From Candidatus Zixiibacteriota bacterium (lineage in GTDB: Bacteria; Zixibacteria; MSB-5A5; GN15; JACZUZ01), in the NCBI GenBank assembly GCA_024280835.1, contig JAJRPJ010000006.1, positions 358,098 to 422,097 of the forward strand: a stretch of 64,000 nt of DNA, given 5' to 3'. Each line of letters begins with the position of its first letter. Positions within the stretch are counted from its first letter, which is position 1. Below the pieces are notes generated by a model. The model was not told the DNA's origin. It ran no database searches and worked only from the letters and a program-made list of their open reading frames with translations. Of this stretch, positions 1 through 64,000 are shown piece by piece. Made by a program: the position numbers and the translations under genes.

Positions 1-1
1 T

Positions 2-532
2 GAACATATCCGCCAAGACGCATCAATCGAGAGCATGGCCAAGTTGCGCACTGTCTTCAAAAAAGATGGCGTAGTGACAGCTGGTAATGCCTCAGGAATT
101 TGCGATGGCGCCGCTGTTGTCGTGGTCGCCAGTAGGGAAGCCGCCGAAAAACACGGTTTGAAAATCCTCGGTACTTTGAAATCTTATGCTATCTCAGGTG
201 TCGAGCCAACTTTGATGGGTATCGGGCCAGCGCCTGCGATTCGTGACGCAGTCAAGAAAGCTGGTTCAGAACTTGACGCGATGGAAGTCATCGAAGTCAA
301 TGAGGCCTTTGCGCCGCAGGTTGTAGCAGTTGAGCGTGAATTAGGAATCAAACGTGAGGTACTAAACCCCAACGGCGGTGGAATTTCACTAGGACATCCG
401 TTGGGCGCATCAGGCGCACGTCTAGCGCTGACAACTTTGTATCACATGCGTCGCAACAAGCAAAAACTTGGCGTTGCCTCACTATGTATTGGCGGCGGTC
501 AAGGCATCGCGACAGTTTTTGAATGTCAGTAA
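2..532 (+). CDS. acetyl-CoA C-acetyltransferase (thiolase), C-terminal part; 5' end lies outside the window
   Basis: The frame stays open to the left edge. Thiolase C-terminal signatures NEAFAPQ, NPNGGGISLGHPLGASGAR and CIGGGQGIA are present. Stop TAA at 530-532. Confidence 0.9.
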   Translation, partial: EHIRQDASIESMAKLRTVFKKDGVVTAGNASGICDGAAVVVVASREAAEKHGLKILGTLKSYAISGVEPTLMGIGPAPAIRDAVKKAGSELDAMEVIEVNEAFAPQVVAVERELGIKREVLNPNGGGISLGHPLGASGARLALTTLYHMRRNKQKLGVASLCIGGGQGIATVFECQ

Positions 533-593
533 TGTTACACACAAACTAGAAGAAGCAGTTTTTAGAAATAGCTATATACAAAGGAATGAAACA

Positions 594-1505
594 ATGACAC
601 CGGCAACAGAAGAAGCGACAGGAGCCGCAATTAGTGACGGCGCCGCAAAAGATATCAAGAAAATTGGCATAGTTGGTTGTGGTTTGATGGGACGTGGCAT
701 TGCCCAAGTAGCCGCGCAAACTGGCTATACAGTTCTTTCACACGAGACAGACAAAAAGTTTTTCGACAATGGCTTCAGCGCTATCACCAAGTCACTGGAA
801 AAAAGAGTCGCCAAAGGCAAACTTGAAGAGGATGCCAAAAACAAAACTCTCGCGAATATCTCATTCGCCGCGTCACTTTCTGACTTTGCTGACTGTGACT
901 TTGTCATCGAAGCCGTCACCGAAAACATCGAAGTCAAGAAAGCGATTTTCAAAGAACTAGACGGCATTTGCAAACCGTCATGTATCTTTGCTTCGAACAC
1001 CAGCTCAATTCCAATTTCCGATATGGCGATGGTCACTAACCGCCGTGACAAATTCGTCGGCACACATTTCTTCAATCCAGTGCCAGTGATGAAACTTCTA
1101 GAGGTTGTCAAATCAATCGACACCTCCGACGAAACAGTCGAGATTGCGCTAGACCTCGGAAAATCAATGGGCAAGAAAACTGTTACCGCCAAAGACACTC
1201 CTGGCTTTATCGTCAATGTCCTCTTGGTGCCATACTTGCTTGATGCCGTTCGTCAGTTGGAAAACGGTTTGGCTACCGCTAAAGAGATCGACGACGCCAT
1301 GATGTTCGGTTGTGGACATCCAATGGGACCGTTGACACTACTTGATTTCGTTGGTCTCGATACAACTTTGTTCATCGCTGATATCATGTTCGAAGAATTC
1401 AAATCTGTGCATTATGCCGCGCCACCATTGCTTCGTCGCTTGGTGAATGCTGGTTACAATGGCAGAAAAGCTGGTCGTGGTGTTTACGATTACAGCGGGA
1501 AATAG
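594..1505 (+). CDS. hbd: 3-hydroxybutyryl-CoA dehydrogenase (3-hydroxyacyl-CoA dehydrogenase family)
   Basis: Rossmann motif GIVGCGLMGRGIAQ, plus NTSS and FFNPVPVMKLLEV motifs. ATG 594 is preceded by AGGA. The ORF-track start at 468 overlaps the thiolase gene and is unlikely. Confidence 0.9.
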   Translation: MTPATEEATGAAISDGAAKDIKKIGIVGCGLMGRGIAQVAAQTGYTVLSHETDKKFFDNGFSAITKSLEKRVAKGKLEEDAKNKTLANISFAASLSDFADCDFVIEAVTENIEVKKAIFKELDGICKPSCIFASNTSSIPISDMAMVTNRRDKFVGTHFFNPVPVMKLLEVVKSIDTSDETVEIALDLGKSMGKKTVTAKDTPGFIVNVLLVPYLLDAVRQLENGLATAKEIDDAMMFGCGHPMGPLTLLDFVGLDTTLFIADIMFEEFKSVHYAAPPLLRRLVNAGYNGRKAGRGVYDYSGK

Positions 1506-1512
1506 GTCGTCT

Positions 1513-2292
1513 ATGAAATACGAATTAATCAAAATCGAACAGGACGGTCATGTTGCAACTTTGACTATTGATCGTCCCGATGCGCTCAATGCGCTCAACG
1601 CGCAAATGATCTCAGAGATGCAGTACTGGTTGCGCAGTGTTTGGTATGACGAAACCATCCGCGTCATTATTGTCACTGGCGCAGGCAAAGCTTTCATCTC
1701 TGGAGCCGATATCGCCGAGCTGGCGACAATGGGTGTTCAGGACGGCATGCGGAAATCCGCTACTGGCCAACATTTGATGAAATCATTTGAGAATATTCCA
1801 AAAGTAGTCATTGCCGCAATTAACGGTTTCTGTTTTGGTGGCGGTATGGAACTCGCGCTGGCATGTGATATTCGCTTGGCTTCAGAGAAAGCCCGCATGG
1901 GATTACCCGAAGTCAAACTCGGAATCATCCCTGGTTATGGCGGCACACAGCGCCTAGCCAGACTAGTCGGCGCCGGACGAGCCAAACAAATGATTTTCAC
2001 TGGTGAGTTTTTCAAAGCCCAACAGTGTTATGATTTTGGAATTGTTCAGGAAGTTTATGCGCCAGAGGAGTTGGCTGACAAAGCCAAAGAGATGGCCCAG
2101 ACCATCGCCTCGCGTGGACCTTTGGCGGTAACAGCCACCAAGGAGTGCATCAATCGCGGACTGGATATGCCGCTTTCAAACGCCTGCGACTTCGAAAAAA
2201 TCAGTTTCGGTGCAATTGCCGCCTCGGCTGATATGAAAGAGGGCCTCAACGCCTTCCTAGAAAAACGCGAAGCGGATTTCAAAAACAAATAG
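1513..2292 (+). CDS. short-chain enoyl-CoA hydratase (crotonase family)
   Basis: Crotonase signatures GAGKAFISGADI and AAINGFCFGGGMELALACDIR. ATG 1513 lies 8 nt after the hbd stop. The track start at 1447 overlaps hbd. Confidence 0.88.
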   Translation: MKYELIKIEQDGHVATLTIDRPDALNALNAQMISEMQYWLRSVWYDETIRVIIVTGAGKAFISGADIAELATMGVQDGMRKSATGQHLMKSFENIPKVVIAAINGFCFGGGMELALACDIRLASEKARMGLPEVKLGIIPGYGGTQRLARLVGAGRAKQMIFTGEFFKAQQCYDFGIVQEVYAPEELADKAKEMAQTIASRGPLAVTATKECINRGLDMPLSNACDFEKISFGAIAASADMKEGLNAFLEKREADFKNK

Positions 2293-2325
2293 CAGTTTGT
2301 TTGTAGAATTATATTGAGTTATCAA

Positions 2326-2357
2326 GAGGGCACAGTGAGCTGTGCCCTCTTTTTCTT
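2326..2357 (+). terminator. intrinsic terminator after the thiolase-hbd-crotonase unit
   Basis: GAGGGCACAG / CTGTGCCCTC 10-bp stem with a TGAG loop, followed by TTTTTCTT. Confidence 0.85.
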
Positions 2358-2482
2358 GCTCAACTATTGAACAGCAATGTTAGATGATAAGTCGCAAGAA
2401 AGCGGCGATACGACTAACAAGGGCCGATACAGAGCTTAGAGACTATCAATCACAATATTAGCATATACAAAGAGGCAGGAAC

Positions 2483-2971
2483 ATGTCTACTCAAAGAATA
2501 ATCACTACACTATTTGCTCTTTTAGCAGTCTTAACACTCTCGTCATCAAGCGCCTTCGCCAAAGGTAAACCAGCTTTCGGAGCGCGTGTTGGCTTGAGTT
2601 CATCGCCAGACCAATTCGTCTTCGGCGTGCAGAGTTCATTTGGTAAAGCTGGCGGAGCCGCTGGTACTGCGGATTTTGTACCGAGTGTCGATCTTGGATT
2701 CGGTGATAATTTTACATCCTTATTGATCAATGGTGACCTACGCTGGTATCTCATGCGTCTACCAGAAACGGGTATCAAATTCTACGGCGCCGCTGGCCCT
2801 ACTGTGGCCTACTATTCCGCCAAAGGCGGCGGAACCGCAACCGAAATTGGACTGTCATTAACCGCTGGCGCGCGAATCCCGATGAAAGGCTATCGCAGCT
2901 ACAATGTCGAAGTTCGCTTCGGGTTCGGTGATATCCCAGATTTGAAAGTGATTCTGGCTTTGATGTTTTAA
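2483..2971 (+). CDS. small outer-membrane beta-barrel protein (OmpW/OmpA-like porin-family fold)
   Basis: Signal peptide ending SSSAFA, alternating beta-strand pattern, Gly/aromatic-rich, C-terminal residue Phe (LALMF). Confidence 0.65.
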   Translation: MSTQRIITTLFALLAVLTLSSSSAFAKGKPAFGARVGLSSSPDQFVFGVQSSFGKAGGAAGTADFVPSVDLGFGDNFTSLLINGDLRWYLMRLPETGIKFYGAAGPTVAYYSAKGGGTATEIGLSLTAGARIPMKGYRSYNVEVRFGFGDIPDLKVILALMF

Positions 2972-2996
2972 GTAGATACCAGTAGTCCTCGCTGTT

Positions 2997-3047
2997 ATGT
3001 CGGGTCTTGCTGCTGATTTTTAGTCAGCAGTGTGACCCGACATTTTA
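2997..3047 (+). terminator. long hairpin terminator after the OMP gene
   Basis: ATGTCGGGTC (2997-3006) pairs with GACCCGACAT (3034-3043). An inner GCTGCTGA/TCAGCAGT stem follows, then TTTTA. Confidence 0.7.
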
Positions 3048-3127
3048 TACTTCCCGCCCCCAAAAAAAATAATTACAGCCGCCTCCAACTTGCCTCATCC
3101 ATCGAAAGCCCCTAAACTACTGCCGCT

Positions 3128-4165
3128 ATGAATCCAGCCAAGAACTTCTATACAAATCTGCCAAAACCAGCTTTCGTCTTGGCCCCTCTCGAACAAGTCA
3201 CAGATGCGGCTTTTCGTTATATAATTGCCAAATACGGCAAACCGCATGTCCTCTACACCGAATTCACCTCCGCCGACGGACTCTGTAGCCTAGGTCTCGA
3301 ACGGCTAATTCCCGACTTACGTTACACAGAATCCGAGCGTCCAATTGTCGCTCAGATTTTTGGCAAAAGACCAGAGACAATGCGTCATGCCGCCGAAATT
3401 TGCCGCAAGCTCGGTTTCGATGGGGTAGATATCAATATGGGGTGCCCCGAAAAAAACGTTTGTAAAACTGGCGCAGGGGCTGGAATGATCAATGATCCAT
3501 CACTAGCGAAAGAATGTATCTACGCTGTCAAAGAGGGCGCAGGAGGTTTACCTGTTTCAGTGAAAACCAGAATTGGCTTTACCGAGATAACGCTCGAAGA
3601 ATGGGTCAATCACTTACTGGAAACAAAAATAGCGCTGACAACTCTACATCTTCGCACACGCAAAGAGATGTCCAAAGTTCCTGCGCATTGGGACAAAATC
3701 CATCGCGCAGTCGAATTGGTCAAAGACAGCGGGACATTGCTCTATGGCAACGGCGATGTCGAATCGTTAGAGCAGGGGCAGAGTCTTGTTGATGAAACTG
3801 GTGTTGATGGAGTGATGTTCGGCAGAGCAATTTTCGGGAACCCTTGGTTATTCAACCCAAGAGTCGCTCGGGAAGATTTGTCGGTTACCGAACGCTTGCA
3901 TGTATTGCTCGAACATGCCTATGTTTTTGAGCATTTCTTCGCCGACACTCGCAAACATTTCTTGATAATGCGTTCGCATTTTCACGCCTATGTCAACGGC
4001 ATGCCCAGCGCCAAGGAACTACGAATCAAGCTTACCCAATGTTCCAGCGCAGACGAGGCCCATGCTGTTGTCCGTGATTATATGGACAAGCCATTCGTTT
4101 TTGATCCTCCTGCGATACACTCCAAGCCCAATCTCGAAGAGTTACGCGAAATCTTTGCTGTTTAG
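3128..4165 (+). CDS. tRNA-dihydrouridine synthase (Dus family)
   Basis: Dus motifs LAPLEQVTDAAFR, DINMGCP and VSVKTRIG, with a FMN-binding TIM-barrel pattern. Confidence 0.85.
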   Translation: MNPAKNFYTNLPKPAFVLAPLEQVTDAAFRYIIAKYGKPHVLYTEFTSADGLCSLGLERLIPDLRYTESERPIVAQIFGKRPETMRHAAEICRKLGFDGVDINMGCPEKNVCKTGAGAGMINDPSLAKECIYAVKEGAGGLPVSVKTRIGFTEITLEEWVNHLLETKIALTTLHLRTRKEMSKVPAHWDKIHRAVELVKDSGTLLYGNGDVESLEQGQSLVDETGVDGVMFGRAIFGNPWLFNPRVAREDLSVTERLHVLLEHAYVFEHFFADTRKHFLIMRSHFHAYVNGMPSAKELRIKLTQCSSADEAHAVVRDYMDKPFVFDPPAIHSKPNLEELREIFAV

Positions 4166-4300
4166 GTTACAGAGAGTCCCCAATAGGCGATATCTTTGAC
4201 TCTTCACTCAATAATTCGTCGTCTATTTGGTTGCCTCTCACATGCAAATCCAGTTAATTATAATCCATAGGCTGGCCCAGAAAACTATCTGGGCCTCCAG

Positions 4301-5617
4301 ATGGAGAACTATACTACTATGAGTCAAAACTCAGATAAGACCGAACAAGGTCATCCAGATATCGCTTCACTAATTCATGAATGGAATATCGGTGGAGACG
4401 GTTCAGCGGGGGTTGAATACCCTGATATTCACTTTGTCGACGAAACTTTGAGAGATGGCCTGCAGTCGCCATCAATCACAGATCCAGACATTGATCAAAA
4501 AATCCGTATGCTCCATCTGATGGAGAATCTTGGAATTGACTGTGTCGACTTGGGTTTGCCGGGATCTGGACCTCGCGCAGTAGCAGATATCACCCGTCTG
4601 GCGAAGGAAATCAAAGACAACAATTTCAAAATCAAAGCCTATTGCGCAGTCCGCACTCACCCTGCGGATATCAACCCTTTAATAGATATTTCACTAAAAG
4701 TCGGAATGCCCATCGCCGCTGCGGCGTTTATTGGCTCCTCCCCGATTCGTCAATACGCCGAGGGCTGGACTGTCGCTGATATCATCAAGAAATCTGTCGA
4801 AGCGGTTAAACTCGCAGTCGACAATGGCTTGCCCGTGATGTATGTCACTGAAGACACCACACGCGCCACTCCAGATGATATTCGCTCTCTTTACAAGGCG
4901 GCAATAGACAATGGCGCCGAGAGAATTTGCATTTGTGACACCTGCGGCTATGTCACACCTACGGGTGTGCGCAATTTGCTCAAGTTTGTTGGCGAGGTTA
5001 TTACCGAAACTGGGGCTGACATCAAAATCGATTGGCATGGTCACAACGATCGCGGACTCGGTGTCTCGAACTCTCTGACAGCGGTCTATGAAGGTGTCGA
5101 CAGAGTGCATGGTACAATACTTGGCATCGGTGAACGAGTCGGAAATGCCTCACTTGATCAAATTCTGGTGAACCTAAAACTCAATAGAGCCATCGATCGC
5201 GATTTGACATCACTTGCTGAATATTGTGAACTAGTGCGCGAACATTGTCATGGCCCGTTGCCGAATAATTACCCTGTGATGGGAGCCGATGCTTTTCGCA
5301 CTGCAACTGGAGTCCACGCCGCGGCAATTATCAAAGCCGAAGCCAAGGGTGATCACTGGTTGGCCGACAGAGTATATTCCGGCGTGCCAGCTGGGGATTT
5401 CGGCAAAGAGCAAGTCATCGAAATCGGTTTCATGTCTGGTCTCTCCAATGTGAAATACTGGCTGCGCAAGCATGAGATTGCCGGCACAGAAGAAGAGTTA
5501 CTCGAAATCGCCGAAGCAATATTCGCAATCGCCAAGTCACGCAAAGAAAATCTGTCCAATAGTGAAATCCTTGATATAATAGAGAAATGCAAAGCTGAAG
5601 CGCCAAGCGCAAAATAA
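4301..5617 (+). CDS. HMGL-like 2-oxoacid:acetyl-CoA condensing enzyme (2-isopropylmalate / homocitrate / Re-citrate synthase family), short form without LeuA regulatory domain
   Basis: DETLRDGLQSP and HGHNDRGLGVSNSL metal-site motifs. At 438 aa it is too short for a LeuA with the C-terminal allosteric domain. Confidence 0.8.
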   Translation: MENYTTMSQNSDKTEQGHPDIASLIHEWNIGGDGSAGVEYPDIHFVDETLRDGLQSPSITDPDIDQKIRMLHLMENLGIDCVDLGLPGSGPRAVADITRLAKEIKDNNFKIKAYCAVRTHPADINPLIDISLKVGMPIAAAAFIGSSPIRQYAEGWTVADIIKKSVEAVKLAVDNGLPVMYVTEDTTRATPDDIRSLYKAAIDNGAERICICDTCGYVTPTGVRNLLKFVGEVITETGADIKIDWHGHNDRGLGVSNSLTAVYEGVDRVHGTILGIGERVGNASLDQILVNLKLNRAIDRDLTSLAEYCELVREHCHGPLPNNYPVMGADAFRTATGVHAAAIIKAEAKGDHWLADRVYSGVPAGDFGKEQVIEIGFMSGLSNVKYWLRKHEIAGTEEELLEIAEAIFAIAKSRKENLSNSEILDIIEKCKAEAPSAK

Positions 5618-5704
5618 AACCTTGCAAAACAGACCATTACAAGACTAAGCAAACTGAAGTACTACAAGTTTGTAGATTTTCGTTTGAAGCGCCATAATAT
5701 ACCC

Positions 5705-7726
5705 ATGAGCAAAACTACAAAACAAAATACCAATTCTCGACCAATGACACTCACCGAGAAAATTCTCGCTGATCACGCAATCGGACTCCGCCGTCCATAC
5801 GTCAAACCCGGTGACATCATCCGCATCAAAGTCGACTGGACTATCGCCTCTGAGTTAGCTTGGAATGGCATGAACCAAACTTATGAGCGGCTTGGCAGAC
5901 CACCGATTCATGACCCCGAAAAGTTCTATCTAGCGATTGATCACACTGTTGACCCAGTCACCATTGTCAATGATCCACGCACACAGCGTCTCATCCAACT
6001 GTCAAAGGCCTTTGCCTCTGAAGCCCAGTTGAAGCATTTTTATGATTCCAACGAGACGATTCTGCACACCAAGTTCTATCGCGATTTAATTCAGCCAGGT
6101 GAAATAGTTCTGGGGGCCGACTCACACACTTCTTCACATGGTGGACTCGGCGCTTTCTCCATCGGTTTAGGTGGCGCTGATATTACAGTGGCTATGGCCC
6201 TTGGTGAAAGTTGGATAGAGGTGCCTTCGGCGATTGCAATTGTCTTCAATGGCGCTTTGCCTTTTGGTGTTGGTGGCAAAGATGTAATACTCAAAACACT
6301 CGGTTTACTAAAACGCAATACCGTTGCAATGGAACGCTCAGTCGAATATATCGGTCCAGCGGTGAGTGAGTTCTCAACTGACATGCGCTTCACAATTGCA
6401 AATATGACCGCCGAACTTGGTGGACTCAATGGAATTTTTGCGCCCGATGAAGTTGTCAGCGCGTGGGTGGCGGGCCGTGAAAGTTACAATACAGGCGGCA
6501 AATATTTCAAAGCCGCTGAAGACGCCGAATATGTCGAACGATTTGAAATCGATCTGAACAACCTTTCGCCACAAATCGCAAAACCTTTCTCACCAGATAA
6601 GACAGTCGACATTGAAGAAGTTCTCGGGACTGCCTTTGATGGTTGTTTCATTGGCGCCTGCACAACTACCGAAGAGGAATTAGTCCTCGGTGGCATGATT
6701 CTCGAACTAGCTCTTGCCGATGGAATCAAAGTCAAAGAGACCACCAAACGTCTTGTAGCTCCAGGTGATTTAACCATCGAGCGCAATTTGCGTGAAGCTG
6801 GTTTACTTGATGTTTACAGAAACGCTGGCTTTAGAATAGCGCCTCCAGGGTGTCACTTGTGCTTGGGAATCGCCTCTGAGCAAGCAGGTAGTGGAGAGAT
6901 TTGGCTTTCGTCACAAAATAGAAACTATCAGAACCGCATGGGCGAAGGCTCACTAGCTTGGCTGGCTTCAGCGGCGACAGTCGCCGCCAGCGCTTTGGAT
7001 TTAACTCTGCGCGACCCCAGAGCTTTCCTTGAGCGTATCGACCGAGAGCGCTATATGCGAATCCTTGGTAGATCAGACCTTGTGCGTCTCACACCCGATG
7101 TTTCGGTGACTTACAGCGAGCCACAAATTGATGTAGTTGAAAAAACCTCGGATGATGAAAGTGTAACTTCCAAAGAATCAGAACAACCAGCGCAACCTGA
7201 GCAGGTAATAGAAGGCCGCGTGCAAATCTTTGGCGATCACATCGACACCGATGCAATTATCCCTGGTGAGTTTTGCCATCTTTCAGATATTGATGAAATC
7301 GGCGCCAAGTGTTTTCACTATGTGCGTCCTGAGTTTATTGGACGCGTTAGTGACGGTCAAACAATTGTTGTCGCTGGTGAGGCATGGGGAAGTGGTTCGT
7401 CGCGTGAACACGCAGTCTGGGCGCTCAAAGGCGCAGGTGTGCAATTAGTAATTGCCAAAGGCTATGCCTTCATTCACAAACGCAACCTAGTCAACGAAGC
7501 GCTACCATATTTACTTGTGACAGATCCAGAGTTTTACAAACTCGTCGCCGAGGATGATGAACTCTCAGTGGATCCATCAAGTGGCAAGATTCTACATGTT
7601 GCTTCAGGCAAAACATTCACTGCCGAATCTCCGAGCGCGATTGTTGTAGCTCTGACAGCCGAGGGCGGCATAGTTCCGGCCATCAAACACTACAACAAAG
7701 AAGTCTTCGCCAAACTGGCTGGCTAA
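5705..7726 (+). CDS. aconitase-family hydro-lyase with catalytic (LeuC/Acn-like) and swivel (LeuD-like) domains fused in one polypeptide
   Basis: GADSHTSSHGG, IGACTTT, GCHLCLG and SSQNRNYQNRMG motifs, so all three Fe-S Cys ligands are present. An acidic linker is followed by a LeuD-like GEAWGSGSSREHAVWAL motif. ATG 5705 is preferred over TTG 5684. Confidence 0.85.
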   Translation: MSKTTKQNTNSRPMTLTEKILADHAIGLRRPYVKPGDIIRIKVDWTIASELAWNGMNQTYERLGRPPIHDPEKFYLAIDHTVDPVTIVNDPRTQRLIQLSKAFASEAQLKHFYDSNETILHTKFYRDLIQPGEIVLGADSHTSSHGGLGAFSIGLGGADITVAMALGESWIEVPSAIAIVFNGALPFGVGGKDVILKTLGLLKRNTVAMERSVEYIGPAVSEFSTDMRFTIANMTAELGGLNGIFAPDEVVSAWVAGRESYNTGGKYFKAAEDAEYVERFEIDLNNLSPQIAKPFSPDKTVDIEEVLGTAFDGCFIGACTTTEEELVLGGMILELALADGIKVKETTKRLVAPGDLTIERNLREAGLLDVYRNAGFRIAPPGCHLCLGIASEQAGSGEIWLSSQNRNYQNRMGEGSLAWLASAATVAASALDLTLRDPRAFLERIDRERYMRILGRSDLVRLTPDVSVTYSEPQIDVVEKTSDDESVTSKESEQPAQPEQVIEGRVQIFGDHIDTDAIIPGEFCHLSDIDEIGAKCFHYVRPEFIGRVSDGQTIVVAGEAWGSGSSREHAVWALKGAGVQLVIAKGYAFIHKRNLVNEALPYLLVTDPEFYKLVAEDDELSVDPSSGKILHVASGKTFTAESPSAIVVALTAEGGIVPAIKHYNKEVFAKLAG

Positions 7727-7803
7727 ATGTTTTCCATTGCCAGTGAGTCTGATACTTACCTTTTCGAGTTACCGACAGCGGCGTGATGGAAGAATATTGC
7801 GGG

Positions 7804-8376
7804 TCATGCTTCAGCGCTAAACACCCACCCTGGGGCTGAGTCTGTTTCCAAGCGAAGTATCATATTTAGTTGCGCTGCATGATGTTGAACGTGGCGCAAG
7901 TTGTAAAGCATTAGTTCAGCAATACTCAAATCCACACGCCCCAGAGCAAAACGCTCAGTAGCTCGCTCTTCGGACATAGTCAAGATTAGATTGCGGCATT
8001 TTTCACGGCAATATTCTAGATAACCCAACAACTCTTCCTTGGAGTAGATTCGCTCGGGCATGACTCCCGCAGGGTCAAGCTCGCTAAGTGTAAACGGCGT
8101 AGGAGGCTGGAAACTCTCTGGATTAGCTTTGAGATAGAAATCGAGAAAAAATAGCGTATGATAACTCATATACCAAAACTGATGAACCCGAGACTCATCA
8201 CCCCAAAGATTTTCAGGACAGGCAGTAATCGCATTTTTCAATGTATCGATGCTTGCTCCAAATTGGCGCCAAGTCAAATCTTTCCAAAAGTCGTGCATAC
8301 AAATTTCTCCAAAGTTATCGCTAGGGTATTCTGCGAATTGTACAATGCAGTCTACCAAAACTTTAGGAAGTTTCAT
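7804..8376 (-). CDS. DinB-family protein
   Basis: Four-helix DinB pattern with the conserved His triad region (LRHVQHHAAQLN). Confidence 0.7.
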   Translation of the reverse strand: MKLPKVLVDCIVQFAEYPSDNFGEICMHDFWKDLTWRQFGASIDTLKNAITACPENLWGDESRVHQFWYMSYHTLFFLDFYLKANPESFQPPTPFTLSELDPAGVMPERIYSKEELLGYLEYCREKCRNLILTMSEERATERFALGRVDLSIAELMLYNLRHVQHHAAQLNMILRLETDSAPGWVFSAEA

Positions 8377-8415
8377 ATCACATAAACTGACTTATTCATC
8401 AAGCTCATTACCAAA

Positions 8416-9540
8416 CTATTGCCCGTGAATAGCCGCGCCTGGATTGAATGGACTCCATGAGAACCAATAGGCGATATAGGAAGTTGTTGGCAGAAGTTCG
8501 GTTCCTGCGCGTGGCCCAGAAACAGCGCGGCCAAAAAGATCCCAGCTATTGCCTTCATTGTCAGTCATCACTATCGGCGCAGAGCCTTGGCTAGGTGTGA
8601 AGGTCAATTCAGTTCCGTCACTAAGCGCTCTTTGAAAGACCATGCCAAAGTTTTTGAGTTTGCTAGAAACCACAACGACTGGCATTCCATTGACTACGTC
8701 ATTGATAGTGGCAATTGTATCTGGGAAATTGCGAAATGGATAGACTTTACTTTTGGCTCCGACAATCAAACCGACAACGCGGTCTTTGCCGGGTAATCGT
8801 GTATCTGTAACATTCACAGGAAACAACAAGCGATTATTGTTGGACTTATAGTCACCATAAGGGAATGAACCATAAGGACGGCTAAAGCCAGTGTTAGTGG
8901 AAACCACAGCCGTTTGTGGGAATAATTCCTTAAAAGTTTTCCAAGTAGTTTCAATCATCTGGAAAGTTTCAATTTCTAAGCCAATTCGTTCGCCATTGAC
9001 ACTCTTCAATAGCATTTGCGACCAGACACTGCCTGTTTCTCTATCGAATGGCATCAAATTTGTATTGTAAAGCAATCCCGAAACACCAAAAGTGGTTTCT
9101 CGACCATTGAGTACTCGGTCCCAACCGATTGCCGTGCCTGTCAGCGGACAGTACGTGACAGTGAATGCCGTCGAGCCAATCTTATCATTAATTATTTCAT
9201 GCCAATCCAATATCGGATGTGGATAGGCGCGCACAACATCACCAACCCGCACTCCAATCACTAAATCCTGCTCCAAAAGATATGTGGCCTTGGCCGCTGA
9301 AATCATCTCAGGTGACAACAAAGCTGGGATACCGTCACGTCCTGGGCCGCCGTCAAATACTTCATTCGATGGAATTAACCAAGCGCCGTTGCCTTGTCCT
9401 GATCCAGCGCCGTTGCCTGGTCCTGAACCATTCGAAGAGCTGCTGCAAGAGCTGATGAGAGCAATTGCAATTATTGTAAACGTCAGAAACCCAAGACGTT
9501 CTTTCAATAGTGTCATTTTTTTCGAATTACCGTGAGTCAT
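8416..9540 (-). CDS. DUF3179 domain lipoprotein
   Basis: DGIPALLSP ... VRAYPHPILDWHEIIND ... TYCPLTGT block typical of DUF3179. Lipobox LISSC. ATG at 9540 is preceded by GAGGGG; the track start at 9570 is TTG. Confidence 0.75.
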   Translation of the reverse strand: MTHGNSKKMTLLKERLGFLTFTIIAIALISSCSSSSNGSGPGNGAGSGQGNGAWLIPSNEVFDGGPGRDGIPALLSPEMISAAKATYLLEQDLVIGVRVGDVVRAYPHPILDWHEIINDKIGSTAFTVTYCPLTGTAIGWDRVLNGRETTFGVSGLLYNTNLMPFDRETGSVWSQMLLKSVNGERIGLEIETFQMIETTWKTFKELFPQTAVVSTNTGFSRPYGSFPYGDYKSNNNRLLFPVNVTDTRLPGKDRVVGLIVGAKSKVYPFRNFPDTIATINDVVNGMPVVVVSSKLKNFGMVFQRALSDGTELTFTPSQGSAPIVMTDNEGNSWDLFGRAVSGPRAGTELLPTTSYIAYWFSWSPFNPGAAIHGQ

Positions 9541-9575
9541 ATGTCCCCTCTTGTAAGTCTTGCCATACAAGCTGT

Positions 9576-10637
9576 CTAGTTTAACTTCTTAAGAATGCTA
9601 TTATTGTCGCTAGTGGATTTTGGTTTGAGTGTGTAGAAAATCGAAAACGAAACAGAATAGCTGGTGGTATACTGTGTGCCTTGTAATTCACGCCAGAGCG
9701 GGATTTGTCCAGAGCTTCGCACCGAAATTACATCATTGAGTTTGAGATTCACGCCAGGGGAGAAGTTGATCCATTTACCACCTGAATTATCTGCAGGATT
9801 ATCTAGGGTTTGATCAATGCGTGTCGAGCGATAGCGCAGACCCGCTGTAGTATTCAAGCGTGAGCTAAGACGAATGCCAGCTCCCGCGGTAGTGAGCAAT
9901 TCATTGCCGAACCGATAACCACCGAGACCGTCACCGAAGAAACTATTATTGGCGCTAGTAACTCGATATGTAGCGCTTGCAAAAACATTCAAACCCAAAC
10001 TGCGATTCATGACACTTGTCGCCGAACCCCAGAAGATACCATCCCAAGCGCCAGTTCCAGGCTGCATTGTCGCGGCAATCAAAGTGTTATTATCATTGAG
10101 AATCCCGGAACTACCGAGTGGTCCTTTGATTCCGCCACCAATCGCCAATTGTGTTCGCGCCAGAGCTGATGGACTAAGCAAGCTATATTTGAACAGCAAC
10201 ATCGCATCACCAAAACCGCTAGTGCGCAAAAACTCACTCTGACCGCCTAGCCCAAAAGGAGTCGAGGTGGAGCGCTCTTGTTGCAAAAATGTCAGCAGCG
10301 CCGAAATCGTAATCCTGTCACTGAATCCATAGTCAACTTGCAACAACCCAGAAGCCACAGTTCTATCACGAATGTCATCATTCAGCTCAGTTTTGAATGT
10401 CACAAAATCAGAAACCGAACTGTATTCAGTCGTCATACTAAACTGCCAAACTCCTGCGGCTGTCGAAGGGGATTCCAACGAACTCAAAAGTGGCGGGCCG
10501 CCACAACTGCACTGCGCATAGAGGTTGGGTGTTTCAATCAGTAGAAAGACAATCAGGAGAAGAACAATCAAGAGGGCTTTTCCCAATATCTTTTTTAGAT
10601 ACAAATAGCAATAGCGCTGGGTATTATTCAAAATCAA
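9576..10637 (-). CDS. putative outer-membrane beta-barrel channel protein
   Basis: Hydrophobic signal sequence ending YAQC, then an alternating-strand, Gly/Ser/Thr/aromatic-rich sequence throughout. No ATG at the N-terminus, so the exact start (TTG) is uncertain. Confidence 0.55.
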   Translation of the reverse strand: MILNNTQRYCYLYLKKILGKALLIVLLLIVFLLIETPNLYAQCSCGGPPLLSSLESPSTAAGVWQFSMTTEYSSVSDFVTFKTELNDDIRDRTVASGLLQVDYGFSDRITISALLTFLQQERSTSTPFGLGGQSEFLRTSGFGDAMLLFKYSLLSPSALARTQLAIGGGIKGPLGSSGILNDNNTLIAATMQPGTGAWDGIFWGSATSVMNRSLGLNVFASATYRVTSANNSFFGDGLGGYRFGNELLTTAGAGIRLSSRLNTTAGLRYRSTRIDQTLDNPADNSGGKWINFSPGVNLKLNDVISVRSSGQIPLWRELQGTQYTTSYSVSFSIFYTLKPKSTSDNNSILKKLN

Positions 10638-10847
10638 GTTTCCAGTGAGGGATGTTCAAGTGGTGACAATAGTTTTGAGAGAAGCAAGAAAGTTAGACAA
10701 TCGAGTTATAATCTTGCCCTGCCAGGACCGTACGCGCTATAACTACCAGAACCGCGAAACTGTTCCAGCGAGATTATTAGGAGAGATTGCTAGGCGGGAG
10801 ATTGCTCGACTTTAGGTAATATCGAAGTAATAGCGTACATTAGACGC

Positions 10848-11720
10848 ATGAAAAAAAACAAAAAATACCTAGGCCCTAATATTGGCGCCAAGTTCATTAT
10901 TCTGATGGGTATGACCCTCACTCTAAGTAGCTGCGCTCTGTTCGGCGCCAAAGAAAGCGGCATCGCTCTTTCACCAAAAGATTGGAAAGTTAGCTCCTCA
11001 GAGCCGCAAACGACTCTCGCTGAGTACTATGCCAAGTTTTCAGAACTGCCTCGAAGAGCGGATCTAATCGCCTGCGCAGCTGGCGGGCACATGAGCATGA
11101 AAACTGGAGCCGCCGAACCTGTTTCGGTATTCTTCTATCCCAAAGACAAGGCCACAGATATTCGTATTTTCGAGGCAAAATCACTGCAAACCGATACGCT
11201 GGATTTTGCCAATTTCGAGGAAAAACGCTGGCCAGTTGACCCTGTTTTCAATGGATACTTACGCAGATACCGCACAGACTATCTCAAAAGAGAAACTTGG
11301 ATGGTCATCACTAGCGTGACCAATGATACCCTGCATACTTCAGGAATGATTCACCTCAGAGTAGATACCCAGCCAACGAAAATAGACATGATGGGGGTTT
11401 CCATGGCCGAAGCCACTGATGGTTTGCAATTCCAATGGCCAGATGACTCAACCGCTGCTGCTCAATTCACAGATTCCAGTCCTGCGGATGCCGTTTACTT
11501 CGAAGTCGTCTCAAACTCTGCCGGTGATTTGGTCTCTGGGACCTATACTCGTCAGCCGAATTTCACCTTCTACGACACCAAGAATGTATTTATCAACATC
11601 CGCGACATTGACCCACCACCATCGCTGGAATCGGGCCAAAATTACGAATTTATGGTCATGGCTGTCAGCGGCGATAATTGGGTCAATCGCATCCTCAAGA
11701 GAGAGTTTGTAGCTCCATAA
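10848..11720 (+). CDS. hypothetical lipoprotein
   Basis: Lipobox LTLSSC after a basic N-terminus. No recognisable catalytic motif. Confidence 0.6.
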   Translation: MKKNKKYLGPNIGAKFIILMGMTLTLSSCALFGAKESGIALSPKDWKVSSSEPQTTLAEYYAKFSELPRRADLIACAAGGHMSMKTGAAEPVSVFFYPKDKATDIRIFEAKSLQTDTLDFANFEEKRWPVDPVFNGYLRRYRTDYLKRETWMVITSVTNDTLHTSGMIHLRVDTQPTKIDMMGVSMAEATDGLQFQWPDDSTAAAQFTDSSPADAVYFEVVSNSAGDLVSGTYTRQPNFTFYDTKNVFINIRDIDPPPSLESGQNYEFMVMAVSGDNWVNRILKREFVAP

Positions 11721-11990
11721 ATCTCCAATCTTGGAGCAATGCGAATAGCTGTGTCGACGTAAGTCGTTGTCGGACAATTCATAGCTGCGAGGTTCGGTGG
11801 GGTGGAATTTGGTAAAGCTGGGTCAAAAAACGTGTCCAAATCACCACATATCTCTTGCCAAACTGCCGATACTATAGTAGTATGAATTATTATGTTGACG
11901 GAGGTTGTGATGATGTTATGCAAATTTTTTACAAGCTGTTCATTACGTTCTGTCTTAGTGTTTAATCTTTAATTTTGTAGGAGTGTTTTC

Positions 11991-12203
11991 ATGTCAGAAC
12001 GTGAAATCGGAACAGTAAAGTGGTTTAATGCGGATAAGGGCTTCGGCTTTATTACGCGCGACGGCAAAAGCGATGTATTTGTACATCACAATGCCATTAC
12101 CGGCGATGGTTACAAGACCCTCGACGAAGGCCAAAAAGTTGAGTTCGAAATCGGCGAGACCGAAAACGGACTTCAGGCGCGCGACGTAACCGTTGTTAGC
12201 TAA
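11991..12203 (+). CDS. cold-shock protein (CspA family)
   Basis: RNP1 KGFGFI and RNP2 VFVHH motifs in 70 aa. GGAG sits upstream of the ATG, and about 270 nt of leader precede it. Confidence 0.95.
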
Positions 12204-12273
12204 AAAAATACTGGCTTCAAAGCTCAAAGTCGATATTGAGAAATAGCGACTAGGAGTCATAAAGATAGTAGGA

Positions 12274-12306
12274 AGCGGCCTCAATATTCTTGGGGCCGCT
12301 TTTTTG
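12274..12306 (+). terminator. intrinsic terminator after the cold-shock gene
   Basis: AGCGGCC / GGCCGCT stem followed by a T6 run. Confidence 0.8.
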
Positions 12307-12420
12307 TATCTCAGAGTTTTTGTATCTAAGGTTTATATATCTGAGTGTTTTTGTTTTTCAGGTTACTTTTCTTTCATAACTCACACTCTCTGGCTAATTC
12401 TATTTTCCCATGAGGTTGGC

Positions 12421-13839
12421 GTGTTCTTCAAACAGATATTTGAACCAAAACTAGCTCAGTTTGCCTATTTGCTCGGTTGCCCAAAATCAGGCGAAGCTCT
12501 CATCGTTGACCCCCAAAGAGATATCCAGCGCTATATTGAGATTGCTACAGAAAATAGCCTCAAAATAACTGCCGCGGCGGAAACTCATATCCATGCTGAC
12601 TACCTCTCAGGGTTGCGCGAATTCGCCGAAGCTGGCGCCAAAATCTATGCTTCAGATGAAGGTGATGAAAACTGGAAATACGAATGGCTCATCGGCAGTG
12701 ATTACGATTACCACCTACTAAAAGATGGCAATATAATTACTCTTGGCGAATTGACTGTTGTAGCCCAGCACACTCCTGGTCACACTCCCGAGCATTTGAT
12801 CTACAAAGTCTCCAAAGAGAAACAAGGAAACTCGCAAGAGACAGAAATCCTGATGGGCGATTTCGTTTTCGTTGGTGATGTTGGCCGGCCAGATTTACTT
12901 GAAACTGCCGCTGGAGTGACTGGCTCTATGGAAATCGGAGCCAAGCAGATGTTTGATTCGCTTCAACAGTTCAAAACTTTCCCCGCCGACTGGAAAATTT
13001 GGCCAGGGCATGGCGCAGGCAGCGCCTGTGGAAAAGCTCTTGGCTCGGCGCCGTTTTCAACTGTCTCTGATGAGCTAAGCTCCAACGCTGCGATATTGGT
13101 CGCCAGCGACTTTCAGCGTTTCAAAGATTATATTCTTGCAGACCAACCCGAGCCGCCACTCTATTTCGCTCGAATGAAACGCGAGAACCGCTTAGGTCCA
13201 GCAGTCTTAGGAGAATTACCTAGGCCGCAAGAATTGACCTTTGCCGAATTTCAGGAGCTGAGCGCCGAATCTGGGAATATCGTCTTGGATACCAGAAGTT
13301 GGGATGAGTTTCGGCACGGTCATACAGTGGGGGCCTTACACACCCCACTCAATAGCGCTTTCAATACAGTTGCAGGATGCTATGTCACAGAAAGTGACTG
13401 TATGATTTTGCTAGTTGAGCCCGAGCTTCTTGAAGAAGCCCTCACTGATCTAATTCGTATCGGGTTGGATAATGTTATCGGTTATTGTACACCCGAAGCG
13501 TTAGAGAATGCAGTTAAGCATGGTGTGACTCTGGCGAAGACAAAACAGATTTCAATTGATGAATACAATCGGCTTCGCAAGAATGGTGATTACTTAGCGC
13601 TCGATGTTCGGCGGGCTGAAGAGCTAAAAAACGTTGGCCTTATTCCTGGCGCTTACAATATCTCGCATACTCGATTGTTAGATAGGCTAGGTGAGCTTCC
13701 AGCGGAAAAGAAAATCCTAGTGAGTTGTCGCTCTGGAGTGCGGTCTTGTTATGCTAGCTCTTCATTGGAGAGGCATGGTTTTGAGGCGATTAATGTTGTC
13801 GGTGGTTACCTAGGTTGGCTCGAAAATGAGCCAACCTAG
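12421..13839 (+). CDS. MBL-fold persulfide-dioxygenase-like hydrolase fused to two rhodanese domains
   Basis: THIHADYLSG metallo-beta-lactamase motif. C-terminal rhodanese active-site loop CRSGVRS. GTG 12421 is preceded by GAGG. The track start at 12304 adds an implausible Cys/Phe-rich extension. Confidence 0.8.
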   Translation: MFFKQIFEPKLAQFAYLLGCPKSGEALIVDPQRDIQRYIEIATENSLKITAAAETHIHADYLSGLREFAEAGAKIYASDEGDENWKYEWLIGSDYDYHLLKDGNIITLGELTVVAQHTPGHTPEHLIYKVSKEKQGNSQETEILMGDFVFVGDVGRPDLLETAAGVTGSMEIGAKQMFDSLQQFKTFPADWKIWPGHGAGSACGKALGSAPFSTVSDELSSNAAILVASDFQRFKDYILADQPEPPLYFARMKRENRLGPAVLGELPRPQELTFAEFQELSAESGNIVLDTRSWDEFRHGHTVGALHTPLNSAFNTVAGCYVTESDCMILLVEPELLEEALTDLIRIGLDNVIGYCTPEALENAVKHGVTLAKTKQISIDEYNRLRKNGDYLALDVRRAEELKNVGLIPGAYNISHTRLLDRLGELPAEKKILVSCRSGVRSCYASSSLERHGFEAINVVGGYLGWLENEPT

Positions 13840-13896
13840 GTGTCCACAACGACAGTATTGTTCCGACAGTGTTGTTTGAACTATCAAGAGCTTTGC

Positions 13897-15996
13897 TTAA
13901 GTTGTAAACTCTCCAACGATAAGCTGTAGCTTTTCAGCTTGTCTGCTAAGGTCTTCTGCGGCTTGAGCGGACATTTCTGTTCCGCCTGCGGTTTCTTTTG
14001 CCATAGAGGAAATTTTGACAATTCCTTTGGCAATCTGCTCGGAAGCCGCTGACTGTTCTTCAGTTGCGGTCGCAATTTGGCGAATCATATCCATGACCTC
14101 GGTAGAAACAGTGACTATTTCGTCCAAACTTTCGCCAGCTTTCTCAGCTAGCAGACGACCACTCTTGACCTCATTGATTCCAGAATCCATCGAGTCGGCA
14201 GCTTCACCAGTGTCTTTTTGGATAGCTTTGATCATTTGGAATATCTCTTGTGTGGCGGTACCAGTCCGGTCAGCCAACTTTCGAACTTCATCAGCGACAA
14301 CTGCAAAGCCGCGGCCTTGCTCTCCAGCTCTAGCGGCTTCAATTGCAGCATTAAGAGCCAAAAGATTTGTTTGATCAGCGATGCCATCGATGACATCAAT
14401 AATTTCACCAATTTCTTCAGCAGAGGCAGAGAGCTTCTTGACCGAATCAGCAGAGTGCTCAACTATTTCCGCAATTGCCCCCATGCCCTGAGTCGTTTCG
14501 CCAACAATAGTTCCACCAGCGGAGGCTGTCTCCGATGCCATCCGTGAAGCTTCAGATGCTTTTTCTGCATTCATAGCCGCTTCCTGAATTGTGGCTGTCA
14601 TTTCTTCAACAGCAGCAGAAATCTGAGAAACTTCATTGGACTGACTATCGCTTGTGCGTGAGATTTGCTCTGAGGAAGAGGCGATTTCAGTTGCAGCAGA
14701 CGCCAACTCTGTGACAAGACTACCAAGTGTAGTGATTGTCTTATGCAAATTGCCCTGCATCAAACTGGCAGCCTTTTCGATAGCCGCCTTAGATTGAAGT
14801 GTCCCAGCGATAGCACGAGACAAATCACCGATTTCGTCCTTCGATTTATCGGCAATGACATCAACTTGGGAGACAACAACTTCCTTTGTTAAATCATTGC
14901 CTGCAATAGCTTCCATAACAACAACAAACTGTTCAAACTCCTTGGTCATTTGTTCCGTTTGGGAGACGCTTAGCTTGAGGGCGCCAGTGATTCGCCGAAT
15001 GATGACAAAAGCTAGAAAACCAGTAATGAGTAGCGAAAAGCAAATTGTGATGATTGAAATCATCAAAGCGCTATTGGCCAGAGATCTTTTCTCAACTGCA
15101 GAAGCAACAAAGTCACTAGCTAGTTTGTCTTCGACTTCTTTGAGTCGGTTAATCTTGGTAGTGATGGTCTTGAACCATTCTGATGCATCAACGCCGAACT
15201 TGCCGCTGACTGATTTTGAGTCGGCAATAGCGCGCATACTTTCAACACCGGCAATCGAAGGGTCTTTCATTGCGTTGAGATAGAAGCGCTTCTGCTCGGA
15301 TGATGCTTCTGGGAGAAACTCGCGAAAATATGTATCTTGTTCAGTTACCAGCGAAACAAATTTCCTATAAGTTCCTTTAGCAAATTTATCTGATGCAAAA
15401 GCGCCAGAAAGAACTGCACGCTCAATACCAGCCCGCTCTTTACCGCGCATGAATGTTACATAAGCCAATGCGCTCCAAGTCAGATCAATGTCACTGCTAA
15501 TTTGCGCCATTTGAGAAACGGCATTCAATAGAGCTGTATTGATGCCTGTATAATATGAGATAGCTTCTTTGGTTGGCACGCTTTGCGAAGAGACGGCGCT
15601 GCGCATAGAATTCAAGCCTGCTAGTTCTTGTGACGCTTTTTCTTCGGAATTCTGAAATTCGATTGGTAAAGCAAATTGCTTCAATTGGGTTTCAGCGATT
15701 TTCAATTCATCTAGACGCTCATTAACCTCTCTACGCTGAGAGATGATTTCGGAACTGAACTTTTCGCCATGACTGCTAAGAAAACCTGCTGTCATACCAC
15801 GTTCTTTTTGAACTTCATGCACCAAAGCTCCGGCCTTGGAGGCCCAGTTCGCAAGCCCTTCCAAAGTCGCCATCTCATCGGAAGTCTGCTTATTGATATG
15901 GTATTCGCCTACTGCAAAGTAGAGCGCCACTGCCAAAGGCAAAAGCGCCATTATCAGTAGTTTGTCTCTGATTCTAAGATTGTTCAACAGGTTCAT
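13897..15996 (-). CDS. methyl-accepting chemotaxis protein with NIT-type sensor domain and HAMP
   Basis: N-terminal ERGMTAGFLSS block typical of NIT domains, two TM segments, and the conserved signalling hairpin EAARAGEQGRGFAVVADEVRKLA. Confidence 0.88.
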   Translation of the reverse strand: MNLLNNLRIRDKLLIMALLPLAVALYFAVGEYHINKQTSDEMATLEGLANWASKAGALVHEVQKERGMTAGFLSSHGEKFSSEIISQRREVNERLDELKIAETQLKQFALPIEFQNSEEKASQELAGLNSMRSAVSSQSVPTKEAISYYTGINTALLNAVSQMAQISSDIDLTWSALAYVTFMRGKERAGIERAVLSGAFASDKFAKGTYRKFVSLVTEQDTYFREFLPEASSEQKRFYLNAMKDPSIAGVESMRAIADSKSVSGKFGVDASEWFKTITTKINRLKEVEDKLASDFVASAVEKRSLANSALMISIITICFSLLITGFLAFVIIRRITGALKLSVSQTEQMTKEFEQFVVVMEAIAGNDLTKEVVVSQVDVIADKSKDEIGDLSRAIAGTLQSKAAIEKAASLMQGNLHKTITTLGSLVTELASAATEIASSSEQISRTSDSQSNEVSQISAAVEEMTATIQEAAMNAEKASEASRMASETASAGGTIVGETTQGMGAIAEIVEHSADSVKKLSASAEEIGEIIDVIDGIADQTNLLALNAAIEAARAGEQGRGFAVVADEVRKLADRTGTATQEIFQMIKAIQKDTGEAADSMDSGINEVKSGRLLAEKAGESLDEIVTVSTEVMDMIRQIATATEEQSAASEQIAKGIVKISSMAKETAGGTEMSAQAAEDLSRQAEKLQLIVGEFTT

Positions 15997-16306
15997 GGTT
16001 TCCCCTCGGCATGTGGTTACGGCCTTGCCATTGCCCTTTGGCTCGGCCCTATTTTTTCAATAGTGTTCTTTGGGTTTGAGTATAGATGACCCTAAACTCA
16101 ACTTATCTTTCCGTTTGTATCTATATCGGATTTCCTTTGGGAGCAGATAGAATTTCAGATAACAATTTCTAGAAAGTAAGAACATTGAACACTGAAGTTT
16201 GATTCGTTCTGGTCATACAGAGCCAAAATGGAACAAATACTCTATACGGGGCGGTTTCCATCTCGACGGAACCACAAGAATGGGGCCTCTCAGTAAGTTT
16301 TACACC

Positions 16307-16334
16307 TTGACTCGAATTACTCAGAGTGTATATA
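16307..16334 (+). promoter_or_regulatory. sigma70-like promoter for the Rrf2 gene
   Basis: TTGACT (16307-16312), 16-nt spacer, TATATA (16329-16334), about 100 nt upstream of ATG 16433. Confidence 0.4.
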
Positions 16335-16432
16335 GAACGTGATGTTTGAGTTGTTGAGTAACTATTTGTTGAGTAAAGCTTTGTTAAGCAATCATAGTGT
16401 TTAGTAATATATAGCAATGAGGGTTTTGCCAA

Positions 16433-16879
16433 ATGATATTTTCACCGACCAGTCAGTATGCGCTTCGTGCGTTAATCTACCTTGCAACGCACGAACAATC
16501 TGGGCCAGTGCTCGGCAGAACAATCGCAGAGTCCGAAAGTATTCCGAAACAGTTTCTTTCAAAGATTCTACATAACCTGCGCAACAAAGGATTGATTCGT
16601 TCGACTATGGGGCCAGGCGGCGGTTATCAATTGGCTCGACCAGCAAGTGAGATAACTGTGCTGCAAGTAGTCGTAGCAGTTGAAGGACCGCTCAATCTCG
16701 AAGAAGTATGTGTGCTGGGGTTGGATAAGTGTGACGACAAAGAACACTGCGCTTTGCACGATCAATGGAAGGCTTTTAAAGAGCGCTTCATCTCAAAAAT
16801 TACCACCATGACTCTTGATAGCGCAGGTTCAGTGCTAATCCGTAAGCGGAAAAACTCTCCTAAGAGGAAAAAGAAATAA
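16433..16879 (+). CDS. Rrf2-family transcriptional regulator
   Basis: N-terminal winged-helix SQYALRALIYLA ... IPKQFLSKILHNLRNKGLI. Cys-containing C-terminal part (CVLGLDKCDDKEHC). Confidence 0.88.
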   Translation: MIFSPTSQYALRALIYLATHEQSGPVLGRTIAESESIPKQFLSKILHNLRNKGLIRSTMGPGGGYQLARPASEITVLQVVVAVEGPLNLEEVCVLGLDKCDDKEHCALHDQWKAFKERFISKITTMTLDSAGSVLIRKRKNSPKRKKK

Positions 16880-16896
16880 GATGGCCTAGTTATATA

Positions 16897-17493
16897 CTAC
16901 TTAACTTTTTGATTTTCGTAGTAGAACGCGCCAGGGAAATCCTGTTCAGCCTCTTTTTTCTTAGCAGACCAAGAGTCGATTGCTATTTCAAAAACACTTA
17001 TCTCTCGAATCTCTTTGTCTGTGATGGGACGATAGTCGGCTCCTGTCTCCAGATGAGCGAAATACTTCTTGATGAACAAGCTCATCATTTCAGTTGCTTG
17101 AGTCATATCCGTTATGATACTAGCGTGTCCATAGACGATAACACTAGCATACTCGACACTCATTTCACGAGCGGTGTCTGCAGGCAATAACCTTCCCATC
17201 TCGGCAACCGTAAAACAAACTTTGCTGTTTTCTTCAACTGCTTTTCGCAAATGACCATTTATCGCGGTGTGCATATATATAACGTGAGCTTCTGGGTCAT
17301 AGCAAAAAGTATTGTGTGTCAAAAACGGCTGATCGCCAAGAGTAGTTGCCAAAACTCCCATGGGCGTCACTTTGAGAAAATCTCTAATCCACTTCTCATC
17401 TGTAACTTTCCTATCTGCGCGGCGCATGCACGGTGGCAATGTCTGCTCTACTTTGACTATTCGCTCGTCTGAATTCTTATTCTCATGTTTCAT
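16897..17493 (-). CDS. pyridoxamine 5'-phosphate oxidase-like FMN-binding protein
   Basis: Split-barrel PNPOx-like pattern (GVLATT ... PFLTHNTFCYD ... VCFTVAE). Confidence 0.6.
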   Translation of the reverse strand: MKHENKNSDERIVKVEQTLPPCMRRADRKVTDEKWIRDFLKVTPMGVLATTLGDQPFLTHNTFCYDPEAHVIYMHTAINGHLRKAVEENSKVCFTVAEMGRLLPADTAREMSVEYASVIVYGHASIITDMTQATEMMSLFIKKYFAHLETGADYRPITDKEIREISVFEIAIDSWSAKKKEAEQDFPGAFYYENQKVK

Positions 17494-17497
17494 GATC

Positions 17498-18448
17498 TCA
17501 ATTATTCTCCAAGCTAAGATTGTCTTGTTTAATTGCTTGTGATTGTTTCTTGGACCGCACGATGATTATTACAGCAGTAACAATTACCAGTGAACAACCA
17601 AATGTCCAAAGTGTGAATGGTTCATTCGCAAATACCGTCCCCAAGACAAGCGCCAAAACTGGATTGATATAAGCATAAGTAGCGACTTTAGCGGGAGTAG
17701 AGGCTTTCAAAAGCCAAATGTAAACCCCAAAAGCAAAAGAGCCGATGGTTGTCAAAAATACAAATCCCAAGAAAGACTTGAGTGACACTTGAGAAATCGC
17801 AAAAGTTGTAAACTCACCACTCAAAGCAGAAATCAATATCAAAACAGCTCCGCCAACTGTCATTTGCATTCCCACAGCCATAGTTTGTGATTTTGGCGAA
17901 GGAGCGTAACGCGAATAAACTGAACCAGTCGCCCAACACAAAGTAGCAAAGACAATCACCAATGCGCCAAGTGGATCGATTGATCCTCCCGTTGAAATGT
18001 TTAGTGGATTAATCAATAGTAACAATCCAAGAAACCCCAGCGCCAAACCCAATGACGTGACCTTGGACGGGCGCGTGCCGCCTGGTCGAATCCAATCCGC
18101 CAAAACAATCCATAGCGGAACTACAGCGACTATTAAAGCCGCCAAACCTGATGGCACAAATTGTTCAGCCCAACTAATCCCACCGTTACCAAAAACAATC
18201 AAGCCCATCCCAACTAAAGCCGCAGGTAGCCAATGCTTTTTCTTTGGGCTTTCGGCGCCGCGAAACTTTGCCCAAGCAAAAAACATCATCCCTCCAATAA
18301 AAAACCTGATACCTGCGGACATAAAAGGAGGAATCGTTTCAACTACAAAGCGAATAGCCAGATAGGTCGAACTCCAAACCAAATAAATGGTGGCAAACCC
18401 AAGAATGATTTGAGTTTTAGTGGCCTTTACCTCAGTCATGCGAATCAC
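17498..18448 (-). CDS. EamA/DMT-family transporter
   Basis: About ten hydrophobic segments in two EamA-like halves. Lies 4 nt upstream of the PNPOx-like gene. Confidence 0.8.
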   Translation of the reverse strand: MIRMTEVKATKTQIILGFATIYLVWSSTYLAIRFVVETIPPFMSAGIRFFIGGMMFFAWAKFRGAESPKKKHWLPAALVGMGLIVFGNGGISWAEQFVPSGLAALIVAVVPLWIVLADWIRPGGTRPSKVTSLGLALGFLGLLLLINPLNISTGGSIDPLGALVIVFATLCWATGSVYSRYAPSPKSQTMAVGMQMTVGGAVLILISALSGEFTTFAISQVSLKSFLGFVFLTTIGSFAFGVYIWLLKASTPAKVATYAYINPVLALVLGTVFANEPFTLWTFGCSLVIVTAVIIIVRSKKQSQAIKQDNLSLENN

Positions 18449-18959
18449 CAGTTGGAACTTGACGCCTGTTAGCTCGGCTTGCTTTGGTTTTGCAATCTGT
18501 CAATGGAATAGCGCAGGTTTCTTTGAATGACTGCATCACTATTGTTGTGCGCGTGGATGTCACTGATTCTATAGCGCCAATTTTATCGCGCAATACGACG
18601 CTTAATGACTCGGTGTCCCTAGTACGGACTTTCACCAAATAGCAGTCTTCACCTGCGACATTAAAAACTTCCTGAGCCTCGGGAATACTCGCCAAATCTG
18701 CCCCCGCATCACCAACTCCAGGCAACTCATCGGTGCGCACATGAATGAAAGCCACCAATCCATAGTCCAGAGCAGCGCCATTCAAACGCGCTTCAATTTT
18801 TTGAATCACACCCCGTTCTTTGAGCTTCTTAAGTCGTTCGGATGTCGCGGAAGGCGCCAGTTCCACTCGCGCCGCAATTTCCTTATTGGCCATACGGCCG
18901 TCTTCCTGCAAGGCCAGTAATATCTGTAAGTCTGTATCGTCTATTAGGCAATTATTCAT
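18432..18959 (-). CDS. Lrp/AsnC-family transcriptional regulator
   Basis: DDTDLQILLALQEDGRMANKEIAARVELAPSATSERLKKLKERGVI HTH plus a RAM domain. ATG 18959 is preceded by AGGAGG. The stop overlaps the EamA start by 17 nt. Confidence 0.88.
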   Translation of the reverse strand: MNNCLIDDTDLQILLALQEDGRMANKEIAARVELAPSATSERLKKLKERGVIQKIEARLNGAALDYGLVAFIHVRTDELPGVGDAGADLASIPEAQEVFNVAGEDCYLVKVRTRDTESLSVVLRDKIGAIESVTSTRTTIVMQSFKETCAIPLTDCKTKASRANRRQVPTGDSHD

Positions 18960-19204
18960 ATTAGCCTCCTCTTTCGATCGTACAATAGCACTAAATACTC
19001 CAAAAGTCAAGAATAAATGAACAAAGTCTTGTGATATATCAAATAAGATGAATATAATCATGTATCTATGGGCTTATGGGTGTTTAGTCATGGCTGGTCC
19101 AGAAGTAGTCCCTATGTTCGAAAATTCTTGGCAAAAAGACCAGTAACCATATATTACCTACAGGATAGTACCACTCGTTAGACCAAAACCTTCGGGACCA
19201 AGAC

Positions 19205-21922
19205 ATGAAAAAGCTGTTAGCATTAAAGTCAGTATTGCGCCTCCTCATCACGGTTTTACTTATCTCATCTTCCGCTCTAGCCGCTGAAAAAACTGAAACT
19301 TGGCAATTGTCACTAGAATATGATCAGTCTTCACTTAGGGCGCTGAATGCTTCCGTTTGTCAGGGCGCTACGAAGAAAGTAGTAACCCCCGGAGTAAACG
19401 GAGCGCCTGCAAAAATTGATTACAATGTCGAATGGCTAGATCAATCGGGAGCGGTAATTTTCATCACTGAAACCAAACTACCTCTCGGAACAATCTCAAC
19501 TTTCACCGAGGGTGAACCTTGCACACGAAGGATCTCACAATCTGGATTCGTAACTTTACGTCTCGAAGGACCAGAGCTAAACTCAAATCCAAGCGCAATC
19601 CGCCTATCTCGTCCATCAACTCAGCGCTCAAGCGGTTTTGGTGAGCCCCTACCAAACTTGTTTACACAGAACACGCTTCTTGTTCCCATAGTGACTTTGG
19701 GAGCTAGAGCATTTGAGCCAGAAGGACCAGTCTCATCATTGAAAATTCGCGATGTCGGGCCAGATGATAATCGGTTGGTTTTTGTGATTATGGGAGATGG
19801 TTACACGGCGGCTAACTTGGCCAATGGTGATTTTGACGCCGATGTCCAAACTGTTATTGCTGCTTTCATAGGCCGCGCGCCTTGGGATGTGCTCTTTGAT
19901 GCTGTCAATATTTATCAGATCAGTGTCGAGAGTAACGAAGAGGGTTCAGACAATGACCCACTAGGAACAACCGTCGACACATATTTACACTCGTCATTTT
20001 GGGTCGCTGGCATCGAGCGTTTACTAGCTCTCGAAGGCCCTGGTTATGGCCGAGCGGTGGCCGCAGCTGACGCCTTTGTAGGGGTGGGCATGTGGGACGA
20101 GCTGGTTGTAGTGGTTAACTCAACTAAGTACGGCGGTTCGGGCGGCTCAATTTCTGTTATCTCGGTAAACGGCGCCGCCCCCGAAGTTCTTCTGCACGAA
20201 ATCGGACATACATTCGCAGGACTGGCAGATGAATACGACTATGGTGGCTCTGCTCCACCGACCAGCACAACTGAGCCTAATTCTGATTTGAATTACAATC
20301 CACCGAAATGGGAAGAGTGGATTCTACCGACTACACCACTACCGACACCAGTTCAGGGTAATGACACTCTAGTCGGAGCGTTTGAGGGTGGAGCCTACTA
20401 TCCCACTGGCTCTTATCGACCGTGGGTTGATTGCCTGATGCGCTCGCTGGGTCGTGAACTCGATCCAGTTTGTAAAGAAGCCCATGTGCTCGAACTTGCC
20501 AATCGGCTTAGTTTAGTTGATGACTTTTCTTTCAACGCCGCTCCAATTCTGATAGACACATTCAATACAGTGTTTTCATCAACTCCACTGACTCTACCAG
20601 GGCTTTCTTTCCAATGGAAAGTCAACGGGCTAACTCCCACTTGCGGCGTCGAACCAGTCTATCAAGTCAGCTCCACAGAACTTCCGAATTTCGTCAATGA
20701 TGTCCAATTGATTGTCGAATTCCCAACTCTCCTTGTTCGTCAGGATACAATTGTCGATACAATATTCTGGATAGCGATTATGGATTGCAACGGAAACGGA
20801 ATCAATGACAGCCTTGACATTCTCGGTGGAACACCGGATCTCAATAGCAATGGAATCATTGATGCTTGCGAAAGCAGTGGCTGTTGCGTTACACCAGGTG
20901 ACGCTGACGGCTCTGGGAGTACAAATGTCGGTGATGTAACATTTTTAATTGTCCGAATTTTCAACAGTGGCCCAGCGCCAATTTGCTCCGAAGAAGGTGA
21001 CGCTGACGCTAACGGTAGTGTCAACATCGCTGATGTAACATTTCTGATTGCCAGAATTTTTGGTGGTGGTCCAGCTCCTCAGTGTTTGTCGATGGGCTCG
21101 GGTAATTCAGAATGGACTGGACTGCCTTGCGCATTACCACAGGATATTTACGCTATCTGGGGACTGGCCGACGATGATATCTTTGCGGTTGGTGATGCGG
21201 GACTAATCTTACACTATGACGGATTCGGTTGGGAACCAAGATTAGGCGGCCAAGGCAATCAATTGATAGCGTTATGGGGAACAGCGGCAGATAATATCTA
21301 CGCCGTTGGAATCTCCGATGGTGTCTTGCTTCACTATAACGGAGTAGGCTGGAATCTCGAACCCAATGCTTCAACTTCGAATCTCTTTGGAATATGGGGC
21401 TCAGCGCCTGATGATGTCTTTATGGTAGGCTTCAATATGGTGCAACACTTTGACGGCTCCAGTTGGTCTGTGTCACATCCAGAATCATTTGCCTTCCTAA
21501 CAGGTGTCTGGGGCGCTGGCGCCATCGATGTCTATGTTGTGGGTTTTGGCGGAAAGATGTTACACTATGACGGCGCTTGGACAACTTTGCCTACAGTCAC
21601 TAACAAAGACCTCAATGCAATCTGGGGATCCGGACCAAACGATATTTTTTCGGTCGGAGCCACAGGAACTATTTTGCATTCAGCAGGTGGGGCATGGACT
21701 TCAATGTTCACAGGTGTCACCTCAGACCTAAACTGTATCTGGGGAACCTCGGGCGATGATGTCTATGCCGCAGGTGACAATGGAGTGATACTCCACTACA
21801 ATGGTACAATTTGGCAGCCTATGCAAAACTCAGGAACCGCCGACTTACAAGGAATCTGGGGAGCAAATTCAAACCTCCAGTCAGTAGGCAAAACTGGAAC
21901 AATCCTAAAGCTCGAAAACTAA
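19205..21922 (+). CDS. secreted M64-family (IgA-peptidase-like) metallopeptidase with two dockerin-type repeats and a C-terminal 7-repeat beta-propeller-like domain
   Basis: Signal peptide ending SSALA. HEIGHTFAGLADEY zinc motif typical of M64. Two GDAD(G/A)(S/N)GS.N..DVTFLI.RIF repeats. Seven repeats of about 40 aa each with the pattern IWG..(D)D(I/V)(F/Y)(A/V)VG..G.ILHY(D/N)G..W. Confidence 0.8.
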   Translation: MKKLLALKSVLRLLITVLLISSSALAAEKTETWQLSLEYDQSSLRALNASVCQGATKKVVTPGVNGAPAKIDYNVEWLDQSGAVIFITETKLPLGTISTFTEGEPCTRRISQSGFVTLRLEGPELNSNPSAIRLSRPSTQRSSGFGEPLPNLFTQNTLLVPIVTLGARAFEPEGPVSSLKIRDVGPDDNRLVFVIMGDGYTAANLANGDFDADVQTVIAAFIGRAPWDVLFDAVNIYQISVESNEEGSDNDPLGTTVDTYLHSSFWVAGIERLLALEGPGYGRAVAAADAFVGVGMWDELVVVVNSTKYGGSGGSISVISVNGAAPEVLLHEIGHTFAGLADEYDYGGSAPPTSTTEPNSDLNYNPPKWEEWILPTTPLPTPVQGNDTLVGAFEGGAYYPTGSYRPWVDCLMRSLGRELDPVCKEAHVLELANRLSLVDDFSFNAAPILIDTFNTVFSSTPLTLPGLSFQWKVNGLTPTCGVEPVYQVSSTELPNFVNDVQLIVEFPTLLVRQDTIVDTIFWIAIMDCNGNGINDSLDILGGTPDLNSNGIIDACESSGCCVTPGDADGSGSTNVGDVTFLIVRIFNSGPAPICSEEGDADANGSVNIADVTFLIARIFGGGPAPQCLSMGSGNSEWTGLPCALPQDIYAIWGLADDDIFAVGDAGLILHYDGFGWEPRLGGQGNQLIALWGTAADNIYAVGISDGVLLHYNGVGWNLEPNASTSNLFGIWGSAPDDVFMVGFNMVQHFDGSSWSVSHPESFAFLTGVWGAGAIDVYVVGFGGKMLHYDGAWTTLPTVTNKDLNAIWGSGPNDIFSVGATGTILHSAGGAWTSMFTGVTSDLNCIWGTSGDDVYAAGDNGVILHYNGTIWQPMQNSGTADLQGIWGANSNLQSVGKTGTILKLEN
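20897..21094 (+). repeat. intragenic tandem duplication (2 x 99 nt) encoding dockerin/EF-hand-like repeats
   Basis: GGTGACGCTGACGG... at 20897 and GGTGACGCTGACGC... at 20996. They translate to GDADGSGSTNVGDVTFLIVRIFNSGPAPICSEE and GDADANGSVNIADVTFLIARIFGGGPAPQCLSM. Confidence 0.85.
21142..21919 (+). repeat. seven tandem ~40-aa WG/ILHY repeats (propeller-like) at the C-terminus of the M64 protein
   Basis: Repeat units were read directly from the translation (DIYAIWG...ILHYDG..W, LIALWG...LLHYNG..W, and so on). Confidence 0.75.
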
Positions 21923-21936
21923 AACCCACTGCGCCA

Positions 21937-21975
21937 ACAAAAAAGCTGGGAGCGACACTAAAGTCGCCCCCAGCT
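21937..21975 (-). terminator. hairpin terminator between the convergent M64 and fibre genes (T-run on the minus strand)
   Basis: AGCTGGGAGCGAC / GTCGCCCCCAGCT stem at 21944-21975, preceded on the + strand by an A-run (a T-run for the minus-strand transcript). Confidence 0.7.
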
Positions 21976-22007
21976 TGGAATAAATATCAATACACTGATT
22001 TTGAGAA

Positions 22008-23849
22008 TCAGTCTTGCTCTATCAAATTGCTAACCAATTTCTCAAGACGCTCAAGACGCGCTTTCAAATCATTGTTCTCTTTGATTAGCGCTTTGGTTGC
22101 CGCCAGTGAAACGCCAGCGGGATCAAGCGTGCCAATAGCGCGCTCATCACCACCAAGTTTGAAAGTCTCATAGAACTCTTCAGCCATTGGCCCTATGTGT
22201 TCAACGTCATCACCTTGAGTTTTGTAGCTCCAACGATAAATCGACATTTGATCGACCTTGGCCAGAATGTCATCATCATCAACTGGCGTAATGTTCTTCT
22301 TGAGAGTCCGTGAAGAACCAGTCATCCACATCGAACCACCTGGCGGAACATAAACTCCACCACCCACACCCGCGGCAGGGTCAAAAGTAGAGTCACAAGT
22401 AGTCAGGAAGTAGAAACCATTGGTTGCGCGAGCGTTAAAAGTTTGTGGTCCTGAAGAATAATATGGCATAGTCAGGTTTGTGCCACCAATTGGACAGCAA
22501 TCCGCCCAAACGAATACGCAACTGTCATCGGCTCTGGCTTTTGTTCCAGCCGCAAAACTGTTGACACCACTGGCAATATTGCGGAATCCGCCTGCCACTG
22601 TTGCGTTGTCACCAGGCCCAGCAAAGTTGCCATCACCGCCGCCAATTGAAGCATTCGAGCCAGAAGTGAAATTACCAACACCGCCACCAATAGCATTGCC
22701 GTAACCACCTGCGACATTGTCAATGCCCCCACCAATAAAGGAAAACTCGCCGAAGGCCTTGTTGAACCTACCACCAGCGACTGCTGCCACTACATTGGTC
22801 TCATTGAATTGCCCACCACCGATAGCGGAATATTCGCCACGAGCCAGATTGTCCTGACCACCTCCGATAGCTGAGTACCGACCAATAGCGTTATTGATCT
22901 GGCCGCCACTGATTGCCGAGTATTGTCCTAACGCTAAGTTACTATCACCACCTGAAATAGTTGAGAAAAGGCTATCGGTGGTATTACGCCATCCACCACC
23001 AATAGATTGTCCAGCGAAATTGTTGGAAGTGCTGTTAAAGACACCACCAGAAATAACTGAAGTCCATGCGTTGGTTGTGTTGAGCGCGCCACCAGCGATG
23101 ACAGAAAACCTAGCTGGCGCTGTTACGTCGTTACGGAAACCAGTACCAATAATACTATAAGGCGAAGAAATATTATTAAACCAACCCTGCACAACAACGG
23201 AGTGGTTACCAAACACAGTAATATTGTGCCCACCTAAAATCGTTCCAACCCCTGGAAAATTGAGAAACGATGAGCTACCTGACATGCGTCCGAGAGGAGA
23301 AGGGGTCGACGAATCAAACAGTGTATCAGAGAACTCTGTGATATCAATCTCGTTGTCAGTACCACCCAGAATTGAACTATAATCGGAGTTATTGGTATTG
23401 TTGTCGCCACCAACAATTGAAAACAATCCGAGATTCGCGTTCCCTGGGCCCGTCGAAAACCCATCAACTGCCGCGGAATGCAGCGAATACGGGGCAGATG
23501 ACAAGGCTGTTCGTGGTGTTAGTTCAGGATCTGTTTCGACTGTAACGCCCAAATGTGTAGCTGGTTGCGCTCCAGAAAAAAGAGAAGAACCAAGTTGGAC
23601 AGTATTACCCAATGTGGCTTGATATAGTCCATTAGTGGCCGTTACCGTCTGAGCTTCCGTCCAAAGCGCCACGCCACCAGTTGGTGTAGAATAAAGACTG
23701 AATGACAAACTAAAGGAGCCAGTCAGCGGGGTTCCACCAGCGTCTGTGAGCAGACCTTGATGGTTGAGTGTCAATGGTGTCGCAAATGATTGTCCCATAG
23801 GAACAGCCAGCAATACCAGAAAAACTGTGAGAATACGTGCAACTCGCAT
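22008..23849 (-). CDS. secreted tail-fibre-like protein: YadA-head/Hep_Hag-like Gly-rich repeats plus C-terminal S74 intramolecular-chaperone (endosialidase-type) domain
   Basis: Signal peptide MRVARILTVFLVLLAVPMGQSFA, with ATG 23849 preceded by GGAAGG. Many (Y)SAIGGGQ.N-type repeats. C-terminus ...KKNITPVDDDDILAKVDQMSIYRWSYK...HIGPMAEEF... then the coiled coil LKARLERLEKLV. Confidence 0.75.
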   Translation of the reverse strand: MRVARILTVFLVLLAVPMGQSFATPLTLNHQGLLTDAGGTPLTGSFSLSFSLYSTPTGGVALWTEAQTVTATNGLYQATLGNTVQLGSSLFSGAQPATHLGVTVETDPELTPRTALSSAPYSLHSAAVDGFSTGPGNANLGLFSIVGGDNNTNNSDYSSILGGTDNEIDITEFSDTLFDSSTPSPLGRMSGSSSFLNFPGVGTILGGHNITVFGNHSVVVQGWFNNISSPYSIIGTGFRNDVTAPARFSVIAGGALNTTNAWTSVISGGVFNSTSNNFAGQSIGGGWRNTTDSLFSTISGGDSNLALGQYSAISGGQINNAIGRYSAIGGGQDNLARGEYSAIGGGQFNETNVVAAVAGGRFNKAFGEFSFIGGGIDNVAGGYGNAIGGGVGNFTSGSNASIGGGDGNFAGPGDNATVAGGFRNIASGVNSFAAGTKARADDSCVFVWADCCPIGGTNLTMPYYSSGPQTFNARATNGFYFLTTCDSTFDPAAGVGGGVYVPPGGSMWMTGSSRTLKKNITPVDDDDILAKVDQMSIYRWSYKTQGDDVEHIGPMAEEFYETFKLGGDERAIGTLDPAGVSLAATKALIKENNDLKARLERLEKLVSNLIEQD

Positions 23850-24184
23850 AGTACTTCCTTCCCAGCGCCCCAATAGCGGACGCAGATTAATAGAGTAGTT
23901 AGTCGGATTTTTATTTGATGTGATAAAATATATTTGTTGACGAGACAAACTGTAATTATCAGTTAATAATGTACAATTTCAGACCGTTATTTGCAAGAAG
24001 AATCTGGGCGCTTGGCTTTTTGGGATCATTCGATTACCGCCTCCTTTTATATTGTCAATTATCTCTTGCAGGATGATTATGGTCAGGGCATTATCTTGTG
24101 TTGATCGCAAAAAAATGATTACGGGCTAAGTGAATATTAACCAAGAAAATACAATACTTCAAAAAACCAATAAGGAACTAGACA

Positions 24185-24859
24185 ATGAAGACAGTAAGTA
24201 ATTTTTCAAAGGGACTATCCAAAATCAACTGGAGCGTTATGATGGTTTTGGCGCTAGCGCTTTCATTGAATGCTTGTGCAGACAAAAAAGAGTCAACCAA
24301 GTCAGAGCCAGCCGAAAGCTCCACCTTCGCCAGTAGCGATTTATCACCACTTGCGCCAGATCCGGCGCTCGATTGGGCCAAAGCTAGCGCCGCAGGTATG
24401 AGCTGGGAAATTCCAGCAGCGTGGACTGTTGGACCAGAGATGCCAATGCGGGCAGGGACATATTTTGCCTCGGCCTCTGACGGCGATTCGGAGCCAGCGG
24501 AGTGTCGGGTGAATTTCTTCGGCGCTGGGCAAGGCGGCGAGGTTGATGACAATATCCTGCGCTGGGCGAGGCAAATGGAAGTCGAAGGCGAAGAAGGCAA
24601 AAGTCCGACGCCAATAGTCAGGCGGATGGATGTCGGTGGCGTGCCAGTGGCGGTGATTGAGTTGAGTGGTGTATATTTGAGCAAGACCAGACCGATGGCT
24701 AAAGAGTTTACCCGCAAGACAGGTTTCAAAATGTTTGCCGCAATCGCTACAGCCGCTGAAGGAACTGTGTTTTTTAAGATGACAGGTCCGCTTAAAACCA
24801 TGGAAGCCAATCGTGAGAGCTTTCGGCAAATGATCGGGTCAATTGTCTCGGGTAGCTGA
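24185..24859 (+). CDS. hypothetical lipoprotein
   Basis: Lipobox LSLNAC. The coding strand was chosen over the fully overlapping antisense ORFs because of the signal peptide and an AGGA upstream. Confidence 0.6.
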   Translation: MKTVSNFSKGLSKINWSVMMVLALALSLNACADKKESTKSEPAESSTFASSDLSPLAPDPALDWAKASAAGMSWEIPAAWTVGPEMPMRAGTYFASASDGDSEPAECRVNFFGAGQGGEVDDNILRWARQMEVEGEEGKSPTPIVRRMDVGGVPVAVIELSGVYLSKTRPMAKEFTRKTGFKMFAAIATAAEGTVFFKMTGPLKTMEANRESFRQMIGSIVSGS

Positions 24860-25025
24860 TATTGCTAATGTCGTGGGACAAGGCGAAACTTATCTACTAT
24901 TGTTGACGTAGAGTTATTTGAGTTCTTACGTGAATGATTGTAAATGATATAGTCAAAAAAACAAATAGTTCCACACATACAGATTGATTTGGGCCGCCAA
25001 TTGACGCCCAAAGGAGAAAAGGACC

Positions 25026-25751
25026 ATGACTCGAACAGGTAATTCCGTCCACCCGCGCATTGTTTTTGGCTCGGCGTTAGTGATAATCGGACTCCTCTAT
25101 CTTTTTGACCACTTATTACCATATCGGTTCAATATCGGAGATTTCTGGCCGCTAATTTTCGTGATTTGGGGCATTGCGCGATTCAGTTCGCATGGCTCAA
25201 AAGGCTGGGCGTTTAGCGGTGGACTAATGGCTCTTGGTGGTTTCTTATTTTTGAGTGACTATTATCCCTTTAGCTACATCTTCGACTGGGATAACCTTTG
25301 GCCGCTGGCAATAATAGGCTTGGGTGGCTTTCTAATCACCAAAAGTCTCAATCAAAGTCAGGCCAATGAAAATATTCACGATTCAGCGTCAAGCGCGACA
25401 GATTATCTGAAAGCAACTGCATTCCTTGGCGGTCGCAAGCAATTTGTCACCTCTGCAAATTTTACTGGTGGCTCTGTCAATGTGACACTAGGTGGTCTAG
25501 AGATCGATTGTAGTTCAGCAAAACTATCAACCCAAACTCCAGAAGTCACATTAGATATTACACTTTTGATGGGTGGAATTGAGTTGATTGTTCCCGATGA
25601 TTGGTCAGTTGTGGTTCGAGTATCACCTTTCTTGGGTGGAGTAGACGACAAACGAATGAACCCTCGGACAAGTCCGACACAGGGAACGACACTAATTATT
25701 GATGGAGTTGTCATGCTCGGCGGTGTGGAGATTATCTCACGTCCGTCTTAG
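25026..25751 (+). CDS. membrane protein with LiaF/DUF2154-like C-terminal domain (cell-wall stress response type)
   Basis: Four N-terminal TM segments. The C-terminal G-rich beta pattern (GGSVNVTLGGLEIDCS ... LLMGGIELIVP ... VMLGGVEI) resembles the LiaF toast-rack domain. Confidence 0.45.
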   Translation: MTRTGNSVHPRIVFGSALVIIGLLYLFDHLLPYRFNIGDFWPLIFVIWGIARFSSHGSKGWAFSGGLMALGGFLFLSDYYPFSYIFDWDNLWPLAIIGLGGFLITKSLNQSQANENIHDSASSATDYLKATAFLGGRKQFVTSANFTGGSVNVTLGGLEIDCSSAKLSTQTPEVTLDITLLMGGIELIVPDDWSVVVRVSPFLGGVDDKRMNPRTSPTQGTTLIIDGVVMLGGVEIISRPS

Positions 25752-25780
25752 CGCTCAGAGTTGTGTTGTTTGCAAAAGTA

Positions 25781-27073
25781 TTATTGTTTGTAAATAATCC
25801 GTCTGAGTTGACCGCTTTTGGGGTTGAATGAATCATCGAATTGACGCAAATAATACAGCGCTCCATCAGCGCCAACAAAAGCATCAGGGATAGATTTCAG
25901 GCCCATAGCCCAGCTTAAAGACTTTTCTTGGCCAAGAACCGTAGGCGGGGAGATCCAATCTCCCCGCTTATTTTTTTTGAGGCGCCTGATGAATCCCTGA
26001 AAATAGTCTGTGTAGAAGTAATCTCCAAAATACTCCTCAGGCCAAGCAAATTCTCCATTTGCAGTGATTGGTCTATATATACATAGAGAAATCACAGAAG
26101 CCACAAAACCAGTTCGGTCATAATAAGCAACTGGTTGAATGTATTTCCCAAGGCGGCTCTTTTGACAATTCGGCTCAGCGCGAGGAGCTGGTCCTTCAAA
26201 AAAAGGCCAACCAAAGTTAGCGCCGCCACCACCATCGCCACCACTGGCATAAGGCACATAATCAATTTCTTCAAAATCAAGCAATCCGACATCAGCAATC
26301 ATCAAATCACCATTTTGGGGATCGATATTAAAACGAAACGGATTCCGTAATCCGAAGACATAGATAAGATTTGCTCTACTATCCTCGTAATCACTAAAAG
26401 GATTATCAGACGCCACAAGCGCCGAATAATCACCAGCTTTTAGTTGGGCTTCTTCTTTAGCAGTGAGGCGCACATCAAGCCGTAAAATCGAGCCACGTAA
26501 ATCTTTGATATCCTGCGCTACGCAAGAGGAGGCGTCATCGCCAAGTGAGACATAGAGCATACTATCAGGACCAAAGCGCAAAGTTCCCCCATTATGGTTC
26601 CAAGCCTGATCTGGAATATCTGAGAGAATGCTTAGTCGTGACTCAGGCGCTATAACCGAATCAGCGGTTCCGAAAGTCAGGCGCGTGATTTGGCAATGCC
26701 CACCCTTGGCGGTGTAATAGAAATATAAGTAGCCATTGGAGTCAAAGTTGGGATCCGCCACCACGCCTAAGAGACCACGCTCATTGCCGCCAGAAGTGTT
26801 AACATCTGCGAATGTATAAATCAAAGAGCGTCTTTCGGGATCATTGATGTTTAGCAAGAACATTTTTCCATTGTACTGTTCAAGAATCAAGATTTTCCCG
26901 TCAGGTAGCGCCGCCAGCGCCACAGGTGTGTCAAATCCACCTGCGACTAGCTCATCTGCAAAGCCAGTCGGTAGCTCAACTGCTTGCACATTGGCCGTAG
27001 CTAAGACAGTGATGAAAACGGCTCCTAAAAGCTCTCTGAAAATGACCCCGAATTTTCTGTTCACTCTAATCAA
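25781..27073 (-). CDS. PQQ-dependent sugar dehydrogenase (glucose/sorbosone dehydrogenase family)
   Basis: Signal peptide. GLLGVVADPNF, HNGGTLRFGPDSMLYVSLGD and GLRNPFRF blocks. Confidence 0.75.
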   Translation of the reverse strand: MIRVNRKFGVIFRELLGAVFITVLATANVQAVELPTGFADELVAGGFDTPVALAALPDGKILILEQYNGKMFLLNINDPERRSLIYTFADVNTSGGNERGLLGVVADPNFDSNGYLYFYYTAKGGHCQITRLTFGTADSVIAPESRLSILSDIPDQAWNHNGGTLRFGPDSMLYVSLGDDASSCVAQDIKDLRGSILRLDVRLTAKEEAQLKAGDYSALVASDNPFSDYEDSRANLIYVFGLRNPFRFNIDPQNGDLMIADVGLLDFEEIDYVPYASGGDGGGGANFGWPFFEGPAPRAEPNCQKSRLGKYIQPVAYYDRTGFVASVISLCIYRPITANGEFAWPEEYFGDYFYTDYFQGFIRRLKKNKRGDWISPPTVLGQEKSLSWAMGLKSIPDAFVGADGALYYLRQFDDSFNPKSGQLRRIIYKQ

Positions 27074-27280
27074 AATCGCGTCCTGTCGTTTATGGCAAAT
27101 TTCATTTATGCAGTCTCCTCTGCATTTTCTGAACTCTACCCAAGTTGCGTTACTTGAGTTCTTTCTTGCAAGTACAATTCCGCGTAGCTACTTTTTGTTC
27201 TGAAGAAGCGGCTAGGCGGTGAACTGAATACCAATTCACTGTTGGCCAGATAAACACGTTCAGATGAAACGAATATAGCT

Positions 27281-27859
27281 ATGAAACTGACCCTAGAAAG
27301 ACGCAGCTCGCCACCTGTACGCAAGGCCTTCGTGGGCAAACGCATTTTCTTGCGTCCCGCTAATACCGATGATTGCGAGACGATTCTAATGTGGGAAGAG
27401 CTGGCTGACCCCCAGCGTATGAGTCAATTCGTCGAGCCGATGCTACCACTTTCTAGGCGTTTGATGGAATTGAAGGAAAGCGCAGAGGATCCCATAGATA
27501 ATTCGGCTGCGGATTTGACAGTAGTCAATCGTAGCGATGAAGGATTGGTCGGCATGGTCTCTTTTCGGTCGTTGAATTTGCTGAACAGGTCAGCGCAGTT
27601 GGAAGTCATTAGCGCTCCAGAGAGCCATGATACATCAGAGATGGAAGAAGCCCTCGGTTTATTGATTGACTATCTTTTTTATCAATTCAATCTAAACTCT
27701 GTCTATGCAGAGGTCTCAGAATTGAACCGCATGGCAGTGACAGTCTTCAAAGAACTAGAGTTTAAATTGGACGGAACCCTACGGCAGAGACATTTCTTTG
27801 ACGGAACGTTTCATGATATCCATGCTTATTCACTTCTACGCTTCGAGACTCAGCGCTAA
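27281..27859 (+). CDS. GNAT-family N-acetyltransferase
   Basis: Rim-type GNAT pattern (LRPANTDD ... VGMVSF ... LNSVYAEVSELNRMAVTVFKELEF). Confidence 0.6.
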   Translation: MKLTLERRSSPPVRKAFVGKRIFLRPANTDDCETILMWEELADPQRMSQFVEPMLPLSRRLMELKESAEDPIDNSAADLTVVNRSDEGLVGMVSFRSLNLLNRSAQLEVISAPESHDTSEMEEALGLLIDYLFYQFNLNSVYAEVSELNRMAVTVFKELEFKLDGTLRQRHFFDGTFHDIHAYSLLRFETQR

Positions 27860-27870
27860 GCATTGTTGTA

Positions 27871-28368
27871 TTATTGGTTTGAAAGAGACTTGTTACGGCG
27901 GTGCAATACGAGAATCATGAGTGTGCCACCGAGGATGTCAGCTAGGACATCAAAGACATCGGCGAACCGGCCAGGGACAAATTTTTGATGAAACTCATCG
28001 CCAACGGCAAAGACCAGCAACAAAGCGAAAGTTAGAAGAGCCGCCATAGATCCAGAATTGAGTCGTGATTTGATTGCTAAACTATGCTCGAAGGAGCGAT
28101 AGAATAGAAAAGAAAAAACGGCATATTCAGAAAAGTGAATCAATTTATCAGCGCTAAAAAATCCAAGCTTCGGGGATTGCAAATGTGGGATAGAAGATAG
28201 GACGATAATTAGTCCTGCATAGAGCATCGCCGGAAGATGATAGGTTAGCATTGTTTTTGATTTTCTATTCATAGAACCCTCGAATGCGATAGCATACAAC
28301 AAGGGAACGATGACAGCAACACAGCCAAGAACTCTACGCCAATCTCCGTTCGATAGCGCCGAAGTCAA
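27871..28368 (-). CDS. VanZ-family membrane protein
   Basis: DKLIHFSEYAVFSFLF and DEFHQKFVPGRFADVFDVLADILG motifs. The true start may be the internal ATG at 28272 (MNRKSK...). Confidence 0.65.
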   Translation of the reverse strand: MTSALSNGDWRRVLGCVAVIVPLLYAIAFEGSMNRKSKTMLTYHLPAMLYAGLIIVLSSIPHLQSPKLGFFSADKLIHFSEYAVFSFLFYRSFEHSLAIKSRLNSGSMAALLTFALLLVFAVGDEFHQKFVPGRFADVFDVLADILGGTLMILVLHRRNKSLSNQ

Positions 28369-28392
28369 TCATTTCAAGTTTTGTAAGATTTA

Positions 28393-29391
28393 ATGAAAAA
28401 AAGTATTCGCGCATATATATTGCCCTTGGCCTTTTTGTTATTCTTCTTGGCTGTGGCGCCGCTGGGTTTTGTGGCTCTGGAGGAGATGAGCTATTTCGAT
28501 GGTCTCTATTTGACGATTATCACAATCTCAACTGTTGGTTTCAGCGAGGTCAAGCCTTTGCATGAGGCGGGTCGCTGGTATGTGATTTTAGTTATTGTCG
28601 TTGGGTTGGCTACAGTATCTTTCATTTTGAAGGCCTTTAGTGAATCAATAATAGAAGGTCAACTTCGAGCGGTCTTGGGGAAAAGAAAAATGGATGCGCG
28701 TTTACGTAAATTAGAAGGTCACACAATTGTCGCTGGCTATGGCCGTGTCGGACAAGAGGTTGTGCGTGAATTGCAAAAAGCCAAGAAAAACGCCCCCTTT
28801 GTGGTGATAGAATGCAATTCCGGGATCGCAGCCAAACTCACTGAGCGAAACATTTTGAATATTTGCGGTGATGTAACTGTCGATGAGACCCTGCGCCGAG
28901 CGGGCATCGAGACAGCTAAGAACCTTGTTTCGACCGTGCCCACAGATGCAGATAATGTCTATTTGACCTTGTCTGCTCGGCATTTGAATCCAGAAATCAA
29001 TATCACCGCTCGAGCCGATCAGCCCGAGGCCGAGCGGAAATTGGTGCGAGCGGGGGCCACTCATGTGGTCAGTCCGCATGCTCTCGGTGGAGCCAGAATG
29101 GCGCACCTTGCAATTCGGCCCAATCTAGTACATTTTGTACGTTCGATAGCTGAAGGCGAAGCTGACTTCAGTGTTGAGGAGACGATTGTCTCCGAAAGTT
29201 CAGCATTGGTAGGAAAAACGCTCATTGAGCTAAATCTACCAGCGCTAAAAAATGTCTCGGTGGTTGGAATCAAGAAACCCCAAGCGGGACTGATTTTGAG
29301 CCCGAAGGGTGACACAATAATCGAACAGGGCGATATACTATTGATGGTGGGCGAAGAAGTGGCGCTGATGCGTTTTGCCGAAACCAGTTAA
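28393..29391 (+). CDS. two-TM potassium-channel-type protein with TrkA-N/TrkA-C (RCK) domains
   Basis: Pore helix plus filter-like TISTVGFSE. RCK Rossmann motif IVAGYGRVGQEV. C-terminal TrkA-C-like fold. Confidence 0.78.
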   Translation: MKKSIRAYILPLAFLLFFLAVAPLGFVALEEMSYFDGLYLTIITISTVGFSEVKPLHEAGRWYVILVIVVGLATVSFILKAFSESIIEGQLRAVLGKRKMDARLRKLEGHTIVAGYGRVGQEVVRELQKAKKNAPFVVIECNSGIAAKLTERNILNICGDVTVDETLRRAGIETAKNLVSTVPTDADNVYLTLSARHLNPEINITARADQPEAERKLVRAGATHVVSPHALGGARMAHLAIRPNLVHFVRSIAEGEADFSVEETIVSESSALVGKTLIELNLPALKNVSVVGIKKPQAGLILSPKGDTIIEQGDILLMVGEEVALMRFAETS

Positions 29392-29550
29392 ATGAGAAAA
29401 ATACAATAAGAACAACGCAGCTAACAAAAACACTAAGCGAGAACATCTCAAAAAGAATATTTCGAAGAAAATATTGTGAAAAGAATATCTTTTAAAGTAT
29501 TGTGAGTAAACTGATTCGCTTAGGAACCCTACAAGAAGATTAAAAAAGAC

Positions 29551-31536
29551 ATGGCAAAAGCAAAAGACAGATTCATCCTTTGGGGCATCTTAGTCGCCCT
29601 AGTCGCTGGTGTATTTATCGGCTGGTATTTCCCTGAAGCGGCGCAAAACCTTTCGTTCCTAGGGTCGTTATTCTTCAACGCTCTGTACCTGATTATTGTC
29701 CCGTTGATTGTTGCCAGTATGGTTGTTGGTATCACAGCGCTAGGCGATGTACGCAAGCTCGGACGCACTGCGCGATTGGCCATCTTGTATTTCATGGGTA
29801 CCAGCGCGGTAGCGGTCATCATTGGAATCATTCTTGCAGTTACCATTCAGCCAGGTATTACAGGAGACGCTTTACCTATAGTTACGGGCGGCTCTGGTTT
29901 TGATTTGTATGATATGTTTTCAAAAATCGGCGGAGCATTAGCACATACTCTCAATGAAATGATTCCCCGCAATATCATCGCCGCTGCCGCCGAAACAAAA
30001 GTTTTGGCGTTGATTGTTTTCTCGTTGTTTTTTGGAGGAATCCTGTCGGGCATGGGGACACGCGCAAAACCAGTCATCGAATTCTTTGGAATTGTTAATG
30101 ATGCAATCATGAAACTTGTGCATCTTGTGATGTATTTGGCTCCACTAGGTGTGCTTGGCATTGTCGCTTCAAAAGTTGGTGAGAAAGCAGGTGACCTAGC
30201 TGGCTCGGCTGTGAGTATTGGCATGTTCTCGATTGTCGTGATAATAGGCTTGTTGATTCATGGAGTACTGCTAACTGTAGTTTTGAAATACATGACTGAT
30301 AGAAACCCATGGACATATTTGCTGAATATGGGGCAAGCGCTTTCAACGGCTGTCGGTGTTTCCTCATCATCGGCAACATTGCCGGTGACGATGGAATGTG
30401 TCGTCGAAAAAAACAAAGTTGATCAACGCGCCGCTTCGTTTGTTTTGCCGTTAGGTACAACCATCAATATGGATGGCACAGCGATGTATCAGGCCATCTC
30501 AACGATCTTTATCTGTCAGCTCTTTGGGATAGAACTTGGTGTTAGTCAGTATGTGATAATGTTCATCACCGCGATCTTGGCTTCAGTTGGAGCGCCTGGA
30601 TTGCCGCAAGCTGGAATTGTGATGATGACGATGGTGATGGGTTCAGTGGGTGTGCCACCTGAGATTATCGCCCAAGGTATCGGAATAATATTGGTGGTTG
30701 ATTGGGCTCTCGACAGAGGTCGTACAGCTCTAAATGTCTACGGTGATGCAGTTGGCGCAGCGGTGATTGCCAATACTTTTGAATTCAAAACAGGCGCCTC
30801 TCAACGTCGCACTCCAGCCAAACGTGACGAGAGTCGTGGTCGCTCATCGGAACGTTCATCTTCTGGAAGCTCAGATAGATCGTCCCGCAAAGGCGGGCGC
30901 AATGATAGAAACGATAGGAATGATAGAAGCTCACGCCGCAAATCAAGATCATCTGAGTATGTCGAACGTCCTTCTCCAGAAAGTTTTGGTGGAGCGTCAG
31001 TCGGCTGGGGACCTAGTTCGGAAAGTGACTCGACTCCGAAGACAAAGGCGCCGCAAAAACGAGAGAGGGTCAGTCAAAGAACTCCCTTGACTGAGGCCGA
31101 AATTGCCAGTGATCGTGAGTTGTTTGCAACTATGATCAAAGCGCCTGTTTTCGATTTGTCAAATTTTGAAGAGACAACTGAAGAGTCCATTGAAGCGCCA
31201 ACTGAAGTGCCCAAGGCCGAGATTGAGGTTAGCGGAGAGTCTTCGATAGTAGAGCCAATTGTAGAGTCAATTGAAGCGCCAGAAGAGTCAGTTCAAGAAT
31301 CGACTGAAGAATCGACTGAAGAGTTAGTTGATACACCAGAGCCAGTTGAAGAATCTACTGAGGTGCCTGAGTCTGTGTTCTCTGAGGACAATGATGATGA
31401 CTTGGCGCCAGAAGGCTCCAGTTATAGTGACGATGAAGATGTAGCAGCTGACGAGCCACCTAGTCCATCAGATCCTGATTCGGATTCTCCACCCGATGAA
31501 CCTGCTCGCTTTGGACGATCACAGCGCCGTGGCTAA
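29551..31536 (+). CDS. dicarboxylate/amino acid:cation symporter (DAACS family) with ~250-aa low-complexity C-terminal tail
   Basis: Core with the SSSATLP motif and GDAVGAAVI. The tail starts near 30790: an Arg/Ser/Asp-rich block, then a Glu/Ser/Pro-rich block. Confidence 0.85.
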   Translation: MAKAKDRFILWGILVALVAGVFIGWYFPEAAQNLSFLGSLFFNALYLIIVPLIVASMVVGITALGDVRKLGRTARLAILYFMGTSAVAVIIGIILAVTIQPGITGDALPIVTGGSGFDLYDMFSKIGGALAHTLNEMIPRNIIAAAAETKVLALIVFSLFFGGILSGMGTRAKPVIEFFGIVNDAIMKLVHLVMYLAPLGVLGIVASKVGEKAGDLAGSAVSIGMFSIVVIIGLLIHGVLLTVVLKYMTDRNPWTYLLNMGQALSTAVGVSSSSATLPVTMECVVEKNKVDQRAASFVLPLGTTINMDGTAMYQAISTIFICQLFGIELGVSQYVIMFITAILASVGAPGLPQAGIVMMTMVMGSVGVPPEIIAQGIGIILVVDWALDRGRTALNVYGDAVGAAVIANTFEFKTGASQRRTPAKRDESRGRSSERSSSGSSDRSSRKGGRNDRNDRNDRSSRRKSRSSEYVERPSPESFGGASVGWGPSSESDSTPKTKAPQKRERVSQRTPLTEAEIASDRELFATMIKAPVFDLSNFEETTEESIEAPTEVPKAEIEVSGESSIVEPIVESIEAPEESVQESTEESTEELVDTPEPVEESTEVPESVFSEDNDDDLAPEGSSYSDDEDVAADEPPSPSDPDSDSPPDEPARFGRSQRRG

Positions 31537-31579
31537 TGCGTAAAACAAATAGAGGTTTGCTTAACCTGAATAGAGCGCA

Positions 31580-32458
31580 GTGAATAGTCTGAGATTATAT
31601 ATATTGTTCGCCGTCCTGTTAGTATTGCTAGTAATTCCAGGCTGGGTTCTAGCTGGACTTTATGGACTGGCTCTCGGAGCGGCGATGGCGCTTCTTTCGT
31701 TTGTCTTACTATATTATAGTGCGGATGCGTCCATTATGGCAAAGTTTGACGCGCACAAAATCACCGACACCTCATCATGGATTTACAAACTCGTTGAAGA
31801 CATCGCCAAAAAAGCGAGGCTCGAATCTACGCCCGAAGTGTACTTGGTACCAGTCAAAGCCCCGAATTCATTTATTGTGGGGCGAAATTCTAAGCGCGCT
31901 CAACTTGGTCTAACTGAAGGTCTCCTCGAAACTCTAACCAAGCGAGAACTCGAAGGTGTCGTGGGGCATGAGATGGCCCATATTCGTGACTGCGACGCCA
32001 AACTAGGCGGAATTGTCACTGGCCTGATAAGCGCATTGTGGAATCTGGCCCCAGAAGGCCGGAGACGTTCTGGCTATCATTCCGCACAATCGCGCGAGAC
32101 AGATTCCAAATGGCAGAATGGATTTTTTCGCTCTGTCTTGTCGATTCTGACAACCCCTCTGGCGGCGGCATTTGTGCAATTACTGATTCCGCGCAACCGC
32201 GAATTTCTCGCTGATAGACGGGGGGCGACATTCACCAATCGCTTTTCAGAATTAGCCTCGGCTCTAAGAAAAATTCAAAGTTCAACCGAGCGCATCGCCA
32301 GCGATAATCATCCTCACTTAGCCCACCTCCTAATTTATAGCAGTTTTCATCGCCCGCTTTATTCGGCGCTGTTTGGCTCACATCCACCTGTAGCCGAGCG
32401 TGTGGCGCAACTTGAGAAATTAGCGTTAACAGGTGGTGGGGTCGAAGGAGTCTATTGA
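31580..32458 (+). CDS. htpX: M48-family zinc metalloprotease HtpX-like
   Basis: Two N-terminal TM segments, HEMAHIRDCD (HExxH), and C-terminal GSHPPVAERV. GTG start. Confidence 0.8.
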   Translation: MNSLRLYILFAVLLVLLVIPGWVLAGLYGLALGAAMALLSFVLLYYSADASIMAKFDAHKITDTSSWIYKLVEDIAKKARLESTPEVYLVPVKAPNSFIVGRNSKRAQLGLTEGLLETLTKRELEGVVGHEMAHIRDCDAKLGGIVTGLISALWNLAPEGRRRSGYHSAQSRETDSKWQNGFFRSVLSILTTPLAAAFVQLLIPRNREFLADRRGATFTNRFSELASALRKIQSSTERIASDNHPHLAHLLIYSSFHRPLYSALFGSHPPVAERVAQLEKLALTGGGVEGVY

Positions 32459-32688
32459 CCTTCTCAGCTCTTCCAATTTGCCCGACTGGGCGCTATATTC
32501 AATTAACAGCGAAAGTCGCCTAGAGTTTTTCAACTCTAGCTCGCTAGTCGCCGTTGTAAATACCATGAATGACGAGCCTCCTCAAAAACGATCTTTCACA
32601 ACTCCGCTAGTCGGGGCTAGCGCAATTGATATCAATGATATGGACGGCGCTATTGCTGCAATCTGGCGTCAAAGCGCAAAGGACACCC

Positions 32689-34038
32689 ATGTCTGAGGTC
32701 GCGCTCGAAATCGGTGTCATCATCCTACTTATCCTAGCCAATGGTTTCTTCTCTATGGCGGAGTTGTCTTTAATCTCAGCGCGACGTTCGCGTTTGATGG
32801 AATTAGCCGATGATGGTGTAGAATCCGCCAAACGCGCCTTAGAATTGATTCAAAAGCCTGAGCAATTTCTGGCGGCGGTTCAAGTTGGGATAACTTTTGT
32901 TGGCACTCTGGCTGCAGTTTTCGGCGGCGCCACGATTGTCGATATACTACGACCGCAAATTGCCGAGATTCCAATTGAGTTCATCGCCGAACAAGCCCGC
33001 AGTATTGCCGTGGTTTTGGTGGTAGTGATAATTTCTCTGTTGGCGCTGATTCTTGGAGAACTGGCGCCAAAATATATTGCGCTGTCCTATGCTGAGAGCT
33101 TGGCGCTCAAAGTCTCACGACCGATTTCTTTGATGGCCAATGCCTTCAAATACATATTCCCAATTGTCACTGGTCCAGCAAAACTCGTCGCGCGTATCTT
33201 TGGTGTCAGTAAAATCACGCGTGGTAGCCCAGTGACAGGAATGGATGTTCAATTGTTGGTCGCCGAGGGACGCAAAAGCGGACTTTTTGACGCCGCTGAA
33301 CAGGAACTAGTGCGCTCTGCTTTGGATTTCGCTGATACTACCGCACGGGAAGCCATGACCCATCGGGCAGATATTATCGGTTTTAGCAGTGAGACTTCTA
33401 TCGATGCTATGCTGGACACGATGCTTGAAGAGGGTTATTCGCGTTATCCTGTCTATCAGGAGTCAATCGACAAAATTATCGGCATGGTGATGTTCAAGAA
33501 TGTTGTTAGTAAGCAACGCGAAAGACAACGAGACAATGAAGAGGTGCGCCTCAACGACGTCATGTTGCCTGCTATGTTTATTCCCGATTCAATGGAGTTA
33601 GCGGAATTACTCAAAAAAATGCAAAGAAAACGTCAGCACATGGCGGTTTGTTTGGATGAATTCGGCGGCACGGCGGGGATTATCACTATGGAAGATATTC
33701 TCGAAGAAATCGTCGGCGAGATTCAAGACGAAACCGACGATGAAATACCAGAGTTCAGCGCCAAAAATGATAGAGTGGCATTTATTTCTGGGACACTGCG
33801 TCCAGATCAACTAAATGAGCAATTTGGGTCTCACCTTGATGAAGACAAATCCACGACAGTCGCGGGAATGGCGGTCAGCGTCAAAGGCGCAATCCCTGAA
33901 AAACAAGAGCGCATCGCATTTGATGATGTCATAATTACAATTCTCGAACTCAAGGGCAATCGCATTATGCGCATGAAAGTGGAGAAAGTTGCGCCCTCTG
34001 AAACAGTGGAACCCAAAGAAGTGAATCCAGAAGAGTAG
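32689..34038 (+). CDS. CNNM/TlyC-family protein (DUF21 + CBS pair + CorC_HlyC)
   Basis: N-terminal ANGFFSMAELSLISARRSRL DUF21 block, CBS region, and C-terminal transporter-associated domain. ATG 32689 is preferred over the track start at 32626. Confidence 0.85.
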   Translation: MSEVALEIGVIILLILANGFFSMAELSLISARRSRLMELADDGVESAKRALELIQKPEQFLAAVQVGITFVGTLAAVFGGATIVDILRPQIAEIPIEFIAEQARSIAVVLVVVIISLLALILGELAPKYIALSYAESLALKVSRPISLMANAFKYIFPIVTGPAKLVARIFGVSKITRGSPVTGMDVQLLVAEGRKSGLFDAAEQELVRSALDFADTTAREAMTHRADIIGFSSETSIDAMLDTMLEEGYSRYPVYQESIDKIIGMVMFKNVVSKQRERQRDNEEVRLNDVMLPAMFIPDSMELAELLKKMQRKRQHMAVCLDEFGGTAGIITMEDILEEIVGEIQDETDDEIPEFSAKNDRVAFISGTLRPDQLNEQFGSHLDEDKSTTVAGMAVSVKGAIPEKQERIAFDDVIITILELKGNRIMRMKVEKVAPSETVEPKEVNPEE

Positions 34039-34129
34039 CTAGCTTTTCAAATAGGCTAGCTCCTAAATAAGACTCCCAATTGATGACCAACTATTGGCGC
34101 CAGAGCCCTCTTTGCCGTATTATGCGCCG

Positions 34130-34807
34130 ATGAACGACAAACTCCGCTCAATATTTATGTGGCCGCTAAATTTGATGCGGAGCTTATACGACTGGACAAT
34201 GAGTTGGGCCGATAGTCGTCATGCGTTAATTGCGCTTGGGACTTTGGCTTTTGTCGAAAGCTCGTTCTTCCCAGTTCCACCAGATGCGCTACTGATTGCC
34301 CTGTGTTTGGGAGCTTACCGCCGTTGGGCAAAATTCGCATTGGTGACCTCGGTTTGCTCGGTCTTGGGTGGCATGGCTGGTTATGGGATCGGTTATTTTG
34401 CCTTTGACACTATCGGCAAACCAATTATGGATGCGATCGCAGGTTTAAGCGGCAAAGACACCGAGTTTCTAATTTCTCAGGCACAGTTTTGGTTCAATGA
34501 AAAAGAGATGTTCGGAATGAAAATCGGCCCTTGGGCGGTTGGCGCCGCTGGTTTCACTCCGATTCCATACAAGGTTTTCACAATCTCCGCTGGCTTTTTT
34601 CACATGGACTTCTTGGTTTTTGTCATCGCCTCGGCTTTGAGTCGTTCATTGCGCTTTTTTCTTGTAGCCGGAACAATTGGTTTATTGTACAAGAGATATG
34701 GCGATAGTATCAAAGTCTTTATCGATAGATATTTCAATCTCCTGGCAGTTTTGTTTTTAGTTTTACTTATCGGTGGCGTTCTGGTGATTCGCCTCTTAAC
34801 ACATTGA
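34130..34807 (+). CDS. YqaA/DedA-related (SNARE-associated) membrane protein
   Basis: ALIALGTLAFVESSFFPVPPDALLIAL block typical of YqaA. Confidence 0.75.
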   Translation: MNDKLRSIFMWPLNLMRSLYDWTMSWADSRHALIALGTLAFVESSFFPVPPDALLIALCLGAYRRWAKFALVTSVCSVLGGMAGYGIGYFAFDTIGKPIMDAIAGLSGKDTEFLISQAQFWFNEKEMFGMKIGPWAVGAAGFTPIPYKVFTISAGFFHMDFLVFVIASALSRSLRFFLVAGTIGLLYKRYGDSIKVFIDRYFNLLAVLFLVLLIGGVLVIRLLTH

Positions 34808-34856
34808 GTAGTCACAATCATCTACCAAAAAACTCTTTAGATTATCAAATAGACTC

Positions 34857-35330
34857 ATGAACAACACATTCAAAATAAACAAAAGCTGGCTGGCTTCACT
34901 CTGGGCTACTTTATTGATTGCTTCGACGATAGTGAGTTGCGGTTCGCCCCAACAAATGCAACAAGTCTCAGATGCTGAGTTCAATTTTTCAGAACGCAAA
35001 ACCTATGCTCTAACTGGTGGTGACACTGACGAAGCTGGACTTTCTGGATTTCAACGTGACTCATTTCGCACATTTTTTGATAGCGCCGTCAATGAACTCT
35101 TGTCCAAGCGTGGCTTGAGTGAGTTCGGCGAAAACGGTACAGACAGCGCAGACTACATAATTCGCTACATACTCCGCGACAGACTAATCATTACCGTGCT
35201 AGAACCCGAGTCGAAACGATTGATTTGGCGCGGCCAAAGCGACACAGGATTATCGGGGGCAACGTTGTCATTGTCTGCTGTTACTGCCTTGGTTGAGCAG
35301 GCCATCAACGGATTCCCGCCGAACAATTGA
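34857..35330 (+). CDS. hypothetical lipoprotein (DUF4136-like size and pattern)
   Basis: Lipobox TIVSCG. The family assignment is tentative. Confidence 0.5.
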   Translation: MNNTFKINKSWLASLWATLLIASTIVSCGSPQQMQQVSDAEFNFSERKTYALTGGDTDEAGLSGFQRDSFRTFFDSAVNELLSKRGLSEFGENGTDSADYIIRYILRDRLIITVLEPESKRLIWRGQSDTGLSGATLSLSAVTALVEQAINGFPPNN

Positions 35331-35343
35331 GGTAAATGGATAG

Positions 35344-36300
35344 ATGGCTCACTTCCATTCTGATGGACATTCGCATTCGCACTCTCATCCAGTCCCGAGT
35401 GACTCCAAGACTCTTGGTTGGACAATTGCCTTCAATATTGTCATCACCGCAGCAGAGTTTATCGCCGGCGCGCTGACAGGTGTTTTGGCTTTAGTCGCCG
35501 ATGCGACACACAACCTCTCTGATGTCGCAGGATTGGTTTTGGCCTATGTCGGCGAAAAGTCATCCGAGGCCCCAGCAAACAAGATAGCAACCTACGGCCG
35601 TCGACGGATAGAGGTTTTCACCGCTCTGATTTCAGCTATTTCGCTAGTGTTAATCGCGGTCTATATCATCTATGAGGCCTATTGGAGATTTGTCGATCCC
35701 CAGATAGTTTCAAATTACCTGCTGTTTTTCATTGTCGCCACAATCGGACTTCTCGGAAATGTTGGATCGGTTTGGATGTTGCGCAAATCGAAAGTGGATT
35801 CGATAAACCGCAAAGCGGCGTTATTACATATGGTTTATGATGGGCTTTCGTCTGTTGCGGTCCTAGTTGGTGGGGTTGTGATGTACTTCACCGAGTGGAC
35901 ATTTGTAGATCCAATTCTATCGGTTCTTATCGCTGGGATGATAGTCTGGTCGTCGGTCGACGTTTTTCGATCTGCTTGGCGAGTGGTTATGGAGGTGGCG
36001 CCAGAGAATCTTGAGTTTGATAAGGTCATGGGAACACTGGAAAGACACTCGACCGTGATGAGCGCACATCATTTACATATTTGGTCACTGTCCTCAACCG
36101 AGACAGCTTTGTCGTGTCATGTGTGTGTCCACGCTGATAGTCTATCAGAAATCAATCAAATACTACGTGAGCTAAACGAGGCTTTGGCCAAAGAGTTCAA
36201 CATAACTCATGCGACTATTCAGATAGAAACAGAGTTGTGCAGTGAATCAAACGATATATGTGGTTCAAACTCGGTAGTTGACTCAACTGAACTCTCCTAA
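35344..36300 (+). CDS. cation diffusion facilitator (CzcD/ZitB-type) transporter
   Basis: His-rich N-terminus HFHSDGHSHSHSH, six TM segments with HNLSDV and HMVYDG motifs, and a C-terminal cytoplasmic domain. Confidence 0.85.
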   Translation: MAHFHSDGHSHSHSHPVPSDSKTLGWTIAFNIVITAAEFIAGALTGVLALVADATHNLSDVAGLVLAYVGEKSSEAPANKIATYGRRRIEVFTALISAISLVLIAVYIIYEAYWRFVDPQIVSNYLLFFIVATIGLLGNVGSVWMLRKSKVDSINRKAALLHMVYDGLSSVAVLVGGVVMYFTEWTFVDPILSVLIAGMIVWSSVDVFRSAWRVVMEVAPENLEFDKVMGTLERHSTVMSAHHLHIWSLSSTETALSCHVCVHADSLSEINQILRELNEALAKEFNITHATIQIETELCSESNDICGSNSVVDSTELS

Positions 36301-36334
36301 GGAAGACACCAACAATACACGGTCTCCAATCGCC

Positions 36335-37711
36335 ATGAACACATCCAAAGAAGCCACAGAATTTGAAATAGTCGATATCGGTCACGACGGCAAATCAATC
36401 GCCAGACCAATTGGTGATAACTCCAAAGTAGCGTTTCTAGATAGGGGCTTGCCAGGCGAGGTTGTCCTCGCAAAGATATACAAGCGCAGTCGGCGTTATG
36501 ACCGTGGGCGAGTTACAGAGATAGTAAAATTTTCGCCAGAGCGAGTTGAAGCCGACTGCCAGCATTTTTCGATTTGTGGTGGTTGTAGTTGGCGAGACTT
36601 AGGTTATGAGGCCCAAGTCAAATACAAGCGCAAGAGAATCATTGACTCGCTTGAGCGTCTGGGTGGTTTTGAGGATGTGAAGTTCAATGAGGTGATAACC
36701 GCTGAACGAACACTATTCTACCGCAACAAGATGGAGTTCTCTTTCAATGTCGAACCAGAAAAGCCTCATGGTTTTTCTTTGGGTTTGCATCATCAGGGAG
36801 AGTTTGCGAAAATCTTCGATGTCGAAGAATGTTTGCTTGAATCAGAACTTTCCAATCAAATACTGAGTTGGTTTCGCAATTACGTAATTGAAAATAAACT
36901 TACCGCCTATGACGTGACCAATCATACGGGCTATTTACGGTTTATCATGATCCGTGAGGGTAAACACACGGGTGAAATCATGGTTAATATCGTCACTACC
37001 ACCTCTGAATTCCCCGACAAAGCAAAGTTTGTCGCCGAGTTCACCAAAAAGTTTCCGCAAATAACTACGATTACCCATAATCGTAATGATCGTAAATCCA
37101 ATATCGCCTATGGCGACAGCGAAGAGATTCTCTTTGGTGATGGTTTCATTCATGAGAAAATTCTTGGAAGAATGTTCCGTATCTATGCTAACTCATTTAT
37201 GCAAACCAATAGCTATCAAGTCGAGGCGCTTTACAAATTGGCCTTGAAATCCGCTGAGTTTCGCAAAACAGACAGAGTCTTTGACTTATATTGCGGCGCA
37301 GGCACAATCGGTATTTGCGCCTCAGAGTTCGTCAAAGAGATTGTCGGAATCGAACTGGAAGAGTCTGCAATAATCGCCGCAAATGAGAACGCTGAGCTAA
37401 ATAGTGTCACTAATACAATGTTCTTAGAAGGCGGCGTGCGTGAAACTCTGCGCGAGAAAAAACAAGAACTCAAGTCAGCGGATATTATTCTAATCGACCC
37501 GCCGAGAGCTGGGATGCATCCGCGCGCTGTGTTTCATGCCGCTCAATTCGGCGCTAGGCGGATTGTCTATATCTCGTGCAGTCCTGGTTCTTTTGTGCGT
37601 GATGCGACACTTTTTCGCGACAATGGCTACCAATTGAAAGAAGTTACTCCAGTCGATATGTTTCCCCATACAACACATATCGAGCTAGTGGCTGTTTTTG
37701 ATCCCACTTGA
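36335..37711 (+). CDS. 23S rRNA (uracil-5-)-methyltransferase, RumA/RlmD family
   Basis: TRAM domain, Fe-S Cys cluster (CQHFSICGGCSWRDL), and the SAM-MTase motifs DLYCGAGTIG and DPPRAG. Confidence 0.85.
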   Translation: MNTSKEATEFEIVDIGHDGKSIARPIGDNSKVAFLDRGLPGEVVLAKIYKRSRRYDRGRVTEIVKFSPERVEADCQHFSICGGCSWRDLGYEAQVKYKRKRIIDSLERLGGFEDVKFNEVITAERTLFYRNKMEFSFNVEPEKPHGFSLGLHHQGEFAKIFDVEECLLESELSNQILSWFRNYVIENKLTAYDVTNHTGYLRFIMIREGKHTGEIMVNIVTTTSEFPDKAKFVAEFTKKFPQITTITHNRNDRKSNIAYGDSEEILFGDGFIHEKILGRMFRIYANSFMQTNSYQVEALYKLALKSAEFRKTDRVFDLYCGAGTIGICASEFVKEIVGIELEESAIIAANENAELNSVTNTMFLEGGVRETLREKKQELKSADIILIDPPRAGMHPRAVFHAAQFGARRIVYISCSPGSFVRDATLFRDNGYQLKEVTPVDMFPHTTHIELVAVFDPT

Positions 37712-37923
37712 TACTAGTTTGTTTCTTTTCCACCGTCAGATTCCATCACAAATACAAACTCGAATATACAAGATGTGGGTATAGAGGCGCCTTGACTCTA
37801 CAATCTGTCGAGTTATTGTTATTCCGAATCTAGTTTCCACTACCAATAGATATTTGCCGATAGGCATTGGGTTCTTGTATTAGGTCTTTGTCATGAAATC
37901 CGAATACTTTTCTTTTCGCGAAG

Positions 37924-38436
37924 ATGTCGTATATTAACGTCATGATGAAAGAAATTATCTGGGCTCCATGGCGATCGGGATTTATCAAAGGTAAGAAAGA
38001 GCCAGGGTGCGTATTTTGCCGTGTACAACGCAACAAAGATAAGCGCCAAGCGTTGATACTACTGAGCGCCAAACATAATTTTATTGTCATGAATAAGTAC
38101 CCATACACATCAGGACATTTACTGGTTGTTCCCAATCGGCATATCAATGCTCTTGAAAAAATGACCACTCCCGAAGCCAATGAGCATTTCAAATTGGTTC
38201 GTCGGGCGGCGGCAGTTTTGAAACGTAAATTGAAACCTGAAGGTCTCAATACGGGCATGAACCTTGGCCGCGTCGCTGGCGCGGGTGTCTTAAATCACCT
38301 GCACACGCATTTAGTGCCTCGTTGGCAAGGTGACAGCAATTTCTTACCGATTATCGGTGAGACACGCATGCAGTCGCTCGATTTGGAGCCGATGTATGAT
38401 GCGCTATACCGAGAGTTTTGTCGTAAAGCGAATTGA
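37924..38436 (+). CDS. HIT-family nucleotide hydrolase/transferase
   Basis: Histidine triad HLHTHLVPR and an N-terminal WAPWR block. The start could be the ATG at 37942. Confidence 0.85.
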   Translation: MSYINVMMKEIIWAPWRSGFIKGKKEPGCVFCRVQRNKDKRQALILLSAKHNFIVMNKYPYTSGHLLVVPNRHINALEKMTTPEANEHFKLVRRAAAVLKRKLKPEGLNTGMNLGRVAGAGVLNHLHTHLVPRWQGDSNFLPIIGETRMQSLDLEPMYDALYREFCRKAN

Positions 38437-38539
38437 AGCTTGATTATTCTGTTTGATTTCTTAGCGCTCAGTACAGTAAAGAAAACTCATTCGACAGTTA
38501 CCAACTGTTGCGAACAAATACGATTGGAAATAGCAGGCA

Positions 38540-40321
38540 GTGGCTCCCCCTCGGCGAATACCTACAAAAGCAGAATTACTGCGACTACAGCGTCAGTTCA
38601 AAACTGATACGCGTATCGCAGAGCGGTTAGGTAATGTCACGCCCTATCTGGTTTCCTATTGGCGCCGTAAACGCAATGTCCCCAATTACAGCGCCCCGAA
38701 ATTTTCCGAAAAAGATATCAATATCCTCTGGGAGCGCTTTGGCGATGATGATCGCTGTGGCACAGAGCTTGGTGTTTCCAAAGCAGCTTTTTATAGCTGG
38801 CGCAGACGTTATGGAATAAAAAGCAAACCAGCTTTCCTCAAATTGGAGCAAATGGAATTTCCATTTCCTGGGGATGGCGCCACTCGTTCTGTATCTAGCA
38901 ATCAAGGCACACGCCCAGCCACTCATAAGCTCATTTTCAACAAATACAGTCATCGCAAAGAGAATAACAAAACGTACAACAAGACTAAGTCCAACAAGTC
39001 CAATAATCTCAAAGGGGCTCTGACAACTGTTGTTCCCGATTTGTTGGTAATCGACGATCCTTTTACCCCTGTAATTTCTGATTACATAGAGGACAACAGC
39101 AAGCCAGCTTTGCCATCTGAGCGTTTGGCGTTTCTTCTCAACGGTAGTGGTGAGGGAGGGCAGCACAAAAGCTCTTTGAATGGCTCTGCAGTCAATGGCG
39201 CTGTTTTTGAATGGATTAGGAAAAGACAAATTCGGCAGGCCTTTAGTATGGTTGATGGATGTATGTGGGATGCTCTCTCTGAGACAGGTAGCGTCTTGCC
39301 TGGGCAATTGGTTGTTTGTCAAAGAGGACAAGAGCGTTTCGCTGGCGCTATTGGCGCTTTGGGTTGGTGGCTCGCTGACTCCGACTTGGTCTCCGTTCTT
39401 GAAACTGGCAAACTAGATATCCAAGCGCCGAATGTCGTGCGCGTAAATATCTCGGGCAAACGCTATGCGCCGATTTCCGCCACTGACATTGTTCTCAACT
39501 TGGCGAGTAACCTAACAGAGAAAAAATACACAGATGCCGTTTTGGAATACACAGGAGCGACCCTAGTGAGCATGCCGATTGCCGATAGGCAGACATTGTG
39601 TTCAATAGGATCCCTAGTCGATGTCCGTTCGGCGCTGACGCCCTGCGATACATTAACACTGCGTCACATTGCGACATTAGGTAACTGGAGTTTCGATCAA
39701 ATCTCGCCAGATAGAGATGCTGAGTTCGTAGATTCGTATCAACTCAATATTGAATCAGTCAAACCGATGGTGGCAATCAAGCATGCTGGAGCGGGAGCCA
39801 AACAAATCACTCAGCAATCACAATTGTCGCTCGAATCAAATGAAAGCTCCAACGGCTCATCTACAAATCAATCCGCTAGCGAACCACAGGCAGCCCTGAA
39901 TGTAACCTTTCATGCCGCACAGGAACTTGAGCTCCTTGAGATTGATGTTGCCTTCATTGGCGGAAATCCTGGTGGGCATTATGAATCGCTGCGAAAAGCC
40001 GCCGAAGCGCTGCATGGGAAGAAAGTTTCCAGCGGTGTGCGACTACTCGTTTCACCTATTTCGCAGAGTGTCTATTTGCGTTGCTTGAAGCGTGGAATCC
40101 TGCGCCAGTTAATTGAATCAGGAGCGATTATTCTCAATGCAGGTGTCAGCTCGTCATCTCTCGGCGCTTTTGGCATTAGCCCGAATGCCCGAATCGCTAC
40201 CGCTTCTGTCGAGCCTTTGTTCTCTTCGACTGCGCATACAGTGGATCGCTATATTGTCTCTCCGCTAACTGCGGCTGTTTCGGCGGTTAATGGACATCTG
40301 CTTGACCCACGTGGCAATTAG
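38540..40321 (+). CDS. fusion protein: two N-terminal HTH-like motifs + low-complexity linker + degenerate (Cys-less) aconitase/LeuC-like domain
   Basis: IAERLGNVTPYLVSYWRRKRNVP and CGTELGVSKAAFYSWRRRYGIK are IS3-OrfA-like HTH motifs. The C-terminal ~400 aa are colinear with LeuC, but with QRGQE for GDSHT, IGGNPGG for IGSCTNG, GVSSSSLG for GCxxCLG, and TASVEPLF for STSNRNFEGR. GTG start. Confidence 0.7.
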   Translation: MAPPRRIPTKAELLRLQRQFKTDTRIAERLGNVTPYLVSYWRRKRNVPNYSAPKFSEKDINILWERFGDDDRCGTELGVSKAAFYSWRRRYGIKSKPAFLKLEQMEFPFPGDGATRSVSSNQGTRPATHKLIFNKYSHRKENNKTYNKTKSNKSNNLKGALTTVVPDLLVIDDPFTPVISDYIEDNSKPALPSERLAFLLNGSGEGGQHKSSLNGSAVNGAVFEWIRKRQIRQAFSMVDGCMWDALSETGSVLPGQLVVCQRGQERFAGAIGALGWWLADSDLVSVLETGKLDIQAPNVVRVNISGKRYAPISATDIVLNLASNLTEKKYTDAVLEYTGATLVSMPIADRQTLCSIGSLVDVRSALTPCDTLTLRHIATLGNWSFDQISPDRDAEFVDSYQLNIESVKPMVAIKHAGAGAKQITQQSQLSLESNESSNGSSTNQSASEPQAALNVTFHAAQELELLEIDVAFIGGNPGGHYESLRKAAEALHGKKVSSGVRLLVSPISQSVYLRCLKRGILRQLIESGAIILNAGVSSSSLGAFGISPNARIATASVEPLFSSTAHTVDRYIVSPLTAAVSAVNGHLLDPRGN

Positions 40322-40452
40322 ATTGTTTTGCTCACAGTCTAACACTTTCCAACCGATACTATTCTCATAGCAGCATCTCTTCTACACACTGATTTTAACA
40401 CGTGTGAAATCAATTGTTAGGTGTTTCGTTATGAACATCGCAATCGAAAGGT

Positions 40453-40887
40453 ATGATTATGGGTCAGCGATTGATTACTTGGACTATCGGCGCGTTATTT
40501 TCACTTGCTTTTTTTAGTGTACTAATGTCAAAACTTTCGACTACAGGCGTACAGATTCCCTCTCTCATGGCTCGACCAAATTACGTCCCTGAAACAGCAG
40601 TTCAGCGTATCGCCGCGCGGATATGGTTCGATTGTCAGAAATCAGAGGACGGAAATCCGAATCATTTCGAAGTGACCATCTACGACGGAGATACAGCTCA
40701 AGTTCGCATGCGAGAGGACATAGGCTTCCCAACTGAAATAGTTGCCATTGGAACTTACGAGCTCTCAGGTCCAGCGGTCACTCCAAGCGAATTACGCCAT
40801 CTCTTCCACTTTTATGACGGTGAAATAATCTATCTCAAGAACGGCGAAGACCTGACCCAAGTCTTTGACATGTCCTCCAACTGGTAG
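40453..40887 (+). CDS. hypothetical membrane-anchored protein
   Basis: Single N-terminal TM segment (ITWTIGALFSLAFFSVLM). No recognisable domain. Confidence 0.5.
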   Translation: MIMGQRLITWTIGALFSLAFFSVLMSKLSTTGVQIPSLMARPNYVPETAVQRIAARIWFDCQKSEDGNPNHFEVTIYDGDTAQVRMREDIGFPTEIVAIGTYELSGPAVTPSELRHLFHFYDGEIIYLKNGEDLTQVFDMSSNW

Positions 40888-40906
40888 TCGCCCTGCCAGA
40901 ATTATC

Positions 40907-40935
40907 TTGACAGGATTTCTGCTATGAGTTATTAT
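40907..40935 (+). promoter_or_regulatory. near-consensus sigma70-type promoter
   Basis: TTGACA (40907-40912), exactly 17 nt, TATTAT (40930-40935). Predicted start near 40942. No ORF follows. Confidence 0.55.
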
Positions 40936-40941
40936 TATTGT

Positions 40942-41825
40942 GTAGGTGGAGAATTCCCTCATGTAGTGCGCTGTGCGTTGACTATGTAGTTGTAACGGCG
41001 TTTTCAACGAGCCTCAGAGTTCAGATAAATCCACCTACAACCCCACCCTCTCAACCTGAATCTCTAGACTTAACATTTTCAAGAGTTTTTATTTGCGCTG
41101 AGTCCCTCCAGCAGACTTTTGCAAAACATTTCCTCACGCTCTGACACCTGGAAGTTGTACCGTTGCAGAATTGCGTAATTCACAGTCGCGTATGGCATTC
41201 TCGCGCATATCGCAGAGCAACCTTAGATATTTGATGTTGATTATCACCCCCGGCTAACGCCGAGTTAGTGGTCAACCATCTCTCCCTCAGGAAGGAGGCG
41301 TGTTATGAGGTAGTTGAGTGTGGTGGAGATTTTCTCTCTGTCACAAAGCGAATGTTCTCCAGTCGCAGTCTTTACGGAAATTCAACTGTGACAACTAGTT
41401 CAGAACATTCGTCGGTTGGTTGTTGCTATGCCATGTGGCAGTATTCTAAATCGGCCCAGAATCCTGTTCCACAGGCTTAGCGCGGCGCTTCAGTTGAAAC
41501 TTGCTGTAGCGCAATCGAAAGACAATCAGCCCAGTATCCCATTAGACATTAGTTGATTCTAACATGGAGTTTTTGTCGATGGGTATTTTGAGGTAGAGCT
41601 AACTACAAATGTTCGCTACGAGAGGAGTGAATATTGTAGTGTGTGGCGCTACCATTTACAAAAGCGATAGAACAAGTGTGAACCTATTTAGCCTTACTTC
41701 AGAATGGAAATACAGTTCTGAAATCGCATCTGGAAAACTCATAGCTAGGTCACACAACTAAATCGCACTTTGATCCGCAAATCGAAGCTCCACCGGAATC
41801 GAAACTGATTCCGGTGGTTTTTTTT
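40942..41825 (+). ncRNA. candidate long non-coding RNA (unknown class), bounded by the promoter at 40907 and the terminator at 41790
   Basis: No ORF longer than 70 aa in any frame. A perfect 10-bp helix pairs 40941-40950 with 41030-41039. A helix of 11 pairs joins 41348-41358 to 41402-41412 and encloses 41362-41368/41386-41392. A hairpin pairs 41698-41704 with 41716-41722. A strong terminator closes the unit. It might instead be two shorter RNAs. Confidence 0.4.
41790..41825 (+). terminator. strong intrinsic terminator
   Basis: CCACCGGAATC (41790-41800) / GATTCCGGTGG (41807-41817), 6-nt loop, then T8 (41818-41825). Confidence 0.9.
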
Positions 41826-42040
41826 GCTCATGAGACTCTATGAACTTTCAAATAGTAGAGCTTTATGGCACAAAGTACGCTGACGCGCATTATCCCTCGC
41901 GATCTCCCTACATTGTGGGGTGTATCCCATAATTTCGAGTATGTGAACCATGTTTATGGCTAACCTCTTGGAAGTAATCTATGATGTATGCTCTTCTAGC
42001 ATAACGGCTTAAGTTGGAGAGACTCTCTATCAATACCTCT

Positions 42041-42056
42041 TGGCGCCACACTTGCA
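42041..42056 (+). promoter_or_regulatory. sigma54-type (-24/-12) promoter candidate
   Basis: TGGCGC-CACAC-TTGCA against the consensus TGGCAC-N5-TTGCA. The GG and GC spacing is exact. It lies 100 nt upstream of GTG 42156. Confidence 0.5.
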
Positions 42057-42155
42057 ATAGGAGAGCGTGTCACACAAAGCATGAGAATATTCATGCTCTA
42101 ATGACAACGACGCTATACGAATGCAACATCAGCGGTTTGATAGAGGAGGCGCCGA

Positions 42156-42401
42156 GTGCGAGTAAAGTTTACATTGACGATGGATGATGTGACAGTCAAT
42201 GATAATGACATTGATTGCATTATTATTGACTGGATCGACGATATCAACGAACAAGAAGTCGTTGCTTTGTCACATCGTTGGATTTCTACACAAAACTTCC
42301 TGAGTCAGAGCATGGAAGGGCTCTCCAGAGTCGGTGAATCATCACTGACAATTGAGCCAATGGATTCTGATGCCCCAGATTCAAATTCACCACAACTGTA
42401 A
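42156..42401 (+). CDS. small acidic hypothetical protein (81 aa)
   Basis: GTG start 6 nt after GAGGAGG. Asp/Glu-rich. Followed by a hairpin terminator. Confidence 0.5.
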   Translation: MRVKFTLTMDDVTVNDNDIDCIIIDWIDDINEQEVVALSHRWISTQNFLSQSMEGLSRVGESSLTIEPMDSDAPDSNSPQL

Positions 42402-42444
42402 CTGACACACCTGCCGATACAATTAAGTAAGCACACAGACGAAA

Positions 42445-42497
42445 CCAGATGACTTCCTCGAAAGAGGACAGTCATCTGGTCGTCTTTGTGTTTTGTG
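42445..42497 (+). terminator. hairpin terminator after the 81-aa ORF
   Basis: CCAGATGACT / AGTCATCTGG outer stem, inner TCCTC-GAAA-GAGGA, then a T-rich TCGTCTTTGTGTTTTGTG. Confidence 0.65.
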
Positions 42498-42539
42498 TCT
42501 CAACCTGAAACATGACGCGACTTTAGACAAGGATAACAG

Positions 42540-43004
42540 ATGTTGGCAACATTCATGACATTCACAGGAGTCAAAGGGATTCTAACGACCCTTGGCGATA
42601 ATACCATTGGGTTTTATCGAGCGTTCCTGTCCGCAGATTCTCCTGCCACTGAGAAAATTGTTGAGAAAGTCGCCGAGCAAATCTCCGAAAAAGTCTCAGA
42701 AAAAGTCGCCGAATTGGCTGGCGTAGATTCCTCGTTTTTAACTGAACTATTTGAGAGTGTCAAAACCTTCATAGTCGATCGTTTTGGTGAGCCTGGACTC
42801 TATGCCGCCTATATTGCCACAGCGGCAATCACTCTCTTCATCCTCACCAAATTATTCAAAATCTCATTTGCAATCTTGAAACTTGTTGTTGTGCCGTCCA
42901 TAGCTTTGGCCTTCGCCGCCACACTTGTTCTGCCACAGAACTTCTTCTATTTTCTACCAGTAACCGTTTCCCTGTTTTCTATTTTGCTACTGTTTCGTGG
43001 CTAA
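42540..43004 (+). CDS. hypothetical membrane protein (amphipathic EKV-repeat N-terminus, two C-terminal TM segments)
   Basis: EKIVEKVAEQISEKVSEKVAELAG repeat. Hydrophobic stretches AAYIATAAITLFILTKLF and VVPSIALAFAATLVL...FSILLLF. Confidence 0.5.
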   Translation: MLATFMTFTGVKGILTTLGDNTIGFYRAFLSADSPATEKIVEKVAEQISEKVSEKVAELAGVDSSFLTELFESVKTFIVDRFGEPGLYAAYIATAAITLFILTKLFKISFAILKLVVVPSIALAFAATLVLPQNFFYFLPVTVSLFSILLLFRG

Positions 43005-43240
43005 CCCAGCAATACCCACTTAGCTCCCATAAGCATGGGGAGCGCCCTATCATTTCTTCATGATTTATCCTTTCTGATGTCGCGCTCCTGTCGCCGTATC
43101 TGACTGTGGTTTAGCTGCTTGCAAATATTATGTCAGCATGGCGCCACCCTTGCACTAATACATTTCGATTACATCTGAAACACGATCATTTGAGCGTCAA
43201 TAAACAACTTCGACTCAGGTGTTTTGAGGGGAATATCGAA

Positions 43241-43897
43241 ATGACTGCACAAGAAATAACCACACAGAACCAGACGACAGCCAAGTCAAAAAGCCGTCAG
43301 AAAAAGAGCGCAACTCCAGCCATTCCAAATGGAACCAGAGGGCGCGTTCGACGCAAAGCTAACAGCGCTTCAAATTCACAAAACTCTGCTACTCAACAAG
43401 AGATAGAATCTCACGAAAGCGCTCTCAGCAATGCAGAGACTGTCTGTATCAACTGTGGCGGCGATTTGTTATTCCTTGAGGAAGCGCGCTTGTGTCCCAA
43501 GTGCAACAGTGAAGCGACTGTCACTATGCTCAGCGAATACGCGCCAGTTATTATGGAGTCAGCTGAAATGGATCGTGGCTTTATCGAATGCCCAGGAGCA
43601 ACCATCTTTGATTCAGAAACTGGTGAGCCGCTTGAAGGCGCGGTCTTTGGCGATAACACCAATGAGGGCTACAAAGTCAAGCATATGAAGTGGCCAGTTT
43701 TCCCTCCCGGGCACAAAAAACGCCGCATGATACCCACTGAGGCCTTTGGTAAGATACGCCGCTGTCGTACCTGTCAGGACTATACGGTGCGAATGAGACG
43801 CAAGGAGGGGGCTGATTTTTGTGCTCCTAGCTCCAAATTCCCTCGCCGCAAACGGCTCAAAAGTGTCGATTTGGTTAGTCATCGTCAGCCACTTTAA
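43241..43897 (+). CDS. hypothetical basic protein with zinc-ribbon CxxC pairs
   Basis: CINCGG...CPKCN and CRTCQD...FCAP. Lys/Arg-rich ends. ATG 43241 follows GAGGGG. The track start at 43130 is less likely. Confidence 0.5.
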   Translation: MTAQEITTQNQTTAKSKSRQKKSATPAIPNGTRGRVRRKANSASNSQNSATQQEIESHESALSNAETVCINCGGDLLFLEEARLCPKCNSEATVTMLSEYAPVIMESAEMDRGFIECPGATIFDSETGEPLEGAVFGDNTNEGYKVKHMKWPVFPPGHKKRRMIPTEAFGKIRRCRTCQDYTVRMRRKEGADFCAPSSKFPRRKRLKSVDLVSHRQPL

Positions 43898-44052
43898 GCG
43901 TCAAATCAACTCAGACAAAAGACCCACAAAAAGGCGCCATAAAAAGCGCCTAATATTCCTATCACATTTCTCATAACTTATTAAGTAACAACACAGTAAG
44001 TCTGGTGTTTCCGCTTGCGGAAAGCATTGTTTTTTCGTACTTTTCAGATGTT

Positions 44053-44376
44053 ATGGAGAGACGAAGAACAAATACACGCGCCCGCAAAAATGATTCGGAA
44101 GCTACTCCATTAGGTGGACAAATACTGCGCGTGATGTCGGGCTTTGGATATCGCAAAAATTTTCTCGGTTGGCGTGTGGTCAGCTCTTGGAAAGAAATTG
44201 CTGGAGAGCGAATCGCCAAGATTTCATCGGCGACTCGCTACGCCGACAAAGCGCTCTATGTCAAAGTAGAAAATCCTATGCTCAGACAAAACCTCAGCAT
44301 GGAAACCGATCTGCTGCTTGCAGAAATTAAAAAGTTCGCTGGTAGTGGAATAGTGGAGAGGATTCATTTCCACTAA
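44053..44376 (+). CDS. DUF721 (DciA-like) protein
   Basis: WKEIAGERIAKISSATRYADKALYVKVENPMLRQNLSMETDLLLAEIKKF pattern, and the classic position immediately upstream of gyrB. Confidence 0.7.
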   Translation: MERRRTNTRARKNDSEATPLGGQILRVMSGFGYRKNFLGWRVVSSWKEIAGERIAKISSATRYADKALYVKVENPMLRQNLSMETDLLLAEIKKFAGSGIVERIHFH

Positions 44377-44505
44377 GTTGTTGCACAGCATTGTTACAAG
44401 AATGTTGTTGCAAAAACGTTGTTACGAAGCGTGACGACAAAATACGAGAATTGAATTAGTATTACATTTCAGATCTGCCAACCATAGTGACAGGCCGAAA
44501 AGTAG

Positions 44506-46503
<1,998 letters not shown>

Positions 46504-46543
46504 GTTTCAAAAAAATAAGCACAGTAAAGAGATAAGTACAAAG

Positions 46544-46583
46544 AAGCAGGGCAGAACAATAAAAAGTTCTGCCCTGCTTTTTG
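46544..46583 (+). terminator. intrinsic terminator after gyrB
   Basis: AAGCAGGGCAGAAC / GTTCTGCCCTGCTT 14-bp stem running into TTTTT. Confidence 0.9.
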
Positions 46584-46646
46584 TTTCGGAATACTTCTTA
46601 GTTGTCTTTGGAACTAGTCTCAAAGAATCAAGTGAGAGCGCCTAAC

Positions 46647-46698
46647 AAAAAAAGCCCCTGTCCTTATCCGATTGTTCCGCAGTCGGATGACAGAGGCG
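46647..46698 (-). terminator. long hairpin with a T-run on the minus strand (terminator of an unassigned minus-strand transcript)
   Basis: GCCCCTGTC...ATCCGA / TCGGAT...GACAGAGGC composite stem at 46654-46697. An A7 run at 46647-46653 on the + strand gives U7 after the hairpin on the minus strand. Confidence 0.55.
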
Positions 46699-46843
46699 TT
46701 TTGTGAGGCAGCAAATGTTTTGTTTTCACTACCAATTTGAGAACCACTCTTCTACTTGATGCTCTATGTAAACCCATTCATGTGTACCCACTTTGAAGAA
46801 AACTAGCGGGCAAACAATCCAGGAGACTTGTTACCTTCTTTAG

Positions 46844-46890
46844 TGTCAGCTGTCAGTGTTTGACTGTCAGTGTCGACTGTCAGCGTCGGC
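46844..46890. repeat. short tandem array of TGTCAG-containing 13-14-nt units
   Basis: TGTCAG at 46844, 46851, 46865 and 46878. Units are TGTCAGTGTTTGAC, TGTCAGTGTCGAC and TGTCAGCGTCGGC. Confidence 0.7.
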
Positions 46891-47040
46891 GCTCTCTTCT
46901 CTGGCGCCTTCATTTGTTTCTACGCCAAAGCAGGTAACTAAGTTCCGAGTAAGTTCAAGGCAGTGTCAAAAAAGCATAAGAGCTTATCAAACAAGAGGAT
47001 AATGTTCTTACTTTTTCTTGCAAAAGATATTTTTTCAAAG

Positions 47041-47436
47041 TTACACTTCACTATAGAGCGCAGAAACAGCCCCAGCTGGATCTTCAATAATGCAAAACCT
47101 GCCAGTGGCTCCATAATTCCTTGGACCGTCGATTAGTTTACCACCAAGCTCCAAACAGGATTTAATACTTGCATCCAAGTCAGCCACAGTGATATAAATA
47201 ATCCACCGCGCAGGAACATTGGCATTACTGCCGCGCCTATGGCACAGCCCAGCGATAGGGTTATGATTATCAGCAGTATGCAAACAGTGGTCATTGTAAT
47301 CACCCATATCAACAGGACTACTTTTCAATCCAGTGACTTTCTCATAGAATTCACGAATCTCTTCGGCGTTATCGACCGTCAAATCTATCCAGCCGATAGT
47401 ACCAACTTTTGACTCAGGCATTGTCTCTATCCTCAT
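47041..47436 (-). CDS. VOC/glyoxalase-family protein
   Basis: Paired beta-alpha-beta-beta-beta pattern (IGWIDLTVDN ... FCIIEDPAGAV). Confidence 0.55.
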   Translation of the reverse strand: MRIETMPESKVGTIGWIDLTVDNAEEIREFYEKVTGLKSSPVDMGDYNDHCLHTADNHNPIAGLCHRRGSNANVPARWIIYITVADLDASIKSCLELGGKLIDGPRNYGATGRFCIIEDPAGAVSALYSEV

Positions 47437-47658
47437 TTATGAATGTGTTTGAATTACGCTATTGAATAATACTCCAGTCCAACACGCCCAAAATTAGCGC
47501 TCTGGCGAAGCCCCTGTTATACTTTCATAAGTATTCTCTCAGGCAAAATAGTCGCCAGAAGAAAAGAAGATACTATCGAGACAGGTTAACTGCCAAGTAG
47601 GGCGACAAACCGACGGACGTTTCTGAGGGCAATTGAGCTAGTTTTAAGGCAACATTTC

Positions 47659-48327
47659 ATGAACCTATTTGAAATATTTGGAAATTCATTTTTGGTAGGC
47701 CTTTCTGGAGCTATGATGCCCGGCCCGCTATTGATTGTCGCATTGGCTCGAACACCCGCTTTTGGCGCTCGAACTGGCGGGATTGTGGTTCTCGGTCATG
47801 CCATTGTCGAATTGATAACAGTTGCGGCTCTGTCGCTAGGTTTGGCGGCGCTCGTCGGGCAACATCCAGAAATCACTCGTGTAATTGCCGTCGTCGGGGG
47901 AGTGGCTTTGCTAGGTATGGCCCTAACAATGTTTCGTGAAATTCGGCATGGCCTAAAAGCCCCTTCTAAATCATCCAATGCTGAAAGTACAAGTGAAACC
48001 AAAGTATCCAGTTTTGCGCTCGTCAAAGAGGGCATGCTAGCGACAATCTCGAATCCCTATTGGTTCGTCTGGTGGGCGACTGTCGGTACCGCTTTACTGA
48101 TGACCTCACTGCAATCAGGAGCAATCGGAGTTCCAGTCTTCTATTTCGGCCATATCCTCTCAGATTTGGTTTGGTACTCGGCCATCACGCTAATCATCTG
48201 GCGCAGCAAAGATTTCCTAAAAGGCAAACGCTACCAATACCTAATCAGCGCCTGCGCCATATTCTTGATTTGGTTAGCGGGATGGTTTATCTATCAAGGT
48301 CTGACAGGAATTATAAGTCTCGACTAA
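47659..48327 (+). CDS. LysE/RhtB-family amino-acid exporter
   Basis: N-terminal GLSGAMMPGPLL motif and six hydrophobic segments. Confidence 0.65.
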   Translation: MNLFEIFGNSFLVGLSGAMMPGPLLIVALARTPAFGARTGGIVVLGHAIVELITVAALSLGLAALVGQHPEITRVIAVVGGVALLGMALTMFREIRHGLKAPSKSSNAESTSETKVSSFALVKEGMLATISNPYWFVWWATVGTALLMTSLQSGAIGVPVFYFGHILSDLVWYSAITLIIWRSKDFLKGKRYQYLISACAIFLIWLAGWFIYQGLTGIISLD

Positions 48328-48328
48328 A

Positions 48329-51300
48329 GTGATTGGTTTGAGATTGTTACAGATAGTAGATTCTACACGTAAGAATACGAGGCCAGTTATAGTGAGTCAC
48401 AGAGAAAAAAACCTTTGTCTATTCCAAAGCTCAATTTTGGCTCTAGCGCTTTGGGCGCTAAATGGCGCAACGTCGGTGACAGCACAAATCCCTGGCTACA
48501 ATTCTACAGAGAACAAATCCACCTATTGGCAACAGCATGTCGACTACATAATTGATGTGACTCTCAATGATGATGGCCGCACAATCACTGGCACAGAAAT
48601 TTTCACCTACACTAATAATTCACCAGACACATTACACAGTCTCTACCTAAAAGCCTTCCCCAATAGCGCGCGTAAAGGCTCCCTGATGGATATGCGCAAT
48701 CGCGAAAGTGGTGACTATTCATTAGCCAATGCAGATTCCAGCAAATGGGGCTATTTGTATATCAGCGAAGCTCGGGGCAGAGGCGGCAAGAAATTATCTA
48801 TCAATCTCGATGACACAATCTACGAGATTCTACTAAAACGCCCGGTTGCCCCAGGCGGTTTTACTCGAATTAGCCTGGATTTTGAAACTCGCCTACCTGT
48901 CGGAATTGGAGATAGGCACCACCTAATTTCTGGCCAAAGCAAAGCCGCCTATTGGTATCCACAAGTTTGTGTCTATGACCGCAAAATGGGTTGGGTAAAC
49001 TCTCAATATATAGGTCGCGGCGAATGTTATGGCGACTTCGGTGATTTTACCGTTTCTATCAGCGCACCCGAGGACAGAATCGTCGCCGCCACAGGCATGC
49101 TAACCAACCGCAAAGAAGTTCTACCAGATACACTGCGAGCCAAGCTAGATATAATGCGCTTTGTAGCCGAGCCAGAAGAATGGCCTAAGTTTGACTTTGA
49201 CAATACAAAATTCAAAACTTGGAAATTCTTCGCCAAAAAAGTCAATGACTTCGCATGGGTGGCCGCGCCGAATTTTTGCCTTGATGAGCAAATGTATAAT
49301 GGTGTCCAAATTGAAATATTCCCTCAGCGCGCAAATGCGCGAAGCTGGATAAAGGCCAAAGAATATGCCGCGCGTTCGCTTGAGACATTTTCTGAACTCT
49401 ATGGCGACTATGGCTGGCCACAAATCAAAGTCACCGACAGCTACGACGGCATGGAATATCCAATGATAACTTTCTGTCGCGGTGGCGATCCAGACCCGGA
49501 TTTCCCGCTCTTAATCTACCATGAAATCGGTCACTTTTGGTTCATGGGACTCGTCGGTTCAAATCAAGTCGACCGTCCGTTTCTCGATGAAGGTTTCACA
49601 ACTATGGCCGAAATTGTCGCCATGGAAAGATATCACGGCCGCAAAGGTAACAATGTCAGTCACGCAGGGAACTGGTACAAAGAAAAGTTCTACCCACAAG
49701 ATGAAGATCGCGATGCGCGAGGCTATCGCATCTATTTGGACTGGGTGCGCTCGGGATATGACTTACCGATGATTATCTCCGCCGATAACGCCACCGAATA
49801 CTGGGCCTATCGCAATAGCTCATATTACAAACCAGTAGTGATGCACTTTTCTCTGCGCGCAATTTATGGTGACCAATTATATTTCAGAGCCATGCGCACC
49901 TATGGCCGCAAATGGTTCTACAAACATCCCTATGAAGATGATTTTGTCAGATCATTCTCAGGTGTGGTTGGTGAGCGGCTTGATGAATATTTCGAACAAT
50001 GGTTCACCTCACGCAAACAAATCGACTACAAGTATGAATCACACAAACAACTCTCTGGTGATTCCATCCCAGAGAACACATACACTATCAAACTCAGTCG
50101 ACCTGGTGACTTTGCAACTCCAGTCGATATTGCCTTTATCAATAATTCAGATGATACAACTTTTTACACCGTCAATCCCGAAGGCCATCACTATCTCAAG
50201 TCTGGCTATCAAGACGGCGGAACTTGGCGGCAATATCGTCAACCAGCGGGAAAGTATTCTTTTGTAGCCACAGTCCCAGGCGGAATCAGCAAAGCCGTCA
50301 TTGACCCTGACAACCTCTTACCCGATGTCAATCGTCTCAACAATGAATCTGGTTTTCTGCCGCCAATCGAAACCAGATTCGACGCCATGTTCTTCGATAT
50401 ACCCTCAATGCACAAATACTCACTTCGCTTGCGTCCAGATTTTTGGTATGATAGGCCTAATGGCCTAATAATCGGCGGCCATGCGCATGGCAGTTACATC
50501 AAGAAAGCTAACAAGTTCTCACTGGATTTCGGAGTCGGCGCCGAATCGGGAAGAGCGCTAGTGGATTTGAAGGTGTCACATCCAACCAATCTCTTTGGCA
50601 AACTTTCCTACACCAAGTTGCGAGCTTTCCACTCGGATTATCGCACGTTCTTTTCCGCTGGTTATTCAAAAGAGTTTCGCGAGAAATGGACAGGAGATGA
50701 TTTCTCGTATTTCGAATTACGAACAAACTTCTTGGATGTTGATGGTTCTGGTTCAGCCAATACCAGTGATGCTCTTTCCCCTCTTTCTGGAAAAAACATC
50801 TCAGAGTTTATTGGTGAGGGGCGCTGGGATGATGGTGAGACTTCATGGCTCTCACTCCTGTCACGCAATCAAACCGTCAACCGATATGTGGACTTCAAAG
50901 GGGAAGCCCGTGGGGATTATATCTTCAGAGGCGGCAAATCAAATTCTTCGCCATCATTCACCAGAATCCAAACTGACTTCCAAATGGATTTCCATTTGCA
51001 AAGCGGCGCAAGGCTTGAACTCTCAACCAGTTTCTTCTTGTTCTATGGCTCAGCTGTCAATGACGCATTTCTCTATCATATAAGTCGCCCAACTCCAATC
51101 GACGCCATGCTCGGCAGTAATGTCTTCCGCTCACCTGGAACATTCCCCACAGCTTGGCGAGTAGATTTCTATCTTGCTGAAGGATTCATCAACCGCAGAG
51201 TGCGTGGCTATCAAAACCGCTCGTTCTACGGAACCGAAGGCAGAACTTTCTCGGCGATAATCACCGATATCAATCTTCTCAAAAAACTCGGCTTCAACCA

Positions 51301-51598
51301 CCTGCCGCATATCGGTAGTTTCCTCTCGCGCACCCTCGCCGAACTCTTTGTGCAAACAGGATTCATCGAACAAAAATCAGGAGTAGCAGGCATCTACGAA
51401 ACCCCCCTAAAGGCTAGTGACGAAACATATTTCACCTCCGCCGGAGTTTCGTTTTCAACACCCTCAGTCTGGAACGGCCAAAAACTCCGCTTCGACTTAC
51501 CACTCTATCTCTCACACCCACTACCAGGCGAAGAAAAATGGCAGTTCCGCCTCTCAGCCGCCCTAGTCCTACCCCTAAACACCGAACGCTGGCGGTAA
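48329..51598 (+). CDS. M1-family (gluzincin) metallopeptidase with a large C-terminal, probably membrane-barrel, extension
   Basis: HEIGHFWFMGLVGSNQVDRPFLDEGFTT (HExxH-18-E). Signal-like LALALWALNGATSVTAQ. About 450 C-terminal residues have an alternating strand pattern. The start is uncertain (GTG 48329 or GTG 48393). Confidence 0.8.
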   Translation: MIGLRLLQIVDSTRKNTRPVIVSHREKNLCLFQSSILALALWALNGATSVTAQIPGYNSTENKSTYWQQHVDYIIDVTLNDDGRTITGTEIFTYTNNSPDTLHSLYLKAFPNSARKGSLMDMRNRESGDYSLANADSSKWGYLYISEARGRGGKKLSINLDDTIYEILLKRPVAPGGFTRISLDFETRLPVGIGDRHHLISGQSKAAYWYPQVCVYDRKMGWVNSQYIGRGECYGDFGDFTVSISAPEDRIVAATGMLTNRKEVLPDTLRAKLDIMRFVAEPEEWPKFDFDNTKFKTWKFFAKKVNDFAWVAAPNFCLDEQMYNGVQIEIFPQRANARSWIKAKEYAARSLETFSELYGDYGWPQIKVTDSYDGMEYPMITFCRGGDPDPDFPLLIYHEIGHFWFMGLVGSNQVDRPFLDEGFTTMAEIVAMERYHGRKGNNVSHAGNWYKEKFYPQDEDRDARGYRIYLDWVRSGYDLPMIISADNATEYWAYRNSSYYKPVVMHFSLRAIYGDQLYFRAMRTYGRKWFYKHPYEDDFVRSFSGVVGERLDEYFEQWFTSRKQIDYKYESHKQLSGDSIPENTYTIKLSRPGDFATPVDIAFINNSDDTTFYTVNPEGHHYLKSGYQDGGTWRQYRQPAGKYSFVATVPGGISKAVIDPDNLLPDVNRLNNESGFLPPIETRFDAMFFDIPSMHKYSLRLRPDFWYDRPNGLIIGGHAHGSYIKKANKFSLDFGVGAESGRALVDLKVSHPTNLFGKLSYTKLRAFHSDYRTFFSAGYSKEFREKWTGDDFSYFELRTNFLDVDGSGSANTSDALSPLSGKNISEFIGEGRWDDGETSWLSLLSRNQTVNRYVDFKGEARGDYIFRGGKSNSSPSFTRIQTDFQMDFHLQSGARLELSTSFFLFYGSAVNDAFLYHISRPTPIDAMLGSNVFRSPGTFPTAWRVDFYLAEGFINRRVRGYQNRSFYGTEGRTFSAIITDINLLKKLGFNHLPHIGSFLSRTLAELFVQTGFIEQKSGVAGIYETPLKASDETYFTSAGVSFSTPSVWNGQKLRFDLPLYLSHPLPGEEKWQFRLSAALVLPLNTERWR

Positions 51599-51608
51599 GG
51601 TTACAAGA

Positions 51609-52334
51609 GTGGATGTTAGAATCGCAAACGCGATTTCATGTCTGCCGAAGACATTGAAGGAGTACTTCGTTCACTCTTTGACAGATATTGCAGCCAATAA
51701 CGAAATCACAGCACACGTGACAGTGAACAGCGTCAATGAACATATTGACAAAATCATGTGTATCTTATCGAGAGCTTCGACTGTAACGAATCTTGATATC
51801 GCTTCACTGTTCGAGGCAGTTGATTTTGGTGCGAACGATCTTGAATCAGGGAGATTCAGTTCTATGTTCGCAGAGTTGAGGATAATCAATCAGTTGGACA
51901 TTCTTGGCTTCTGTGATATCACACCTCTTAAGAGATGTGAGGGTTCAAAAAGACCTGACATAATCGCTGTATTGCAAGATGTTGACTTTGCGATTGAAGT
52001 CTTCAACAAGTCAATTGACAAAACAATATATCGAAGTACAAATCTGCCTAGAGTGAAGAACTTGAATCACAATGGATTGGTAGAATACTTGAAGCTTCGG
52101 CTTTATCCGCAGAAGCTTTTGCAAGTGGGTGAGTATCTTCGATCTGGTTTGGTCGATAGAGCCATCATAGTGGCGGTTATTGATGCAGATTCTTCGTTAG
52201 CATGTACAGATTCAGCCGCGATGCAACGTGTGGTTCAAGAAGTCAGAACCGATCTTGATTGCCCTGACAGAGTGCAGGTTGCAATATTCACTGGCACTGC
52301 CGAAGATGGGTGGGTTATAGCTCCAACAGAATAG
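51609..52334 (+). CDS. hypothetical protein, compositionally atypical orphan
   Basis: GTG start 7 nt after the M1 stop. Hand count: 10 of 14 Arg codons are AGA/AGG, and there are 6 ATA Ile codons, unlike the flanking genes. Weak PD-(D/E)xK-like string RPDIIAV...DFAIEVFNK. Confidence 0.5.
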   Translation: MDVRIANAISCLPKTLKEYFVHSLTDIAANNEITAHVTVNSVNEHIDKIMCILSRASTVTNLDIASLFEAVDFGANDLESGRFSSMFAELRIINQLDILGFCDITPLKRCEGSKRPDIIAVLQDVDFAIEVFNKSIDKTIYRSTNLPRVKNLNHNGLVEYLKLRLYPQKLLQVGEYLRSGLVDRAIIVAVIDADSSLACTDSAAMQRVVQEVRTDLDCPDRVQVAIFTGTAEDGWVIAPTE

Positions 52335-52443
52335 GGTTTTACAACCGTAATGTTAAATCCAATTGTCCTTGAAAGAATAAAATAAATCAACTTTTCCACT
52401 CCCACACCTGCCCACATCGCTACTCACCTATTATACTGCCCCA

Positions 52444-55400
52444 ATGAAATCCGCCGAGTTTGTTCACCTCCACACACATAGCCAATACTCGCTCCTAGAT
52501 GGAGCCTGTAAGCTCGATGATGTCATCGCTATCGCCAAAGAGCGCAAAATGCCCGCGCTGGCGATTACTGATCATGGCAATATGTTCGGGGCGGTCGAGT
52601 TCTACCAAAAAGCTCTGGCGGCGGGTGTCAAACCCATTATCGGTATGGAGGCCTACATCTCCCACGGGGCGATGACCAACAAAAAGCCCCACGAAAAATA
52701 TCCCGATGGTGGTTTCCATCTAGTGCTGCTGGCCAAGAACCAAGCTGGTTACCAGAATCTAATGAAAATCGCCACCGCGGGTTACTTAGAGGGCTTCTAT
52801 CACCGCCCGCGTGTCGACAAAGATTACCTGCGCGCACACAGTGAGGGCCTAATCGCCACCTCAGCCTGTCCGCAGGGCGAAGTCAATTGGAATCTTTTAC
52901 GCGGCTACTACGCCGAAGCGCTGGCGGCCGCCAATACTTATCACGAGATTTTCGGCGCAGGCAATTTCTATCTCGAAATGCAAGACCACGGTCTGGACAT
53001 CGAGAAAAAACTGATTCCAGAAATTGCAAAACTGCACGATGACACAAAAATCCCTTTGGTCTGCAGCAATGACTGTCACTATCTGCGCGAGCAAGACGCC
53101 AAAGCGCATGACGCTCTGCTTTGTATTCAAACGGGCAAACTCGTCAGTGACGAAAAGCGCATGCGCTACAACACTGACCAGATTTATTTCAAATCGCCCC
53201 AGCAAATGGTAGAACTCTTCGGCGAGTTTCCCGAAGCCGCAGAAAACACTTTGCGCATTGCCGAAGAATGCAATGTCCAATTTGATTTCAGCAAAATGCA
53301 CCTACCGCATTTCCCAATTCCAAAACCGTTTGTCGACGCCGATGAGTTCCTGCGCGACTTAACAGTCAAAGGCGCCGAAGAACGCTATGGCGGAAGTATT
53401 GACGATGCCGAAAATGTCGAAGTCAAAAAACGCCTCGACTATGAACTAAGTGTCATCAAACGCCTCGGCTATGCGGGATATTTTCTCATCACCAAAGATT
53501 TCATTGACTACTCGCGTAGTATCAATGTCCGTGTAGGCCCCGGGCGTGGTTCCGCTGCTGGTTCAATCGTTTCCTACACTTTGAAAATCACCAGCATTGA
53601 TCCGCTAAAATACTCACTACTCTTCGAGCGCTTTCTAAATCCCGATCGCGTCTCCATGCCTGATATCGATATTGATTTCGCCGACCGAGGTCGTGAAAAA
53701 ATTATCGAATATGTCATCGAAAAATACGGCTCCGAAAATGTCACCCAAATTATCACCTTCGGCACAATGGCCGCGCGTGGTGTCTTGCGTGATGTTGGAC
53801 GTGTGCTTTCGATTCCCTATACCGAAGTCGATAAGATCGCCAAGATGGTGCCGTTTGCCGCGGACATGACACTCAAGCGAGCGCTCAAAGAAAACCCCGA
53901 CATACAAAAACTCGCCGACACAGACGCGCGTGTAGCAACACTCCTCGACTACGGCCAACGCCTCGAAGGTTTGACACGTCACGCCTCGACCCATGCCGCA
54001 GGTGTCGTGATTGCGCCCTCGGCGCTGACGAACTATGTGCCGCTTTTCAAAGGCTCCAAGAACGAAATCACAACTCAGTTCGATATGAAATGTGTCGAGA
54101 AAATCGGTTTGCTGAAAATGGATTTCCTCGGCCTACGCACTTTGACCGTCATTGATGACGCGCTGAAGATGATTAAAGCCAATCACGGCGTGACTGTCGA
54201 CATCGACAATGTCCCGCTCAACGATCCAAAAGTGATGGACCTCTTCGGCAGAGGCCAAACAATTGGTCTCTTCCAATTTGAATCGTCTGGTATGCGTGAA
54301 TACTTACGCAAACTCAAACCTGAGTCACTTGATGATCTAATGTCAATGAACGCGCTCTATCGCCCAGGCTCACTTGATGCGCGCATCGGCAATAAGAACA
54401 TGGTCGATGTTTATATCGACAGGAAAAAAGACGCCAAGAATTTCAAATACGAGCATCCAATTCTCGAAGAGATTCTAAAAAACACTTACGGCGTAATTGT
54501 CTTCCAAGAGCAAGTCTTACAAATCGCTAACCGTCTGGCAGGATTCTCGATGGGTAAAGCGGATCTCCTGCGTAAAGCAATGGGCAAAAAAGATGCCAAT
54601 TTGATGGCGCAACAACGCACAGAGTTCCTCTCTGGTTGCGAAGAGAAAAAAATCGACAAGAAAACTGCGAAAACTGTTTTTGATCAAATCGAAAAGTTCG
54701 CGCGTTATGGCTTCAACAAAGCCCACTCAGTTTGCTATGCCTATATCGCTTATCAAACGGGCTACTTGAAAACCTACTACCCGCAAGAATTCCTAGCGGC
54801 TTGTATGACTTCAGAAATCGACTCCTCGGACAGAATCAATATCTTGCTAGAAGAATGCCGCCAGCTCAAAATCAAAGCCCTGCCGCCAGATGTTAATGAA
54901 TCTCAATTGGAATTCACCGTCGTTGAGGGAAATATCCGCTTCGGCCTCTTAGCGATTAAGAATGTCGGCGAGGCAGCGGTCAATGCCATAATCGAGGCGC
55001 GCAAAAGTGGTGGAGAATCTAATAATCAGGACCAACCATTCGTCTCAATGGCCGACTTTGTCGGACGCACCCCCACCAAATCACTGAATCGCCGCACACT
55101 GGAATCTCTGATTTTCTCAGGAGCGATGGGTAACCTACCCGGAAATCGTCAGCAGAAAGTTTCCGCGGTCGAGCGCATGTTAGAATTCGGGGCCCGAGTC
55201 CAGCAAAAGTCCGCCTCGCATGATTTGTTCGTCGATGATAGCGGCGAAACTCAGCGCGCCGAGCCGACTTTCACAGATACTGAAGAATATTCATCAACAA
55301 TTCTACTCTCTCAAGAAAAAGAAACCCTTGGGTTTTATGTCTCTGGACACCCACTCGATAGATACCGAACTCTGATTTCCGCTTTTACTTCAGCGAAAAT

Positions 55401-55959
55401 CTCGGACTTGGGTGACTTTGTAGATGGCAGTGAAGTCAAGGTTATGGGTATATTCACCAGCATCAAAAATATAGCTGATAAACGCGGCAAACTCATGGCA
55501 TTCAGTGCCTTAGAGGACTATAGCGGATCGACTGAGCTAATTTGTTTCTCCGATTGTTACGAAAAGCACAAAGACGCAATCGTCGTCGAAAAAATGGCGC
55601 TGGCAGTTGGCCGAGTTTCGACCCGCGAGGGCCAAGCACCGAAGATTCTTGCCAGCGAGGTCATACCTCTTGAAAAAGTGATGGAACGTTTTGACTGCCA
55701 GCTAGTAATAAAGGTGAATCAGGAATCTGCCGACCCAGAGAAGGTGGCGTTGGCTCTAAAGATTCTTGAGGATGTGGGGCAAGCATCCCCTGTAAAGACA
55801 CAGAAACCTGTGCTGATTTCGTACCGTTTTAATGGCTCCGAGGCCCTGATTCGCTCGAAAAAATATCGGGCTAATCCACAAAGTGAATTACTGGAGAAGT
55901 TAAGCGCTGAACTCGGTGAGGATGATTTCTACCTGATTCCGAACACCTCCAGCCGTTGA
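52444..55959 (+). CDS. dnaE: DNA polymerase III subunit alpha
   Basis: PHP domain FVHLHTHSQYSLLDG, the polymerase core (PDIDIDF), HhH and OB-fold regions, 1171 aa. Confidence 0.97.
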   Translation: MKSAEFVHLHTHSQYSLLDGACKLDDVIAIAKERKMPALAITDHGNMFGAVEFYQKALAAGVKPIIGMEAYISHGAMTNKKPHEKYPDGGFHLVLLAKNQAGYQNLMKIATAGYLEGFYHRPRVDKDYLRAHSEGLIATSACPQGEVNWNLLRGYYAEALAAANTYHEIFGAGNFYLEMQDHGLDIEKKLIPEIAKLHDDTKIPLVCSNDCHYLREQDAKAHDALLCIQTGKLVSDEKRMRYNTDQIYFKSPQQMVELFGEFPEAAENTLRIAEECNVQFDFSKMHLPHFPIPKPFVDADEFLRDLTVKGAEERYGGSIDDAENVEVKKRLDYELSVIKRLGYAGYFLITKDFIDYSRSINVRVGPGRGSAAGSIVSYTLKITSIDPLKYSLLFERFLNPDRVSMPDIDIDFADRGREKIIEYVIEKYGSENVTQIITFGTMAARGVLRDVGRVLSIPYTEVDKIAKMVPFAADMTLKRALKENPDIQKLADTDARVATLLDYGQRLEGLTRHASTHAAGVVIAPSALTNYVPLFKGSKNEITTQFDMKCVEKIGLLKMDFLGLRTLTVIDDALKMIKANHGVTVDIDNVPLNDPKVMDLFGRGQTIGLFQFESSGMREYLRKLKPESLDDLMSMNALYRPGSLDARIGNKNMVDVYIDRKKDAKNFKYEHPILEEILKNTYGVIVFQEQVLQIANRLAGFSMGKADLLRKAMGKKDANLMAQQRTEFLSGCEEKKIDKKTAKTVFDQIEKFARYGFNKAHSVCYAYIAYQTGYLKTYYPQEFLAACMTSEIDSSDRINILLEECRQLKIKALPPDVNESQLEFTVVEGNIRFGLLAIKNVGEAAVNAIIEARKSGGESNNQDQPFVSMADFVGRTPTKSLNRRTLESLIFSGAMGNLPGNRQQKVSAVERMLEFGARVQQKSASHDLFVDDSGETQRAEPTFTDTEEYSSTILLSQEKETLGFYVSGHPLDRYRTLISAFTSAKISDLGDFVDGSEVKVMGIFTSIKNIADKRGKLMAFSALEDYSGSTELICFSDCYEKHKDAIVVEKMALAVGRVSTREGQAPKILASEVIPLEKVMERFDCQLVIKVNQESADPEKVALALKILEDVGQASPVKTQKPVLISYRFNGSEALIRSKKYRANPQSELLEKLSAELGEDDFYLIPNTSSR

Positions 55960-56269
55960 ACGAATTCAACTGTTGGATACTGGAATCGACATTAAAAACC
56001 GCGATTGACAGCCAACCAAGTTAATGGTTTCTTAGCGGAGGTGTTTCATGATGGTGATTTCAAGAATCTTTTCTGGAGAAATCAGCAAACTTACGGGAAC
56101 GCCATTTCACCAACAGCCGTTGTAAGCAATACGTGAGTCTCTGTAACCCTCGTTGTCATGATGTCTCACACACAATGAACTTATAGTAATTACTCGTTGT
56201 AGTTTTTGATTTGAAATTAGAATTAAGCTGGAGCGATAGACATTCCAGCCAGTGACCCAAAAGAGAGAC

Positions 56270-56878
56270 ATGAGCGCCATGAATAGCAAATCATTTGAAA
56301 TTGAAAGTTCGCCTTCACCAAACAAGTTCGCCTCGGCGTGGGCTGGAGCATTGGCTCTGGTCTTCTCACTTGCGTTCTTGACGGCTGGAACTGTTTTTGC
56401 CGAAAGTTCACGCGACTCGCTCAAAACCAGAGCTCCCAAAAGTGAACATTCAACCGATGAAATCGCTTGGCTAAACTACGAAGACGGTGTCAAGCTCGCC
56501 CAAGAGCAGAACAAACAAATCCTAATTGATTTTTCGACTTCATGGTGTGGCTATTGCAAAAAAATGGATCGTGAAACTTTCAAGGATTCAAAAGTAATTG
56601 ATTTCATCAATACGAATTTCATAGCCATTAAAATCGATGGTGATTCCAAACGCGAAATCGAAATCGACGGATTCTCAACCACCGAGAAACGGCTAACCAA
56701 AGAAATGTATGGCGTCACTGGTTACCCAACCTTTTGGTTCCTAGAATCGGATGGTTCCAAAATCGGCAAACAACCTGGCTACCAACCAGCCCAAGGATTT
56801 CTTGAGTTGCTGACATATGTCACAGAAAAAAAATATCTCGAGGGTGACAAAGGTTCAGAGGGCGCTCAGGACCAATAA
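56270..56878 (+). CDS. secreted thioredoxin-fold protein (Thioredoxin_7/DUF255-like)
   Basis: Signal peptide, WCGYCKKMD active site, GYPTFWF cis-Pro region. ATG 56270 is preferred over GTG 56252. Confidence 0.8.
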   Translation: MSAMNSKSFEIESSPSPNKFASAWAGALALVFSLAFLTAGTVFAESSRDSLKTRAPKSEHSTDEIAWLNYEDGVKLAQEQNKQILIDFSTSWCGYCKKMDRETFKDSKVIDFINTNFIAIKIDGDSKREIEIDGFSTTEKRLTKEMYGVTGYPTFWFLESDGSKIGKQPGYQPAQGFLELLTYVTEKKYLEGDKGSEGAQDQ

Positions 56879-56959
56879 TCCCAGGTATCCCAGAAAGTGT
56901 TCTGAGCTAGTTTGAGTTACCTCACTACCAAAAAAGAAAGAACAGGAAGCAGACATCAG

Positions 56960-57589
56960 ATGACATACATGGCCAAAATGCAAATAGCTCAAACAGGGAG
57001 AAGACTACTGTCTATCAGTATTTTATTCGCGCTAAGTTTCGCGCTGATGATCTCCTGTGCCGAGACATCCAGCAAAACCGAATCCGACACCACAGATGAT
57101 GTGAGCTCTGCGTTACAGGTTGTCGAAAAATCAAACTTCGATGCCAGCGCCTACAGCGGTCCGGATTTCACTCTAGCAACTTCTGATGGTTCTACAATGA
57201 CCTTCACCGATTTTCTTGGTCGCGGCAAACCGGTGGTAGTCAACTTTTGGGGCACATGGTGCCCGCCTTGCAGACGTGAAATGCCAGAGTTTGTCAGAAT
57301 CTATGAGGAGTACCAGTCGCAGGGTTTGCAGCTGGTCGGAATCGCTTTGCGTGACACTCCAGATAAGATAAATTCATATACCAGCCAAAACGGTATCAAC
57401 TGGCCGATGGTTATCGGTAATCTCGAAACCGCCAAAGCCTTCGGAAATATCAATGCTGTTCCGACAACAATCTTCTTTGATAGTCAAGGCTCCGAATTGT
57501 CGAGAAACGTCGGTCCAATTTCCTACGATAAGTTCAAAGAGCAAATCGAATCGGCCTTACTGCACGAAAACGAAATTGCCAGTCTATAG
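56960..57589 (+). CDS. TlpA/ResA-family thiol-disulfide oxidoreductase (lipoprotein)
   Basis: Lipobox LMISC and the WGTWCPPCRREMPEF active site. The start is uncertain among ATGs at 56960, 56969 and 56978. Confidence 0.85.
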   Translation: MTYMAKMQIAQTGRRLLSISILFALSFALMISCAETSSKTESDTTDDVSSALQVVEKSNFDASAYSGPDFTLATSDGSTMTFTDFLGRGKPVVVNFWGTWCPPCRREMPEFVRIYEEYQSQGLQLVGIALRDTPDKINSYTSQNGINWPMVIGNLETAKAFGNINAVPTTIFFDSQGSELSRNVGPISYDKFKEQIESALLHENEIASL

Positions 57590-57629
57590 GTCAGCGATAA
57601 ATACAAAAACACAAGAACTACGAATAACA

Positions 57630-57672
57630 AAACCCGCTCTCGGCACATCACGCCAAGAGCGGGTTTCTTTTT
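57630..57672. terminator. bidirectional hairpin terminator between convergent genes
   Basis: AAACCCGCTCT / AGAGCGGGTTT stem flanked by an A-run upstream and TTCTTTTT downstream. Confidence 0.8.
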
Positions 57673-57736
57673 GAAGTTATATTACTGTAAGACTATTTCA
57701 GAACAAAGTTATTTTCAAAGTCAAAAATCTCAAAAA

Positions 57737-58270
57737 TTAACCGCGTGACCTACGTCCAGATTTGTGATGATTCTTTTTCATACGCTTGAGACCCTTCTGG
57801 GCCTTTGAATTTCTAGCGTCAAACTCGAGAGCAACTGCATAACTGCTTGCTGCTTTCTTGGGTTGCCCAGCGTGTTCATAATTCAAACCAAAAGCTACAT
57901 ATATCCGTGATTTAATACGCCTATCCTTCGGCGCTTGATTCAAAGCTAACTCAAGACGATACGTAGCTAGTTTGAAATCATGTGTCTCGTGATGACTCAA
58001 TCCCAAATAATATTGAGCTTCCCAATTACCTGGATTCTTAGCCAGTGATTTTTGAAATTGCTTAATAGCCTGTTTATATCTGCCCTTGCTGTAGAACTTC
58101 ACGCCATTCTTAAAATGTCGATCAGCGGCAACTACTTGACCCTTATTCTTATGTGCTTTTGTGTCCTCTTTGACTATCACTGTTCTGTGATAAGTTGCGC
58201 AGGATGAAGTAGTCAAAGACAATCCAGCGCAAAGTGCGCAGGTCGCCAAAAACAAAGTAGTCTTATTCAT
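57737..58270 (-). CDS. tetratricopeptide-repeat lipoprotein
   Basis: Lipobox LTTSSC. TPR-like repeats (YKQAIKQFQKSLAKNPGNWEAQYYLG ...). Basic C-terminal tail. Confidence 0.65.
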   Translation of the reverse strand: MNKTTLFLATCALCAGLSLTTSSCATYHRTVIVKEDTKAHKNKGQVVAADRHFKNGVKFYSKGRYKQAIKQFQKSLAKNPGNWEAQYYLGLSHHETHDFKLATYRLELALNQAPKDRRIKSRIYVAFGLNYEHAGQPKKAASSYAVALEFDARNSKAQKGLKRMKKNHHKSGRRSRG

Positions 58271-58284
58271 AGAATCTCTCCATT

Positions 58285-58305
58285 TGATTAGTGATTAGTG
58301 ATTAG
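58285..58305. repeat. perfect 7-nt tandem repeat x3 (TGATTAG)
   Basis: TGATTAG at 58285, 58292 and 58299, located 15-35 nt upstream of the TPR gene start on the minus strand. Confidence 0.9.
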
Positions 58306-58450
58306 TTCGTCACTTATCTAATTCGGCCGAATCTTCCGAGGATTCATTCCAGCGCTCTAACTTTGCACAGCCAGAGACACGGTTTACTGGCGAACCGCAG
58401 AACTTTCGCCGTGTCTAACGCTACTCTTAAGAAAAGCCGATAGAACCTTT

Positions 58451-59314
58451 ATGAGCACACAGAAATACACATCCGAGACACGAGTCGCTTTCCAAGGAGA
58501 GCACGGAGCGCATTCCGAAGCCGCTGCCTTTCAAGCCTTTGGGAACAAAATTACCACAGCGCCCTGTGAGACTTTTTCGGGGATATATGAGGCAGTTTCA
58601 AATGGCAAAGCCGACTACGGCATAGCGCCAATCGAAAACTCTCTAGTTGGCTCAATCCATCAAAACTATGATTTGTTACTGGAATGGCGACTACCTGTCA
58701 TTGGCGAAGTGAACTACAAAGTTTCGCATGCTCTCATGGCTCGCAAGGGCGCAACGATTGACGGAATCAATAAAGTTTATTCTCATCCTGTGGCGCTTGA
58801 GCAGTGTCGCGCGTTTTTTGAAGCCCATCCGCGTATGCAACCTGTGATTTGGAATGACACAGCCGGAGCTGTCAAAATGGTCGCTGAGTCTTCATTGATA
58901 AATGCCGCCGCATTGGCTGGTGTTTCGGCGGCACAGATCTACGACATGGAAATCCTGCAAGAAGAACTCGAAGACCAGTCCAACAATCACACACGATTTC
59001 TAATCATCGCCAAAAAACCAGAGCCGTTTGAAGGTCAGTGCAAAACCTCAGTTGTCTTTGCGCTGAAAAACGAGCCAGGCGCATTATTCAAATGCCTTTC
59101 GGTTTTCGCCTTACGTGATATCTCACTGACCAAAATTGAATCCCGCCCAATGCGACAAGAGGGTTGGCAGTATTATTTCTACATCGACTTTGCAGACTCA
59201 GCGCATTCTGAACGTGGAGCCAAGGCTTTGGCCCATCTTGAAGAAGTCGCAATATTTGTGAAAGTTCTCGGAACCTATGCCAGCGATTTGACATTCGCCA
59301 GTCATGCCCATTAA
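58451..59314 (+). CDS. pheA: prephenate dehydratase (PDT + ACT domains)
   Basis: AFQGEHGAHSE, IENSLVGSI and NHTRFL motifs, plus the ACT-domain TKIESRP motif. Confidence 0.9.
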   Translation: MSTQKYTSETRVAFQGEHGAHSEAAAFQAFGNKITTAPCETFSGIYEAVSNGKADYGIAPIENSLVGSIHQNYDLLLEWRLPVIGEVNYKVSHALMARKGATIDGINKVYSHPVALEQCRAFFEAHPRMQPVIWNDTAGAVKMVAESSLINAAALAGVSAAQIYDMEILQEELEDQSNNHTRFLIIAKKPEPFEGQCKTSVVFALKNEPGALFKCLSVFALRDISLTKIESRPMRQEGWQYYFYIDFADSAHSERGAKALAHLEEVAIFVKVLGTYASDLTFASHAH

Positions 59315-59357
59315 CTTCTATCAGAATTCATACCGTCATATATAGTGACCGCCAAGT

Positions 59358-60305
59358 ATGGAAAACCTACAAGAATACATTTCAGACTTCTTTGCTCTTG
59401 ACCCATCGACGGTCAGTAAAGTCATTTCATCAACATTACTAATTATTGTCCTAAGCCTGATTAGGTTAGTTGTCCTGCGGATTATTTTTCGTCACACCGA
59501 TGATGTTCGCATTCGCTATAACTGGCGTAAGACCTCTACCTATGTTTCAGTAATCCTTGGTATCCTGATTATTGGTCGAGTTTGGATTACAGGCTTCGAA
59601 TCGATCACCACCTACTTAGGCATAGTCTCAGCTGGTATTGCCATAGCTCTCAAAGACCCACTGTCGAATCTAGCGGCGTGGGTTTTTATCGTTTGGCGCA
59701 GGCCTTTTACACCTGGGGATAGAATCGAAATCGGCTCGGTGCGCGGTGATGTCATCGATCAACGAATTTTCCAATTCACTGTCATGGAAATCGGCAATTG
59801 GGTTGATGGTGATCAATCCACAGGTAGGGTGGTGCGCATTCCCAATGGCAAAGTCTTCACCGAATCGCTGGCAAATTATAGCAAAGGGTTCAAATTTATT
59901 TGGGATGAAATACAAGTCCTAGTGACATTCGAAAGTGACTGGAAAAAGGCCAAGAGCATCCTAACGAAAATCGCGCACGCACGAACCGAGCATCTAACCA
60001 AAGAAGCCGAGCGCCGAGTGCAAGAAGCCTCTGCAAAAATGATGATTTTCTACAAAACACTCACCCCGATTGTTTACACGTCAGTCAAAGACAGTGGTGT
60101 CATGCTCTCGATTCGTTTTCTCTGTGACCCAAGAAAAAGACGTGGCTCCGAACAAGAAATCTGGGAAGATATTCTAGATAGATTCGCCGAATGTGAAGAC
60201 ATCGATTTCGCCTACCCAACCCAGCGCTTATACAACAACATCAGCGAAGGCAAACCACAAGCCCGCGCCCAAATGCCTCTGCAGACTACTCACAAACAGA
60301 CGTAG
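59358..60305 (+). CDS. small-conductance mechanosensitive channel (MscS family)
   Basis: Three TM segments followed by PFTPGDRIEIGSVRGDVIDQ, the MscS beta-domain signature. Confidence 0.8.
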   Translation: MENLQEYISDFFALDPSTVSKVISSTLLIIVLSLIRLVVLRIIFRHTDDVRIRYNWRKTSTYVSVILGILIIGRVWITGFESITTYLGIVSAGIAIALKDPLSNLAAWVFIVWRRPFTPGDRIEIGSVRGDVIDQRIFQFTVMEIGNWVDGDQSTGRVVRIPNGKVFTESLANYSKGFKFIWDEIQVLVTFESDWKKAKSILTKIAHARTEHLTKEAERRVQEASAKMMIFYKTLTPIVYTSVKDSGVMLSIRFLCDPRKRRGSEQEIWEDILDRFAECEDIDFAYPTQRLYNNISEGKPQARAQMPLQTTHKQT

Positions 60306-60306
60306 T

Positions 60307-60328
60307 GGAGGGGCTTGCCCCTCCTTTT
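60307..60328 (+). terminator. GC-rich hairpin terminator after the MscS gene
   Basis: GGAGGGG / CCCCTCC stem followed by TTTT. Confidence 0.7.
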
Positions 60329-60367
60329 ACTCTAATTCACAGTCCTTTGCTAAATCACACCCCTTCG

Positions 60368-61540
60368 CTAACTAACCGCCCTACGATAAATCTCAGCATA
60401 CCTTCGCGCAACCGCTGGTCCAGTAAATCGCTCTTTAGCATTTTGCCTCGCAGCCTCAGCAAGCTCTTTGGTCCGCTCTGGATCGGTAAGAGCCTTTTGC
60501 AAAACATCAGCCAATGACTCCGCGCAATCAACTTCAGCGAGATAACCATTCTTGCCATCTTCAATAATATCAGTAATCCCACCTGAGTCCACACCCATAG
60601 GCAACGCCCCACAAAGAGCGCCTTCGACAAGTGTCAAACCGAAGCCTTCTTGGAATGAATTTAAAACGACTATCTGAGCGTGACAATAAAGCGCTCGCAA
60701 TTCTGCATGAGGAACAGGAGGAGAAATAGTCACTTGCTTAGACAAACCATATTCGCTGACCTTGGCCTTGATTTGATTTTCAAGAGGCCCAGCGCCAATA
60801 ATTTCTAGGTTGAAGACAACTCCACGTTCCTTCAACAGGTGGCAGGACTCAATCAGAAGTCCAACCCGTTTTTGTTCAGTAAAGCGTGTCACACAAACAA
60901 TCAGATTTGCATCACGCGAGAGCGCCTCATCTGGAAAGAACATGGTCTCGTCATTGGGCAACGGACAAACAGCTACCTTTTCAGACTGAGCTGGAAAAGC
61001 GCCTTGAGCAATTGACTGCAAATAGGAACTAACCACACTCCAAGACTTGGCCTGCCGAATTGCCGCCCCAGCAAACCAACGCGCCACCGCAAATCGCGAC
61101 AGCAAACGCACATCTGTGCCATGCGAATGAACCACCAACGGAATATTTGCCGCTTTGGCAACCTGCGCGGCCACAGGCGCCGAAGGAATCGCCCAATGCG
61201 CCGCTACCAAATCAAAACCTTCGGCTTTCACCAATGCGTCAGCGCTTTTGCGCATAGCTCGTAAAAATCGTCGAAAACGGAACAGCCCAGCAGGGCTGAG
61301 CAATTGCTTGTGCATATTCCCCCGATAGGCAAACACCTCATTCTCATCAGAATCATAGCGAAAACGCTTGATCGCAATTCCGTCAAGAGTCTCGGCCTCT
61401 GGCAAACCTGCGTCGTGCGGCGCCAAAACCGTGACCGCAATACCTTCGGACTTCAACTGACGCGCCAGTAGATGTAGGAACACTCCCGAATAGTCTTGAC
61501 TATGGCGTGGATAATTATGTGTGAGAAACAGTACCTTCAT
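60368..61540 (-). CDS. glycosyltransferase family 4 (GT-B)
   Basis: MKVLFLTHNYP N-terminus and the EGFGLTLVEGALCGALPM motif. ATG 61540 is preferred over the track start at 61588. Confidence 0.85.
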   Translation of the reverse strand: MKVLFLTHNYPRHSQDYSGVFLHLLARQLKSEGIAVTVLAPHDAGLPEAETLDGIAIKRFRYDSDENEVFAYRGNMHKQLLSPAGLFRFRRFLRAMRKSADALVKAEGFDLVAAHWAIPSAPVAAQVAKAANIPLVVHSHGTDVRLLSRFAVARWFAGAAIRQAKSWSVVSSYLQSIAQGAFPAQSEKVAVCPLPNDETMFFPDEALSRDANLIVCVTRFTEQKRVGLLIESCHLLKERGVVFNLEIIGAGPLENQIKAKVSEYGLSKQVTISPPVPHAELRALYCHAQIVVLNSFQEGFGLTLVEGALCGALPMGVDSGGITDIIEDGKNGYLAEVDCAESLADVLQKALTDPERTKELAEAARQNAKERFTGPAVARRYAEIYRRAVS

Positions 61541-61619
61541 GGAAAGCATAATAGTCAGTCTGGCCCTCGCTGGAAAGTTCAATCGCATATTTGCAATCTA
61601 GGCAGAATTGACCTACGCT

Positions 61620-62585
61620 ATGGGCATGAGAGAATCAGCCCAACAATCTAATGCGCTCCAATCTGAACTAAAAAACCCGATTTTGGATATTGCCGCTTCT
61701 TTCTGGGATGATGAACTCTATCGGGCTTTTCGTGTCTGTTATCAATCGATGCGCCAACTAGACGACATAGTTGATAACCTAAAAATCTCAGGTCTCTCCA
61801 AAAACCCCGAATTGAGAGCCGAGGTCAAAGAGGAGCTGGAAGAGGTAATTTTTCAATTACAAAACGATGTCCCAGCCCCAGCGGAAGTTGAAGAATTACG
61901 CGAGACAATGAAGCGGTTCTATATTCCGATGCAACCTTGGCTACGGCTGGCACGGTCTATGGAGTTCGACTTGGAGCATTCAGGTTTTGACTCATTCTTG
62001 CAATTCGTCCGCTATGCCAAAGGCGCCGCAGTGGCTCCAGCCTCGATTTTTATCCATCTAATAGGCCTTTCCCATAGCGCAGGAAATTATACTCCAGCCC
62101 CTGTGGATATATTCCAGTCAGCCAGACCACTAGCGATGTTCTCGTATCTAACCCACATCCTCCGCGATTTCCGTAAAGACGCCGAGGAAGGGCTGGAGTA
62201 TTTTCCAGAGAGCACACGACGTTTCTTTTCAATAACTACCAATGATTGGAAATCATCGGCCGATGGCTCGCAAACAGTCAATTTTACCGCGATGGTTAAG
62301 CGTTACCATCAGTTTTCCAGTAAATACCGCTCGCAATCAATAGTGGAAAACAACCCGATAACACCTTTCCTAGGTGAGGCCAATCGATTCAGTCTGCATC
62401 TAATCTGGGACTTATACTCTCAAATCCATGAATCTATAGTCGAGGCAGACTATATCTTAGATCCGCAACTAATTCATCCGACCAAGTCAGAGATATATAA
62501 CCGAGTCATGAATCTCGCTGACAAAATGAAGGTAGACCATGAAATTCTCAACCGTGGCCTAAGACGCGTCGGATTCGTTGAGTAA
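61620..62585 (+). CDS. squalene/phytoene synthase-family prenyl-diphosphate condensing enzyme
   Basis: First Asp-rich motif LDDIVD and second region HILRDFRKDAEEGLEYFP. The start is uncertain (TTG 61608, ATG 61620 or ATG 61626). Confidence 0.7.
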   Translation: MGMRESAQQSNALQSELKNPILDIAASFWDDELYRAFRVCYQSMRQLDDIVDNLKISGLSKNPELRAEVKEELEEVIFQLQNDVPAPAEVEELRETMKRFYIPMQPWLRLARSMEFDLEHSGFDSFLQFVRYAKGAAVAPASIFIHLIGLSHSAGNYTPAPVDIFQSARPLAMFSYLTHILRDFRKDAEEGLEYFPESTRRFFSITTNDWKSSADGSQTVNFTAMVKRYHQFSSKYRSQSIVENNPITPFLGEANRFSLHLIWDLYSQIHESIVEADYILDPQLIHPTKSEIYNRVMNLADKMKVDHEILNRGLRRVGFVE

Positions 62586-62640
62586 TATCTGTTGGGCAGT
62601 ATCTATTGAGATTGTTGTAGGGTCTTATATAGCGCTGAGT

Positions 62641-63075
62641 TCATCCACAAGATTCGCAGATTCCACCAAATCGACACAGCGGACAACTGACATATTCGTC
62701 GGCATCCAGCGATAGTTTAGCAAAACCACAATTCGGACAAACCGAGCCAATTTCAAACGAAGGGGCCTTAACCTTCAGCGTGGCTTTCTTAGATGATTGC
62801 GGAGTAGTGATTCGTGGCGCTCCTGGGCTAAGATCAGGTCCACAACCAGCCCCCCAGCCTGTCGGATACCAACGCCCGTGAACATCTTCAGGAAAGGCGC
62901 AGTTATTTCCAGCTTTACCTGGCCACTTAGGTTCATCTTTTCCTAGTTCTTGATTGTTTTGAGATAGGTCCTGCGAGATTGGTTTCTTCTCATTTTTCTC
63001 AATGGGGAGCTTACCAGTATTTTGATTACTTTGTGGCATAGATAAATCATCGGTAATTTTGCTATCAAGCGCCAT
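62641..63075 (-). CDS. hypothetical protein with C-terminal zinc-ribbon
   Basis: CPNCG...CPLCRFGGICESCG at the C-terminus, with a low-complexity N-terminal half. The start is uncertain (ATG 63075 or TTG 63120). Confidence 0.45.
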   Translation of the reverse strand: MALDSKITDDLSMPQSNQNTGKLPIEKNEKKPISQDLSQNNQELGKDEPKWPGKAGNNCAFPEDVHGRWYPTGWGAGCGPDLSPGAPRITTPQSSKKATLKVKAPSFEIGSVCPNCGFAKLSLDADEYVSCPLCRFGGICESCG

Positions 63076-63287
63076 TGATTTTCCGCTATTTGTTAGCCGC
63101 CATATGCTAATGTATCTCAATGACTTAGGCCGCTAGTTCTGTTTGTTTTGCGTCTGCTTCCAAATTGAGTTGCTCTCCAGCGAGCAAAAACCAATCTTTG
63201 AGTGAATGGGCGCAATATCATTGCGCCCTTGTATAAGGATTACAACCTAGGCAATCACTGTCGCATTCTAATGGAGAGAAGAAACAT

Positions 63288-64000
63288 ATGAATTACGAAT
63301 CTACGGACTCATCCTCTAAAGAGCCACAGCTCTCATCGGCAGAAGGAAATTATATGCTAAGATTAACTTTGGCAGCGCTCTTAGTTGTTTCTGTTTCGTT
63401 TTTCGGAACAGCGAGCGCAAATGCCAGCGACAAACTTTCAGTCACCGTCTACAATTCCGATTTGGGGGTTGTGCATGAAGTTCGTGATTTGGAGTTCAAG
63501 AAAGGCATCGGCCAATTGGCGTTTCGAGATGTGCCCTCAAGAATCGACCCAACTTCCGTCGGATTCCGCGCCATCGCCCCAAACGCCAAGGTAAATATCT
63601 TAGAACAAAACTACCAATTTGATTTGGTCAGCCCCGAAAAACTCTATGACCGTTATATCGACAAAGACATTGAATTAATTTCGAATGACGGCAAAATCTA
63701 CAGTGGAAAATTGCTCACCTATTCGTCTGGCGCTGTGACCTTGCAGGATGCGCATGGTCAAATCCAAATCGTCCGACTCGCCGAAATCAGCAATACGAAT
63801 CTACCAGAGCTGCCTGATGGATTAATTACTCGCCCAACTCTATTCTGGCAGTACTCTTCAAAGTTCTCAGGCAAAACTAGCTGTGAGGTCAGCTACCAAA
63901 CTGGTGGTATCAATTGGCATGCAGAATACGTAGCTGTTCTCGATGATGATGAAGCAAACATCAATCTTTCGGGATGGTCATCAATCGACAATCGCAGTGG
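63288..64000 (+). CDS. DUF4139/DUF4140 (mucoidy-inhibitor MuiA-like) protein, N-terminal part; continues beyond the window
   Basis: My own translation of the frame open from ATG 63288 (alternative start 63354) to the right edge: signal peptide, then VTVYNSDLGVVHEVRDLEFKKGIGQLAFRDVPSRIDPTSV...QNYQFDL...GGINWHAEY. This ORF is not in the supplied track because it has no stop inside the window. Confidence 0.7.
   Translation, partial: MNYESTDSSSKEPQLSSAEGNYMLRLTLAALLVVSVSFFGTASANASDKLSVTVYNSDLGVVHEVRDLEFKKGIGQLAFRDVPSRIDPTSVGFRAIAPNAKVNILEQNYQFDLVSPEKLYDRYIDKDIELISNDGKIYSGKLLTYSSGAVTLQDAHGQIQIVRLAEISNTNLPELPDGLITRPTLFWQYSSKFSGKTSCEVSYQTGGINWHAEYVAVLDDDEANINLSGWSSIDNRS

What the first reader, a model, noticed from the sequence alone, without database searches (positions are those of the whole stretch)
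38540..40321. HTH-HTH fused to a catalytically dead, cysteine-less aconitase/LeuC-like domain (possible ligand-sensing regulator)
The C-terminal ~400 aa align colinearly with isopropylmalate isomerase large subunit/aconitase catalytic domains, but every catalytic element is replaced. GDSHT becomes QRGQE (about 39320-39334). IGSCTNG becomes IGGNPGG (about 39950-39976). GCxxCLG becomes GVSSSSLG (about 40135-40165). STSNRNFEGR becomes TASVEPLFSS. All three [4Fe-4S] cysteine ligands are therefore gone while the fold-defining blocks remain (LPGQLVV, ATDIVL, VSPISQSVYLRCLKRGILRQLIESGAII, YIVSPLTAAVSAVNG). The N-terminus carries two copies of an IS3-OrfA-like helix-turn-helix ending in SYWRRKRN / YSWRRRYG, then a Lys/Asn-rich linker. 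The same window also encodes an intact aconitase-family enzyme (5705-7726), so this protein is a diverged paralogue-type pseudoenzyme. By analogy with aconitase/IRP moonlighting, it may use the tricarboxylate-binding fold as a sensor coupled to DNA binding.
Basis: partly seen in the sequence, partly recalled or inferred. Interest (0 to 1): 0.7.

Follow-up and report, generated by a model that had tools for sequence, protein, structure and literature searches.

The report
DNA-binding protein with dead aconitase-like domain
This gene encodes two DNA-binding helix-turn-helix modules fused to an enzyme-like (isopropylmalate isomerase/aconitase) domain that has lost its iron-sulfur cluster and catalytic residues; it belongs to an undescribed family found mainly in genomes labelled Zixibacteria and always sits directly behind the same HIT nucleotide-enzyme gene, so it is probably a regulator built from a retired enzyme.

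Summary
ORF 38540-40321 (593 aa) has a C-terminal aconitase-family domain (PF00330, E=1.7e-43). Its model superposes on the M. jannaschii LeuC large subunit (TM 0.85). All three cluster cysteines and the DSHT and NRNFxGR catalytic blocks are replaced. The basic N-terminus (pI 10) folds as two three-helix HTH units.

The context changes the picture. The protein is an ortholog in a family found in 153 species genomes, mostly labelled Zixibacteria. In 80 of 80 loci examined an Ap4A-phosphorylase-like HIT gene lies directly upstream. The HTH module is about 80% identical across the family and the enzyme-like domain about 45%. A few members keep a complete LeuC/HacA active site, most have lost it in different ways, and only 7 of 80 keep the cysteine triad.

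In the window's clade the former active-site positions are re-fixed with new residues and are more conserved than the rest of the domain (P=0.003). Elsewhere in the family they are less conserved than the rest of the domain.

Best reading: a bipartite-HTH DNA-binding regulator whose effector or scaffold domain is an exapted LeuC-like pseudoenzyme, co-expressed with the HIT enzyme. DNA binding, target and ligand are inferred. The IRP-like or tricarboxylate-sensing analogy is not supported.

The parts
38540..40321 (+). Whole gene: HTH-HTH plus LeuC-like pseudoenzyme, 593 aa, GTG start, stop codon included
   Evidence: the identical protein P0001 is in the public collection
38561..38677 (+). HTH unit 1 (residues 8-46, IPTKAELLRLQRQFKTDTRIAERLGNVTPYLVSYWRRKR); Y40 W41 R42 R43 K44 are invariant in the family
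   Evidence: AF2 helices 10-20, 23-30 and 35-44; invariant columns; weak match to NCBIfam NF046037 at residues 25-50
38678..38704 (+). Short basic inter-HTH linker (residues 47-55, NVPNYSAPK); P53 and K54 are conserved
   Evidence: resembles the linker of bipartite paired-like DNA-binding domains (Mos1 hit; inference)
38705..38815 (+). HTH unit 2 (residues 56-92, FSEKDINILWERFGDDDRCGTELGVSKAAFYSWRRRY); F55 (last residue of the preceding linker) plus W64 G68 D70 G74 W87 R88 R89 Y91 are invariant
   Evidence: AF2 helices 57-67, 70-77 and 81-90; HTH_23 and HTH_Tnp_1 sub-threshold hits at residues 76-102
38828..38860 (+). Invariant helix KPAFLKLEQME (residues 97-107) after HTH2; role unknown (docking or dimerisation is inferred)
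   Evidence: P97 L100 K101 L102 E103 Q104 are invariant; helix 98-105
38861..38908 (+). Flexible interdomain linker (residues 108-123)
   Evidence: pLDDT below 50 at residues 105-117; variable columns
38909..40318 (+). Aconitase-fold domain equivalent to the LeuC/HacA large subunit (domains 1-3 only; no swivel/LeuD domain)
   Evidence: in P0068 the NCBIfam LeuC/HacA model starts at residue 124
38960..39007 (+). Lineage-specific Asn/Lys-rich low-complexity insertion (residues 141-156)
   Evidence: gap in 118 of 120 homologs; low pLDDT
39320..39334 (+). QRGQE in place of the catalytic (T)DSHT; in this clade C260 R262 G263 E265 R266 F267 are fixed
39794..39907 (+). Gln/Ser/Asn-rich insertion (residues 419-456), restricted to the clade
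   Evidence: gap in about 109 of 120 homologs; pLDDT below 50
39956..39976 (+). IGGNPGG in place of IGSCTNG (first cluster cysteine becomes Asn)
40142..40165 (+). GVSSSSLG in place of GCxxCxG (second and third cluster cysteines become Val and Ser)
40199..40228 (+). TASVEPLFSS in place of T(S/T)NRNFxGR (substrate-binding Asn and Arg residues lost)
37924..38436 (+). Upstream partner gene: HIT-family, Ap4A-phosphorylase/ATP-adenylyltransferase-like. The likely true start is ATG 37943. No terminator-like site in the HIT-target gap.
   Evidence: 3ano, E=5e-28; HIT gene present directly upstream in 80 of 80 loci and in the loci (no terminator-like site in the HIT-target gap)
37931..37936 (+). TATATT -10 box 6 nt before ATG 37943: promoter of a probably leaderless HIT-plus-target transcript
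   Evidence: the same arrangement is seen in most of the 85 aligned upstream regions

Best explanation
The gene encodes a DNA-binding, probably transcriptional, regulator built from a retired enzyme.

Shown:
- The N-terminal 107 residues are a basic, bipartite pair of three-helix HTH units joined by a short conserved basic linker.
- The C-terminal 470 residues keep the three-domain fold of a LeuC/HacA-type isopropylmalate/homoaconitate isomerase large subunit.
- This domain cannot bind a [4Fe-4S] cluster or carry out the dehydratase reaction.
- The gene is the local ortholog of a single-locus family that always lies directly behind a HIT (Ap4A-phosphorylase-like) gene. The two genes often overlap by 4 bp, and a -10 box sits just before the HIT start codon.
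- Selection acts hardest on the HTH module, next on the fold, and family-wide hardly at all on the old active site.
- The ancestor had an intact active site, because a few living members still do. It was lost in parallel in most lineages.

Inferred:
- The tandem HTH binds a bipartite DNA site in the manner of paired-like/Tc1-mariner DNA-binding domains.
- The pseudoenzyme domain acts as the effector, scaffold or oligomerisation module.
- In members that keep the cysteines, the domain may hold a cluster.
- In the window's clade a re-fixed pocket (W243, C260, R262, G263, E265, R266, F267, G475, P477, G478, D537, L541, E558) may bind a new ligand or simply fill the cluster cavity.
- The regulator acts together with, or on, the co-transcribed HIT enzyme.
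For: Fold and loss of catalysis:
-.
- NF001614 score is 186 bits against a cutoff of 385.
- There is a graded series of scores: P0068 537, P0035 377, P0108 352, window 186, P0128 111.

HTH nature:
- AF2 gives two tri-helical bundles.
- The best Foldseek match is the bipartite HTH of Mos1 transposase, covering all 112 residues at probability 0.95.
- 20 of 20 members give sub-threshold HTH_Tnp_1 hits and 19 of 20 give sub-threshold HTH_23 hits.
- A profile search links the unit to tandem arrays that hit HTH_23 at E=1e-28 and NF046037 at E=5e-22.
- Free-standing HTH-HTH homologs exist (P0162 and P0164).
- The N-terminal pI is 10.2, family median 9.9.

Orthology and spread:
- 142 or more protein clusters and 153 GTDB species genomes.
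- Conserved block M48 peptidase, CNNM, VTT, CDF, RlmD, HIT, target.
- HIT lies directly upstream in 80 of 80 loci.

Selection pattern:
- Pairwise identity is about 0.80 in the N-terminus and 0.42-0.49 in the aconitase-like domain.
- Catalytic-site columns score 0.38 against a domain mean of 0.58 in the main family (P<5e-5), and 0.745 against 0.617 in the window clade (P=0.003).
- 7 of 80 species keep three cysteines and 31 of 80 keep none.
- Members with a canonical site and members with a degenerate site occupy the same locus.
Against: - No DNA target was found. Apart from the promoter itself, no motif is shared family-wide upstream of the operon. The only candidate is a clade-restricted 14-mer.
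- The HTH hits to curated models are below threshold for this protein.
- The Foldseek E-value for the N-terminal model is only 0.06.
- About 80% identity across the family's genomes is unusually high for a transcription-factor DNA-binding domain. This may point to a conserved protein or RNA partner instead.
- A ligand-sensing role for the pseudoenzyme domain has no direct support. Family-wide, the pocket is unconstrained.
- No member has been studied experimentally.
Confidence: 0.55

Rival explanations
1. It is a non-transcriptional partner or adaptor of the HIT enzyme. The pseudoenzyme domain binds and regulates the co-translated Ap4A-phosphorylase-like protein, or substitutes for a lost subunit. 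The HTH module tethers the complex to the nucleoid, or is itself used for protein contacts.
For: The HIT-then-target gene order is strict, with frequent 4-bp overlap that suggests translational coupling and fixed stoichiometry. The N-terminus is extremely conserved and includes an invariant helix at residues 97-107 outside the HTH units. Family-specific invariant basic residues R375, K518 and R522 are absent from M. jannaschii LeuC.
Against: No interaction evidence could be computed. Gene adjacency is equally expected for a regulator and the gene it regulates or is co-regulated with. In the window and its closest relatives the two genes are separated by about 100 bp rather than overlapping.
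Confidence: 0.2
2. It is an IRP1/apo-aconitase-like RNA-binding post-transcriptional regulator, with the empty aconitase cleft clamping an RNA element.
For: There is precedent in the superfamily: IRP1, IRP2 and bacterial apo-aconitases (my own knowledge). IRP structures appear among the Foldseek hits.
Against: Domain 4 and the hinge linker that form the IRE clamp are absent, because the protein ends with domain 3. There is no cluster-dependent switch in this protein. A dedicated tandem HTH is present. No structured RNA family lies next to the gene.
Confidence: 0.08
3. It is still an enzyme, either a LeuC/HacA-type isomerase or a new chemistry in the remodelled pocket, with an N-terminal autoregulatory HTH in the manner of PutA or BirA.
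For: A few family members (P0047, P0068, P0063) keep 12-14 of 14 catalytic residues and pass the LeuC/HacA subfamily cutoffs. The window clade's pocket is under purifying selection. L059 has a LeuD-like gene immediately downstream.
Against: In the window protein 0 of 14 catalytic or cluster residues survive. No LeuD partner lies within the 64-kb window apart from the fused domain of the intact enzyme. The LeuD-like genes found near some loci are themselves degenerate, lacking GCGSSREHA. Only 7 of 80 species keep the cysteine triad.
Confidence: 0.05
4. It is a decaying pseudogene-like remnant with no function.
For: Loss of all catalytic residues and two low-complexity insertions.
Against: The reading frame is intact in 153 species genomes. 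The N-terminus is about 80% identical across the family, synteny is fixed, the fold is predicted with high confidence (pLDDT 86.9), and the pocket is re-fixed in the clade.
Confidence: 0.02

Closest known systems
Archaeal-type isopropylmalate/homoaconitate isomerase large subunits (LeuC/HacA; M. jannaschii MJ0499 and MJ1003, PDB 4kp1/4nqy/4kp2; NCBIfam NF001614, TIGR02086, TIGR01343)
   Same: Same three-domain fold (TM 0.85), colinear alignment, and conserved structural motifs (xKIL start, E336, R350, ADKDAxY, SPxTAAASA). The least-diverged family members still pass the subfamily cutoffs.
   Different: No cysteine ligands, no DSHT, no NRNFxGR, and no adjacent LeuD. A 123-residue HTH-HTH extension is added. 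Family-specific invariant residues (R375, K518, R522) are present. The score is far below the cutoffs (186 against 385 bits).
IRP1/IRP2 and bacterial apo-aconitases (AcnA, AcnB, CitB) as moonlighting nucleic-acid binders
   Same: A member of the aconitase superfamily used for regulation rather than catalysis. IRP2 is likewise permanently inactive (my own knowledge).
   Different: Those proteins bind RNA with the aconitase body itself, using domain 4 and the hinge. This protein lacks domain 4 and carries a separate tandem HTH, so nucleic-acid recognition, if any, is delegated to the N-terminus and is probably directed at DNA.
One-component regulators whose effector domain is an enzyme fold or pseudoenzyme (NrtR with a Nudix-like domain, MocR/GabR with an aminotransferase-like domain, ROK repressors Mlc/NagC with a sugar-kinase-like domain, RpiR with a SIS domain, PutA, BirA). 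This comparison rests on my own knowledge.
   Same: Architecture of HTH plus an enzyme-derived domain. The DNA-binding part is more conserved than the effector part. Catalysis is lost.
   Different: As far as the libraries and literature searched here show, an aconitase-fold effector has not been described. The DNA-binding part is a tandem bipartite HTH rather than a single (winged) HTH. Active-site decay is still visible as a graded series among living orthologs.
Bipartite paired-like HTH DNA-binding domains of Tc1/mariner (Mos1) and IS630/IS3 transposases (Pfam HTH_23, HTH_Tnp_1) and NCBIfam NF046037 'carph-isopro' domain
   Same: Two three-helix units with a W-R-R-K/R motif at the end of the recognition helix and a short basic linker. 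Mos1 is the best structural match. Profile neighbours hit HTH_23 and NF046037 strongly.
   Different: No transposase catalytic domain. The gene sits at a fixed chromosomal locus. The window protein is below the thresholds of all these models.

Membership tests
Aconitase superfamily (Pfam PF00330) | Whole-protein score above the gathering cutoff (28.7 bits) | tested here: met
   149.8 bits, E=1.7e-43, residues 226-585
Aconitase superfamily (Pfam PF00330) | Three-domain alpha/beta fold of the large subunit | tested here: met
   AF2 pLDDT 86.9; Foldseek against 4kp1 gives E=1.8e-34, TM 0.85
Functional LeuC/HacA large subunit (NF001614, TIGR02086, TIGR01343) | Score at or above the curated cutoff | tested here: not met
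   186 against 385, 178 against 410, and 168 against 386 bits
Functional LeuC/HacA large subunit | Three cysteine ligands of the [4Fe-4S] cluster (IGSCTNG and GCxxC) | tested here: not met
   The ligands are replaced by N476, V536 and S539; there is no conserved alternative triad
Functional LeuC/HacA large subunit | Catalytic and substrate-binding residues (HQ, DSHT, NRNFxGR) | tested here: not met
   0 of 14 key positions retained
Functional LeuC/HacA large subunit | Partner small subunit (LeuD/HacB) encoded alongside | tested here: not met
   No LeuD-like ORF at the locus or elsewhere in the window apart from the fused domain of the intact enzyme at 7217-7690
IRP1-type RNA-binding aconitase | Domain 4 plus hinge linker forming the RNA clamp | tested here: not met
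   All alignments end at the end of domain 3; the protein stops at residue 593
IRP1-type RNA-binding aconitase | Cluster-dependent switch between enzyme and RNA binder | tested here: not met
   No cluster ligands
IRP1-type RNA-binding aconitase | Specific binding to a stem-loop RNA | not testable with these tools
   Needs binding assays; no Rfam element at the locus
Homeodomain-like HTH (Pfam HTH_23, HTH_Tnp_1) | Score above the gathering cutoff | tested here: not met
   20.6 against 24.6 and 17.6 against 24.1 bits for the isolated N-terminus. 20 of 20 (HTH_Tnp_1) and 19 of 20 (HTH_23) family members give consistent sub-threshold hits
Homeodomain-like HTH (Pfam HTH_23, HTH_Tnp_1) | Three-helix HTH fold; homology chain to bona fide members | tested here: met
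   Two tri-helical bundles. The profile finds P0146, P0147 and P0148, which hit HTH_23 at E=1e-25 to 1e-44
NCBIfam NF046037 'carph-isopro' domain | Score of at least 38 bits | tested here: not met
   15 bits, E=0.021 at residues 25-50. Profile neighbours P0146 and P0148 score 78 and 63 bits
Paired-like bipartite DNA-binding domain (Mos1, Tc3, Pax) | Two HTH subdomains joined by a short linker and superposable on solved examples | tested here: inconclusive
   5hoo_B is the top hit over 112 columns at probability 0.95, but E=0.06 and TM 0.38, because the relative orientation of the two units is free
One-component transcription regulator | Sequence-specific DNA binding and signal-dependent control of a promoter | not testable with these tools
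   Only indirect evidence: basic HTH module, operon context, and no shared operator found

The most novel reading that the evidence does not exclude
The HIT gene and the HTH-pseudo-LeuC gene together form a conserved, previously unrecognised regulatory switch. A DNA-binding aconitase-fold protein began as an Fe-S (iron, oxygen or NO) sensing enzyme-regulator. It then lost the cluster repeatedly and now reads out a nucleotide signal made or removed by its partner enzyme, for example Ap4A or related dinucleoside polyphosphates. This would be a DNA-level counterpart of IRP1, with an evolutionary series from holo-enzyme to pseudoenzyme preserved among living orthologs.
Probability: 0.15. Interest if true: 0.8.

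Novelty: new variant of a known kind. Interest (0 to 1): 0.6.

Why it matters
Regulators built from enzyme folds are known, but none uses the aconitase/LeuC fold together with a DNA-binding module. The only regulatory aconitases known (IRPs and apo-AcnA/AcnB/CitB) bind RNA with the enzyme body itself.

This family is conserved in more than 150 species genomes of an uncultured lineage (mostly labelled Zixibacteria). It is fixed next to an Ap4A-phosphorylase-like gene. Its DNA-binding module is better conserved than the housekeeping genes beside it, which suggests an important and completely unstudied function.

The family also offers a rare natural series in which orthologs at one locus range from a complete Fe-S isomerase active site to none. 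One clade has re-fixed the pocket with new residues. This makes the family a tractable model for how an enzyme becomes a pseudoenzyme.

In practice, current annotations such as '3-isopropylmalate dehydratase large subunit' or 'aconitase family protein' for these genes are misleading for metabolic reconstructions of these genomes.

Tried and rejected
1. Derivation from the window's intact aconitase gene was rejected: 20% identity over 168 aa, against 32% over the full length to family member P0068.
2. An alternative cysteine triad or shifted catalytic residues were rejected by the column-by-column alignment.
3. Recent gene conversion from a true leuC as the source of the canonical active sites in P0047 and P0068 was rejected. 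P0068 keeps the family-specific residues (SRRYF, ALKKGLIR) and the same HIT locus.
4. A search for a shared operator upstream of the HIT gene in 85 loci found only the promoter, a -10 box 6-8 nt before the ATG. The 14-mer CTACAATCTGTCGA is conserved only in the window's three closest relatives and occurs once in the window, which is no more than chance expectation.
5. Membership of a known anti-phage defence system was rejected. There is no PADLOC hit for the protein, and the HIT gene gives only a generic HIT match.
6. Literature searches (Zixibacteria plus aconitase; aconitase plus pseudoenzyme plus HTH; 'carph-isopro'; isopropylmalate isomerase plus DNA-binding fusion) found nothing relevant.
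7. A sequence-profile search of the N-terminus against PDB gave only chance-level hits.
8. The look-up of the window's own contig failed, so the source assembly is not identified. The closest GTDB species genomes are 65-67% identical.
9. DnaA boxes in the ORF-poor region downstream are not enriched.
Full report
**Observation.**

- Pfam's Aconitase model matches residues 226-585 at E=1.7e-43.
- The best NCBIfam models are the archaeal-type LeuC/HacA large-subunit families, all far below their curated cutoffs: NF001614 gives 186 against 385 bits.
- The closest solved structures by sequence are the M. jannaschii isopropylmalate and homoaconitate isomerase large subunits, 4kp1/4nqy and 4kp2.
- An AlphaFold2 model built on 82 family sequences has mean pLDDT 86.9. 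It superposes on 4kp1 with Foldseek E=1.8e-34 and TM 0.85.

| Canonical motif | Window protein | Nucleotides |
|---|---|---|
| DSHT | QRGQE | 39320-39334 |
| IGSCTNG | IGGNPGG | 39956-39976 |
| GCxxCxG | GVSSSSLG | 40142-40165 |
| T(S/T)NRNFxGR | TASVEPLFSS | 40199-40228 |

The three cluster cysteines are N476, V536 and S539. The six cysteines that remain do not form a conserved alternative triad.

Two details need correcting.

- The Lys/Asn-rich stretch (residues 141-156) is not the interdomain linker. It is a lineage-specific low-complexity insertion inside the enzyme-like domain, which begins near residue 124. It is absent from 118 of 120 homologs.
- A second Gln/Ser/Asn-rich insertion (residues 419-456) is restricted to the window's clade.

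**The N-terminus.**

A separate model of residues 1-112 (pLDDT 84) gives two three-helix bundles, at 10-20/23-30/35-44 and 57-67/70-77/81-90, followed by a helix at 98-105.

- Its best PDB match, over all 112 residues, is the bipartite HTH DNA-binding domain of the Mos1 mariner transposase (probability 0.95, E=0.06).
- The next matches are LuxR-, Fis- and GcrA-type DNA-binding domains.
- All 20 aligned N-termini give consistent but sub-threshold hits to HTH_Tnp_1, and 19 of 20 to HTH_23.

A profile of the module searched against 1.84 billion representative proteins found 247 proteins.

- Besides more HTH-plus-aconitase-like proteins, it found tandem arrays of 3-7 copies of the same roughly 50-residue unit. 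These hit HTH_23 at E=1e-25 to 1e-45 and NCBIfam NF046037 ('carph-isopro' domain) at E=5e-22.
- It also found free-standing HTH-HTH proteins of 121-136 aa.

The module is basic, with pI 10.2 against a family median of 9.9. The enzyme-like domain is neutral. The HTH-HTH reading is therefore well supported, although this particular protein is below the cutoffs of all curated HTH models.

**What the surroundings and relatives show.**

The protein is not an oddity of this genome.

- At least 142 protein clusters of 530-610 aa share the whole architecture.
- 153 GTDB species genomes encode a relative. Most are labelled Zixibacteria or GN15. Some carry submitter labels such as Ignavibacteriales, Calditrichota or FCB group, which I did not verify.
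- More diverged forms of 483-529 aa, whose aconitase signature is almost erased, keep the same N-terminus. In the one locus I inspected they also keep the same neighbours.

In every locus inspected, a HIT-family gene lies immediately upstream on the same strand, often overlapping by 4 bp. This holds for seven individually inspected loci and for 80 of 80 species loci. The HIT gene's closest solved relatives are Ap4A phosphorylases (3ano, E=5e-28).

In five of the seven individually inspected loci and about a fifth of the 80 species loci (RlmD detected upstream in 18 of 80), the upstream block M48 peptidase, CNNM/CorC, VTT, CDF, RlmD, (DUF885), HIT, target is conserved. The downstream genes vary.

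In most of the 85 aligned upstream regions, a TATATT-like -10 box sits 6-8 nt before the HIT start codon. This suggests a leaderless HIT-plus-target transcript. In the window, no terminator-like site was found in the 103-bp gap between the two genes.

The intact aconitase-family gene at 5684-7726 is real. It has a fused large and small subunit and all motifs present. It is only 20% identical over 168 aa to the target, so it is a distant superfamily relative and not the source.

**Pattern of selection.**

Mean pairwise identity is about 0.80 for the HTH module and 0.42-0.49 for the enzyme-like domain. The HTH module is better conserved than the adjacent HIT gene (40-55% identity) or RlmD gene (46-51% identity).

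The catalytic residues form a graded series among orthologs:

- P0047 keeps 14 of 14 key residues and P0068 keeps 13 of 14. P0068 still passes the LeuC/HacA subfamily cutoffs at 537 bits.
- Scores then fall through 377 and 352 to 186 for the window and 111 for P0128.
- Canonical and degenerate members sit at the same locus.
- P0068 keeps the family-specific residues, so its intact site is ancestral rather than re-acquired.
- Among 80 species representatives, only 7 keep all three cysteines and 31 keep none. The replacements differ from lineage to lineage, which means parallel loss.

Conservation at 28 former active-site positions, compared with the rest of the domain:

| Group | Site conservation | Domain mean | P |
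|---|---|---|---|
| Main family | 0.38 | 0.58 | <5e-5 |
| Window clade (15 sequences, 44-73% identical) | 0.745 | 0.617 | 0.003 |

In the main family the site is significantly less conserved than the domain. In the window's clade it is significantly more conserved and carries a new fixed set of residues: W243, C260, R262, G263, E265, R266, F267, G475, P477, G478, D537, L541 and E558.

**Mechanism.**

Shown:
- The protein has a bipartite basic HTH module on a structurally intact aconitase-fold body that has no cluster and no catalytic residues.
- It lies in an apparent operon with a HIT enzyme.
- The strongest constraint falls on the HTH module.

Inferred:
- The module binds a bipartite DNA site, with the conserved basic linker (residues 47-55) between the two recognition units, as in paired-like domains.
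- The pseudoenzyme body is the effector, scaffold or oligomerisation part.
- The invariant helix KPAFLKLEQ(L/M)E docks the two parts or mediates dimerisation.
- The protein regulates, or acts with, the HIT enzyme.

I give this reading about 0.55.

The main rival (0.2) is a non-transcriptional partner or adaptor of the HIT enzyme. The tight gene coupling and the unusually high conservation of the N-terminus favour it.

An IRP-like RNA-binding role (0.08) is unlikely. Domain 4 and the hinge are missing, and a dedicated HTH module is present.

Residual enzymatic activity (0.05) is very unlikely for the window protein, although it is possible for the few canonical orthologs.

**Comparison with what is known.**

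- The protein is a member of the aconitase superfamily by sequence and fold.
- It fails every feature that defines a functional LeuC/HacA subunit: score cutoff, cysteine triad, catalytic residues and LeuD partner.
- It works more like the enzyme-derived effector domains of one-component regulators (NrtR, MocR/GabR, ROK repressors; my own knowledge). An aconitase fold in that role, paired with a tandem HTH, is not described in the libraries or the literature searched.
- Public annotations call these proteins 'aconitase family protein' or '3-isopropylmalate dehydratase large subunit (modular protein)'.

**Verdict.**

The regulator idea is plausible. The analogies to a local paralogue, to tricarboxylate sensing and to IRP are not supported.
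- The finding is a new variant of a known kind.
- Interest is 0.6.

Noticed in passing
window 40907-41825 (+): An ORF-poor transcription unit lies downstream of the gene. It has a near-consensus promoter (TTGACA-17-TATTAT, 40907-40935) and a strong intrinsic terminator (41790-41825), both conserved in relatives L004 and L009. A roughly 230-nt block at 41255-41480 is highly conserved, has indels that are not multiples of three, and the terminator stem shows compensatory changes. This looks like an undescribed non-coding RNA. There is no Rfam, tRNA or tmRNA match.
   Followed up: partly
window 37924-37945; 85 aligned loci: The HIT gene's ATG is preceded at 6-8 nt by a TATATT/TATAAT box in most of the 85 aligned loci, which implies a leaderless mRNA. 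In the window this makes 37943, not 37924, the likely HIT start.
   Followed up: partly
window 37798-37811: The 14-mer CTACAATCTGTCGA upstream of the HIT gene is conserved in the window's closest relatives (L004/L010, L009) within otherwise diverged intergenic DNA. It overlaps a predicted TTGACT-16-TATTGT promoter. It is a candidate cis-element, but it occurs only once in the window and is not above chance expectation.
   Followed up: partly
L059 7732-8232; L023 3892-4383; L039 3071-3559; L014 2342-2830: Degenerate LeuD-like small-subunit genes (the GCGSSREHA motif is lost) occur immediately downstream of the HTH-LeuC-like gene in one lineage. In several other lineages they lie 1-3 kb upstream on the opposite strand, next to a DNA methyltransferase gene. 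This may be a pseudo-LeuD partner. None was found in the window.
   Followed up: partly
P0146, P0147, P0148, P0159, P0163; P0162, P0164 (L008 6001-6366): The same HTH unit occurs as arrays of 3-7 tandem copies in otherwise domain-less proteins, once fused to an archaeal TFIIB (P0163), and as a free-standing HTH-HTH protein next to a flagellar gene cluster (L008). This repeat family corresponds to NCBIfam NF046037 'carph-isopro'.
   Followed up: partly
window 5684-7726 (+): An intact fused large-plus-small-subunit aconitase/homoaconitase-type enzyme (680 aa). It scores below the equivalog cutoffs, so its substrate (aconitate, homoaconitate or isopropylmalate) is not assigned.
   Followed up: partly
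window 40453-40887 (+) and 42540-43897 (+): Predicted proteins with no Pfam or NCBIfam match lie downstream of the target (144, 154 and 255 aa). The first has a hydrophobic N-terminus. A similarly placed ORF of similar length (141 aa; similarity not tested) follows the target in relative L004.
   Followed up: no

Follow-up and report, generated by a model that had tools for sequence, protein, structure and literature searches.

A probable gene for a large structured non-coding RNA with a conserved Shine-Dalgarno hairpin, upstream of o81 in Zixibacteria-related bacteria

The stretch of DNA that we analysed (64 kb, hereafter the window) contains a gene-free gap of 1268 nt (40888-42155) upstream of the small-protein gene o81. 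The longest ORFs touching this gap are of 71 aa (on the minus strand, entering the upstream gene), 70 aa and 68 aa. This agrees with an initial annotation of the window, which had noted the lack of a long ORF and proposed a promoter-to-terminator unit encoding a large structured non-coding RNA of unrecognised class. That proposal is supported by the results below, none of the tests that were run refutes it, and every sequence feature it described was recovered at its reported position. The near-consensus promoter scored 11 of 12, the best of the eight promoter-like matches in 38-45 kb. Since shuffled sequence is expected to give 10.2 such matches, the promoter match alone proves nothing; what lifts the observation above chance is conservation, the relatives having this promoter, core and terminator too. 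The spacing from the promoter places the start of transcription at about 40941-40942. The textbook terminator proposed at the other end is indeed present and was the top match of the terminator scan, with a stem that we count as 12 pairs. The features of the unit and of the region that follows it are collected in Table 1; the ends of the RNA were inferred from sequence signals, and the comparisons cover five independent lineages, all metagenome-derived.

Table 1. Features of the RNA unit and of the region between it and o81 (window coordinates)
Feature	Position	Strand	Details
Sigma-70-type promoter	40907-40935	+	-35 TTGACA 40907-40912, 17-nt spacer, -10 TATTAT 40930-40935
5' terminal stem-loop domain	40941-41039	+	Closing stem 40941-40950/41030-41039, perfect 10 bp
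C-rich, G-poor tract ACCCCACCCUCUCAACC	41040-41056	+	Directly 3' of the 5' stem
Semi-conserved block GCAAAACAUUUCCUCACGCUCUGACACCUGGAAGU	41120-41156	+	Kept in the window, L081 and L082, not L084; surrounding 5' third variable
Multi-helix core	41245-41665	+	Conserved, about 420 nt, at least 12 helices
Core helices, part 1	41273-82/41307-16; 41285-88/41295-98; 41319-28/41336-45	+	
Core helices, part 2	41350-58/41402-10; 41362-69/41385-92; 41414-23/41522-31	+	
Core helices, part 3	41428-37/41470-78; 41445-48/41458-61; 41538-43/41578-83	+	
Core helices, part 4	41593-600/41645-52; 41604-06/41637-41; 41611-17/41626-32	+	Loop ACGAGAGG (last helix)
Best-conserved element across copies	41278-41313	+	Shine-Dalgarno (SD) hairpin, then AUG, one codon, stop
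Window-specific 53-nt insertion	41681-41733	+	Carries hairpin 41698-41704/41716-41722
3' tail AAAUCGCACUUUGAUCCGCAAAUCGAAGCU	41760-41789	+	Conserved
Intrinsic terminator	41790-41825	+	12-bp stem 41790-41817 (7 G-C), T8 41818-41825
Inter-gene region, outside the RNA	41907-42056	+	Marks the downstream boundary of the RNA
Imperfect palindrome CCCTACATTGTGGGG	41907-41921	+	Conserved; also in L082, L081 and L116
Sigma-54-type promoter match TGGCGCCACACTTGCA	42041-42056	+	o81 starts about 100 nt further on, at 42156

Four other uncultured lineages related to Zixibacteria (L081, L082, L084/L090 and L083, the last as a fragment) carry a homologous intergenic region at the corresponding position, and L116 holds a divergent form; the homologous units are 817-957 nt long. 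Three blocks aligned to the relatives by blastn, namely 40898-40967, 41231-41488 (the best-conserved part of the core, 72-81% identity) and 41742-41829. The last of these comprises the tail and terminator, which at 87% identity to L081 and L082 stand above the flanking coding genes (66-83%). Conservation is low at 41040-41240 and 41666-41760, and the 5' end, core and 3' tail are kept. The unit is laid out as a conserved terminal stem, a fast-evolving pyrimidine-rich 5' third, a core of about 420 nt, a conserved 3' tail and the terminator; being poorly conserved, the 5' third may not be functional RNA. The L116 unit was not alignable by blastn, nhmmer or covariance model R1, despite 70-77% identity of its neighbouring genes. 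We accept it only as a putative divergent homologue, judged by the order of its end motifs, its SD and mini-ORF, its length and synteny; matches to GGAAAUUC and UCGGCCCA in L116 were discounted as chance because their order is swapped.

The known distribution is narrow. The gap is missing at the syntenic site in the deeper aconitase relatives (45% identity; L112-L115), unlike what would be expected of a universal RNA. An 18-mer scan of metagenome contigs gave 27 loci, of which only L090, near-identical to L084, was genuine. Two others, L098 and L093, scored 25.5 and 20.3 bits with R1 and were rejected as chance because of their setting (antisense inside a 193-aa ORF, 35%-GC phage-like contig, locus preselected by the 18-mer). 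Among the matches listed, those of a GyrB scan of genome contigs all came from distant phyla (at most 67% identity) and lacked both the RNA region and the neighbouring small proteins; a scan of metagenome contigs with o144 returned no match. The RNA gene is so far known from a few uncultured Zixibacteria-like bacteria only.

The unit always lies just upstream of the small-protein operon of o81, which precedes dciA-gyrB: o81 is the downstream neighbour wherever the sequence is long enough to tell, and three different contexts occur upstream (o144, aconitase directly in L082, and UbiE in L116). Pfam, NCBIfam and PADLOC gave no match for o144, o81, o154 or o255, and an AlphaFold model of o81 (pLDDT 80.7) matched no PDB fold at E<=0.001. 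The description of the flanking genes as orphans fails for o81, which has 111 homologues across Zixibacteria. The sigma-54-type pattern in front of it occurs twice in the window against 0.26 expected, with the same site in L081 and L116. We have relabelled o81 as a conserved Zixibacteria family behind a conserved sigma-54-type promoter match, not an orphan.

Promoter and terminator both keep their positions in five other copies. The -35 hexamer is invariant in all six copies (window, L081, L082, L083, L084/L090 and L116), as is a TAnnnT -10 at 17-nt spacing; the promoter scan independently called the promoter in L081 and L082, and did not call that of L116, whose -10 is weak (TACCTT). The 5' closing stem also forms in L081, L082, L084 and L116 and covaries in five lineages, with compensatory changes from U-A to C-G, G-C to C-G and A-U to C-G, and encloses a domain of about 30 to 80 nt across copies. 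Terminators were called in the window, L081, L082 and L116. Their stems show compensatory changes (GGAAUC/GAUUCC versus GGGACC/GGUCCC), and the L116 stem is different; immediately 5' of it, L116 keeps AAUCGC-N10-CGCAAAUC.

The RNAalifold consensus of the core comprises 98 pairs in 16 helices. The alignment is 94.1% paired at these positions, and 28 of the 98 pairs have changed on both sides. Shuffles gave 13.8±2.7 such pairs and slid controls 4-10; 0 of 500 shuffles reached the observed values, though the agreement with the structure is inflated because the pairs were counted on the same alignment that yielded the prediction. The core alignment holds 64 G-U cells versus 9 A-C cells, an excess that favours the + strand, and the MFE z-scores of the two strands are -4.65 (+) and -3.47 (-). 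With covariance model R1 the four full members scored 162-189 bits, and L090, whose copy is truncated, scored 135 bits. Three of the helices that had been read by eye in the initial annotation (40941-50/41030-39, 41348-58/41402-12 and 41362-68/41386-92) are all in the single-sequence MFE fold and recur with compensatory changes, either in the consensus fold of the relatives or, for the 5' stem, in their own folds. The fourth, 41698-704/41716-22, is real and appears in the window MFE fold, but it sits inside the 53-nt insertion that alignment shows to be missing from L081 and L082. About a dozen helices beyond those originally listed also covary.

We found no sign of protein coding. Translated similarity to the relatives consisted of short pieces only, in all frames and on both strands; mismatches were flat over codon positions (17/14/14, 20/19/24 and 18/16/19); the alignments contained many 1-nt indels, plus 2-nt indels, even in the most conserved block; and Pfam gave no match for any of the seven unit ORFs of 37 aa or more. 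The single-base indels and the lack of codon periodicity and of Pfam matches exclude coding, and the same data dispose of a frameshifted pseudogene.

Known RNA families were also absent. Rfam gave no match at gathering score in the 64-kb window and no confident match in the units of the window, L081 or L082; at E<=10 (window 40700-42300) only 22-bit terminator-shaped noise appeared (NsiR1, E=0.15). The OLE, GOLLD, ROOL, HEARO and raiA models gave no match at E<=10 in 40700-42300, L081 12400-13420 or L082 5020-5895. Rfam was likewise negative for RNase P RNA, tmRNA, SRP RNA and 6S RNA in the window and two relatives, and ARAGORN found neither tRNA nor tmRNA in the window. NsiR1, a family of cyanobacterial nitrogen-stress context and the one sub-threshold match to recur (22.1 and 21.3 bits versus a gathering score of 39), covers the tail and terminator only and was rejected; the L081 tail matches ncS16 instead, at a sub-threshold 19 bits, and both matches are terminator-shaped noise. 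A group I or II intron was rejected as well (no Rfam intron match, own promoter and terminator, position outside any gene), and a reverse transcriptase or maturase ORF is absent at the unit. Three candidate pairings were dropped because their support was inconsistent across homologues: the 3' tail with the o81 ribosome-binding site, a long-range 5' CCCUCAU with AUGAGG, and a pseudoknot between a UUCAAC loop and GUUGA. We conclude with good confidence that 40907-41825 (+) is a free-standing gene for a non-coding, heavily base-paired RNA of about 885 nt, of a family absent from Rfam. Novelty is meant narrowly here: the family is new in that none of 4,227 Rfam families is detectably related to it; its general kind, an independently transcribed structured non-coding RNA, is already familiar.

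Within the core, the 21-mer AUCUCUCCCUCAGGAAGGAGG (41278-41298) is unchanged in the window, L081, L082, L084 and L090. It folds as a hairpin, CCUC-AGGAAG-GAGG, that contains a perfect SD sequence (GGAAGGAGG); the L116 counterpart of the element is CCCUCAGGGAAGGAGG-N8-AUGAGGUAA. In the window the hairpin is followed by a 6-nt spacer, AUG (41305-07), AGG (41308-10) and UAG (41311-13), and the L081 mini-ORF reads AUG AAG UAA. All six copies retain the SD, the AUG and the stop, the spacer differs in both sequence and length (6-8 nt), and the sense codon is Arg or Lys (AGG or AAG), i.e. each copy has the sequence of a two-codon minigene with functional spacing. In the predicted folds, however, upstream pyrimidines pair with the SD and with the mini-ORF's GAGG in every copy, both-sided changes in the mini-ORF helix are absent either way, and we estimate a chance of about 7% that three substitutions would preserve the mini-ORF at random. 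Because of the partial pairing of SD and AUG, this chance level and the lack of both-sided changes, the mini-ORF could be a by-product of a purine-rich helix strand. A scan of viral contigs for the SD/mini-ORF pattern gave zero matches.

The invariant loop, CAGGAAG, matches the CsrB repeat consensus, CAGGA(U/A/C)G. Like CsrB/RsmZ and 6S RNA, the unit is an abundant-looking, strongly promoted, terminator-ended non-coding RNA; unlike CsrB/RsmZ it has a single CAGGAAG site, and neither CsrB/Rsm nor 6S was matched in Rfam. Given a GGA count of 11 versus 11.4±2.9 expected, there is no repeated binding-site architecture of the CsrB type, and a CsrB/Rsm-type sponge was rejected.

The patchy conservation, with 41040-41240 and 41666-41760 not kept, might instead reflect at least two separate or processed small RNAs (the 5' stem-loop, the core, and an sRNA derived from the 3' end and consisting of tail and terminator). 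The sub-threshold Rfam matches of 22 bits (NsiR1) and 19 bits (ncS16) make the tail and terminator sRNA-like, and L116 has another promoter-like site (9005-9032) just before its SD hairpin. We nevertheless regard this as unlikely, as each unit has one conserved promoter and one conserved terminator and the overall length is maintained. The initial annotation had itself raised the possibility of two RNAs by way of a terminator near 41075-41095, which does not stand: the terminator scan calls none there, none is conserved, and the segment is the least conserved.

Somewhat less likely again is a trans-acting regulator whose C-rich motifs (CCCUC, CUCCC and C-tracts) would pair with target SDs in the manner of RNAIII/RsaE, its own SD hairpin being a decoy. 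CCCUC (40956-40960) adjoins the 5' strand of the terminal stem in all six copies, and the C-rich tract follows the stem in 5/5 lineages; C minus G per 100 nt reaches +20 in the window and +23 in L116, and the tract may be a Rho site, an anti-SD-like motif or neither. C-rich 4-mers number 37 in L116 against 19±4.8 expected, and 17-20 against about 12±4 in the window, L081 and L082, but the enrichment is weak in the latter three (z about 1.6-1.9) and absent in L084 (10 versus 8.2). The motifs would also leave the large covarying core unexplained. Like RNAIII/RsaE, the unit would be a long RNA of many hairpins, transcribed on its own, that has C-rich motifs and contains a predicted ribosome-binding site; it differs in having no sequence or model similarity to them and no real ORF, hld in RNAIII being of 26 codons.

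Strict adjacency to and co-orientation with o81 in three upstream contexts, together with a short ORF upstream of a terminator, the classic attenuator layout, could suggest a very long cis leader of o81-...-dciA-gyrB with the terminator as a regulated attenuator. This seems improbable, for the terminator and o81 are separated by the sigma-54-type match (TGGCGCC-N4-CTTGCA) and, about 120 nt before that match, by a palindrome; 330-416 nt lie between terminator and start codon, the terminator has 12 bp plus T8, and in the alignments we noticed no conserved antiterminator that would compete with it. If active, the predicted sigma-54 promoter would give o81 its own transcription start, which argues against the RNA as its leader; this conserved promoter match, the palindrome and the lack of a riboswitch model match also speak against a riboswitch or attenuator leader. 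A DNA-level feature (a replication origin, regulatory DNA near dciA-gyrB or a mobile-element remnant) is highly improbable and largely refuted already: dciA and gyrB are nearby and the stretch is long and non-coding, but a search allowing up to 1 mismatch found no DnaA boxes, the GC skew does not turn, the composition is not anomalous, the sequence is unrepeated in the window, flanking inverted repeats are absent, and compensatory changes and the asymmetry of G-U over A-C are properties of RNA, not DNA. We give just as little credence to a protein-coding gene that has decayed or is unusual in kind, or to a known RNA family represented by a member so divergent that the models miss it: ORFs of 68-70 aa are present and covariance models can miss fast-evolving lineages, but no ORF is conserved, the indel, codon-position and Pfam results above speak against coding, no Rfam family recurs among the three homologues at E<=10, and ARAGORN was negative.

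We therefore return to the single large RNA. In our reading it represents a new RNA family, large and structured, whose members would act in trans, either as a structured RNA or as an RNA-protein particle. To our knowledge, very few bacterial non-coding RNAs both exceed about 500 nt and show extensive conserved structure (OLE, GOLLD, ROOL and several more). Each of these turned out to be biochemically unusual, and GOLLD and ROOL are often prophage-associated. The Zixibacteria unit resembles OLE, GOLLD and ROOL as a stand-alone gene in the range of about 0.6-0.9 kb, with its own expression signals, many covarying helices, no coding capacity and a context that suggests no obvious biochemical role. 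It differs from them in showing no covariance-model similarity, even at E<=10, in its phylum (Zixibacteria-related, FCB group) and far narrower distribution (five lineages), and in its much faster sequence turnover, as seen in L116, unalignable despite its similar neighbour genes. Unlike GOLLD and ROOL, it is chromosomal, syntenic and beside housekeeping genes. Recent cryo-EM work on large ornate bacterial RNAs is reported to have found RNA-only multimeric complexes (PMC12286853).

As a mechanism for the RNA we tentatively suggest ribosome docking at the SD hairpin, which from the sequence appears possible rather than probable. The functional centre would be this hairpin, shared by all copies, which half-buries a perfect SD; with the AUG-codon-stop it would dock a 30S subunit or ribosome at a two-codon start-stop site, and the surrounding large fold would control access to the site or make use of the parked ribosome. 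The latter might shield the long untranslated C-rich transcript from Rho or RNases, and such shielding would make the RNA level report free ribosome capacity. The nearest alternative to docking would be a dedicated RNA-binding protein recognising the purine-rich hexaloop. Two-codon minigenes have precedents: in the EHEC LEE1 leader a natural ORF of two codons, AUG-AAA-UAG, is documented to be translated and to serve in regulation (PMC3262186), and the phage lambda bar and AGA/AGG minigenes sequester peptidyl-tRNA (PMC2490762). The element described here is like them in having an SD, an optimal spacing of 6-8 nt, AUG, one sense codon (AAG/AGG here, AAA in LEE1) and a stop, and in sitting within a long untranslated RNA. 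Unlike them, it is part of a conserved helix within a structured RNA of ~0.9 kb, and no cistron follows that it could regulate.

No account of a non-coding RNA from Zixibacteria turned up in the literature searches. The RNA of about 885 nt would add to the short list of very large bacterial RNAs a member from an uncultured phylum whose RNAs are hardly annotated, and its invariant hairpin resembling a ribosome-binding site, with the two-codon ORF, offers a concrete experimental handle. A bolder and distinctly doubtful reading of the same motifs is a new class of ~0.9-kb RNA with a genuine ribosome-loading core and a Met-Arg/Lys-stop minigene, which would engage ribosomes, encode nothing and perhaps lie upstream of o81 throughout Zixibacteria. 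If true, the free capacity of 30S or tRNA-Arg could be what such a ribosome-loading RNA senses or buffers; alternatively, it could be a ribosome-parked roadblock that gates Rho on the RNA's own C-rich 5' region.

The gene-free gap between the stop of the 144-aa ORF (o144, 40887) and the start of the 81-aa ORF (o81, 42156) measures 1268 nt, and the longest ORF inside it is about 70 aa, in agreement with the initial annotation. The near-consensus promoter and the intrinsic terminator proposed there were both located by a scan at the same positions and delimit the unit studied here (40907-41825, + strand). Promoter-like matches in general are no more frequent in the region 38-45 kb than expected (8 versus 10.2), and the promoter match by itself therefore carries little weight. 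An internal terminator near 41075-41095, earlier taken as a possible sign of two RNAs, was not called by the scan and is not conserved. The GC content of the region (0.44-0.47) is unremarkable, and the unit sequence has no second copy elsewhere within the window.

With regard to coding potential, the most conserved block contains many 1- and 2-nt indels between relatives, and six-frame translations showed similarity in all frames of both strands as short frame-switching pieces. Counted in the frame of the 70-aa ORF (41268-41480), mismatches fall evenly on the three codon positions (17/14/14, 20/19/24 and 18/16/19), and none of the seven ORFs of at least 37 aa in the unit matched Pfam, even with a cut-off of E ≤ 1. 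The indels, the flat codon positions and the lack of Pfam matches speak against a frameshifted pseudogene; judged from its sequence, the unit is not coding.

Homologous intergenic regions were sought in contigs encoding the closest homologues of the aconitase (64-71% identity). Blastn of the window against these relatives identified blocks inside the gap at 40898-40967 (promoter and 5' end), 41231-41488 (72-81% identity) and 41742-41829 (87% identity), the flanking coding genes being 66-83% identical. Contig L081 has perfect synteny with the window (TrmA, HIT, aconitase, a 141-aa ORF, the gap, an 81-aa ORF, two small ORFs, DciA and GyrB), and its gap between the 141-aa and 81-aa ORFs comprises 1.39 kb without a called gene. 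Promoter and terminator were called independently by the scan in L081 and L082, and the unit is 884 nt long in the window, 951 nt in L081 and 817 nt in L082. The near-identical contigs L084 and L090 contain the promoter and the conserved multi-helix core (41245-41665 in the window), the rest being lost at the contig end, and L083 contains the promoter and 5' end only. Near the contig end of L084 (4060-4141), the 3' part of the RNA diverges into two copies of a short tandem-like repeat (TTGCACAGAATTGTGTT), a possible break point of the assembly. All six copies share one invariant -35 hexamer, followed at 17-nt spacing by a -10 element that reads TAnnnT. Searches with a covariance model built on the initial 170 nt of the core gave 162-189 bits for the four full members and 135 bits for the truncated L090; the other retrieved DNA, about 1.3 Mb, yielded no credible match, two weak ones being attributed to chance. 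When JGI metagenomes were scanned for exact occurrences of the invariant 18-mer, 27 matches were obtained, one of which was a further true copy (L090). The gap is missing in aconitase relatives at 45% identity.

The unit probably encodes a structured RNA. The MFE fold of 40942-41825 has a ΔG of -276 kcal/mol (z = -4.65; reverse strand -258 kcal/mol, z = -3.47) and contains the helices previously read by eye. For the core, window 41225-41700 was aligned with L081, L082 and L084; RNAalifold predicted 98 pairs, 28 of them with pair-keeping changes on both sides, and 94.1% of the cells are paired. Column shuffles gave 13.8±2.7 such pairs, and on each of five measures all 500 shuffles fell short of the observed value. 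Controls in which the 3' partners were slid by 1-3 columns gave only 4-10 such pairs and 34-49% pairing, a large margin, to be read with the caveat that the core structure derives from the same four sequences as the pair count. Covariation, proposed as a check on the listed helices, was thus found in the core above both kinds of control. Since G-U pairs outnumber A-C cells (64 versus 9), the + strand is favoured. Outside the core, all five lineages form the 5' terminal stem (40941-50/41030-39), which shows compensatory changes and encloses a domain of varying size, and the terminator stem covaries between copies; the hairpin at 41698-41722 sits in a window-specific 53-nt insertion.

Features of the unit, its copies and the region before o81
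Feature	Position	Strand	Remark
Promoter, TTGACA-17-TATTAT	40907-40935	+	score 11/12; top promoter-like match in 38-45 kb
Terminator, 12-bp stem 41790-41817 then T8	to 41825	+	top terminator-like match of scan
Helix	41350-58/41402-10	+	five covarying pairs; first noted by eye
Helix	41362-69/41385-92	+	among best-supported
Helix	41414-23/41522-31	+	long range; among best-supported
Helix	41428-37/41470-78	+	among best-supported
Helix	41538-43/41578-83	+	among best-supported
Helix	41593-600/41645-52	+	five covarying pairs
Helix	41611-17/41626-32	+	closes conserved loop ACGAGAGG
Shine-Dalgarno (SD) element	41278-41313		pyrimidine strand, hairpin CCUC-AGGAAG-GAGG (perfect SD), spacer, AUG, basic codon, stop
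Imperfect palindrome CCCTAC-ATT-GTGGGG	41907-41921		~120 nt upstream of first sigma-54 site
Sigma-54-type promoter match TGGCGCCACACTTGCA (TGGCGCC-N4-CTTGCA)	42041-42056		~100 nt before o81
Window copy	promoter 40905; core motif 41281; terminator 41790-41825
L081 copy	promoter 12418; core motif 12865; terminator 13371-13405
L082 copy	promoter 5030; core motif 5386; terminator 5848-5883

A further contig, L116, was found via its o81 homologue (82% identity), which is preceded by a gene-free stretch of 1.47 kb; the upstream neighbourhood differs and consists of menaquinone genes, the last being UbiE. Neither blastn nor nhmmer nor the core model could align the stretch with the window, even though the neighbouring genes are 70-77% identical. 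It opens with TTGACA and has its motifs in the order and positions of the window: a 5' stem with GGCG-N5-CCCUC, CCCUCAGGGAAGGAGG-N8-AUGAGGUAA, and AAUCGC-N10-CGCAAAUC directly 5' of a strong terminator about 955 nt downstream. On this motif arrangement we count it as a putative divergent homologue of the unit. In L082, o144 (window 40453-40887) is missing and the RNA promoter follows the aconitase after 115 nt (4916-5030); in L116 (8535-8594) a menaquinone/UbiE block takes the place of o144. The unit is thus found in three upstream contexts (o144, aconitase directly, UbiE) and a constant downstream one; therefore the RNA is linked to the downstream o81 block and not to the upstream gene.

The sigma-54 pattern has two matches in the window (42041-42056 and 43139-43154) versus 0.26 expected, both conserved in L081 and L116, and the palindrome, also present in L082 (~5940) and L116 (~9740), has the position expected for a putative enhancer-binding-protein site. 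If the predicted sigma-54 promoter is active, transcription of o81 would start separately and under regulation of its own, while the RNA unit would end at its own terminator and would not be a leader of o81. Because the second match lies inside a mechanically listed 255-aa ORF (43130-43897), this ORF probably begins in truth with the Met at 43241, which gives 218 aa; relatives have 205-212 aa. This protein (43241-43897), also conserved in L081 and L116 at the site between o154 and dciA, is very basic; it has zinc-ribbon-like CxxC motifs (CINC...CPKC, CRTC), its C-terminus is rich in Arg/Lys, and it may bind nucleic acid.

The neighbours of the unit are chromosomal housekeeping genes, with a TrmA-like methyltransferase, a HIT protein and an aconitase-family protein upstream, and three small proteins followed by DciA and GyrB downstream. 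The aconitase-family protein is 100% identical to an NCBI protein, its next relatives carry Zixibacteria labels, and GyrB is at most 67% identical to GTDB species representatives among the matches listed; the source is accordingly taken to be an uncultured Zixibacteria-related bacterium of the FCB group. The gene o81 (42156-42401), regarded earlier as an orphan, belongs to a conserved family of small Zixibacteria proteins, in which 111 homologues reach at least 52% identity and 20 positions are invariant. Its AlphaFold model (pLDDT 80.7) predicts a beta-hairpin, two helices and two strands and had no PDB fold match; no family assignment was found for the flanking small proteins. Elsewhere in the window, a 905-aa ORF (19205-21922) contains two 84-nt direct repeats (20896-21078; 73% identical, 99 nt apart) whose translation (GDADGSG...VGDVTFLI) reads like dockerin-type repeats, and a run of imperfect ~12-45-nt repeats in the ORF 29551-31536 (31170-31368) looks like a low-complexity region.

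Rfam gave no match at the gathering score in the whole 64-kb window and at E ≤ 10 only an NsiR1-like match (22 bits) on the terminator, and ARAGORN found no tRNA or tmRNA in the window; these negative results uphold the view that the unit is not RNase P, tmRNA, SRP RNA or another recognised class. The RNA resembles OLE, GOLLD and ROOL in size, autonomy and helix richness, but falls outside their models, and its phylum, its context and its rate of divergence set it apart from them. The unit has no DnaA boxes. Overall, it is probably a genuine ncRNA gene whose family has not been described before, found so far in five metagenomic lineages.

The genomic context says little about what the RNA may do. 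The best-conserved element across all copies is 41278-41313. The SD, and likewise the GAGG of the mini-ORF (AUG, one Arg/Lys codon, stop), is paired with upstream pyrimidines in every copy, in a shifted register in L116. The SD-AUG spacer (6-8 nt) varies in sequence and length; five copies have AGG as the basic codon and L081 has AAG, followed by UAG or UAA, and the UAU before the G of AUG is conserved though unpaired in the consensus fold. By sequence definition the element would qualify as a two-codon minigene. A translated two-codon ORF (AUG-AAA-UAG) has a regulatory role in the EHEC LEE1 leader (PMC3262186), and AGA/AGG minigenes sequester peptidyl-tRNA (PMC2490762). We tentatively suggest that a ribosome or 30S subunit docks at the hairpin, and that the fold around it would control or exploit this docking; the nearest alternative is that a dedicated RNA-binding protein binds the hairpin. 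A Csr-type sponge is argued against by the missing GGA enrichment. On the basis of five lineages, the mini-ORF and a purely structural reading of the element are inseparable. The pyrimidine-rich 5' third and the CCCUC motifs that recur may serve for Rho entry or for anti-SD-like pairing; C-rich motifs are only weakly enriched. While the narrow known distribution limits the interest of this RNA, very large structured bacterial RNAs are few, and its interest lies in this rarity together with a conserved element that is directly testable.
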